Source: a virus
Virus record (IMG/VR): IMGVR_UViG_3300027509_000007
DNA: 40,601 nucleotides
Strand: one strand, 5' to 3'
Shown: positions 1 through 40,601 of the stretch, piece after piece
Layout: each line of letters opens with the position of its first letter
How positions within the stretch are numbered: position 1 is the first letter of the stretch
Program-made: the position numbers and the translations under genes
Notes under the pieces: generated by a model
Told to the model about the DNA's origin: nothing
The model's input: only the letters and a program-made list of their open reading frames with translations
The model's database searches: none

Positions 1-127
1 ACCACGAACTACAGTATTAAATGTTGCATCGCTTGTATTAAGTTTTAACTCTGCTCCACCATTTTTATTGACTATTATAGCGTCTGATACCGAATTCCAA
101 TAAACTTGACCTTTGGTGCTGCCAGAA
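1..127. repeat. Terminal overlap, copy 1. It is identical to 40475..40601 and marks a circular contig.
   Basis: Reading both ends shows 1..127 identical to 40475..40601. The minus-strand reading frame stays open and in frame across the junction. Confidence 0.95.
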
Positions 128-2994
128 TCTGTAAATCTTAAAAATGCACTACCTGATGTTGAATCAATTTTAATTAAAGGAGTAGCTTTGCTGACACTTA
201 AATCACCAGTCATGGTATCGCCAGCTTTATTAACTTTTAAATTTAGGTCACTATCAACTTCTGATTTCTGATAATAGCGAATATCACCACGAGCATCATT
301 GTGGTATTGAGTATGATCATCTGCGCTAAGACCGAGTAAATCACTATGGCTTTCTGCTGTTATATCTTGAAGTGCTGTATCAGCTAATGCTCCTTGTGCA
401 CTTGTTGCAAATATAGAAGCATCATAATCTGAGATATCGTTTAATGTGTGGGTGTGGGATACATTACTAAAATTATTATCAACATATAATTTAGTTGTTA
501 AATCAGTATCTCCAACTGGTGTAGAACCGCGAACTACAGTATTAAATTCTGCTGATGATGCACCCAATGTAATAGTTGAGCCGCCTGTACGTTTAACAAC
601 AAAACTATCTTGACTAGCATCGTAATATAATTGGCTTCTGATAGTATTAGTTTCTTTGAAAGTAATAGTTGAATCTTCATCAAAATTTGAATCTAATATA
701 AGTTTTGGTGAGACATTATCTATCTCAAGATTGCCAGTCATGGTTGCGCCAGCCAAATCTAATTTGTCATCAAGCAATCCATCAGCCAAAGTTTTTGTAT
801 AGTATCGAGCATCACCGCGAGCCTGATTATAATAATGTGGATGGTCATCATCATTACGTCCTGATAACGCTCCGTGATCAGTAACAGCATCTGTCTTTGT
901 GGTTGGCTCCCACTTTCCGGTTGAACTATTGTAATTAAGCTGCTGACCATTAGTAGGTGTGCCAGATACATCATTCAAGTCTTGTAAATTTTCAGATGTT
1001 ATATCTTGAAGTGCTGTAGCGGCCAAATCACCTTCTGCTCCAGTTGCATAGTCATCACTTGAAAAATCTGTAATATCACTTAAAGAATGTGAGTGCACTG
1101 CATCAGCATAATCTGAATCACTGAAATCAGTAAGGTCACTCTTAGTATGCAAGTGGTTTTCCAATGAAATAGCAACTCGTGCACCTTGCAAACCTGCTGT
1201 CCATTTGTCGGTGCTATCGTCAAACAGCAATTCAGCAGCAGTTTCAGAACCACGATCAATTAATAATCCAGCAGTTCCAGCAGTAACGCCAGCACCTACT
1301 TCACCTGAATTTAATTCAATCGTATTATCAGAGATTTCAGTATCTGTTGAATTAACACTTGTCTGTGTTCCTGTGACTGTCAAATTTCCTGAGATAACAA
1401 CATCGTCTGAGAAACTTTTCACACCAGCTATAGATTCTGCACCAGTAAGACTAACCTTCGAATCGATATCATTTTGAAGCTGTGTATTGGTTGTGTTCTG
1501 TGTACTTTGATTTGCATCGACATTGCTCTGGACGTTCGCCACACTACCGTCATTTGATACTTTATAAGCGTCGATATCAGCCTGTATGACACCATCAGCA
1601 TTAGTCCTGTCAGTGACTTCAGTGTTGATCGCGCTGGTGTTCGCTGTGTCTGCATTCTGCCTAGCCGTTGATTCAGAAGCCAACGCACTATCGTTAGAAT
1701 TTTTGTATGCTGTTAACTCGGATTGGATAACACCATCAGCATTCGTTCTGTCAGTGACTTCAGTTGACAATGAATTATTAGTTGAAACCTTGTAAGCATC
1801 TAAGTCACTTTGAATTACACCATCAGCATTTGTTCTATCTGTGACTTCCGTGTTAATCGCATTGGTGTTTGCTGTGTCTGCATTTTGTCTGTCTGTTATT
1901 TCATCACTCAGATCAGATTCAATCGAAGCGTTCTTGGCAGTCTGTTGTGTCTCGAACGAACTAAGATCACCAGCCACAGTTGCAGTTGCAGAAGCCGCCA
2001 TTGTCGCATTGCTTGCCACAGCAGCATTGATAGTAGTATCAGCAGCAGCTCTACTGGCAGCTTCAGAATTAACTAAATTAGTTAAATTAGTATCAAGATT
2101 ACTTACATCTGTTTCAGTTGCAGTTAATCGAGCATCCTGCTGACCATCTGTAATAGCCTGATTGCTCACAATGGCGGCATCAGACGCTGTACGGCCTGTG
2201 TTCTCCGCACTGATGCTGTCACTCAAGTTGGTCAGTGTTGTGGCTGTGCTGCTCTTGTACGTAGCCAGATCAGTGCTTTCTGTTGCTCGTGCGCTCTGGA
2301 TAGTCGAAATTGATGCATCGATTGCATCAATTTCAGTTTGAAGATCAGATTTTAAATCTCCAAAATTAATCTTTTTATGAACATCACCTGATTCATCAAA
2401 AAATGGAATTGCATCTAGATCATCGATGGTGCTCTCAGCAGCTAATCCATCCACATCCATTCTGAACGATGGATTTCCAAGCTCACCACTCCCTTGATCA
2501 ACTTTTACTCCTTCAAATCCGATCATTGAACGGGTTGTAAAGCTATTCTTACCAACCTTTGCCGCTATTCCATTGGGCACACTGTCATCAGCAATAGCCG
2601 TAAACGTGTCACCAGTAAGTGGGTCATTGATCTTTGTTAGGTCTTTTGAAATACGAACGTCACCAGCCAGAACCCGTTCTGTAATATCAATGACTTTAGA
2701 TAATTCACAACTGTATTGTAATAACAATGTTGAACCACGAAATGTCAATGAGCCAGTGCTGGCAGCAGAGAAGCGCATCTCAACAACACCATCTGGCAAT
2801 ATTGCCAAACCTGAATTCTCAGTGGTTAAAGTAATTAATTGAGTGGAGGAATTAACGGACTTTCGAACGTGCATTTCACCCGACACGAATCCTTCTGCAA
2901 TTAAATCGCGTGGATTGCCTAAACTGTCTCTGATTACAGCTTGGATTACGGTTGTGCTGCCTTGATTTATTTTGATGGGAAATACTGTAGTCAT
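1..2994 (-). CDS. Tail fibre protein, N-terminal 998 codons. The ORF runs off the left edge and continues at 40474 after circular closure.
   Basis: Manual translation from the ATG at 2994..2992 (AGGA about 9 nt upstream) down to position 1 found no stop codon. The ORF track misses it because no stop lies in the window on this side. The protein begins MTTVFPIKINQGSTTV. It carries the motifs GDTMTG(D/N)L, HTHTLNDISDYD / HSHSLSDITDF / HLHTKSDLTDF (HxH tail-fibre repeats), DDHxQY..ARGD.RYY, and TTKxYVD. Confidence 0.85.
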   Translation of the reverse strand, partial: MTTVFPIKINQGSTTVIQAVIRDSLGNPRDLIAEGFVSGEMHVRKSVNSSTQLITLTTENSGLAILPDGVVEMRFSAASTGSLTFRGSTLLLQYSCELSKVIDITERVLAGDVRISKDLTKINDPLTGDTFTAIADDSVPNGIAAKVGKNSFTTRSMIGFEGVKVDQGSGELGNPSFRMDVDGLAAESTIDDLDAIPFFDESGDVHKKINFGDLKSDLQTEIDAIDASISTIQSARATESTDLATYKSSTATTLTNLSDSISAENTGRTASDAAIVSNQAITDGQQDARLTATETDVSNLDTNLTNLVNSEAASRAAADTTINAAVASNATMAASATATVAGDLSSFETQQTAKNASIESDLSDEITDRQNADTANTNAINTEVTDRTNADGVIQSDLDAYKVSTNNSLSTEVTDRTNADGVIQSELTAYKNSNDSALASESTARQNADTANTSAINTEVTDRTNADGVIQADIDAYKVSNDGSVANVQSNVDANQSTQNTTNTQLQNDIDSKVSLTGAESIAGVKSFSDDVVISGNLTVTGTQTSVNSTDTEISDNTIELNSGEVGAGVTAGTAGLLIDRGSETAAELLFDDSTDKWTAGLQGARVAISLENHLHTKSDLTDFSDSDYADAVHSHSLSDITDFSSDDYATGAEGDLAATALQDITSENLQDLNDVSGTPTNGQQLNYNSSTGKWEPTTKTDAVTDHGALSGRNDDDHPHYYNQARGDARYYTKTLADGLLDDKLDLAGATMTGNLEIDNVSPKLILDSNFDEDSTITFKETNTIRSQLYYDASQDSFVVKRTGGSTITLGASSAEFNTVVRGSTPVGDTDLTTKLYVDNNFSNVSHTHTLNDISDYDASIFATSAQGALADTALQDITAESHSDLLGLSADDHTQYHNDARGDIRYYQKSEVDSDLNLKVNKAGDTMTGDLSVSKATPLIKIDSTSGSAFLRFTDSGSTKGQVYWNSVSDAIIVNKNGGAELKLNTSDATFNTVVRG
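1591..1848 (-). repeat. Three imperfect 30-nt copies (1591..1620, 1732..1761, 1819..1848) encoding the repeated peptide EVTDRTNADGVIQ within the tail-fibre shaft.
   Basis: The plus strand reads accatcagcatt(a/c/t)gt(c/t)ct(g/a)tc(a/t)gtgacttc three times. The flanking QNADTANT(N/S)AINT is also duplicated. Confidence 0.8.
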
Positions 2995-2997
2995 ATG

Positions 2998-3024
2998 AAA
3001 ATCCTAGATAGATAATGTATTTAT
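2998..3024 (-). promoter_or_regulatory. Conserved 27-nt leader block, copy 1, directly upstream of the tail-fibre ATG. Minus sense: ATAAATACATTATCTAT-CT-AGGATTTT.
   Basis: 25 of 27 nt are identical to 14992..15018, including an exact 17-mer. Both copies end 3-4 nt before an ATG and contain the AGGA Shine-Dalgarno. Confidence 0.6.
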
Positions 3025-3041
3025 CTAAGATTTGGCAGCTA

Positions 3042-3884
3042 TTAAGACACTAGTTTCTTTGTGATCTTCATGTATTCCGTGGCTATACCCAATGTGGATA
3101 AATTGTTAGCCGGTATTTGAAAACGCGCTTGCGTTTGAAGTTTGATATGGTATTGAGTACCAGCATCCAAATGCACTAGTGCTGTGTCTATAAAAAACTG
3201 TCTGTCCAATGAAGTATCTTTTAACATTACTATTGGATGTTTATTGCCTCGATAAACTACGGTCTGACTTCCTGACACTTCCTGAATTTCAATCCATGCT
3301 TCTATAACAATTACGCTACCGGCCATGTAGGTATAAACATTACTCTCTCTTGTGTTTAGTTCTACGTGAAATTCAACTAGTTCATCAACCACTGGCGTAT
3401 ATGTGATTTGTTCAGTTGTATATGTGTTTCCATTCGGAATTGTTGAATTGCCCTCGTCAACTAGCTCCTTTTCCCAGCTAGTAATCAAATGCTGTTCAAA
3501 ATCTGGTGCTCCTACTACTGGATATGTCAACAGTGAAGTGTTAGTTGAATTAAGATTTGATACCGTGTTTGGCTGACCAGTGAACCACCATTGGAACAAA
3601 TTTGGAACAGCTTCAGGAGCTTGACCATCATTGTATGCTGGATGATTTGGATCAGTAACAGATCGCGCTGTGAAACCATCATTAGTAGAATTAACAACGT
3701 GTGTTGATGGATGTGGTTCCTGCACATTGGTTGATTCGACTATCTCAAACGCAATCAACGTATTATTTGTATTGCTATTTAAATTAGTCAAGTATTGGCT
3801 GATCGTTGTTGAATCATTTAGATCAACGATACTGTCGATGTTTTTTGTTGCATCTTCAAAAATGCAGTGTCTTGTGTTTGCCAT
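3042..3884 (-). CDS. Hypothetical protein, 280 aa, lying between the J-like gene and the tail fibre. It is probably tail-associated.
   Basis: Long ORF with an ATG start, and position within the tail module. I recognised no family motif. Confidence 0.6.
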   Translation of the reverse strand: MANTRHCIFEDATKNIDSIVDLNDSTTISQYLTNLNSNTNNTLIAFEIVESTNVQEPHPSTHVVNSTNDGFTARSVTDPNHPAYNDGQAPEAVPNLFQWWFTGQPNTVSNLNSTNTSLLTYPVVGAPDFEQHLITSWEKELVDEGNSTIPNGNTYTTEQITYTPVVDELVEFHVELNTRESNVYTYMAGSVIVIEAWIEIQEVSGSQTVVYRGNKHPIVMLKDTSLDRQFFIDTALVHLDAGTQYHIKLQTQARFQIPANNLSTLGIATEYMKITKKLVS

Positions 3885-3890
3885 ATTAAA

Positions 3891-6800
3891 TTACCTCAAA
3901 AACACGGTGGCTGTATAGCTTGGTTGTAGAACCATTCCGTAACGCCAAACCGCTGCTCTCTGACTATTGCTTCCAGCAGATGCACCACCTGAATAACTTG
4001 GATTAAAAAACGCTAGGTTATTATCATCTAATCTAAATCTAACAACATTGGACAATGCAGGATTTGGATGAACTGGAATACTGTATTTAAGCGTTGCTGT
4101 TAATGTCATTGCGTGATGGTTTGCAACACAGTTATTAGCTTGCGTTGAAATGTCTGGTAATACTCGCAGCCCTGACACAGTGCCACTGGTTCCAGTCCAT
4201 TCGTGGTACATAGATAGATTGCTGGCCATGTGCCAATTACTGCTCACCTTCGAGCGCATGGCTAATATGGCATTGATTTGCAAAATCACATCAACATTGC
4301 CACTGCCAATCGTATTTTCTGGAGGAATGTACACAAACAATGTTTGAAAACCATTCATGTTTGATGTGGTGATAGGTGTTCCATTCTGCGTCCCACCAAC
4401 ACCCTTAATCAGTCCCTGAATTGTGGAATCTGTGGCTGAGGAACGGTGAATCCAAGAACCAGCAGCTCCACTGCCAGCATTTGGTTTCCATAGATGTGCG
4501 TGATAATAAGAACCAGCTATAGTTGTAGTGATTGAATTTTGAGCCACACTTAACGTATCAACAGCAGCAGTCTTGATGTTAGCTTTGCTTGCTACGATTT
4601 CATTTGCACCAACTGAATCAGCCGTAACAGCACCAGCATCAATATTATTTGCCTTAACAGCATCTGCTGCCAACTCCACAGTTGTAATTGCATTTGCTTG
4701 TATTTCATTTGCTGTTATTGCATTTGTTGCTATCTGCTGTGATGTAATACTACGTGCAACCAAACGATCAGCATCTACACCCCCTGCTATTAGGGTATTT
4801 GTGCCTATAGTTTGCGCGGTAACACGATTTCCGTGAACCGTTGCAGCTCCACCATTGACAATGAATGCGTTGGTATTTCTATTGTGTTGGGCAATAATTA
4901 CTTGACGTTCAGCGATAGCCTCTTTGAGTTCTGTTGTACCTTTAATCTTATGTAAATTGCCGGTATATCGATATAGATTGGAAGCAGCATCCACTAAAAC
5001 ACGATTATTGTTTATGTGTGTATCATTTGGAATTGAGATGTAAACATAAAGGTATTGTTCACCATTATCCTGTGTGTTGTCTGGAGAACTGCGAACGTAA
5101 TCGTGATTCGAAAAATTATCAAAAGAATCAAAGATGATCTTTGATGAATCAGCTCTATTAAATTGAATGGACACACCACTAGGTGCAATACTAATAACAC
5201 GGTTACTTCCAGTCGTGTTGTAATCTAATCCATCAAATGGCGGCTGAAGTTGAAACGCATTATTTACGAAGCGTTCGTCTATACGGCAGTCTCCCAAATA
5301 ATTTTCAAATTCTTCTATGTCAATTGATATTGCTGGAGCTGTTTGAACAGCACTGATGTTCCAATTACCAAATGTTAGATAATGATTTAAATCATTTGTC
5401 ATAGTGTCATACGGACATACGTAAAAAATATAATCTTTTTGTTGTTCAGCAGATGTGAACGTTCTTAAACTTGGGTCTGTGTGAATTACTTCAACTGAAC
5501 CATTCTCAACAGCAGCTAGTCTCTGAGCAGCATTCCCAAATGGAACAGTGTCATCATCGCCTTTTAATATAAAGTATCCAGCAAGATCATCATCTGTAGT
5601 GTTGGCATTTAGAGTCACACGAATTTCAGATGTTGAATTAACAAAGGTGTCGAATGTTACGCCAGCAGGAAAAGCATTAAAGAATGTTCTTGCTGTTCCA
5701 GTAGTATCACCACCAATTCTTTTTCCATGAATGTCAGTGGCATAGATTTTAACGTTCAGATTTCTTTGCAGTCCATTACTTTTCTTTGGTGAACCATCAG
5801 CTTTGAATCCCTGAAATGAACTAAGATTTTCAGCAACAGTTAAAGTATCTTCAAATATCTTTAATGAACCTTCAGATCTAAATGCAGTTGGATTAACAAC
5901 ATGTGATGCAATAAGACCAGAACCATCACCCGCAAAATACTCAACAACATAACCTTGTAACGGGTCTGCTAGATTCAAATCGTTCGAACCATCAACATCA
6001 AATTCAACAGTTAAATTGGCTTCAGTGAAATCAATGGTTCCTGTTGTGGCTCTTGCTCCACCTTTTAATCGAAGTTCTGTTGGACGTGTCAGACTTGATA
6101 CCGCAGCAGCTAGATTTTCAAAATCATATCCTTCAACAATGACAGCAGGAGATTCAACACCAAGCACTGATTTTGCCACCAGTCTCATATCATAGAAACC
6201 TTTTGGTGCATCAGAGACAGTGTATTCAGTGTTCTTTGTCGTTACATAATTCCATTCACTTGAATTCACAGCCCACCGCAAAAAGTATTCACTAATTAAA
6301 TCATCATTGTTCGCAGGCTTCCATACTAGACGTAAATTGGTCGATGTTGTATCAGTGGTTGCATTGTAGAAGTTCTCTGGAAAATAACCTGTTCCATCAG
6401 TATCTGTTGCTTCCACTGTAAAGATCGGTGCAGGTAGATTGCTTGATTCATAATTTGTTAAAGGTCTACTTGGTAACTGAACACCAACATCGATATTTGA
6501 AAATGATTCGTCACGGTATTCTTTTCCAACCACTGTGAATGAACCAAATTCTTCAGTAGATTCAGTGATAGATACCACTTCATAATCTGCTGGTTCAGCA
6601 GCACCTGTGTAGATATACCATTGACGATTAGCAGGAGCTGCAAAGTTACTCACTGAATTGTCAGATACGAATCTCCATTGGCTGTGCTTAATACGAGTGA
6701 CACCAGACACAACAGATACGGAAGTGACATTGGCTTCCAGCACATCACCATTATCATCAAGGCGTCCAATCTTCCAATTCGAGCCACTTGATAAATCAAC

Positions 6801-8477
6801 AGGACGATCAACGTTGGTATTTAAAGTATTAGAACCCGCAACAGTTCGACCAGATGATTGTTCATCTAGTTCTGGGTCGTATGTTCCTGAACCAAAACTT
6901 CCACCGAGGTTGATCAGATCATTGTCAATTATGGAAATTCTATCCCCGACCCTGAAATTGGCTGAAGTAAATCCAGTTTGAAAAGTAACCACTCTTGTAT
7001 TTCTAAGTGTTCGTTCAAGTATGTAACGACAATGGCGACGAACTTCAGCTTCATTGGTTAAACCTTGAAGCGTTACCTCTTGAACCATTTCTCCATATAG
7101 TGCAATGCCTGCATCATCTCTTTCTTCAATAACTCGTTCAACAAAATCCAGTTCTTCATCTAGGAATCGTGCACGAATAACCGAAATACGTTGAGATATA
7201 TCAGTGAACGAATAATTAAATCCATCGACTGTTGCTGTTGTGGTTACAACAGATGATTTGTCTTTTTGCTTATCCGATATTACCGTGATCAAACCACCAT
7301 CGAGAACAATGTAACTTCGATATATCCCTGCAAAACTTTGCAATCGAGTGATCGGATCTTGCTGATCTGTCATTTGCATATTGCAAGAAAATCGAGGTGC
7401 ATTAATGTCTGACCCATCAGTGTCAGTATATTGAAGTATCTCATCGCAGAAGTTTGCAAATTCAACGAACGAATAAACATCTATTTCAGAGTACGGTATA
7501 CCCATTCCATATTCAGAGTTGTTTATTAATGAAAGCAGACACCATGCTGGACAATTCGTATAGGCTTGTTTCATGCCTACACCATTCCATCCATTACCCA
7601 TTGTTCTGGTAGTCGCGTTATAAACATTTGGCATATCGACAATCATGCCGTACACATCATATTCAATGCCACTGATGCTGGCTGAATTATCTTCTGATGC
7701 AGGTACAGTTAATCCAGCGACACTCAGATTTTCATACCGTTCTTTGTGCTCGATTATTTCTGTGATTCCAGTGACGAATATTGAATCAGCTTTTTTATTA
7801 ACATCATAGTCATCATCTGGTGAACGCTTACGAACGAGCACTTCCCATCTGTCTGTTGGGCCTACACTGTCTGGTCGTTGTACACGATAGGTAATAGAAT
7901 AAGGTGACAACACTTTTCCGACTATATTACCTTCTTCACGGCGTGAACTTGATACAATGCTTGGTGTAATGAATGTGGAACCTAGTGATCGTGTATGTAT
8001 TGATAATCGAGTGTCGTTTCCGTACTGTTCACCATCATCATTGATTGAAATTAAACTTGAAATTGTTATTTGCACAAGCAATGCATCAACATCACCATCA
8101 CTGGTAGCATAAACATAGTCTTGTGCTGATTGATCTTTTGTATCGCCAACAGATAAATTACCACCTTTAGTAATTCGAAAGCCTTGTGCATTGCCTAGCC
8201 CTGCATCTGCATTTGAAACTGGACTGGCTATTTCAGTGAAGCCTTGTAAAAAGGATTGAATTGGAGTTCCTTCTTTAAAATCCAACAACACGTTTGGATA
8301 ATTAAATTCACCCGCCGATGTCTTAACAGGATTTCGATCAACATAAACCGACTGCAATTCATCTGATGAATTAACCAAACCCTCGATTTCACCGTGGCTT
8401 AATATATCTACAAATCTTGCAGTTGCTTGACTCTCTAAGACATCAGAAAATGTTGAAGGTGTTCTTTGATTAGCCAT
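3891..8477 (-). CDS. Lambda gpJ-like central tail fibre / host specificity protein, 1528 aa.
   Basis: The N-terminus (DILSHGEIEGLVNSSDELQSVYVDRNPV) parallels lambda J (DAISEGPIEGPVDGLKSVLLNSTPV). It follows I-, K-, L- and M-like genes. The C-terminal part has ANAITxxxI-type repeats. Confidence 0.85.
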   Translation of the reverse strand: MANQRTPSTFSDVLESQATARFVDILSHGEIEGLVNSSDELQSVYVDRNPVKTSAGEFNYPNVLLDFKEGTPIQSFLQGFTEIASPVSNADAGLGNAQGFRITKGGNLSVGDTKDQSAQDYVYATSDGDVDALLVQITISSLISINDDGEQYGNDTRLSIHTRSLGSTFITPSIVSSSRREEGNIVGKVLSPYSITYRVQRPDSVGPTDRWEVLVRKRSPDDDYDVNKKADSIFVTGITEIIEHKERYENLSVAGLTVPASEDNSASISGIEYDVYGMIVDMPNVYNATTRTMGNGWNGVGMKQAYTNCPAWCLLSLINNSEYGMGIPYSEIDVYSFVEFANFCDEILQYTDTDGSDINAPRFSCNMQMTDQQDPITRLQSFAGIYRSYIVLDGGLITVISDKQKDKSSVVTTTATVDGFNYSFTDISQRISVIRARFLDEELDFVERVIEERDDAGIALYGEMVQEVTLQGLTNEAEVRRHCRYILERTLRNTRVVTFQTGFTSANFRVGDRISIIDNDLINLGGSFGSGTYDPELDEQSSGRTVAGSNTLNTNVDRPVDLSSGSNWKIGRLDDNGDVLEANVTSVSVVSGVTRIKHSQWRFVSDNSVSNFAAPANRQWYIYTGAAEPADYEVVSITESTEEFGSFTVVGKEYRDESFSNIDVGVQLPSRPLTNYESSNLPAPIFTVEATDTDGTGYFPENFYNATTDTTSTNLRLVWKPANNDDLISEYFLRWAVNSSEWNYVTTKNTEYTVSDAPKGFYDMRLVAKSVLGVESPAVIVEGYDFENLAAAVSSLTRPTELRLKGGARATTGTIDFTEANLTVEFDVDGSNDLNLADPLQGYVVEYFAGDGSGLIASHVVNPTAFRSEGSLKIFEDTLTVAENLSSFQGFKADGSPKKSNGLQRNLNVKIYATDIHGKRIGGDTTGTARTFFNAFPAGVTFDTFVNSTSEIRVTLNANTTDDDLAGYFILKGDDDTVPFGNAAQRLAAVENGSVEVIHTDPSLRTFTSAEQQKDYIFYVCPYDTMTNDLNHYLTFGNWNISAVQTAPAISIDIEEFENYLGDCRIDERFVNNAFQLQPPFDGLDYNTTGSNRVISIAPSGVSIQFNRADSSKIIFDSFDNFSNHDYVRSSPDNTQDNGEQYLYVYISIPNDTHINNNRVLVDAASNLYRYTGNLHKIKGTTELKEAIAERQVIIAQHNRNTNAFIVNGGAATVHGNRVTAQTIGTNTLIAGGVDADRLVARSITSQQIATNAITANEIQANAITTVELAADAVKANNIDAGAVTADSVGANEIVASKANIKTAAVDTLSVAQNSITTTIAGSYYHAHLWKPNAGSGAAGSWIHRSSATDSTIQGLIKGVGGTQNGTPITTSNMNGFQTLFVYIPPENTIGSGNVDVILQINAILAMRSKVSSNWHMASNLSMYHEWTGTSGTVSGLRVLPDISTQANNCVANHHAMTLTATLKYSIPVHPNPALSNVVRFRLDDNNLAFFNPSYSGGASAGSNSQRAAVWRYGMVLQPSYTATVFLR

Positions 8478-9037
8478 TATTCTGGACGCCTCTCTTGCGT
8501 TACTTCAAGTGCTACGCGCAAACCTGATGCTCGAAATCTTCCAAACACTAATGGTATTGGTGAATTCTCATTGTTAACTCCACTGACACTTGAGTTCAGT
8601 GAACCTCTGGTGGTGTCTGCTTCATCAGGAATCAATCCCAATGTATAACCATAGGTGTATGCCAAAACAGCAGCCTTGAACAGATACGGACTCGCAGCAG
8701 CTAAAAATGGTGATGTAGCACCAGCAGTTAATACGGCTGATACAATTAAAACTGTGCCAAGTATATTAGCTGTTTGCTGCTCTGATGATTTCTCACCTTT
8801 GATTGCTGGATAGATATCAAGCACTTCACCTGATTGTGGAATTTTAAAATCATCAGCAGTTAATTTCTTTCCATCCAATTCAACTTGCCATTCACCCGCA
8901 GCAATCTCATTACGAAAACCTTTATGGTTGTAATTAATGTGGCTTATTGCCAATGGAATATTGTCGGACTGCAATTGATGAACGTTACCGTACTTGTCAC
9001 CTAATGGGCCGTGGAGATTAACTGTCTTGAGGTTCAT
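8477..9037 (-). CDS. Lambda gpI-like tail assembly protein, 186 aa.
   Basis: Position between the K-like and J-like genes, with a TAATG overlap onto J. The N-terminal region and hydrophobic C-terminal half fit the lambda I family, from memory. Confidence 0.65.
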   Translation of the reverse strand: MNLKTVNLHGPLGDKYGNVHQLQSDNIPLAISHINYNHKGFRNEIAAGEWQVELDGKKLTADDFKIPQSGEVLDIYPAIKGEKSSEQQTANILGTVLIVSAVLTAGATSPFLAAASPYLFKAAVLAYTYGYTLGLIPDEADTTRGSLNSSVSGVNNENSPIPLVFGRFRASGLRVALEVTQERRPE

Positions 9038-9776
9038 ATCTTAATACCTTTACAATGTAAGTCTGCCAACGTGAATATGGAGCCTCACAACTTAAATTTT
9101 TGAACATATGGTGAACGATTGTTCCACTGTCTTTATACAAAGCTATGTGGTTGGGTTTTGTTGATTTGTACTGCATTAACAAAACATCGTTTGGTTCAAT
9201 CATTCGTGGGTCTATTTCAATCCAACCATCTTCTTTAAAATGATCTAGATATTCACCTTGTGTTCCATCATCATTTGCCCACCATTCAAATTCAGTATCG
9301 TTTCGATCAACTATCTCGATATTTAATTCTTGCTTGTAATAATTTCTCACCAGTGTGAAACAGTCAAATATGTGGAAAATGAACGGATTTCCAATTAATT
9401 CATCTGCCATCACACCTAACCAGACTGGTTCATTAATTTGGTATCCATCACAGGCAACTATGCCCATTGGTACATCTAATGCCTTTTGGAGCCTGACATC
9501 TGCCACACTTGGAGTCCGTTCGTCGATACCACGTCTGACGTTGTTCCTTGCCTCCATGCTGTCTGGATCGAAGCAATGGGAATGCAGTAGGGCCGTTACA
9601 TTTTTAAGCCCGTAGAAGGCTCTAGAATCGCATTCAAAAGCATCATCAGAATCTGATATATTCTCAAGTCGCTTGTATCGCTTATTTGAGATAACACCAA
9701 CTGCTTCATTTGGATAACAGGCTTCAGCATGTTTACGGAATGCTTCTGTTTGAGCTTTTGTTAATTTAATTGTCAT
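9018..9776 (-). CDS. Lambda gpK-like tail protein with JAB/MPN and NlpC/P60 domains, 252 aa.
   Basis: N-terminal EAVGV...HSHC...S..D resembles a JAMM motif. C-terminal DCFTLV (Cys nucleophile) and HIALY...IVHH fit an NlpC/P60 pattern. Gene order matches lambda. Confidence 0.75.
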   Translation of the reverse strand: MTIKLTKAQTEAFRKHAEACYPNEAVGVISNKRYKRLENISDSDDAFECDSRAFYGLKNVTALLHSHCFDPDSMEARNNVRRGIDERTPSVADVRLQKALDVPMGIVACDGYQINEPVWLGVMADELIGNPFIFHIFDCFTLVRNYYKQELNIEIVDRNDTEFEWWANDDGTQGEYLDHFKEDGWIEIDPRMIEPNDVLLMQYKSTKPNHIALYKDSGTIVHHMFKNLSCEAPYSRWQTYIVKVLRYEPQDS

Positions 9777-10297
9777 AGTGTGCTTAATCGTCGCATTGCT
9801 GGAAATCGATCAGACGTTGCAACGCCTTTTGGCAGAGACAAATTTGGCTGGTCTATAGTTGTAGTTAGTCGCAATTCGAGTATCTGTTTATTGACAGCTT
9901 GTGTCTGCACGACTCGAAATAAATGCTTTGATACCAGCAAGTTCTCAACATTGGCAGCATCATAATCTGGCTGACCAAAACGATAAGAATCCAGCACTCG
10001 ATAACGAGTGACTTCTGCACCAGCTAAATCACCAGCCGTAAAAACAATCGATGCAAATATTTTATTTAAATTGGACAATCGCATTGTGGGTGTTGGTTGA
10101 ACACCTTCTGAACCACTCTCAACATCAAGTAGTTCTAATGGGAATGGTTGAAACGAGTCTCCAGCATTACGCCACACGATTGCCTGTGTATCATCATAGA
10201 ATGGTGTAATTTTAAATGTTGTTCCACCATGTACAATTTCAAAAAGATCAATGACACCTTCAATATAAGGTGCTTGTAAATCACCTCCAATACTCAT
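9773..10297 (-). CDS. Lambda gpL-like minor tail protein, 174 aa.
   Basis: IDLFEI...F.ITPF...VWRN..Y.PFP....D.E.SG...PTPT.RLSN resembles the minor tail protein L family. Gene order matches. Confidence 0.75.
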   Translation of the reverse strand: MSIGGDLQAPYIEGVIDLFEIVHGGTTFKITPFYDDTQAIVWRNAGDSFQPFPLELLDVESGSEGVQPTPTMRLSNLNKIFASIVFTAGDLAGAEVTRYRVLDSYRFGQPDYDAANVENLLVSKHLFRVVQTQAVNKQILELRLTTTIDQPNLSLPKGVATSDRFPAMRRLSTL

Positions 10298-10644
10298 TAG
10301 GCTAACTCCTGCCTGATATTAAATGTGATTGTATGATTATCATCGTGTATCGAATCATGATCATAATCACTGATAACTCGATACTTTTTTTCAACAGTAT
10401 CTGTTGGCATGGTTGCTTCAAACAAATCCCAATTACCAACACCGTCTAGAAATGTAATGATGGTTTCCATCTCAGTCTTTCTGACTTGTTCAAAAACGAC
10501 TGTCCATGAATCCATTTTTCTGGCAGAAGCTGGGCCAGATGTCACGCGCTGAGAATATCCATTATCAAAGTCAACAACAGAGCCACGATACATTCCTTTC
10601 TTTTTAGATCGTGTGCTTATTTTATTTTGAAAAGGCATTTGCAT
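10297..10644 (-). CDS. Lambda gpM-like minor / distal tail protein, 115 aa.
   Basis: Size and position immediately after the tape measure, with overlapping start and stop codons on both sides. Confidence 0.55.
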   Translation of the reverse strand: MQMPFQNKISTRSKKKGMYRGSVVDFDNGYSQRVTSGPASARKMDSWTVVFEQVRKTEMETIITFLDGVGNWDLFEATMPTDTVEKKYRVISDYDHDSIHDDNHTITFNIRQELA

Positions 10645-13256
10645 TATGAAACTCTCCTGTTAAGCATTCCATTTGCTCTGGTCTGGTATGCCATACGTCT
10701 ATCTATTGCAGCATTCAATGCGCGTTCTGCACCAAGCTGTGCTGATCGTTCAACGTCTGCTGGATTATTATTATTTCCAGATATATCAATTTTGATTTCT
10801 GCATTAAAATTATCTGCTGAACTAGCTGCACCAAGTTGTGGTACTGCTTGTGGTGGTGATGGAACAGCATTAAGTGTTACAGCAGCAACATCAGGAGCAG
10901 GAGCACCACCAGCAGAAGCACCACCACCAAACAATCCAAGTCCAATGTTAAGTGCTTGCATGACTGCTGCATTTGCAAGTTGCTGGATTAAAATATCTTG
11001 AAGGTTAATAATCGCAGCTTCTTTAATTTCACTCCATGATGCAGCACCATCACGTCCAGACTTTGCAAAGCCAACAGTTAGTTCTTCAAAGAAATTAGTG
11101 AATGGTTCAGCTAATTTCTTTACCTGATCTTTTTGTTGCTGTGCAATTTGTTCTTCCAAACGTTCACGTCTATTTTTGGCATCTCGTTCAAATTCTATTT
11201 GAATTTCTTTCTTAGCTTCTTCATGCTCTTTGAATGCTGTTAACTGAGTGTTTAGTGCTTGACGTTGTTGGTCTATTTGACGATTCAAAGATTCACGTTG
11301 GAACTTTTCTTGCTCAGCACCAGATGCACCCAATGATAATGAATTTGAAAATGAACCATTACGCTGTTGCAGTAAAATAGATTCAAGTCTATTGTATTGA
11401 TTTTCAATAAAACCCAAGTTAGTTACAAGTTCTGATTTCTGTTGACGATCTAAAGCTGATCTTTTAGCAGCAACTTTTTCATCGAACTGTGCCAATATTT
11501 CAGCACGTTTAGATCCAAACACTGAAGCAGCACTTAGTCTTTCTTGTAGTGCTTCGCGTTCAGATTCTGATTCATTTTTCAGAACAGTTCGAAACGCATC
11601 GAATCTATTTTGTAATTCTTGTGGTGAGAAAGGTAATTGTGCAACACCATCTATATTAGCCTTAGTAATGGAATTCTCTTGCTCTCTAGTTATGGTACGA
11701 ATTAAAGCAATTCGAGCTTTATATTGTTGGTTTGTTAGTGCGTTTGCTGCTGTTTCTTTTTCAGATGCAGCAGTTTTAAGTTTTATTAACTTTGTTTCCT
11801 CAATTCCAAGCGCTATTTTTTGAGCTGCTTCCAATGCTTGAATTCTTTCAAGTGAAGCAGCCGAATCATCAGCATCAAATAATGCATTACTTTGTTTTGT
11901 TTTCAATTGCTTAATAATAACTTCTTGACGTTGAACAGCATCTTCAATGTTGGCTGTAAGCGCATTATTTGATTGAGTCAACAAACGATCTATTTCTTTC
12001 GTTAGTGTTGCATTAGCTACCTGTTCTGCACTTAATGTGGGTACTGGTGCACTTGAGGTTCCAGTGGGAACAGGGCCATTACGTCCACGCCTTGTTTTTG
12101 GTACTGATACTTCACCAGAATCAACTCGTGCTTGTGCACTAGCAGTTAATTTAATAGTACCTTCCGTACTCTCGAAACCATTATTAACTAACTCTATAAT
12201 ATCTCTGAGTTCTTTTAATGTATTGATTAGAATTCTTATTGGCCCGAGGTCAGCTATTTTTATAAGAAATTCTTGCACACCAATAGCAGCAGCCACGAGT
12301 CCGTTGACTAAGAATAGAAATGAGTTTGTTAAATCAGCAACTAGACCTGAAAGAAAACTTATTGTCGGTCTTAGCTTCTCAAGTAATCGAAAGAATGTTT
12401 CTGTGCTTGGGGCTGTATCAGCAAATGAACCTCTTAACGCTTGACCAATTGATTTGGATAATGAGTTATACGCTTCAGCAGATTTCGCCAGTGCATTAGT
12501 TTGTTCTTCACCAACAATATCGTTTGTGACTTTTAGTTTTTTTGCTAGTGCATCAAGTGATGTTGTATTGGTATCTAGAATAGCAGATAACTTGTTTCCG
12601 TCAGAGCCTAGAATTTGGACAGCCAGTGCACTACGCTCTGCTTCATTGGAAACGCTTGCCAGTTTTGCAATAACATCGTTAAACACAGAACCTGTATCAC
12701 GAAGATTACCATTGGTGTCTCTGATTTCAACACCTAATTCCTTGTATGCAAATGCTGCTGGGCCTGCACCCTCAAGTGCAAATTCACCTAAGAATTCACC
12801 AAAGTCTCTGAATAAATCAGATGCTCCCTGCATATCGATATCAACTTTTTTACCGATTGCAGCAAGCGTTGATAAACTGGTTGTAGTAACTCCAGCGACG
12901 GTTGCTAGTTTCTTTAATTCAAGTGCTGCCTTTGCTGCTGTAAATTGTGCAGTAGCAAAGCCAGAAATAGCAGCGCCTAAAGCTACACCAAATGCAACCA
13001 TTGGATTTCTTGCAGCTTTAAGCAGAGTACTAAAACCACGAACTTCTCCACCAGCACCTAGTAAAGCACTTTTAAAATTCTTGGTCTTACTTGTGGCATT
13101 TTTTGTTGCTTTCTGGTTCTTATTTAATTTGCTGCTATTATCGTTGAGACTTTTTCCAGACTTATCAGCTTGGGATTTCATCTCTTTTAATGCTTTGATG
13201 AAATCTTCCAATTCCTTGAAATCGATCTTTGCTGCTAGTTCATATGCTGTAGTCAT
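10644..13256 (-). CDS. Tail tape measure protein, 870 aa.
   Basis: Long Ala/Leu/Gln-rich protein predicted to be helical. It follows the G/G-T chaperone pair. Confidence 0.85.
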   Translation of the reverse strand: MTTAYELAAKIDFKELEDFIKALKEMKSQADKSGKSLNDNSSKLNKNQKATKNATSKTKNFKSALLGAGGEVRGFSTLLKAARNPMVAFGVALGAAISGFATAQFTAAKAALELKKLATVAGVTTTSLSTLAAIGKKVDIDMQGASDLFRDFGEFLGEFALEGAGPAAFAYKELGVEIRDTNGNLRDTGSVFNDVIAKLASVSNEAERSALAVQILGSDGNKLSAILDTNTTSLDALAKKLKVTNDIVGEEQTNALAKSAEAYNSLSKSIGQALRGSFADTAPSTETFFRLLEKLRPTISFLSGLVADLTNSFLFLVNGLVAAAIGVQEFLIKIADLGPIRILINTLKELRDIIELVNNGFESTEGTIKLTASAQARVDSGEVSVPKTRRGRNGPVPTGTSSAPVPTLSAEQVANATLTKEIDRLLTQSNNALTANIEDAVQRQEVIIKQLKTKQSNALFDADDSAASLERIQALEAAQKIALGIEETKLIKLKTAASEKETAANALTNQQYKARIALIRTITREQENSITKANIDGVAQLPFSPQELQNRFDAFRTVLKNESESEREALQERLSAASVFGSKRAEILAQFDEKVAAKRSALDRQQKSELVTNLGFIENQYNRLESILLQQRNGSFSNSLSLGASGAEQEKFQRESLNRQIDQQRQALNTQLTAFKEHEEAKKEIQIEFERDAKNRRERLEEQIAQQQKDQVKKLAEPFTNFFEELTVGFAKSGRDGAASWSEIKEAAIINLQDILIQQLANAAVMQALNIGLGLFGGGASAGGAPAPDVAAVTLNAVPSPPQAVPQLGAASSADNFNAEIKIDISGNNNNPADVERSAQLGAERALNAAIDRRMAYQTRANGMLNRRVS

Positions 13257-13627
13257 GTTGTGTTCTCTTTACTATTACTGTATTTAATAAAGTTTCGGTC
13301 AATTTGAAGGATGCAATTGACCTCTAGAGGACATAACTTAATTCGATACAATTTAATATAATCTTTGATCTGGCCTAAATTAACTGGGTCAGCTTCTCTG
13401 CGCAAACCTGCAAGAACAAACCATGCGTTGTAAGCTCTTTTATAAATGAACGGGAAGGGTTTATCTAACTCTGGATTTAATTCTGAATAATCAAAACCAG
13501 CATCAGGATAGGTTTTCCTACCGAACTCCAATCTCTGCCGTTGTGTTTTGCCCTTACTATCTGGCATATCCATTGTGACGAATCTCTTTATATATTCATC
13601 AACTTCAGTAAGGGCCGTTAGAAAAAA
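13253..13627 (-). CDS. T-like extension of the tail assembly chaperone. It is reached by a -1 frameshift from the G-like ORF.
   Basis: The -1 frame is open from the slippery heptamer (13621..13627) to the TGA at 13253..13255. It reads ..NQFFLTALTEVDEYIKRFVTMDMPDSKGK.. The stop overlaps the tape measure start as ATGA. Confidence 0.7.
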   Translation of the reverse strand, partial: FFLTALTEVDEYIKRFVTMDMPDSKGKTQRQRLEFGRKTYPDAGFDYSELNPELDKPFPFIYKRAYNAWFVLAGLRREADPVNLGQIKDYIKLYRIKLCPLEVNCILQIDRNFIKYSNSKENTT

Positions 13628-14016
13628 TTGGTTGTGTCTTTAATAGCAAGATCTAGTTGAACTCTTATCCACGCCATTTTTGGGTTACTCAATATTTTGT
13701 AACAGGCTTCTTCTGAGAATGGTTCTCCAAAAAAATCAGGACACCAATCTTTCACACATTTGGCCATTGATTTAATTGTTTCATCTTCTAGGTCAGTGTC
13801 TGGAACTTCCGACAATAAATCTCGCATTGAACGGCTGGCATCATCAAATTCGTCGCTATAGATTCCAACTATTTGCATCCAACCTCCAGTATCTTCAAAG
13901 TCTGAAGGACTTAGTATTTTTAATTTGTGTTCTTTAGGCTGAAATGAAGCCAGTGTTTTTTTAACAACCTTCTTAGTGATTTTCTTTTTTGGTGCAGTTT
14001 TTGTGTTAGTGGTCAT
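13618..14016 (-). CDS. Tail assembly chaperone (lambda G-like), 132 aa.
   Basis: Acidic small protein between the major tail protein and the tape measure. It ends at the slippery site. Confidence 0.7.
   Translation of the reverse strand: MTTNTKTAPKKKITKKVVKKTLASFQPKEHKLKILSPSDFEDTGGWMQIVGIYSDEFDDASRSMRDLLSEVPDTDLEDETIKSMAKCVKDWCPDFFGEPFSEEACYKILSNPKMAWIRVQLDLAIKDTTNFF
13621..13627 (-). promoter_or_regulatory. Programmed -1 ribosomal frameshift slippery heptamer U_UUU_UUC.
   Basis: Minus sense reads AAT TTT TTC TAA. This is an X_XXY_YYZ heptamer in the correct phase, ending at the G-like stop codon. Confidence 0.7.
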
Positions 14017-14069
14017 AGATGAATATCCTCATTGATATTCATATTTACTATTTTTTTTGAGGTGTGTTA

Positions 14070-14987
14070 TTAGGTGCGTGTAATGCGAATGGCAGACTTA
14101 CCAGCAGTATCATTACGAAGTGCTTTTAATTGTATGGTCTGGATTATCTGACCACTTGAGTTAACTGGAATAGAATCCTGAAGAACTCGAACACGGCTGA
14201 ATTCCCATTTCTGACTTGTGCTTGAATCTGGGTCATTTAGAGTGAATTCTAGTGCTTGATCATCTTGATCGTTAAACGCTTGTAACATCTCAGCATCCTT
14301 GAATTGAGCCGTTAATGAAATATCAACAACACTTCGGCCAGCAGCTACGCAAGCGGCATTTAATTCGCCCCAAACGTTAACGCTTTCTAAGTTATTTGAT
14401 AGGTTTACAGTTACGCCTTGAACGTATCCAATTGCAGTACCATTGAATTTCATATTTCCATCGAAATGCATATATGGTTTTCTGTTTGCAATTTGTTTTG
14501 TTGGGTCAGTGTCGCCCGATGCAGCTAATTCTTGACCAGTACCAATCATGCCAAATGATAGTGAAGCAGTAGAATCAAGCTGTGCATCCAATGTCATAGT
14601 GTTAGGTAGACAATCTTTGTACTGGCGAACAACACCATTATCTAATTGATCCATCCAAAGTGTCATTGGATTTTCAATTGAATCTACTTCCAGTACATCA
14701 CTAGACCATTGCCCAAAAAGTGCAGCTTCTAGAAAATCATCATACTGATCAGATCGATGTGCAAATTGAAGATCGAAAGTAGATGACTGAGCACCAAGTC
14801 GAACGTCAAGTTCTTCACGAGTTCCATTTAATGATGGATCTTCAATTGTTGCTCGTACAGCATCAGGAGATGCACTTACAAATGGTTGAACGTCTGTGTC
14901 ACCATCCACGATTGTCGGGATAGTGCCAAATATTTGTTGTTTGATCGATGTAAGGCGTGTATTCCCGCCGTTGCTAAAACATGCCAT
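14070..14987 (-). CDS. Major tail (tube) protein, 305 aa.
   Basis: Position upstream of the chaperone pair, a strong AGGA ribosome-binding site, and the conserved leader block. Confidence 0.7.
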   Translation of the reverse strand: MACFSNGGNTRLTSIKQQIFGTIPTIVDGDTDVQPFVSASPDAVRATIEDPSLNGTREELDVRLGAQSSTFDLQFAHRSDQYDDFLEAALFGQWSSDVLEVDSIENPMTLWMDQLDNGVVRQYKDCLPNTMTLDAQLDSTASLSFGMIGTGQELAASGDTDPTKQIANRKPYMHFDGNMKFNGTAIGYVQGVTVNLSNNLESVNVWGELNAACVAAGRSVVDISLTAQFKDAEMLQAFNDQDDQALEFTLNDPDSSTSQKWEFSRVRVLQDSIPVNSSGQIIQTIQLKALRNDTAGKSAIRITRT

Positions 14988-14991
14988 TAAA

Positions 14992-15018
14992 AAAATCCTC
15001 TATAGATAATGTATTTAT
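14992..15018 (-). promoter_or_regulatory. Conserved 27-nt leader block, copy 2, directly upstream of the major tail protein ATG.
   Basis: Minus sense reads ATAAATACATTATCTAT-AG-AGGATTTT. The exact 17-mer is shared with 3008..3024. The block overlaps the stop codon of the upstream gene. Confidence 0.6.
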
Positions 15019-15446
15019 GGTCGAGTGATGAAACTTTGAGCTTCTATCACTACCGTAGACAATGTGTAATTGGTCGTAATGTTGTTTGGATTCTTGTACG
15101 CTCGTGTTGTGTCAACACAAACATCATCAATTATTAGGTTTCGACCACGAGCAAATAATTTAATTACATCGTCTGCAAAGGCGTTTGTTCTATCTGTGCC
15201 ACTACCAGCAGGTACAAATAATTGAATTAAGAATCGCACTGGATATACATCATCACCACCTATGCCAATCGAGTTTGGAAAAGATCGAAGTGGTTGCAAT
15301 GTGGTTCGAACATAGGTTACTTTTTTAGTTGAAACCTGTTCATCACTCTGGAGATAGCCAGCATCATTTTCTTCAATTAATTTTGGAAGATCTGGTAATG
15401 TCTTTAAATGATCGGTCAATAATTTTTGAATCGTTACGTATTCCAT
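15015..15446 (-). CDS. Tail terminator / tail completion protein candidate, 143 aa.
   Basis: Position between the HK97 gp10-like gene and the major tail protein. The call rests on synteny only. Confidence 0.5.
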   Translation of the reverse strand: MEYVTIQKLLTDHLKTLPDLPKLIEENDAGYLQSDEQVSTKKVTYVRTTLQPLRSFPNSIGIGGDDVYPVRFLIQLFVPAGSGTDRTNAFADDVIKLFARGRNLIIDDVCVDTTRAYKNPNNITTNYTLSTVVIEAQSFITRP

Positions 15447-15763
15447 TAACTTGTTTTCCTGACGTATTGTTCGACCATGTATGGAAATTCTGATACTGCT
15501 GGGCCTATCACTCCAGATGCTGCTTGATTACTCCAGCCGTTTTCCAGTGCAATCAATTTCTCTATGGGTTCATCGGTGTTGTATATGACAGAGAATTCAG
15601 CATCAATGTCAGCTTTCCATCCACTGCGATAATCACCAGTGTCAACTGGACTTAGTTCTTGCACACGTTCTAGAAATTCATTGGTCAGTGCTTCACCCAT
15701 ATTTTCAAGATCAGATATCAATGGGTCTGTGCCTGCTGTTGAAAATGTCACTCTGCTGTTCAT
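15446..15763 (-). CDS. HK97 gp10-like neck / tail component, 105 aa.
   Basis: SPVDTGDYRSGW resembles the aPv.tG.lr.s motif of the HK97 gp10 family. Synteny agrees. Confidence 0.6.
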   Translation of the reverse strand: MNSRVTFSTAGTDPLISDLENMGEALTNEFLERVQELSPVDTGDYRSGWKADIDAEFSVIYNTDEPIEKLIALENGWSNQAASGVIGPAVSEFPYMVEQYVRKTS

Positions 15764-16110
15764 TATGTGATGTCCTTCTTTTCTTCGTCCAAGATGTATT
15801 CTAGATATTGATTTTTACCTACATCGACAACATTGAATCCAGTGACTTTGAAAAATCGATTATCGACATGGACTCTATAAGTGGGGTCAGCATCTGATCG
15901 GTATCGTGTATATAACTTATGCGTTCGTTGATTTAATGCTTGCTCACCACGATTTCTATCCAGTCCACCAAGGGACTCGAACTTACATCTATCTTCATAA
16001 GCTGTGATGTACTGACCAGCAGTTTCATATCTTGTAGCATCCTGTTCAACGTATTGTTGAAACGTTACAGGCACACGAAAATCAGATATCTTTAATTTCT
16101 TAATTGGCAT
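15763..16110 (-). CDS. Head closure / head-tail joining protein, about 115 aa from the ATG at 16110.
   Basis: The track start at 16140 is GTG. The ATG at 16110 forms a TAATG overlap with the upstream gene. Sequence and synteny resemble SPP1 gp16-type head closure proteins. Confidence 0.6.
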   Translation of the reverse strand: MPIKKLKISDFRVPVTFQQYVEQDATRYETAGQYITAYEDRCKFESLGGLDRNRGEQALNQRTHKLYTRYRSDADPTYRVHVDNRFFKVTGFNVVDVGKNQYLEYILDEEKKDIT

Positions 16111-16688
16111 TAGAGCAGCACCGGACGATAGCTTTGCCACAATCGTTTGGTTTCAGGCTGAAGGTGTGGAGTATCCAGTTCTGACTCGCCTCTGTTTTCA
16201 AATAGCGAAGCCAGCTCGATCATCATTCCAGTCGAAAGTGATTTTGGAATATCATCTGGTGTTTCACCAAATCCGACACGATAGGTAATTTGGATTGGCT
16301 CAATTGATCGAAGCTCTATATCAGGCCATTTTTCACCATCATTCAATGCAAACACAGGATTCACTGGGTCAGAATTTGTAATCCCTTTGGAAATGTCCAG
16401 TGTGGTTAGTTCGTTAGTGGTCGAATATATATTGATTGCCACAATATCGATTATTGGGCCACGTTTTAATTCAATGCAGTTCGATTCAGGCCAGCAATCA
16501 AGGTACAAAGTCTTAGTCTGTTGAATAAGCGAAATTCCACAGTAGTTTTCACAGCTAACCGTGACACTATCAATTAATGATTGAATTGTTATATCGAAAT
16601 CATCTGATGTGACATTAAGGTACTCTTTTACCTCTGCAAGACTTATCGGATAGTCTTGAGCTTGTACGATTGTTTTGAGATAGGACAT
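16110..16688 (-). CDS. gp6-like head-tail connector (DNA packaging adaptor), 192 aa.
   Basis: The N-terminus ISLAEVKEYLNVTSDDFDITIQSLIDS is typical of the Phage_connect_1 family. Synteny agrees. Confidence 0.7.
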   Translation of the reverse strand: MSYLKTIVQAQDYPISLAEVKEYLNVTSDDFDITIQSLIDSVTVSCENYCGISLIQQTKTLYLDCWPESNCIELKRGPIIDIVAINIYSTTNELTTLDISKGITNSDPVNPVFALNDGEKWPDIELRSIEPIQITYRVGFGETPDDIPKSLSTGMMIELASLFENRGESELDTPHLQPETKRLWQSYRPVLL

Positions 16689-16691
16689 GAT

Positions 16692-16952
16692 TTAGTCCTT
16701 CTTCGTGGTAGATTTTTTTCGTGTTTTACGTTTTTTAGGTGCAGGCTTAGGTGCTGAAGGTGCTCCATCAACCACATCTTTGGTTTCATAATCGCCTTTG
16801 GTTTCTTCGATAGGTGAAGCAATACCTGATGCAATCAGCCGTTCAGCAACAGCATCATCAAAATCCATTTCTGTACCTTTGACAAGATCTTTGCCATTTA
16901 GAACTTTGTTTATTGGGCTGACTTTGACGTTTTTTGTTATGTATACTTTCAT
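16692..16952 (-). CDS. Hypothetical 86-aa protein with a Lys-rich tail (KKRKTRKKSTTKKD).
   Basis: ATG start and a GGAG ribosome-binding site. It lies between the capsid and connector genes. Confidence 0.6.
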   Translation of the reverse strand: MKVYITKNVKVSPINKVLNGKDLVKGTEMDFDDAVAERLIASGIASPIEETKGDYETKDVVDGAPSAPKPAPKKRKTRKKSTTKKD

Positions 16953-16990
16953 GAAATACTCCGAGTAATGGAGTATTTATGCGAATGTCA

Positions 16991-17024
16991 GAACGAAGAA
17001 AGCCTCCAATAAAGGAGGCTTTTA
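16991..17024 (-). terminator. Stem-loop terminator candidate downstream of the major capsid gene.
   Basis: Minus sense reads AAAAGCCTCC-TTTATT-GGAGGCTTTCTTCGTT. This is a 7-bp GC-rich stem (17001..17007 / 17014..17020) followed by a U-rich tract. Confidence 0.55.
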
Positions 17025-17050
17025 TCTGTGTACTTAATTAAAAGTAGGTA

Positions 17051-18205
17051 TTAAGCGAACTTCAAACCTTTGACCGCTCGGCCATTAGTTAGGTGTCCAC
17101 CAACTCTCCATTCACTGAATAGAGTTAGGTATGCACGATCACTATAGATATCGCGTATGGTTCGAACAGAACCTTTGTCCACAATAGTGTATGCGTCCTG
17201 AAATGAACCCATGATAATTGGGACACTGCCAGAGCCTATGTCGGGCATTGTATCGTCAATCAAAAATGGAATATCATACAAAGTTGTGATGATAGACTTA
17301 CCATCCATTTGGCGTCCAACGTCTACCAAATATCGGTTTTCGCCGTCCTTCAAACGTCTGTAAGCACCAAGAGTCTTTCGATTACAGATAGCATAAATGC
17401 CGCCATTTGTATAGAAAGGGTCAAGAGCTTCTTGCAGTTTAAGAATATCGTCCTGATGTGGAACAGCAGCTTCAGCATCTACAACAGCAACTTCATCATG
17501 AGTCTCTGCAACAGTTGAATCGGCTGATAAGAACTGTTGAATACCTTTTGGACGATTTACACCGTCACCATCGATAAACGCTCCACCTTCTAATTTAGAA
17601 ACAGCTCGGCCAGTAACTCGTGCCAGCCATTGTTCTGCATTAGGCGTATCGGCTAATTGCTCGGGTGTAACTTTCGGAGCTGCATAGATTGGGTGAAGAT
17701 CGATTTTACCTTGTGCAAAGGATGAAACTGCTGTATTTGGACGTGCTTGCGTTTCAGCAGAAAATCCAGCTTCACTCTCTGATGCTTCGTTATTAAAGAG
17801 CCATACATTGCTGCTAGTAATAGTTTCTTTATTAGCAACTCGACGCATTGCGTTAGTGCTATCACGAAGTTCAAATACTTTAGATACAAGAGCGTTAGGC
17901 ACTAGAAAACCAGCACTTTCATCAACAGTTGTATTCCATTCAGCAGCTTTTACTTCAGTTGCATCACCAGATTGAATCCAGCTTTTGAATTCATTTTCGT
18001 AATTACTTTGAACAACTTCTTCTGTCATTGACTCAACTTCTGAGCGCTTCTGAGCAGTTTCAATTGCTTCAAGTTTCTGTTCCAGTTGTGAAACAGTTTC
18101 ATTGAGGGCATTACCCTCGCTTTCCAAGCCAGCATCATACTTGGCTTGCATGTCACTTAGGACACTTTTGATTTCGGATAACAGTTGGTCGTTTTCCATA
18201 GTCAT
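17051..18205 (-). CDS. Major capsid protein, HK97 fold, with an N-terminal coiled-coil delta/scaffold domain.
   Basis: Position after the portal-protease gene. The N-terminal roughly 100 aa are helical and rich in E, Q and L. The track start at 18214 is TTG. The ATG at 18205 is preceded by GGAG. Confidence 0.8.
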   Translation of the reverse strand: MTMENDQLLSEIKSVLSDMQAKYDAGLESEGNALNETVSQLEQKLEAIETAQKRSEVESMTEEVVQSNYENEFKSWIQSGDATEVKAAEWNTTVDESAGFLVPNALVSKVFELRDSTNAMRRVANKETITSSNVWLFNNEASESEAGFSAETQARPNTAVSSFAQGKIDLHPIYAAPKVTPEQLADTPNAEQWLARVTGRAVSKLEGGAFIDGDGVNRPKGIQQFLSADSTVAETHDEVAVVDAEAAVPHQDDILKLQEALDPFYTNGGIYAICNRKTLGAYRRLKDGENRYLVDVGRQMDGKSIITTLYDIPFLIDDTMPDIGSGSVPIIMGSFQDAYTIVDKGSVRTIRDIYSDRAYLTLFSEWRVGGHLTNGRAVKGLKFA

Positions 18206-18343
18206 TAACTCCAATTTTATTAGTATCGTTTTGCATGGAGAAAATGAGTCAGGAACATAAGTGCATTACTGCGAGTCATGTAAAGAGTATTTTTCCGCTA
18301 AACTTGAAAGTATTTATTAACGGAAACGTACAAAAATATATTT

Positions 18344-20506
18344 TTATTTAAAATCCTTCAATAGATCGGTAATTTGATCAGATGATATGGTTGATTTTTC
18401 TTCTACAACTTCAACATCATCGATAATTTCATCAACAATTACATCTTCAGATTTAACCTTATCGATGTGGGCATCAGGACAACTTGGCACAGAAACAACC
18501 GACACCTCTGCAAGATTTAATTCAAGTAGATTACGAACAATCCTGCCACCAACGCGCTCACTACTCTTGCGAATTACACGATAACCAATTGATAATCCTG
18601 ATAGACTTTTTGACCTAATTAATTCAAGAACATCATTACCTAGTCGTGTCTTTGCCAGTGTTCCACGAACTCTCAAACCTGAAGGTGTTTCAGTGATTTC
18701 GTCCCAACGTCCAATAGGCTCCATAGGATTGTGATTAAAATACATCATCACCTGTTTGCCAGTGTTGAGGCTTCGCTTAAAGGCTCCCAATTGCACAATG
18801 TCACCATGACTATCAAGCGTTGGTACTGATGCCCATCCTTCAATAGTTCCATCTTCAGCTTCAGCCACTTCTAGTGAAACAGTGCTGTTCTTAACTTCGT
18901 AATCATCATGACCTGTTTGATTTTTCATGTACGTTTTAAACTCGACGATATTTTTATCTAGGTCAGTCTTATATTCAGCATCTTGGATGCCTTGAAGTTG
19001 CTTTTCTACTTCATCAGAATCGATTTCTTCAACTTCTTCAACTTCTTCAACTTCTTCAACTTCTTCAACTTCTTCAACTTCTTCAACTTCTTCAACTTCT
19101 TCAACTTCTTCAACTTCTTTGTCATTGTCAACAACAACAATGTCATACTCAACACCATTGATCGTAACGAATTCAGCTTCTGATTCAATTGCATCTGCAA
19201 TTAGGTCATTAACTGCCGACTTTGAATCATCATCACCTGCATCATCTTCTTCTACTGTAGGAACGACTGGTTCAACAGCATCTTCTTCTACCGTTTCAAC
19301 TTCTTCTTCAACTTCCTCAATAGGTGGCAATCCCAACCGGTCTCGTTTTTCATTAGTCGTTAGAACTTCAGAAAGTGAATACCGTTCTGCTAGTTGATCC
19401 CTTCGTGGTTGTAGTGCAAGAATCTGATCTTCATCAATGCAGATTTCAAAGTTAGGGTCAAATCTTGGTGCAAGCCAGTAATTTAATTCGGTAGCCAATG
19501 TTGATGCTGCATTCATAACAGTCGATTCATAGAAATGTAATTTTAATTCTTCGATGTTGCTGAACGTGCTCGCCTCAGAATTCGAGATTAGTTGACTTGG
19601 AACACCTAATGTTGCACAGATGATTTTGGTCAACTCTTTTTTGGTTTCCAAGTAATCCATCTCTCTGGCATTAACAGACAGTGGCTTTACATCTACTTCA
19701 CTCGATAGAATGTTCTGGCCTGAATTATGTGGGCCTGAATAGCGACTATTAATTGTGTCTCGCATTTCGTCTTGCTGATCTTTATCAATTTCGTTTTTAA
19801 AACTCCATATTGCTGAAGGTCGCGCCCCATTCTTTAACAGATTTGTATTGTGAGTTTGACCCGCATTTAATAATGCAATTTCGCTTGAACAACGTGATAA
19901 CGGACTAGTACCCCAATGACAATCCATTGCACTAGCATTTTTGATATGTAATACATCAGAATCTCCGCTGATTTGATCAACAGGGAATTCTATTTGTCTT
20001 GTGTTAGTGCCATTGTTTGATGGTGTGTAACGATACAGTTCTGGTAGTCGATTTCCATTCTCGACAATATCAATCATTGCAGGATTCAATAATTCTAATT
20101 CTTTAATTTTGCCATTGTTTAATTCGATCTTTCTGATGAATATGTTTCCAGATATAAGGCGATATAAAGTTGCAGTATAGAAAAACTCACTTTTAGACAT
20201 GTTTACACACGGACGTTGTAACAACATTTCTAGGTCTGAATCCTCGATACGTTCTCCAGTACGCCGGTCTTTAATTATCCAGTGAAGATCACCAATGCTC
20301 GATGCAACCAAATCAATGCAAGATGATGCAACAGCATTTTTCTCAAAAGCCTCTGTTGCTAATTTTCGATATGAACGGGAATGAATGTGCTCTGAATCGT
20401 TAGACAGAATAAATTCAGAGTATTGTCTGCTGAATGCCGTTTCATTTGAACTGGATTTAAAACTGTCAGGTAATAGAATGCCTGATTTATGTTGGGAGTA
20501 AGCCAT
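18344..20506 (-). CDS. Portal protein fused to an HK97-type prohead protease, 720 aa.
   Basis: About 400 aa at the N-terminus look like an HK97-type portal. An acidic linker with a (VEE)10 repeat follows. The C-terminal segment EGWASVPTLDSHGDIVQLGAFKRSL...MYFNHN...PIGRWDEI...GLRVRG...LSGLSIGY matches my recollection of the S78/U35 prohead protease. Confidence 0.75.
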   Translation of the reverse strand: MAYSQHKSGILLPDSFKSSSNETAFSRQYSEFILSNDSEHIHSRSYRKLATEAFEKNAVASSCIDLVASSIGDLHWIIKDRRTGERIEDSDLEMLLQRPCVNMSKSEFFYTATLYRLISGNIFIRKIELNNGKIKELELLNPAMIDIVENGNRLPELYRYTPSNNGTNTRQIEFPVDQISGDSDVLHIKNASAMDCHWGTSPLSRCSSEIALLNAGQTHNTNLLKNGARPSAIWSFKNEIDKDQQDEMRDTINSRYSGPHNSGQNILSSEVDVKPLSVNAREMDYLETKKELTKIICATLGVPSQLISNSEASTFSNIEELKLHFYESTVMNAASTLATELNYWLAPRFDPNFEICIDEDQILALQPRRDQLAERYSLSEVLTTNEKRDRLGLPPIEEVEEEVETVEEDAVEPVVPTVEEDDAGDDDSKSAVNDLIADAIESEAEFVTINGVEYDIVVVDNDKEVEEVEEVEEVEEVEEVEEVEEVEEVEEVEEIDSDEVEKQLQGIQDAEYKTDLDKNIVEFKTYMKNQTGHDDYEVKNSTVSLEVAEAEDGTIEGWASVPTLDSHGDIVQLGAFKRSLNTGKQVMMYFNHNPMEPIGRWDEITETPSGLRVRGTLAKTRLGNDVLELIRSKSLSGLSIGYRVIRKSSERVGGRIVRNLLELNLAEVSVVSVPSCPDAHIDKVKSEDVIVDEIIDDVEVVEEKSTISSDQITDLLKDFK
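19025..19119. repeat. Perfect 9-bp tandem repeat (ttcttcaac) x10 plus a partial copy. It encodes (VEE)10 in the portal-protease linker.
   Basis: Read directly from the sequence. The repeat is in frame (9 bp equals 3 codons). Confidence 0.95.
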
Positions 20507-20566
20507 TTAATTACCTATATAGGATGGATATAGGTTATTTATTCAATACTTTGCTGAAGTTAATGA

Positions 20567-22060
20567 TCAAGCAACCCATGCTTTCTTCTGGTTAGAGATT
20601 AACAATGCGCTCACTGCATAAACTAATGCATCCATTCTGTCAGGACTCTTTTGGTTCCGACCTAATTTTGGTGACCATGTGACCATTTCTTCTTCGAGTT
20701 TTTCATGCACACCCACATGTGAGATTAAATTACGACTGTATAAATTTGAGACTGGTTCTGCTCGTGTGTACTTTCCAATTCGTGCATGTATCTTTTGAAT
20801 GTTCATGTTGGTGTCTTGTTGTCTAAGCACTAACTCCACCATGTCTCCACCTTGATTGACCTCGGCGATGCAAGCTGATGCACCATGTCTGTTGTATGCA
20901 TCTGCAACGATAGCAGCCCATCGTTCTGGCAATTCCTTAATACTTAAATCTTCAAGAACGTATGCTCTATCTTCGACTTTGGCTGCAACACAAATTCCAC
21001 ATAGATCAGATGATTTGTTATTGGTGGTCGATGGGTCAACTGCAATAACAATTCTTTCAACTTCATGAAATATTGATTTAAAGAATTGTTTTGTCACTCT
21101 GTTCTTTTCAATGGATTCACTTTCAAACAGACTGTCAGGATTATCAAGCAGAAGTTCTGCATTCATTTCTTGGCGACCTAGACGAGTATTACCATAACGT
21201 TTCTGCAATCGCTTCATGTAGCCTTTGGTTAATGCGGTGTTCTCACCTGAACTACCAGTGACAACAGTGACATCATCAGAATCTTGCAACAGTTCTTTTG
21301 CTAGTTCACTCGGACGTGGCGTGGATGCAATTACAACTTGCTGTTCATCATCACCACCTAATCGAAGCGTAAATTGCAACTGGTCATAGACTTCTCTTTG
21401 GTATGGCATCAAAAATAATTCATCAATTAGAATTAACTGTGCTTCTGAACCTGCTATACCATCGGGTTGTTCTCCAGTGAACGTTGTTATCTGCGAGCCA
21501 TTTGCATACACGGCTGTCTTAGTACTTGGGTTATAGATAGGCTTTCTTGCTGGATGTGATAGCGCAATAATTCCCGACTTACCGCGCATGATCGTGTTTC
21601 TATTGTCTGAGGCGGTTTGTCCGCAGATGCTAATTTTGCATCCTGCATGTGTTTCTGCGAATTCTTTAGCGTATTGAGCTAAACAAAATGTTTTTCCATT
21701 TAATGGCTGGTGGCCTTTCAGATAATGTTAGTTAAATGAAAGGCCACCAGCCCCGAATCCCCTGCCTGCGCTGTAGATCACTACAGGGTTTTCATCAGGT
21801 TTTAATATTTGCTGTTTACGTCTGCCAATGAAGCGGACGTTATATCCAAGCTCAAGTTTTATATCATCAGGAATGACTTTCCATATCTTGTGCCTTTCAG
21901 TATGTACTTTTAATTGTTCAGCAACAGATGCTTCTATATCTTCATCAAAATTAATAAACTCTTTAATCTTAGTAAGGAATGGTTCAATATCAGGGATATC
22001 GAAGTCAATCGGACTTTCAAGGTATGACTGTGCTGAATTAAATTGTTCTTTTCTCTGCAT
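20567..22060 (-). CDS. terL: Large terminase subunit. It is a single reading frame interrupted by one in-frame TAA (21728..21730) inside a 57-nt hairpin segment that splits Walker A.
   Basis: Track ORFs 21728..22060 and 20567..21589 share a frame (22060-21589=471). Codons 21727..21590 are open. The sequence reads ..VVIYSAGRGFG[AGGLSFN*HYLKGHQPLNG]KTFCLAQYAKEF..GQTASDNRNTIMRGKSGII.. A nuclease-like C-terminal half follows (IAVDPS..D..GI). Confidence 0.8.
21705..21752 (-). other. Perfect 16-bp inverted repeat with a 16-nt loop, inside terL. The loop carries the in-frame TAA.
   Basis: Arm ggctggtggcctttca lies at 21705..21720 and arm tgaaaggccaccagcc at 21737..21752. The loop is 21721..21736. 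Confidence 0.95.
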
Positions 22061-22470
22061 TATTCTTTCTCGATGAATTCACCGTCTAAGGCTTCATTCT
22101 TGTTTTTATTGATTTCTTTCGATAGATCATCCAGTGGTTTCATATCCAGTAATTCATCCAGAGACTCTAGTGCTCTTTCATGGGTGACTTTAACGTTGAC
22201 GTTGGTTGTGGTTGTCACTTCAGATTCAATGCGTTTGGCCTTTCGATTGTGCATGTATGGCAATAGATCATTGGCGGCTTTTTCAGCCAGTTTTGGGTCT
22301 GTGTTAGGATCGTTATAGAGCTTTAATAGGAACGTTAGCGGTGACTCAAGCTCTGAGTAGGCTTCCATTCGGGCAACTGATTTCTCGACGATATCCAGCA
22401 AGACTTTTTCTTGGCGTTGTGCTCCAGAATTGGCGGCTTTCTTTTTGGTTGTTTTAATATCTTTGCTCAT
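22060..22470 (-). CDS. Putative small terminase subunit, 136 aa.
   Basis: It lies immediately upstream of terL with a TAATG overlap. It has a basic N-terminus and an ..AANDLLPYMH.K.. motif I recall from small terminases. Confidence 0.5.
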   Translation of the reverse strand: MSKDIKTTKKKAANSGAQRQEKVLLDIVEKSVARMEAYSELESPLTFLLKLYNDPNTDPKLAEKAANDLLPYMHNRKAKRIESEVTTTTNVNVKVTHERALESLDELLDMKPLDDLSKEINKNKNEALDGEFIEKE

Positions 22471-23039
22471 ATGCCTACTAACTCCACCATTAACATTTCA
22501 TGGTCATGGATTTTGTTTAATGTGTTTAACCTGTCTCTGAATGTTTTTGCATTAAATGCTTTTTGTTCATCAGTGGTAATTAATTCGTGCAGATGCTCTC
22601 TCATTGGTTTGAGTAGTTCACTCTTGCGTTGAGGTGATAGCTTGCGTTTCTCGATAATATTTCTGGCATGATCAACTTCAGTAGCTGTGACCTTGAACGA
22701 TGCTTCCCAATCATCAGCCATTGTTTGAATGGTGTTATCGTTAATTAATTGCGGGTTGCGATGTATCATTTCCTTGATGTACTTGATATCCACAATAATC
22801 ACATCAACATTTAATTTGTTCAGGCTGGTGTTGATCATCTGATATCGTGCTTCATGGTATGAACAACCGTGTTCTTTCACATAGGCGTTGACATGCATAG
22901 AGAACGGCACAGGAATCAATTCAGCACTGATGCCTATCGTGGATAGATGTTCGATGAATAGATTTGTTTTGTACCGTTTGGCTCGTGCAACAGGGGCATG
23001 GACGATGATTGGTGATGATTTGTGTTTTAATTGGTTCAT
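22467..23039 (-). CDS. Hypothetical protein, about 190 aa from the ATG at 23039. It is the first gene of the late block.
   Basis: Long ORF with an ATGA overlap onto the next gene. The track start at 23066 is TTG. Confidence 0.6.
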   Translation of the reverse strand: MNQLKHKSSPIIVHAPVARAKRYKTNLFIEHLSTIGISAELIPVPFSMHVNAYVKEHGCSYHEARYQMINTSLNKLNVDVIIVDIKYIKEMIHRNPQLINDNTIQTMADDWEASFKVTATEVDHARNIIEKRKLSPQRKSELLKPMREHLHELITTDEQKAFNAKTFRDRLNTLNKIHDHEMLMVELVGI

Positions 23040-23066
23040 ACCCTTATTTAATAAAGATATGATCAA

Positions 23067-24175
23067 TGGTAAGTAGATGTATTGACGGGTTTGGTACTGT
23101 ATGGATGTACAGTGGTCTAGTATCGAACCAATTACGGTATAAAAGTATTATTAAACAGTACTGGATAATGTATTACGGTTGCGTGGCGTGATTTGGTACG
23201 ATTAAAGTATGATTAAATTGTTATTGAGATACTGGTTGGTTCGTTTACAGAGATGGCGCGATTTTCGTTAACTAGGTCACATTTTTTAAATTTTTGCGAT
23301 GAAAGTCCGCTAAAAATGAGAACCAATCAGCATTTCTCAAATGTTTTTTGTGAACCCCTAGCCAAAACGGTAAGATAATTCTGAAAATTTCTAGATCATA
23401 CATATGGAATTGCAAGGAACCAGTCTACATTTCTGATCATTAACTAAATGCTTGATTTGTTAACTCGATCACAATGTATATCCGTCTACAATTTTAATTG
23501 ATTTTGTTAACTCCATCCGATTGTCGATTACATCCCAATGTATACCAGTTAATGTGGTATAAAAACAACTACAATCTAGATCATACCTACGATAGTACTT
23601 GCATTTTGTAATGTATTATGATTTAATTGTTGAATCACATCGAATAATGATAACTCTATCACGCGATTCGATCCCACCAGTCATCAATCCATCATCTGTA
23701 ATAACCGGCAATCGGTAGAATTAATGGATAAAATCAATAATAATGTCGTATGTGATTGATTCTATTGAAGAATAATTAATAATTGATTATGTGAAGTCGG
23801 TTAAGAGGTGGGCAGTGGTGATATAATCCATCATGTCATAACTGTTAATTAATTATGATGCTTGATTTTATGTTATAATTAATCATGCGACTCTGAAAGC
23901 CCAGCCTAATGTATGCGCCCACACTTCCTTCTTGGCGCTTGTCTCCACATACAGTACAGATATTATATTAAATTATGGATTTGATTACGTTGAAGTGATC
24001 CACAGAACCAATCACGATATAAAATGTTGATTGTTTTTGTGCTGTAATTAAATTTCGGATGGAGTTCATGTTCTCTGTGCTGCTCTTTAAGCTCCTGTAC
24101 GCTCATCTGGTGTGATTGTACATCTGATGGTGTGATCGTTGAATGGTGGATCAGCCTCGCATCGTGGTGATGAAA
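23067..24175. other. ORF-free, repeat-rich 1.1-kb region between the early and late blocks. It is a candidate cos/pac site, origin or late control region.
   Basis: No ORF of 60 aa or more on either strand. It contains several short direct and inverted repeats, listed in the findings. Confidence 0.6.
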
Positions 24176-24361
24176 TTAGATATCATCTAGTTCTTTAATT
24201 GTTTGTTTGGCAGCGGTTTCATTGTTTTCTCGCTCAATCTGTTTGCCTATCCGTTCAGCTATTTCCTCGATGTTGGGGTCGTGTAGGTCACTACATTCGA
24301 TGGAGTCCTCACATTCGATTGGTTCGTCCTGTCCAAGTACGTAAGTTTTATTTTTAGTCAT
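24176..24361 (-). CDS. Hypothetical acidic protein, 61 aa.
   Basis: ORF with an ATGA overlap onto the upstream small ORF. Confidence 0.55.
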   Translation of the reverse strand: MTKNKTYVLGQDEPIECEDSIECSDLHDPNIEEIAERIGKQIERENNETAAKQTIKELDDI

Positions 24362-24531
24362 GTGGTAGTTAGTTCTTTAACAGAACATGAGATGGTTTCG
24401 AGTGCACTCGGATCGGTATGAAATAAAATCATCAGCAATAGCACTACAACTATTATAGTAATCGCTAGGTAATCTACTTTACCGTATCCAACTAATACAC
24501 CAACTACGAATAGTATTGCTGGTAATGTCAT
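24358..24531 (-). CDS. Hypothetical 57-aa membrane protein with two hydrophobic helices. It is below the ORF-track size cutoff.
   Basis: Manual translation gives MTLPAILFVVGVLVGYGKVDYLAITIIVVVLLLMILFHTDPSALETISCSVKELTTT. It has ATGA overlaps with both neighbours. Confidence 0.55.
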   Translation of the reverse strand: MTLPAILFVVGVLVGYGKVDYLAITIIVVVLLLMILFHTDPSALETISCSVKELTTT

Positions 24532-24752
24532 GACACCTCTCCATAGACTGGTTCTTCTGCCATTGATTCAACTTTGTTAATGGCCTCGATAATTGAATCT
24601 GAATTCTTGACCAGTCGTTTGATTGATTCAAATCCTTCACGCCTATAACAGATCGTCGGTTTTCCATCCTCTGAAAGAATGATCTTCATTCCATCTTCAA
24701 GTGAATTGCATATAGCTCGTAGTAGTATTGCTTTTAATATTTCATCTGTCAT
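24528..24752 (-). CDS. Hypothetical protein, 74 aa.
   Basis: ORF in the operon context, with overlapping start and stop codons. Confidence 0.55.
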   Translation of the reverse strand: MTDEILKAILLRAICNSLEDGMKIILSEDGKPTICYRREGFESIKRLVKNSDSIIEAINKVESMAEEPVYGEVS

Positions 24753-24955
24753 AGTTTGTCCATTGCATTGAGTGCATTTTTTAATTCGTTAATTTTCTCT
24801 CTGTTCAGTATTTCGTTCATCCTTTGCATGAATCGTTTGTTCCGTACTTTCTTGAAGAACGAATCACCATCGGTGTCACCTCTTTGTTTGATCCGTCTGT
24901 ATTTGGTCAGATCAGAAGCAGATATTTTATTTGGTGGTGGTGGATTACGTGGCAT
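24749..24955 (-). CDS. Hypothetical basic protein, 68 aa.
   Basis: ORF with an ATG start, in the operon context. Confidence 0.55.
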   Translation of the reverse strand: MPRNPPPPNKISASDLTKYRRIKQRGDTDGDSFFKKVRNKRFMQRMNEILNREKINELKNALNAMDKL

Positions 24956-24965
24956 TTATTAATCC

Positions 24966-25460
24966 TCAAGCACTATCTTTATAAACTACTGGGCCAACAA
25001 TCCAGTTTTGATCGATCATATCAATCTTTGCAATATCCTCAGTGCTCATGGGAACTCTACTTGATATCTCCAACAGCTCTGTCTCATGGTTATAATCACC
25101 AGTGACATTCTCAAGTTTCAAGCTGCCATCCTCGTGCTTAGACTGCAAGATACCTTTGACTTGAATTGAAAATGAATTCTGTGATGTGCCATTTTCTTTT
25201 AGAGTTAACACAGTCTCCAAGCGATGAGTCAACATTGTTTCTGAGTGTTTAACATCAGGCTCTAGCTTTTCAACTAATTTATTTGTAAATCCGTACATCA
25301 TAGCTTCCAAGTGCAATTCATCTGCTGCATTTCTAAAAATATGTATTGGGTTCGCTTCCTCTAGTTCAGGATTAATTTCAACATTAATCCAACACCGAAG
25401 GTGACACCAATAAACAAATGACAACACACAACTGATAACCAACAACGTATATAAAATCAT
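24966..25460 (-). CDS. Hypothetical protein with an N-terminal transmembrane anchor, 164 aa.
   Basis: The N-terminus is the hydrophobic helix MILYTLLVISCVLSFVYWCHL. Confidence 0.6.
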   Translation of the reverse strand: MILYTLLVISCVLSFVYWCHLRCWINVEINPELEEANPIHIFRNAADELHLEAMMYGFTNKLVEKLEPDVKHSETMLTHRLETVLTLKENGTSQNSFSIQVKGILQSKHEDGSLKLENVTGDYNHETELLEISSRVPMSTEDIAKIDMIDQNWIVGPVVYKDSA

Positions 25461-25517
25461 ATTTAAAATCCTCTATTGTTATTATTACTTAGTGCTCAAA
25501 TTCAACCACGTTGTTGG

Positions 25518-25706
25518 TCAGATTTGTTGCATCCTTCGAAACGACATCCATAGATCATTCTCTTTGTCGCGCTGTTTTAATTTTAATTTACGAAGTTCGA
25601 GTTGCTGTGCTTCGATGTTGGATTTTTCATCGGAGATTGATTGGATGGTTTTCTGGAACAGAGATATTGCAGATGGGTCTTGGAGGAATTTCTTTTTACG
25701 TGGCAT
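25518..25706 (-). CDS. Hypothetical protein, about 62 aa from the ATG at 25706.
   Basis: The track start at 25721 is TTG. The ATG at 25706 gives MPRKKKFLQD. Confidence 0.5.
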   Translation of the reverse strand: MPRKKKFLQDPSAISLFQKTIQSISDEKSNIEAQQLELRKLKLKQRDKENDLWMSFRRMQQI

Positions 25707-26044
25707 AACAATCTCGTTCAAGTGAAGCTGTATTATAAAACGTGTGATATTTAATTACCACTGTTTGATGGATTAATTATAATAATTAATTTGCCAAGCT
25801 ATGGAAGTACTGATAAATGCATGAGCAGTTGTAAACGAACAAATCAATAACTGAGATATACCGAGATATAACAACTGACAAAGGTGAAGATGAAAAAATG
25901 AAGTCTTATATATATATATGTTACGCCCAGAAACCAGCTTTTCGCTATTTCCCTTTGTTTATATACCTCTCAGTGTTTTAGTGCGGCAGAATCGAGGGCA
26001 GAAATTTCGTTAATTCTCGATTTTTGCCTTCAAAATCAGCCCTA

Positions 26045-29000
26045 TTAAGTGACCATTTTTCTTATCGAATGCGTTATATCATGACAGTTTTTAATCCGTT
26101 TTTTAATCCGTTTTTCAGCTCTGGTTCGTTCCTTTTTAATTTTATAATTGACTTCCACTCGATCAAGATCAGTCATTAATTCATCAATCCTTGCATTAAA
26201 AAACTTCTCTAGTCGATATAAAAACTGATCTTTTTTATAATGATCAGCCGACTTTTCAATATGACTTTTAATATCATCTAAGAACGATTTGTTGTAAATG
26301 TCGTTCTTGACTTGGGCCACAACATCATTAAACAGACCCATATCTTCCTGTCGATCTGTATCAAATGATGGTATAGAATCCGCATCCATGTTATCAACAG
26401 AATTAAAATAATATCTCGAATAATCTACTATATCACCCAACATTTTCCCATTAGGTACTAACACAATCTGGTGTGTATTTCCTCGGTATCTATGTCCACC
26501 ATTTCGTCCAATGGCCTGATGCATATCATCCAACAGTAACACTAGCTTGACCATCGTTGTGCTCATGACACCATTGAATTCAAGTGATCGATATCGAGCC
26601 ACTACACTTGGATGTGGTTGTGAAACCTCGATAATTAAATTCTTTCCCATGTATGAATTTTGGCCTTTGGAATTGGATAGATTGTCTGTAGAACCAAACC
26701 CATTTCCGATTAAAGTGTACTGATCTTTTACATCAGGTATGGATGCATTCAATCTGTCCACTATAATGGGTATAATTCCATCGTTATCAGCACTCACCAT
26801 GTCAGTGCCCATCAAATGAGAACGCCCAGCAGAGAGTCTTACATCGTCAATCAGCTTGGGTGCTTTTATTGTTGGGTATGTTCTTTTAATTAATTCGCTG
26901 CACATAAACTCAGTGGTCGTGAATATGAGCATATTGGCTTTTAAGAACTCACCATAGACCTGTGATTGTCTGCGCTCGAAGTAATGCTTATTATTAAATC
27001 TCTCGAAAACAATGTCATTTTCTTCAAGATCGGTTTCTGGATCTTCGTAATACAACATTCCATTGTAAGTATCATATTGTGGTGATGAATCTTTAATTCG
27101 TTTCTCTTTGGCAACAGACACTGGCATATAATTTTCAAACATATCTCTTTTGGCATCATCAATCCAAATAAGAAAGTCAATAAACGGATTGGTCTTATCT
27201 TTAAAGGTGATCTTGACCTTTTGTTTGTTCTTAGTTAATTCAGTGGGTGATTGTGGGTCAAGTGATCTTATCTGCGCATTAATGCCAGCAATCATTGCGT
27301 GTGTAGTAATAACAATGATGCTGTCACTATTGGCTTTCAATTCTTTGAAATCATCACTTTGTTTTTTGTACGCATCCTCACACTCTCTTAATAATTCATT
27401 GGCTTCATCATGAGACAAATGTTTTTTAATCGCTTCTAATTTACGTCCACGATCTATTTCGCCTGACTCGAACGGCTTTGCCTTTGAATACTTGGGATTA
27501 TATTTTGGGCATCTGTCCCTGATCATTTGATCTTCTGATATATGCATGACTATATCAACGTCAACATCACATTCCTTTGCTGTTTTTTTAAATGATTTGA
27601 ATTGTTCATGAGCTTGCACCCAACTCGCACAAGCAAACACAGAATTGACTTTCATTCTACCGGCCACGTATAACGCGAAAGATGATTTGCCAGTACCTTC
27701 TTCATCAGTTAGTAATACTCTGTCAGTGTGAACAAACTGTTTAGCATTGATCATATTTTTAAAGACTGCGTTCTTTAACTTTCTGATCATTGGATTTTGT
27801 TTGATATCCAATCTATTAACACTGTGCACGATTGGTGGTTTTCTAACAAATTCAGAATCATATTCAACATCAAAGATTGCATCTTCTTTGGCATCGATTA
27901 ATTTTTGTTTGTGCAATGCCTTTTCAACACATTGCTTAATGTAATAATAATTTTTATCGAAGAACTTCATCTTTTTAAATCTTTCAGACATTTCTTCGAC
28001 TGTTAAAACACTAAGCAGGGTTCCATCTGGGAAGGTTAATCCAAAATAAATATCATCCGTATCGTAACCATCAGTGTCTTTGAGTGCTGATTTTTTGCAC
28101 TTATTAAAATCGATATCATATAAACGTTCTTCATATAAGGCTGGCATGGTCATTCGAACTGACGTGTGCGCCTCGCATGTATTAACTAGACAGTTATAGT
28201 TTGCAGCATCATATGCATTAGACGTGTGATCGTAGCTATCTATATGTAGGAAAGCCGTTTGTCTGCGCTTGTTTGGATTTCCATCTTCAAGGTGTATTTT
28301 TGCAGGACACATAATTTTAATCTGCATGTCAACACCATTGGCAATACTATCAACACTAAATGGATTTTCATTTTCATCTTCAAGTGTTGTGTCTGGATAG
28401 AAGGTTCTAGTGTTGTGGAAACCTTTACCTGATGAAGTGTAGTTCTTTCCCTTCTGGTTAGTTCTAAGTTCAGTGACAACAGGCCATGATTTTATATCTA
28501 AGAACGATGCATCCTTAGCGTCCATAATTCTAAGATGCTTCTTATACGGATACGGGTCATAATCACAGGTTAATGGTAGACCTTGAGATTGCGAATCAGT
28601 TAAACACGAAGTATCTATATCTCCAAAGATAATCTTTGCATGGTCTTTCTTTTGATTCCATTCATCCACACCAATAGATTCAGCAAATGGAATAACAACT
28701 CTGTATTTGTAGATAGTTCTGTTTAATAATTGTCTATCGAACTTGGTAGATATTTTTCCTGCATTAAAATCTTTGTTCCAAGCATCAGCATGTTTTTCAG
28801 TGAAAGTTGTATAACCATTTCCAACACTTGGATAGATAATACATTTGATTTTTAAATCTCTGAACTTTTTAAAGAACTTCTCTGGGTTGCTTTCACGATC
28901 ATAGTCAAGAATCAACATGTTCATTCTTGCAACATTAGGATTACATCGGAACGTTTTGTTTCCACCTAAGTTATCTAATAGTTTTCTATCAGTCAGTGTG

Positions 29001-29233
29001 TAATAAGAAGCACCAGATATATAGCGTTTATACTTTCTGGAAATTTCTTTTTTGCGAGCGTAAATTTGTTCAATGGTTTTATCAAACGCATCAATATCAG
29101 TGTGTTTAGGATTACGAAAATAACTTTGGAGTCCATTCCACGTCATCTTTACAAAATTAGGATTATTACCCCAGTAACTAACAAACGTTGCAAACTCAAA
29201 CGAATCAGTATACGGGTCGAAAGGTTCACTCAT
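26045..29233 (-). CDS. Putative replication protein, 1062 aa. It has an AEP primase-polymerase-like N-terminal region and a P-loop NTPase/helicase region.
   Basis: ILDYD (a DxD-like motif) and SSGKGFH (an sGxGxH-like motif) lie in the N-terminal third. DEEGTGKSS is a Walker A and FLIWIDDA is Walker B-like. It is the largest early gene. Confidence 0.55.
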   Translation of the reverse strand: MSEPFDPYTDSFEFATFVSYWGNNPNFVKMTWNGLQSYFRNPKHTDIDAFDKTIEQIYARKKEISRKYKRYISGASYYTLTDRKLLDNLGGNKTFRCNPNVARMNMLILDYDRESNPEKFFKKFRDLKIKCIIYPSVGNGYTTFTEKHADAWNKDFNAGKISTKFDRQLLNRTIYKYRVVIPFAESIGVDEWNQKKDHAKIIFGDIDTSCLTDSQSQGLPLTCDYDPYPYKKHLRIMDAKDASFLDIKSWPVVTELRTNQKGKNYTSSGKGFHNTRTFYPDTTLEDENENPFSVDSIANGVDMQIKIMCPAKIHLEDGNPNKRRQTAFLHIDSYDHTSNAYDAANYNCLVNTCEAHTSVRMTMPALYEERLYDIDFNKCKKSALKDTDGYDTDDIYFGLTFPDGTLLSVLTVEEMSERFKKMKFFDKNYYYIKQCVEKALHKQKLIDAKEDAIFDVEYDSEFVRKPPIVHSVNRLDIKQNPMIRKLKNAVFKNMINAKQFVHTDRVLLTDEEGTGKSSFALYVAGRMKVNSVFACASWVQAHEQFKSFKKTAKECDVDVDIVMHISEDQMIRDRCPKYNPKYSKAKPFESGEIDRGRKLEAIKKHLSHDEANELLRECEDAYKKQSDDFKELKANSDSIIVITTHAMIAGINAQIRSLDPQSPTELTKNKQKVKITFKDKTNPFIDFLIWIDDAKRDMFENYMPVSVAKEKRIKDSSPQYDTYNGMLYYEDPETDLEENDIVFERFNNKHYFERRQSQVYGEFLKANMLIFTTTEFMCSELIKRTYPTIKAPKLIDDVRLSAGRSHLMGTDMVSADNDGIIPIIVDRLNASIPDVKDQYTLIGNGFGSTDNLSNSKGQNSYMGKNLIIEVSQPHPSVVARYRSLEFNGVMSTTMVKLVLLLDDMHQAIGRNGGHRYRGNTHQIVLVPNGKMLGDIVDYSRYYFNSVDNMDADSIPSFDTDRQEDMGLFNDVVAQVKNDIYNKSFLDDIKSHIEKSADHYKKDQFLYRLEKFFNARIDELMTDLDRVEVNYKIKKERTRAEKRIKKRIKNCHDITHSIRKMVT

Positions 29234-29682
29234 TTGCTCACCAAGAAAGAGCTATCTGGATCATCTTTGTTGCGCTGTCTTTCATATGCAGGGTTATTAA
29301 CTAAACGTCTGACAACCTCACCATTCTCCATATAATCAACCCATGCTTTTTTAACCATTTCTTTTTCATTAGGAAACGCATCTTTAAATGCTTGCTCTAA
29401 CTTTTTACGTCGTTTATTCCATTCACGTTCACACGCCTTTATCTTTCCAATCAGTGTTTCACGCTGTTGCAACAGTGATTCAAAATATTCTTTTTGTAAA
29501 AGATCGTTTTGCACTTCACTACATTGCTTAGAAATATGATCAAGATCAGAAATCAATTTGTTCCATACATCATCAACCACTTCATCAGAACCTTCACTGA
29601 GTTTTTGGTTAAATGAAAATTTGTCATAATCTACATGTGTCTTATCAAACACGATTGGAGTATATCCACGTAATTTATGCAT
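29230..29682 (-). CDS. Hypothetical protein, 150 aa.
   Basis: ORF with an ATGA overlap onto the replication gene. Confidence 0.6.
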   Translation of the reverse strand: MHKLRGYTPIVFDKTHVDYDKFSFNQKLSEGSDEVVDDVWNKLISDLDHISKQCSEVQNDLLQKEYFESLLQQRETLIGKIKACEREWNKRRKKLEQAFKDAFPNEKEMVKKAWVDYMENGEVVRRLVNNPAYERQRNKDDPDSSFLVSK

Positions 29683-29696
29683 CTTATAATTCCTCT

Positions 29697-30107
29697 TTAT
29701 TGATTAGCGTTAGCCGCTTTTCGTTTATTAAAATCATCGTATAATTCAAAAACAAGTTTGTCTTTGTCCTTCCAAAATTGTTCAATCTCTGGCCGCAATA
29801 TAGAACGTTTGCGTTTTAATGCGTCCATATCTAAGCCTTCACGGTTCTTAATTCGATTTATACGATCAGTAACTTCCTGATCAGTTTCCAATCTAGAAGT
29901 AAATTCATCATCGGTACGAATAAACATTTCAGCATTAGTTAGGTAAAACTTTCTCAACGCTTGATAGATTCGACCACCATCAGTACAGTAAAGGCATTTT
30001 CTGCATCTACAGTGCTGTTTTGAAGGAAAATCTTTTTTAACCTGCTCTTTCCAATAGGCGTCGTTTTGTTTTTTGTTAAATTCATAATCATTGTGTTTAT
30101 CAGTCAT
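29697..30107 (-). CDS. Hypothetical protein, 136 aa, with a Cys cluster (HCRCRKCLYC).
   Basis: ORF in the operon context. Confidence 0.6.
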   Translation of the reverse strand: MTDKHNDYEFNKKQNDAYWKEQVKKDFPSKQHCRCRKCLYCTDGGRIYQALRKFYLTNAEMFIRTDDEFTSRLETDQEVTDRINRIKNREGLDMDALKRKRSILRPEIEQFWKDKDKLVFELYDDFNKRKAANANQ

Positions 30108-30523
30108 AGCTTCTCCAATTCATCTGCAATGCTATTAAAATAGAAATAATGCACTAAAGCTCTAGTAGTACTTTCCCTCTTGTTATAATTCGTTGGAATA
30201 TCAAAAAAACAACTAAGGTCATCAACTTGATCACCAGTAAAATAGTCGTATATGCGTTCATACTCCACAGAAGTATCAAAAGTAAAGTTATCAACAAATT
30301 CTCCATCATTATCATGCATCCAAAAAATCTCACCGGCACATAAAAAATGATATTGAACGATAGAATCAACTTCAGTAAAAAATCGATGCAGTGTTTCGTA
30401 ATCAGTTTCTTCTAAAATTGCAATTTCAGCATTAAAACGATCAATAACAATTCGACAATCGAAAAAATCTTGTTCGTACCAATACGTCAAGGTTCGTTTT
30501 AAATCATCGATACTAACTGTCAT
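30104..30523 (-). CDS. Hypothetical acidic, aromatic-rich protein, 139 aa. It is a distant paralogue of 30689..31060.
   Basis: ORF. It shares the features (V/I)SI(D/E).., FF(T/E)(E/S)V, and a C-terminal YFYF / FFYYF. Confidence 0.6.
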   Translation of the reverse strand: MTVSIDDLKRTLTYWYEQDFFDCRIVIDRFNAEIAILEETDYETLHRFFTEVDSIVQYHFLCAGEIFWMHDNDGEFVDNFTFDTSVEYERIYDYFTGDQVDDLSCFFDIPTNYNKRESTTRALVHYFYFNSIADELEKL

Positions 30524-30692
30524 TGTCAGACTTATCCTTCACACCAAACTCTTTCTCTATAAACCGCTTGAGTTTTGGTTTAAGTGATTTAAATGATTTT
30601 GGACTGTTCTCTTTTAAACTTAACATCAGTGCACTCTCACACCATCTCTTAAACTTGGCGTCAATAAGTTTTTGAATATCAGGATTAGTCAT
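30513..30692 (-). CDS. Hypothetical basic 59-aa protein. It is below the ORF-track size cutoff.
   Basis: Manual translation gives MTNPDIQKLIDAKFKRWCESALMLSLKENSPKSFKSLKPKLKRFIEKEFGVKDKSDNDS. It has an ATGA overlap with the upstream gene. Confidence 0.45.
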   Translation of the reverse strand: MTNPDIQKLIDAKFKRWCESALMLSLKENSPKSFKSLKPKLKRFIEKEFGVKDKSDNDS

Positions 30693-31060
30693 ATCTTCAC
30701 CATTGTTTCAATATCAGATTCATAATGGAAATAATAAAAAAACTTCAAAATCCACTTGTTAAATTTGGGATTTTGCCATTGAAATCGAAAAAACACTTCC
30801 TCAATCACATCAGTATCAACATATGGAACTAGCTTATTTGCTACCACATTTATATTAGGCCACTCAAGATCATTTTCTATTATTTGAAAATACATTAAAA
30901 TGTGTTTTTGAAGCTGCATTGGAACACTTTCAAAAAATTCAACAAGTAATAACATACCGTTATCATAATTCTCATAAAGCAGATCATAAGCAATACATTT
31001 TGCTAGATCATCAGTCTGGGATTCTAGAAAGTCTTGAAATTGTTCTATAGAGATTGGCAT
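30689..31060 (-). CDS. Hypothetical acidic, aromatic-rich protein, 123 aa.
   Basis: ORF with an ATG start. Confidence 0.6.
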   Translation of the reverse strand: MPISIEQFQDFLESQTDDLAKCIAYDLLYENYDNGMLLLVEFFESVPMQLQKHILMYFQIIENDLEWPNINVVANKLVPYVDTDVIEEVFFRFQWQNPKFNKWILKFFYYFHYESDIETMVKI

Positions 31061-31069
31061 GACTTCTAT

Positions 31070-31264
31070 TTACACTTTAAAATGATCGGCGTTACTACCA
31101 CACGCAACTTCACGACGCGCAACATCTCTATTCGTGATCTGCCTTTCTTCTGTCAATTCTTCGATGCTTGGATTTTCTTCCGCTAGTCGTGCGGCTTTTA
31201 TCTGGTCGATGGTGGACTTAAAGCCAACCACGTTTTCTTCTGTATAAAAATAATTGTCTTTCAT
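31070..31264 (-). CDS. Hypothetical protein, 64 aa. It is the first gene after the intergenic region 31265..31571.
   Basis: ORF with an ATG start. Confidence 0.5.
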   Translation of the reverse strand: MKDNYFYTEENVVGFKSTIDQIKAARLAEENPSIEELTEERQITNRDVARREVACGSNADHFKV

Positions 31265-31441
31265 ATATAATTTTCTGTAATTAATTAAGTTGAGCGAAAA
31301 GCCTATCGCATAATATATAATTAATCCACCACATTGATATGATTATATAATTTGATGCTCAGATTTGAGAGGTTCGCCGCAGATTAATTACAGCAAGTAC
31401 TATAATTAAAATATTAAATAGGACATGTATACATCGCGCAT

Positions 31442-31467
31442 AAAAAAACCGGCATTGCACCGGCTTT
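31442..31467 (-). terminator. Rho-independent terminator candidate after the int / xis-like pair.
   Basis: Minus sense reads AAAGCCGG-TGCAATG-CCGGTTTTTTT. The stem is short (4 GC pairs plus A-U and G-U pairs) and is followed by a run of 7 U. Confidence 0.45.
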
Positions 31468-31514
31468 ATCTTTGACACTAAATACGTTTACATTCATCTA
31501 AGGTGTACTGAATA

Positions 31515-31564
31515 GCCCGACCCTCCACCGTTCGTCAGATGACGCCTGCGTAGACTGGTCGGGC
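31515..31564. other. GC-rich inverted repeat GCCCGACC...GGTCGGGC enclosing the palindrome CGTCAGATGACG.
   Basis: Arms lie at 31515..31522 and 31557..31564. The inner palindrome is 31533..31544. Local GC is far above the genome average. Confidence 0.8.
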
Positions 31565-31571
31565 CATTCTT

Positions 31572-31976
31572 TTATAACTTATCTAACTCCGCCATTTGCA
31601 ACATTAATTCCTGCTTTGCATCCTCTTTCAAGCCTGACAGCTCCGCTCGCAGTTCTGCAATTGCATTCTCATGTTTGGATATTTTAGAATTTATGACATC
31701 AATCCTCGCAAGTGGCGTCGAACCAGCCACAGATTTAACTGGAACTGAACTTTGAAACATCTTCAAAAGTTTCTGATATGAACAACCGTAGTGCTTACAC
31801 ACCTCGTTACGTTCGACACTCTTATAGTCAGCCAGTGCATCATATAAAGAACGCCAGTGATCATCTGTGACGCCCTTCCACGTCCTTCCAGCACCTTGAC
31901 CCGACGCCTTGACCGGCTTAAATGGCAGTTCAAAATCACGACCACTTTTTAATGTTATTACGTCACCTTTTTTCAT
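31572..31976 (-). CDS. Hypothetical 134-aa protein coupled to int. It is an excisionase or DNA-binding regulator candidate.
   Basis: TAATG overlap with the int stop. About 60% GC in the one 60-nt segment counted (31861..31920). It has a possible helix-turn-helix (RNEVCKHYGCSYQKLLKMF) and a coiled-coil C-terminus. Confidence 0.35.
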   Translation of the reverse strand: MKKGDVITLKSGRDFELPFKPVKASGQGAGRTWKGVTDDHWRSLYDALADYKSVERNEVCKHYGCSYQKLLKMFQSSVPVKSVAGSTPLARIDVINSKISKHENAIAELRAELSGLKEDAKQELMLQMAELDKL

Positions 31977-33217
31977 TACGATTTACCTTCATTTTTAAAT
32001 AAACTATCGATGTTGCTCATTGTCTGCTTTGCCACTGGATTCTCCACCTGATCCATGTACATAGCGGCTGTTCGTCCATCGGCATGGTTCAAATGCCTTT
32101 GTATAACGTACTGTGAAAGTCCCTGAGAAGCCAACTGCTGGCCTGCAAAGTGCCTCAAGTGATGTGGAACCAGCTTTTCACCGTTATTTTTAATTAATGC
32201 AACTGTTTCAGGGTCATTAATTGTCGTGTTGGATATCGCCTTGTGCCAAAAATCAGTACTCTGGTTACGATGTTTTTCAGGTTTTGTCTGCATAGGAAAT
32301 ATCCAATCGAACTGTTTTTCACGGTTTTTAAAGCGTTTTGTCAGCAATTCACCGAATAACAATAGATTGCCACTTTCATCAACCAATGGTTTTGAGTAAA
32401 TTTCATCAGTTTTCTCGTTATACAACCAAATTGACAGTAGATTGTTGTTGGCATCCATTTCAACACTAGACCACTTAGCTTTTGCCATTTCCATTGATCG
32501 ACTACCTGAGAAAGCCAACGCCAGTATGTAATCAGCATCATCTTCATTCATGTATGACACAATTTCTAAAATTTCAGCAGCCGTGACCATCCTGCGACGA
32601 TTATTCTTGACCGCTTTGATAGTGACAACCAATGTATCCATTGCTGGAACCTTCTTTTTGTATCGATGCATACATTTAATTAGCCTTTTAATGAAATCAA
32701 TTTCAGCTTTTGACTGGCTACGTGATGCACCCTCTTTAATCCGAGTTGAATGCAAGTTTTGTAAGACAACTGAATCCACTTTCGATAAACAATCAACACT
32801 CATTGGCGTCCAATATGTAGGAACCAGTGTTGGGTCAACTGCCAGCTCTTTAACGGTCGGAATCGTTGATCTAATCACCATCTGACCTGTCATCCTGTCA
32901 AACATGTTTCTATCGTTTTTCTCTGTGGATTTTGACGCTGACCAGTTAGCTGCAAACGTATCCACATATAATTGCCATGCTTCATCAAAGGTAACAATGT
33001 TCTTTTTGCCATGAACGTGTTGATCTGCAATCTCCTGACGTTTTAGCAGCACAAATTCCTGTGCTTCATCCCAATTGTCCGTCTTTGTACTACAATCAAC
33101 CTTTAATCCCTTAGAGCTAAACCGACACCATAGGTTTTTCGTGCCTTTTTTATGGGTTATGGCTGAATCATAGGTTTTTCGAAGATCTTTAATATTAATA
33201 TCGGTACTCATGGTCAA
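31976..33217 (-). CDS. int: Tyrosine recombinase / phage integrase, 413 aa.
   Basis: Catalytic signature: FSGSRSMEMAKAKW (Arg), HHLRH (His-x-x-Arg), and LNHADGRTAAMY (His and the Tyr nucleophile). Confidence 0.9.
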   Translation of the reverse strand: MTMSTDINIKDLRKTYDSAITHKKGTKNLWCRFSSKGLKVDCSTKTDNWDEAQEFVLLKRQEIADQHVHGKKNIVTFDEAWQLYVDTFAANWSASKSTEKNDRNMFDRMTGQMVIRSTIPTVKELAVDPTLVPTYWTPMSVDCLSKVDSVVLQNLHSTRIKEGASRSQSKAEIDFIKRLIKCMHRYKKKVPAMDTLVVTIKAVKNNRRRMVTAAEILEIVSYMNEDDADYILALAFSGSRSMEMAKAKWSSVEMDANNNLLSIWLYNEKTDEIYSKPLVDESGNLLLFGELLTKRFKNREKQFDWIFPMQTKPEKHRNQSTDFWHKAISNTTINDPETVALIKNNGEKLVPHHLRHFAGQQLASQGLSQYVIQRHLNHADGRTAAMYMDQVENPVAKQTMSNIDSLFKNEGKS

Positions 33218-33921
33218 TTCTCCAGTAATTAATGCTTAAATGCAATATGCGTTATATTACAAAATAGGTTCAGCAAAATCTGAGCAATTGATCACAAATG
33301 AAGCAGTTATCTGTGCAGTATTCAATCATATTAGGCCCATTATAGAGCCGTTTTAATGAATTATATGATTTAATTAATGCAAACAGAGAAGCAGATTTGA
33401 TGTGCAGAAGTTTATAAGCCATTGAAAAATAAGACAAATAGTGGCCTTTTTCGACGGCTGGTTCAAGGTAGCACACCAGAAACGGCATATGCGGTTGGTA
33501 CTTTGCTCAGAATTTAATCAATAGTATCAGTTTCAACCTTCTCAAACCCACTGAAATGGTCAATTTTCAGACAATTCCATGAAATTTTTTAGAAAATCTG
33601 TGCAGTGAGGTGGGCAGTTTGTGATTTTAAAAATGCGGCCCATTACCAGAATTAATTTTTCAAAAGGATCAGAATCTTTCTCAGTCGCAGGTACTGGATA
33701 AATTAACTTAATTGTCTAGTTATTTCTCAGGTTCAGTACCAGCGACTAATACTCATGATGTTAAAGGAAATGCCAGTGTAGGAGTTTTCGAATGCTCCTA
33801 TGCTGGCCTCTTTCTGGTCTAGCAAATTAAAGGTCAGAGGAACGTAACTGACCCACAATTTTAATACTCTATTCAATGAGTATGTAGATCTGTGTGCACC
33901 CGCACATAATTGATCTAAAAT

Positions 33922-33945
33922 CATTCCATAATGCATTATGGAATG
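33922..33945. promoter_or_regulatory. Perfect 24-bp palindrome CATTCCATAATGCATTATGGAATG. It is a candidate operator.
   Basis: Read directly from the sequence. It lies in the divergent region between int and the plus-strand block, about 100 bp upstream of the first plus-strand gene. Confidence 0.45.
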
Positions 33946-34049
33946 CATTCTGTGTTCAATCTCACAACATCCATAATGTATTATCTCTAATATGCATCCC
34001 ATAGCAACTTCGCTATTACAACGCTGGATTGACCAGCAGGATATATATT

Positions 34050-34499
34050 ATGAGTAACCTTAAAATCGTACCACCAGACAACATGACAGCGCTCACCCGC
34101 ACCTTTGGATACGCAAAGCAATGCATCCATGACCCTGTAACGAAAGACCTATTCGGTCGTTTAATAAACGAACGTGGCGTGTATACCCTGAATTCGTTCA
34201 CCAACCCAATTAAGGCACTACTTGATGATGATGGTAATCCCATCGACGACCCAAGCATAGAACTCCACTACTCGTGGACTGGCCCATCGACGGCTGATAA
34301 CGCTGTCATGGTCATCATCAGAGAAGGATATGACGGTGAATACCTACTGGCCTATCTGGTCGCCAGTGATAACAGTGTTGAGCAGATTGATATGCCTGAT
34401 CTGTCCGAGCTGATGCCAATGGATGAACTGCTTGACCATGCTCGCCACTGCATGGATCCAGAAGAATTTCGTAGCCTGATGCAACCGTATCTGGGCTAA
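34050..34499 (+). CDS. Hypothetical protein, 149 aa, in the GC-rich island.
   Basis: ATG at 34050 (the track start at 34029 is TTG). Local GC is about 45-53%. Confidence 0.6.
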   Translation: MSNLKIVPPDNMTALTRTFGYAKQCIHDPVTKDLFGRLINERGVYTLNSFTNPIKALLDDDGNPIDDPSIELHYSWTGPSTADNAVMVIIREGYDGEYLLAYLVASDNSVEQIDMPDLSELMPMDELLDHARHCMDPEEFRSLMQPYLG

Positions 34500-34516
34500 T
34501 AACTATAACCAACCAC

Positions 34517-34537
34517 GGCTGGGAGATTATCCCAGCC
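34517..34537 (+). other. 8-bp stem-loop GGCTGGGA-gatta-TCCCAGCC between the two island genes.
   Basis: Read directly from the sequence. It has no U tract. Confidence 0.7.
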
Positions 34538-34550
34538 AGAGGATAATAAA

Positions 34551-34931
34551 ATGAAAAAGTTTACAGTGCGATTTAATCTCCAAAATGGCGACTACAAAGA
34601 ATGGTGGGAAATCACGAATACCGTTACGGGTGAACGATACTACTCAAACCCAATCGATGAAAGCCTGATAATGACCGACTGCCATCTATATAACAACAAG
34701 GCAGCGTCCAGAGTGATTTTCAATGGTGGAGATAAGAACAGATCAGCATGGATAGATTGCGCGACCGTGGAACATGTGCCGGTGATAACAGACAAGTATC
34801 CAGCAGTCGATCACCTAAGATACAACCCAAAGGTGATGTGGTACTGGCAAGACCACACGGATGCTGATATCGACGGACTGACCGTGGACACGATCTGCAC
34901 TGTCCGCTCACGAACCTATAGACAGTCTTAA
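34551..34931 (+). CDS. Hypothetical protein, 126 aa, in the GC-rich island.
   Basis: ATG preceded by AGAGGA. Local GC is about 50%. Confidence 0.6.
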   Translation: MKKFTVRFNLQNGDYKEWWEITNTVTGERYYSNPIDESLIMTDCHLYNNKAASRVIFNGGDKNRSAWIDCATVEHVPVITDKYPAVDHLRYNPKVMWYWQDHTDADIDGLTVDTICTVRSRTYRQS

Positions 34932-34941
34932 ATCGTTGGGT

Positions 34942-34959
34942 CAGGAACGCCAGTTCCTG
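34942..34959 (+). other. 7-bp stem-loop CAGGAAC-gcca-GTTCCTG after the island genes, followed by GGCC-gta-GGCC.
   Basis: Read directly from the sequence. There is no clear U tract, so its role as a terminator is uncertain. Confidence 0.6.
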
Positions 34960-35093
34960 GCCGTAGGCCAGTCACCAACTGTTTTAATCACCACTTCCCC
35001 TCTTTTTACAATTAGTGAAGCCTCTAATCGTGTCCTGTTCTGGCGCACCCTAGCGACTAAATACTCTATACATAATTAATTAAAGGCTGATTC

Positions 35094-35513
35094 ATGATTT
35101 TAGAATACATTTTCGCTAACGCAGGTTTTGGCCTTGTTGTCTTTGGTGGCAGCTTAATTAAAGTCCTAAAATCAATGATCGATAATGCTAATGGTGATGG
35201 TCGCAAGGTAAGCAAACTCGAAATTGCTTATGATTTTTTATCCAGTATGTTTTCGGGAACAGTATTCTTTTTGCTAGCGCACCAATTTATTGATAGCTAT
35301 CCAGTGCTTGTGGGCCTCAGTGGGATGGGCTCGTTTTTAGGGGTCAACGGGATGGCCACTTTATTCGACATACTTATGGATATGCTAAGAAAAAAGACTT
35401 CTGAGACAAAAACACCAGAACAACAACCAACACAACACAAACAAGAGGTAGACGATTGGAGTGTTCAACCAGACCAACCTCCTAAAGATTTTGGAGCAAA
35501 CAATGAGCAATAA
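35094..35513 (+). CDS. Holin-like membrane protein, 139 aa, with three hydrophobic helices and a long charged C-terminal tail.
   Basis: Hydrophobic segments are FANAGFGLVVFGGSLI, FSGTVFFLLAHQFI and VLVGLSGMGSFLGVNGMATLF. The C-terminus is rich in K, E and Q. Confidence 0.45.
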   Translation: MILEYIFANAGFGLVVFGGSLIKVLKSMIDNANGDGRKVSKLEIAYDFLSSMFSGTVFFLLAHQFIDSYPVLVGLSGMGSFLGVNGMATLFDILMDMLRKKTSETKTPEQQPTQHKQEVDDWSVQPDQPPKDFGANNEQ

Positions 35514-35682
35514 CCAACAACAGATTGATGATGAAAAAAGTCTCGAACAAATTATTCACGAGCACGCAATGGCTGCGCAAAAAGCAGGTTTCAATAAACA
35601 TTTGTGGAAGATGATTTTTTTGTGTTCAGTGGTGAGTTTTAGCATTTCAGCAATCCTTCATACGTTCGGCCTGTTCCATTAA
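35503..35682 (+). CDS. Membrane paralogue P1, 59 aa. It has the AGFNK box plus one transmembrane helix and no ectodomain.
   Basis: The ATG at 35503 overlaps the end of the holin-like gene. Sequence: AAQKAGFNKHLWKMIFLCSVVSFSISAIL. Confidence 0.5.
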   Translation: MSNNQQQIDDEKSLEQIIHEHAMAAQKAGFNKHLWKMIFLCSVVSFSISAILHTFGLFH

Positions 35683-35683
35683 A

Positions 35684-36211
35684 GTGGATAACAAGAATAG
35701 ATCAGCAGCAAACCGCGCTGGTTTTAATAAAAATATATGGAAGTCAATAATCGTAGGGTTATGTTTATTGTGGGCAGTAACATATTTTTCGAGCAAATTG
35801 CCAATCATCATCTGGCAAAAAGCGGAAATAGTTGAATTGACTGACACATCAGTTTCTCTTGCTGTGTCTGGAATTAAAATTCGAGATTGTGCCTATGTTC
35901 CAAGCAGTCCAACTGGATTCGTAAGAACTGAATACGGCATAAGAAAAATTACAGACTTTGGATATCCAGATATATCCGTTAATCGTTCAAGAGATAGATC
36001 ACCTTTTAGAACACACTTTGGTGTATGGCGTTGGGATTGGAGCAATAATCCAGAGATGAAAGATAAATTAGCATACGAAGTATTATTATTATCACAAAAT
36101 GTGTGTGGTACAAATTCCGTGGTGGCTGTCGATGATGAAATTGGTGGGCACTCAATTACTGGTGATTTACGATTTTCTGTGATTGGTCCATTTAGAGTCC
36201 AGCGAAAGTAA
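35684..36211 (+). CDS. Membrane paralogue P2, 175 aa. It has the AGFNK box, a transmembrane anchor and a Cys-pair ectodomain.
   Basis: The GTG start lies 1 nt after the P1 stop. It shares AANRAGFNKNIWK, SGIKIRDC, WRWDW, SQNVCG and GDLRFSVIGPF with P3. Confidence 0.65.
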   Translation: MDNKNRSAANRAGFNKNIWKSIIVGLCLLWAVTYFSSKLPIIIWQKAEIVELTDTSVSLAVSGIKIRDCAYVPSSPTGFVRTEYGIRKITDFGYPDISVNRSRDRSPFRTHFGVWRWDWSNNPEMKDKLAYEVLLLSQNVCGTNSVVAVDDEIGGHSITGDLRFSVIGPFRVQRK

Positions 36212-36218
36212 TCAAATT

Positions 36219-36755
36219 ATGTCAAACGTCCATACAAGAGCTGCAAAACGTGCTGGCTTTAATAAAAATTCGTGGAAAGCGGTTATTGCAGTGACCGTGG
36301 TTATGCTTCTAGCTGTATATATGGTTAGTAAGTTTCCTGCTATTATAAGAGTTAAAGTTAAAGTTGTTGAACAAACAGCTACATCAATAACTTACTCAGC
36401 ATCAGGCATAAAAATACGCGATTGTGGCTTTATATTTAACAGTCCAGTGGGATACGTTAAAACAGCCGACAGCCGATTATACCTTGCAGATTTCAATTTC
36501 GTGCGAGTGCCAAAAGTTTCATCTGACCCACGATCATTCTTTAGAACAGATATGAAATTCTGGCAATGGGATTGGGGCGAAACACCAGAACTGCAAGGTA
36601 AAACAGTGACTGAGGTTCGAGTAATCTCACAACACGTATGTGGTGATTATTTAATTGAACGAGATGACGATGAAGTTGGAACTCAACATATTAAATCTGG
36701 TGACTTAATATTTTCGATATATGGTCCATTTGATGTTCCAAAAAATCAATTCTGA
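36219..36755 (+). CDS. Membrane paralogue P3, 178 aa.
   Basis: ATG at 36219. It carries AAKRAGFNKNSWK, SGIKIRDC, WQWDW, SQHVCG and GDLIFSIYGPF. Confidence 0.65.
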   Translation: MSNVHTRAAKRAGFNKNSWKAVIAVTVVMLLAVYMVSKFPAIIRVKVKVVEQTATSITYSASGIKIRDCGFIFNSPVGYVKTADSRLYLADFNFVRVPKVSSDPRSFFRTDMKFWQWDWGETPELQGKTVTEVRVISQHVCGDYLIERDDDEVGTQHIKSGDLIFSIYGPFDVPKNQF

Positions 36756-37065
36756 TAAATTGATCATCGGATATTCAATTGTGGTAATGATATGCTCGTG
36801 GTTTTTACTTTCAGGTTTGACACCACCTATTGAAATTCTAAAATATAACGATAGCGTTGTGATTATCGACTTCCAAGAAATTCCTGATTGTGCAAACTAT
36901 AGTGTGGAGAATGGAACGTTCACCTTTGTTGGCAACAGGCCAGAAATAAAACCTAATTATTACCACCCAATCAATGGACGATCACGTTGGGCGTTTATAA
37001 AGTATACGAACGAAATAAAACTTTTAAACGAATGCACTGGTGAAATCACGATGCTTGAGATATAA
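36721..37065 (+). CDS. Membrane-anchored protein P4, 114 aa. It may be a divergent member of the same family.
   Basis: It has an N-terminal transmembrane helix (LIIGYSIVVMICSWFLLSGL) and then IPDC...NECTG, the same Cys-pair layout. The start could be 36721 or 36733. Confidence 0.5.
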   Translation: MVHLMFQKINSDKLIIGYSIVVMICSWFLLSGLTPPIEILKYNDSVVIIDFQEIPDCANYSVENGTFTFVGNRPEIKPNYYHPINGRSRWAFIKYTNEIKLLNECTGEITMLEI

Positions 37066-37522
37066 ACAACTGCCCTATCCAATACGAATCAGCTAGATCA
37101 TAACTTCCAGAAGTTCGAGCATGTTTTGCCAAGAACAATTTTTGAATATCATCAGGCAAAGCATTAAACATTTCTTTCTTCGAAAATTTACCACCACCAG
37201 CATGTTTTTTTACTGATGTGGGTGTCATCTTCGGAATGGTATCAACACCTAATTCAAACATACGATCTTCGATAACTCCAAGCAATGCTGCTAGATTTCG
37301 AGTTGCATCCCCCACACTGCCATATGCAAGACCTTCACATACAACGCTGTTGCATTTGTATTGTTCATACAGCTCCAATATTCGATTTGCAATCAGGTTA
37401 ATTCGAAATACATTCGAACCTGTTTCCTTATCAGTTTTAATGCATTCAAAAAATATTAATTCACCATCTGAAAAGATAGTAATTCCCGTACAGCTAATAC
37501 TTTGATCGATAGACAGCAGCAC
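37046..37522 (-). CDS. RuvC-like Holliday junction resolvase, 158 aa.
   Basis: LSIDQSISCTG (Asp), VVCEGLAY (Glu), TPTSVKKHAGGGK.SKKEM, and DLADSYWI (Asp) follow the RuvC pattern. The start codon is GTG. Confidence 0.8.
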   Translation of the reverse strand: MLLSIDQSISCTGITIFSDGELIFFECIKTDKETGSNVFRINLIANRILELYEQYKCNSVVCEGLAYGSVGDATRNLAALLGVIEDRMFELGVDTIPKMTPTSVKKHAGGGKFSKKEMFNALPDDIQKLFLAKHARTSGSYDLADSYWIGQLFISQAS

Positions 37523-37675
37523 TTACTTTGCAACCTTCTTATCTGCTTCCTTCAGATACCGATAGAAAGGCTGGTACATCGGCGACCGCTCGCGACCTTT
37601 TATACGAGCTTTAATGCCGTGATTGCGCTGTGCTTTATGTTTTGATTTTGGGTAGCCTGCTTTCTGAAAACTCAT
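37523..37675 (-). CDS. Hypothetical basic 50-aa protein. It is below the ORF-track size cutoff.
   Basis: Manual translation gives MSFQKAGYPKSKHKAQRNHGIKARIKGRERSPMYQPFYRYLKEADKKVAK. AGGA lies 9 nt upstream. Its TAA abuts the GTG of the resolvase gene. Confidence 0.5.
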   Translation of the reverse strand: MSFQKAGYPKSKHKAQRNHGIKARIKGRERSPMYQPFYRYLKEADKKVAK

Positions 37676-37744
37676 ATTGATATCCTGTTTCGATATCAGT
37701 AGTTATCACTCTGACACGAGCATGTTTTAAGTGTAAATATAGAC

Positions 37745-38086
37745 ATGCAAAGAAGAATTATCATCGCCCAAAACACTCAATTAGAAATCGAGTTGAATAA
37801 TTACATTCGAAAACATCTTGTGAAATCAGATGATGATGATGATTGCTGGAGATGGAGTGGCCCTAGAACTGTGAAAGTTGGTGAGTACTATTTAAAACCA
37901 CATGTGTTTCTGCTGTGGTTTTTTCGGCGGAACGTTGCGAAAACGGGAACAATCACACGAAAGTGTTCAGATTTTGAGTGTGTTAATCCTTCACATTTTG
38001 CCCACCAAATTAATTTGGCACGTAAAAACAATCAGGGCATCACAAGAATAAAAGTTCAATCCTTACGTAGTTTATCACGCAAATAA
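37745..38086 (+). CDS. HNH_3-like small protein, 113 aa.
   Basis: It carries CWRWSG...Y...PH......C.DFECVNPSHF. This resembles the HNH_3 layout, but the catalytic His positions are unclear. Confidence 0.5.
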   Translation: MQRRIIIAQNTQLEIELNNYIRKHLVKSDDDDDCWRWSGPRTVKVGEYYLKPHVFLLWFFRRNVAKTGTITRKCSDFECVNPSHFAHQINLARKNNQGITRIKVQSLRSLSRK

Positions 38087-38116
38087 CGTTAACTTTTTTT
38101 CATCATATATACGTAT

Positions 38117-38899
38117 ATGCTGAAGAATAATCCTGAACTCATAAAATTTATATACGAATTTTGCGGAACTAATAAAGAGATATCTAATATCACTGGTATT
38201 AATCACCACACAATCGGTAGTATCCGCAATAACCAGTGTCACCTGAAAGTAACAAAAGACTTAACGCTGGCAGCAAACCTGATAACAGATGTCTATCATC
38301 CAGATTTCCCTGAAATAATTAATTCAAAGAATGTATCGAACATGAGAATCAGACGATTCTTAGATAAAATTAAATTCCCTGAAGGTGATATAAAAACAGA
38401 ATGTTGGCAATGGAAAGGTGCATATACTCAAAATAGAAATTATTCATATCCGCTTTATGCTGGGCTAGAGAACCCAACCATCAGACCTTCCAATGGCAAC
38501 AGTCACACCGCAAAAGGTTTCGAACCTACTTCCTACACAGGTAGGATGATGTCTGCAATTCGTTTTTCATATGAAACGTTCTACCCCGACTCAATCAAAA
38601 CTGATAACGTGATATGCCACATTGAAGAATGTGAAAATAATGGACTTCATAGAAAATGCGTTTCACCGTTTCATATTTTTCAAGGCACACATAAACAGAA
38701 TATGGAGATGAAAGATAAACATCAAACTCCTGAAAAGATCGCTAGTATAAAGGCAGTTTATGTAGATGATGGAGTAATTAAAATACTGGCAAAGAAACAC
38801 GGCATTGGAATCACATATACACAGAAGATTAGAGCCGATAAAATATTTACAGAGCACACCCACGATTTAATTCGTGGCGCTAACAAGGTGCAATCATGA
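38117..38899 (+). CDS. HNH_3-like endonuclease / DNA-binding protein with flanking helix-turn-helix-like segments, 260 aa.
   Basis: It carries ECWQWKG...ICHIEECENNGLHRKCVSPFHIFQGTHKQN. An N-terminal ISNITGINHHTIGSIRNN looks like a helix-turn-helix. Confidence 0.55.
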   Translation: MLKNNPELIKFIYEFCGTNKEISNITGINHHTIGSIRNNQCHLKVTKDLTLAANLITDVYHPDFPEIINSKNVSNMRIRRFLDKIKFPEGDIKTECWQWKGAYTQNRNYSYPLYAGLENPTIRPSNGNSHTAKGFEPTSYTGRMMSAIRFSYETFYPDSIKTDNVICHIEECENNGLHRKCVSPFHIFQGTHKQNMEMKDKHQTPEKIASIKAVYVDDGVIKILAKKHGIGITYTQKIRADKIFTEHTHDLIRGANKVQS

Positions 38900-39297
38900 T
38901 TCGCGTTTATATAGTACGTTCTTTTTCAGGCGATATTTTAAATATCTCCATGACAGAAGATATACAGAAAGTGGTTTCAGATTTCGATCACTCTCAAAAA
39001 TGTACGATAGAGGTGCTTTCAGAATTTTCAAATAAGAAAGATGCAATCACCTATATTGATAAGTGGACTCAATTATTATTAGCCGATAAAGGATTCAAAC
39101 AAAAACGACCACCACAAAGAGCCAATCACAACCGCAATAAAAAACGAGTTGTTGACTATGTTGAAATCAAAGGCAAGCGATATGAAACCGTTACTATTGC
39201 TGCAAAAGAACTCGAAGTTGATGCTGATATGCTTCGCGCACGATGCACAAGTGAAACAAATTCATTTTCGGATTATAAAATAATTTACGCTAAGTAA
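38896..39297 (+). CDS. Hypothetical protein, 133 aa, with a C-terminal NUMOD1-like helix-turn-helix.
   Basis: ATGA overlap with the upstream gene. The C-terminus reads KRYETVTIAAKELEVDADMLRARC. Confidence 0.45.
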   Translation: MIRVYIVRSFSGDILNISMTEDIQKVVSDFDHSQKCTIEVLSEFSNKKDAITYIDKWTQLLLADKGFKQKRPPQRANHNRNKKRVVDYVEIKGKRYETVTIAAKELEVDADMLRARCTSETNSFSDYKIIYAK

Positions 39298-39319
39298 TTA
39301 AAGTCAATTTTCATATTAA

Positions 39320-40474
39320 TTAAGGATTCACCCAACCACACGTTCCAGTAACTCCAGAAACTGCTGTCAAAGATAAAACTTGCCCCACTGTACCCATAGT
39401 TGCTGGCAGTACGTAAAACGCATTTCCAGAAAGGGCTGATGGTGGTCTTAACTCGATAAAGTTGCTTCCATTTGTGGTTTGTTCTTGTATGCGGATTCTA
39501 CCAGCTTCGGAAGTTCCACCGAAAATTGTTAGTAAATTGTCTGTCCCTGTATTCTGGAACTGCGCACATACTACGCTTCCAATTTTAATTTCAACGTTAG
39601 TCGTTCCAGCCGTGATTTCAGAACCGCCAGAAAATTCAATACCACCTGCATCGGTTGCTTTCAAATCTCGATCACCATCAACGTATCCTTTTGTAGTGAA
39701 TGCTAAGGCATTAGAACTAGACGTGGTAGCAACACCACGCATTTCTTTATTAACATCTACACGAGAATTATACATGCTAATATCGGTATCCGTTCCACCA
39801 GAAGAATGCTCGCGCCGATGTAACAATCTAGAAGTTGAAGATTGAATGAATCCTGTTTGAGTGCCAGTACGACGAAACAATATAGTGGATGCGCCAGTCG
39901 ATGCGGTACTGTCTAATACTAATGTAGCATTTCCAGTCGATTTTTGGATAGTTATATTATCGGTTAATGTCCCGCCCGTTTTTGGTAAGAATGTATCGAC
40001 ATAATTTTTCGTAGTGAATGAAAGATTATTACTACCAGCAGTAGTAGAAATACCTCTAAATTCTTTGTTTACATTAAGGTAATCATTCCTTAAAAATAGC
40101 TCAGTATTTGTACCCGATGTACTGTGATACCAGCGATTCACAAAATAGGAACTGGTGCTGCCTTTGCGAGCTTTTAAAACGCCATCCATGTAGAAGTCAA
40201 GCAGCGGGAAGGCCCCACCATCTGCTGCAATATTTGTATTTGTGTTACCACTTGCATTTTTAAAGGTCTTGTTTCCCGCGACCGTTTGACTAGTCGTTAA
40301 ACTAACAAAATTATCATCTGCATATTGTTTCGTAGCTGCACCAAGATTAGTGGTTGGATTTGCGTTAAGAATTAATGCACCAGTCATTGTATCGCCAGTT
40401 TTATCTAACTTATCTGTCAGTTGTCCAAGTACATAACCTTTCGTGGTTAAGTCTAAATTATTAACTGGTGTTGC
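39320..40474 (-). CDS. Tail fibre protein, C-terminal 384 codons plus stop. It is the same gene as 1..2994, for 1382 aa in total.
   Basis: The frame is open upstream of the track start (40387) to 40474 and is continuous with position 1. The junction reads ..FNTVVRG|ATPVNNLDLTTKGYV.. It contains two repeated modules of about 110 aa, each ending V(D/N)VNKE(M/F)RG..TT..SN.L.FTTK.YVD. Confidence 0.85.
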   Translation of the reverse strand, partial: ATPVNNLDLTTKGYVLGQLTDKLDKTGDTMTGALILNANPTTNLGAATKQYADDNFVSLTTSQTVAGNKTFKNASGNTNTNIAADGGAFPLLDFYMDGVLKARKGSTSSYFVNRWYHSTSGTNTELFLRNDYLNVNKEFRGISTTAGSNNLSFTTKNYVDTFLPKTGGTLTDNITIQKSTGNATLVLDSTASTGASTILFRRTGTQTGFIQSSTSRLLHRREHSSGGTDTDISMYNSRVDVNKEMRGVATTSSSNALAFTTKGYVDGDRDLKATDAGGIEFSGGSEITAGTTNVEIKIGSVVCAQFQNTGTDNLLTIFGGTSEAGRIRIQEQTTNGSNFIELRPPSALSGNAFYVLPATMGTVGQVLSLTAVSGVTGTCGWVNP

Positions 40475-40601
40475 ACCACGAACTACAGTATTAAATGTTG
40501 CATCGCTTGTATTAAGTTTTAACTCTGCTCCACCATTTTTATTGACTATTATAGCGTCTGATACCGAATTCCAATAAACTTGACCTTTGGTGCTGCCAGA
40601 A
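40475..40601. repeat. Terminal overlap, copy 2. It is identical to 1..127.
   Basis: Read directly from the sequence. Confidence 0.95.

Follow-up and report, generated by a model that had tools for sequence, protein, structure and literature searches.

An in-frame stop within a perfect hairpin interrupts the Walker A motif of a temperate phage terminase gene, a candidate for translational bypassing

Does a temperate phage whose large terminase gene (terL) is interrupted within the ATP-binding loop carry a dead gene, or do its ribosomes hop over the interruption? The question is raised by IMG/VR record IMGVR_UViG_3300027509_000007, a stretch of 40,601 nt that we refer to as the window. This sequence is a complete temperate-phage genome; its 40.6-kb assembly is circular, with a 127-nt terminal overlap, and the presence of an integrase gene marks the phage as temperate. 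A first-pass annotation, made from the letters of the sequence, had placed two terminase open reading frames in a single frame and had seen no other core gene broken, and both observations held. The minus-strand stretch 22060..20567 spans 1494 nt, which is divisible by 3, and its sole internal stop is the TAA at 21730..21728. Neither terL nor the remaining structural genes show a further lesion, and terS is intact, as are the genes for portal-protease, capsid, adaptor, tail and integrase. The features discussed below are collected in Table 1.

Table 1. Features of the interrupted terL locus, in window coordinates
Feature	Position	Strand	Remarks
Small terminase subunit gene	22060..22470	-	directly upstream, overlaps the terL start; PHROG 641, E = 3.4e-10
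terL 5' coding segment	21752..22060	-	codons 1-103, ends ...A G R G F G; from ORF list and translation
Possible 5' stem-loop, marginal	21755..21793	-	just upstream of the proposed take-off; -14.3 kcal/mol, z = -2.1
Proposed take-off codon GGG	21754..21752	-	last codon of the 5' segment (Gly103)
Coding gap (insert), 57 nt	21695..21751	-	removal restores AGRGFGKT
Perfect hairpin, 48 nt	21705..21752	-	16-bp stem, arms 21737..21752 / 21705..21720; 16-nt loop 21721..21736
In-frame TAA in the hairpin loop	21728..21730	-	from ORF list and translation
AU-only spacer AUUAAAU, 7 nt	21698..21704	-	between the hairpin base and the proposed landing codon
Proposed landing codon GGA	21695..21697	-	first GGR triplet after take-off, besides the GGGG overlap at take-off itself
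terL 3' coding segment	20567..21694	-	resumes AAA ACA (K104 T105); rest of the ATPase and RNaseH-like nuclease domain

Judged by its profile matches, the product of the interrupted gene is a large terminase of the Terminase_6 type (T4-type N-terminal ATPase plus RNaseH-like nuclease). The protein joined across the gap scored 63.2 bits against Pfam Terminase_6N (PF03237; cut-off 22), matching from profile position 1, and 58.5 bits against Terminase_6C (PF17289; cut-off 22.6), and its PHROG matches (2, 38 and 979) were all to terminase large subunits. When the insert was retained, the Terminase_6N score was 53.7 bits and the match began after the insert, at profile position 9. The family profile pairs GRGFGKT with SRQLGKT of gp17 (PDB 3ezk), which is the Walker A segment of this T4-type large terminase. 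The Pfam and PHROG matches, together with this alignment, bear out the earlier claim of an insertion into the Walker A motif (P-loop) of TerL, here one of the Terminase_6 type. As encoded, no contiguous Walker A motif ([AG]xxxxGK[ST]) is present, being split by 19 codons that include the stop, and exact removal of the 57 nt yields ...VVIYSAGRGFGKTFCLAQ..., in which AGRGFGKT is regained; the junction of an uninterrupted terL is predicted to read GGATTCGG[GA]AAAACATTTTG. The motif AGRGFGKT is near-invariant across the homologs examined, with G99, R100, G101, G103, K104 and T105 invariant in an alignment of 18 sequences. A check for homologs lacking the insert, as had been advised, found all 18 aligned sequences and all 80 loci on viral contigs uninterrupted at this position, and no intein was found at the P-loop site among the long homologs of TerL examined.

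The insert consists largely of a hairpin. The perfect 16-bp inverted repeat with a 16-nt loop that had been described proved to have fully complementary arms, and the flanking Gly codons were likewise as reported, with GGG (21754..21752) on one side and, 7 nt beyond the stem on the other, GGA (21697..21695) followed by AAA ACA. The third base of the GGG codon belongs to the stem. The hairpin RNA folds at -37.5 kcal/mol (z = -5.7), a stability reached by none of 200 shuffles, and its 16 bp make it the longest perfect hairpin of the genome, the next being 12 bp long, as was the maximum in 20 shuffles. Whatever the frame, its loop presents a stop (UAA, UAA and UGA). The marginal stem-loop just upstream also appeared in the minimum free energy structure of a 181-nt fold.

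Several familiar elements could be discarded as explanations of this insert. An intrinsic terminator was rejected, as on neither strand is the stem followed by a run of U. For an intron or an Rfam RNA the insert is too small, and neither Rfam families nor tRNAs were matched within the window. An intein would not fit either, 57 nt being too short to encode one and the insert containing a stop. The octamer GCTGGTGG, which is found in each arm, occurs five times in the window genome against an expected 0.42, but it stands only about 28th in the ranking of over-represented octamers, in which codon-driven words (CAGCAGCA and TGGTGGTG, for example) also appear, and a chi-site cassette was therefore dropped as non-specific. 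Re-initiation to produce the C-terminal part was discarded as well: the first in-frame ATG, GTG or TTG after the stop is that of a Met at 21589, and a fragment initiated there would lack GKT.

The insert is persistent. It is found in identical form in three assemblies (the window, L086 and L002), one of which has diverged by ~0.1%; one insert-bearing assembly differs from the window at four other sites, and L002 differs from it by three substitutions, all nonsynonymous and too few to interpret. An uninterrupted terL of this phage was not found among 5.8 billion proteins. The first-pass annotation had also offered a tiny palindromic mobile insertion, and as a multicopy element this idea failed. 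A search for other copies of the palindrome gave one occurrence in the window, none in viral contigs and none in phages and plasmids, and the genome and metagenome collections returned three pattern matches, all of them unrelated high-GC hairpins. With the palindrome a singleton in the window, viral, genome, metagenome, phage and plasmid scans, a multicopy MITE- or REP-like element was rejected.

More telling were the closest relatives of the gene. Searches by N-terminal alignment of the same 5.8 billion proteins recovered only three lineages in the terL clade, and those of IMG/VR found no further relatives; the N-terminal domain of the window terL is conserved with L001 and L083, which represent the other two. 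The L083 lineage has an uninterrupted terL. The terL of the sister phage (L001, L084 and L085; 61% identity, three assemblies) is also interrupted, by another insert that lies two codons upstream of the window's. It reads GGA UAG C UAA GGU UUC GGA AAA ACG, a 10-nt gap with stops in the 0 frame and the +1 frame, so that only a hop of +10 from GGA to GGU would restore GRGFGKT; a simple +1 frameshift is impossible, the UAA lying within the gap in that frame. A stem-loop ends at the take-off codon of L001 (-20 kcal/mol, z = -3.1). Stop-codon reassignment was rejected, since the stops differ between the two phages (TAA and TAG), and so was read-through, whose product would be a nonsense sequence or a P-loop with 19 extra residues. 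Copies within each interrupted type (57-nt and 10-nt) are 99.9-100% identical. The same 7-codon motif is thus interrupted in two of the three clade members, as against none of 80 distant relatives, a comparison that points, short of proof, to ribosomes hopping across the insert and not to a dead gene.

A parallel comes from Streptomyces phage phiHau3 and its relatives, in which a candidate bypass with 10-nt and 7-nt gaps has been described in the large terminase (RNA Biol 2023, PMC10732093). In phiHau3 the interrupted stretch is GGC [UUACUCC GGU] AAG; its junction lies at G|K, and its A-site codon is the rare, slowly decoded UUA. According to the same study, a junction peptide was detected by MS/MS in E. 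coli and a full-length product in Streptomyces (PMC10732093). We found that the plaque-forming isolate BroPlease retains the phiHau3-type gap with one substitution, and viable phages with an interrupted terminase of the same kind comprise phiHau3, BroPlease and GreenWeasel. In both phiHau3 and the window, the interruption sits in the large-terminase gene of a temperate phage and the junction, within a GxGK motif, falls between a Gly codon and Lys (GWG|KD and GFG|KT, respectively), GWGKD being probably the Walker A motif of the phiHau3 terminase. A 7-nt spacer precedes landing in all three phages (AUUAAAU in the window, UAGCUAA in L001 and UUACUCC in phiHau3). L001 has the exact phiHau3 geometry, with a Gly take-off, a slow A-site codon, the 7-nt spacer, a GGU landing and a shift of +10, and every part of a phiHau3-type gap (7-10 nt, frame-shifting, slow codon first) is present in its GGA [UAG CUAA GGU] UUC. 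The window does not have such a gap; unlike that of phiHau3, its gap is 57 nt long, in frame and holds the 48-nt hairpin, and the A-site is occupied by a common sense codon, not by a stop or the rare UUA. No similarity between the phiHau3 and window TerL proteins was detectable (BLASTP E = 2.8), which makes the parallel a convergent one, and the phiHau3 terminase matched no Pfam family.

Taken together, we see an about even chance that programmed translational bypassing of the 57-nt gap yields full-length TerL from an otherwise functional gene. The hop that we infer, together with its efficiency and its regulatory use, might be pictured as follows. Translation would proceed to Gly103, encoded by the take-off codon GGG, where the very stable hairpin starting at the third base of this codon would block normal decoding of the next one. 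The peptidyl-tRNA-Gly would then detach from GGG and the ribosome would slide past the hairpin and the AU-rich 7 nt behind it, until the tRNA re-paired at GGA, the first cognate GGR triplet, with AAA ACA next in line to complete AGRGFGKT. Ribosomes that did not hop would end in the loop, with its stops in every frame, leaving a 110-aa TerL fragment as predicted from the sequence. With just a fraction of the ribosomes completing the hop, the insert would also throttle or gate the supply of terminase in this temperate phage. In the window genome, GGG is the Gly codon used least often (28 of 555).

The layout had been likened to the bypass of T4 gene 60, and the resemblance holds in part. The gap lengths are similar (57 nt in the window and 50 nt in T4), the GGG/GGA take-off and landing pair is also listed for the Proteus clade of gene 60 homologs, the take-off codon lies within the 5' base of a stem-loop in both systems, and the AU-rich 3' part of the gap in gene 60 homologs has its counterpart in the pre-landing AUUAAAU, 7/7 of which are A or U. 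In-frame stops truncate the non-bypassing product of gene 60, and the same layout is found in the window terL. A take-off stem-loop and matched codons are, according to a review, the signals common to T4 and mitochondrial bypass. Other signals are missing. The A-site codon is slow to decode in most gene 60 cassettes, and T4 gene 60 has a stop or hungry codon after take-off; in the window, GGG is followed by GCU, a common codon (24.5 per 1000 in the window genome), and the stop comes seven codons after take-off. Unlike gene 60, the window has no mini-SD: none of the SD-like triplets (GAG, GGG, GGA or AGG) lies 5-7 nt ahead of landing, the sequence upstream of GGA being CCAUUAAAU and the nearest AGG 16 nt away. 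The stem-loop is larger, with 48 nt and then 7 nt to landing compared to 20 nt and then 30 nt in T4, and could not fit the A-site as a whole. A 3' stem-loop after landing, acting as a barrier to forward slippage, was rejected, folds downstream of the landing sites being non-significant in both the window and L001. The host gene differs as well (a terminase as opposed to a topoisomerase), and the window insert shows no sequence similarity to known gene 60 cassettes. An endonuclease domain, as would be expected of a homing-endonuclease (MobA) cassette, was found neither in the ORFs flanking terL nor in the other 27 window ORFs scanned; L001 has a GIY-YIG gene 3.1 kb from its terL interruption. 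The bypass reading, which the earlier annotation had put forward, gains from the 10-nt interruption of the sister phage and the phiHau3 parallel, but is held back by the several gene 60 signals that are missing. A fuller scheme, which we regard as possible though somewhat doubtful, would have the 57-nt hop be a long-range one that is independent of gene 60, the hairpin being skipped whole to leave an effective spacer of 7 nt, as in the +10 hops of the sister phage and phiHau3, and the hop gating the supply of terminase in temperate phages; the Walker A Gly codons of terminases would be a recurrent site of convergent recoding, and the nascent peptide of this clade (GRRKQQIL...YS) would predispose it to take-off.

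In the main rival to bypassing, which is also how an in-frame stop within a P-loop is most simply read, a recent 57-nt palindromic insertion has killed terL, leaving a defective prophage that still excises and replicates and is carried vertically by an abundant host, with the L001 interruption as a second, independent lesion. Being temperate, as its integrase indicates, the phage could keep a dead terL for some time, there is no within-lineage divergence that would demonstrate purifying selection, and the missing gene 60 signals count in the same direction. We nonetheless consider inactivation unlikely, if far from negligible, as it would call for two independent lesions in the same 7 of ~478 codons (~1.5% by chance) within a three-lineage clade, both flanked by Gly...Gly codons that permit exact repair, while the two terL genes and the other structural genes are otherwise free of lesions. 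The circular assembly, the recurrence of the insert in three assemblies for each interruption type and the like interruptions carried by the viable phages named above also argue against it. The GG repeated at both insert borders (GGG...GGA) would be equally expected of a target-site duplication or of a take-off/landing pair.

Bypassing could also take a shorter, 33-nt route, in which translation enters the hairpin as far as AAC with UAA in the A-site and hops to AAU, followed by GGA AAA ACA, to give the product GRGFGAGGLSFNGKT, eight residues longer. Both AAC and AAU specify Asn and are read by a single tRNA-Asn, and GLSFNGKT fits the Walker A pattern as a GxxxxGKT string. Yet AGRGFGKT directly follows a beta-strand in every homolog, none of the 18 aligned sequences or 80 loci has an insert there, and scanning would land unproductively because a nearer cognate AAC, 4 nt downstream (AAC UAA CAU), leads into UGA; this route seems very improbable. 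Palindromes are hot spots for deletion, and the GG microhomology at both borders (TTCGG|GG...AATGG|AA) would allow a DNA-level switch, in which rare replication slippage between these dinucleotides deletes the palindrome and produces an intact terL in a subpopulation. The microhomology, however, is merely 2 nt long, no uninterrupted variant was found in any database searched, revertants would soon outcompete the interrupted form, and the 10-nt non-palindromic gap of the sister phage would be left unexplained, all of which make such a switch very improbable. Amplification or assembly chimeras can give rise to perfect palindromes, but a fold-back artefact is close to refuted here, the identical insert being present in a JGI, a Logan and a second JGI assembly and its arms not having been copied from any other sequence in the genome.

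Returning to bypassing, the mitochondrial byps of Magnusiomyces capitatus resemble the window insert in being short hairpin inserts in essential genes with matched take-off and landing codons. They differ in being multicopy and mobile within one genome, whereas the window insert is a singleton everywhere searched, and they belong to a different translation system from that of the phage. Insertions of inteins and homing endonucleases into the most conserved TerL motif are common for terminases, and those in terminase P-loops target the same conserved motif as the window insert.

To our knowledge, experiments have shown efficient long-distance bypassing in a single family of phage genes, that of T4 gene 60 with its homologs, and in one yeast mitochondrion, and a short terminase bypass has so far been proposed solely for phiHau3-like Streptomyces phages. 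If true, bypassing in the window would be an independent case with a big perfect hairpin, no take-off stop and no SD-like element, and would show which signals are required; one small terL clade would offer a natural matched set in which the gene has a gap of 57 nt, a gap of 10 nt or none. It would further support the view that temperate phages gate DNA packaging via recoding of the terminase ATP-binding loop. Functional phages may be mislabelled as defective, because annotation pipelines call such genes two ORFs or pseudogenes.

Lastly, the nascent peptide provides a post hoc lead. Gene 60 cassettes conserve the nascent-peptide residues Y16, R24 and T/S40, and basic or aromatic residues occur in the same register (Y16, R23, R24 and T/S40) in the window and gene 60, a likeness drawn post hoc. 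Counted back from take-off, Y73, R81 and S97 of the window TerL are in register with Y16, R24 and T/S40, respectively, while E90 is mismatched with Y33; of the three residues in register, R81 and S97 occur in the window lineage alone.

The first-pass annotation had placed both pieces of the window's terminase gene in one frame with a single stop between them, had proposed that removing 57 nt restores a Walker A motif, and had described a perfect 16-bp inverted repeat with a 16-nt loop; all of its sequence statements were correct. The mRNA reads ...GGC AGG GGA UUC GGG [GCU GGU GGC CUU UCA UUU AAC UAA CAU UAU CUG AAA GGC CAC CAG CCA UUA AAU GGA] AAA ACA UUU..., and deleting the bracketed stretch gives ...VVIYSAGRGFGKTF... 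The hairpin folds as RNA at -37.5 kcal/mol (z = -5.7; equally good folds in 0 of 200 shuffles) and carries stop codons in all three frames of its loop. It is the longest perfect hairpin genome-wide, the next stem having 12 bp, as does the longest in shuffled genomes.

Terminase_6N matched the joined protein at 63.2 bits, starting at profile position 1; with the insert retained the score was 53.7 bits and the match began only past the insert. Terminase_6C matched it at 58.5 bits, and PHROGs concurred in calling it the terminase large subunit. Residues G99, R100, G101, G103, K104 and T105 were invariant in an 18-sequence homolog alignment; as to whether homologues lack the insert, the P-loop was intact in all 30 homologs examined and read exactly AGRGFGKT in 27, and the GK[T/S] core was interrupted in none of 80 related viral-contig loci. 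In T4 gp17, SRQLGKT and DEcA are the Walker A and Walker B segments. Since the family profile pairs GRGFGKT with SRQLGKT of gp17 (PDB 3ezk), and DEla with DEcA, the insert separates the Gly from the Lys of the GK[T/S] core.

Other assemblies of the same phage carried an identical insert, namely L086 (Logan assembly of SRR5754787; 100% identity over 12,971 nt) and L002 (a JGI contig from a different sample; 99.88% identity), the latter differing at four other sites, which makes an assembly artefact, a minor alternative here, very unlikely. Neither hairpin arm has another copy in the window. A search for them (12 + 12 arm bases, any loop of 6-36 nt) found no match in viral contigs and only three unrelated high-GC hairpins in 185,579 reference genomes and the JGI metagenome collection, and sensitive BLAST against phages and plasmids gave no match. 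The earlier suggestion of a tiny palindromic mobile insertion thus failed as regards a multicopy element, which is ruled out by arms unique in the window and the lack of related copies in the collections searched.

Among 5.8 billion proteins, the TerL N-terminal domain was found in only three lineages, one being the window phage. Another, L083 (64% identity), is uninterrupted (GCU GGU CGC GGA UUU GGA AAG ACG); elsewhere, this 566-nt low-coverage contig has an in-frame TGA, likely a C-to-T error (CGA to TGA), though it could be another recoding site. The remaining lineage is a sister phage (61% identity) known from three assemblies, L001, L084 and L085, one of them on a 36-kb contig. Its terL is also broken in Walker A, at another position and by another sequence: GCG GGU CGG GGA UAG C UAA GGU UUC GGA AAA ACG. 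The upstream frame stops at the UAG immediately 3' of GGA, and the downstream frame, +1, opens right past the UAA with GGU UUC GGA AAA ACG (G F G K T); since a stop within the gap closes the +1 frame too, a simple frameshift would be no remedy and is ruled out. As read from the sequence, AGRGFGKT would be obtainable only by a candidate peptidyl-tRNA-Gly hop from GGA to GGU (+10). A stem-loop ends at this take-off codon (-20 kcal/mol, z = -3.1), and the corresponding region of L083 is not unusual in structure (z = +0.4). L001 and L084 are otherwise identical, with indels and repeats differing in the tail-fibre region.

Positions of features in the window and in related contigs
Feature	Sequence	Position	Remark
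terL frame	window	22060..20567 (-)	1494 nt
Sole internal stop, TAA	window	21730..21728 (-)	
Insert	window	21751..21695 (-)	
Hairpin stem	window	21752..21737 / 21720..21705 (-)	
10-nt gap, GGA UAG C UAA GGU	L001 = L084 = L085	4125-4160 = 4138-4173 = 3920-3955	
GIY-YIG endonuclease gene	L001	267-710	free-standing, 3.1 kb upstream of terL
Differing tail-fibre region	L001	8681 onward	
In-frame TGA	L083	500-540	SHPS*QTIYNP; conserved Arg in window and L001
Identical ends	window	1-127, 40475-40601	
Portal + S78 prohead protease	window	18344-20506 (-)	one 720-aa ORF
1-nt gap in L002 against window	window	19305	portal/protease gene
Region without ORF >47 aa	window	23067-24175	1.1-kb stretch, upstream of 199-aa ORF and terS
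Perfect hairpin	window	2306-2334	12-bp stem
Two 9-bp stems	window	16954-17022	upstream of capsid gene start
GCTGGTGG	window	10906, 13048, 21706, 21744, 37194	two in hairpin arms

The terminase gene of Streptomyces phage phiHau3 offers a precedent with two 10-nt frame-disrupting blocks, and two prophages have 7-nt blocks (2023, PMC10732093). The phiHau3 gene gave full-length product in Streptomyces, and MS/MS in E. coli, with UUA changed to UAA, recovered the junction peptide GWG|(K>N)DPLL (PMC10732093). Its DNA reads GGU UGG GGC [UUACUCC GGU] AAG GAC, the plaque-forming isolate BroPlease (96% identical) has [UUACCCC GGU], and the uninterrupted Yosif reads GGC UGG GGC AAG GAC. In phiHau3 as in L001, a slowly decoded A-site codon follows a Gly take-off codon, and a 7-nt spacer separates take-off from landing on GGU, +10 overall; by these sequence features L001 plainly joins the phiHau3 type as a new member. 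With the window, phiHau3 shares a junction at G|K of the GxGK motif, the position of GFG|KT. Sequence comparison detected no similarity between phiHau3 terminase and the window TerL, so the parallel is convergent.

The likeness to T4 gene 60 proposed in the first-pass annotation held in part. Compared against features taken from a preprint and a review, the window has matched codons (GGG/GGA, also recorded in the Proteus clade), a take-off codon inside the stem-loop base, an AU-rich stretch before landing (AUUAAAU), in-frame stops for non-hopping ribosomes, and a landing codon that is the first GGR triplet past take-off, but it lacks a stop or rare codon immediately 3' of take-off (GCU, 24.5 per 1000), an SD-like triplet 5-7 nt 5' of landing, a significant 3' stem-loop and a neighbouring homing endonuclease. 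T4-type gene 60 runs GGA UAG CC UUCG GG CUA UCC, then 30 nt, then GGA UUA; the window has a 48-nt stem-loop, then only 7 nt before landing, and with the hairpin taken as extruded we infer a 7-nt spacer equal to that of L001 and phiHau3. Aligned by distance back from the take-off codon, T4 residues Y16, R23, R24 and T40 fall opposite Y, R, R and S of the window. The preprint places Y16, R24 and T/S40 with the nascent-peptide residues conserved best; in the window, R81 and S97 occur only in its own lineage, L083 and L001 carrying V and C/V there, and this post hoc register match is only a lead. The window insert is best filed as one that would work like gene 60 and phiHau3 bypassing, but it departs from both in several defining features.

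The leading explanation for the window terL, about as likely as not, is that ribosomes make a programmed translational hop of 57 nt, from GGG to GGA, which would restore Walker A. The hairpin would stand in for the stop codon as A-site block, and ribosomes failing to hop would terminate at the loop stops; if so, terminase supply would plausibly be throttled in this temperate phage. The main rival, less likely but still serious, is a recent lethal insertion in a prophage still able to excise and replicate; copies within each interrupted type are essentially identical, which leaves room for it. Random decay does not readily account for two independent interruptions falling within seven codons of a ~478-codon gene when the clade has only three lineages. 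Minor alternatives are a palindrome-stimulated precise deletion of the insert at the DNA level and a hop of 33 nt, AAC-UAA to AAU, that would leave the P-loop eight residues longer and is disfavoured by a nearer AAC leading into UGA.

The identical 127-nt ends, a circular-assembly signature, make it probable that the window is a whole phage genome. Its genes are arranged as in a compact temperate siphovirus-like phage (integrase, terS, terL, portal-S78 protease fusion, HK97-type capsid, head-tail adaptor, tail tip protein, holin), and the other core genes are intact, as had been claimed; a long acidic (EEV)n repeat joins the two parts of the fusion. The TerL of the nearest cultured phage is 39% identical, and the window yielded no tRNA genes or Rfam matches. 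The ORF-poor region, which had no Rfam match and no gene called in L086, may hold a packaging site (cos or pac) or regulatory sequence. Across the 36 genes in the codon counts, TAG is used 0 times, TAA 25 and TGA 10, and GGG, AGG and CGG are rare. The remaining hairpins, those near the capsid gene pairing AAAGCCTCC/GGAGGCTTT and AAATACTCC/GGAGTATTT, resemble ordinary terminators or operators. The E. coli Chi octamer, GCTGGTGG, was seen 5 times (0.42 expected), an enrichment that is probably not specific, since numerous words driven by codon usage, CAGCAGCA and TGGTGGTG among them, are enriched at least as much.
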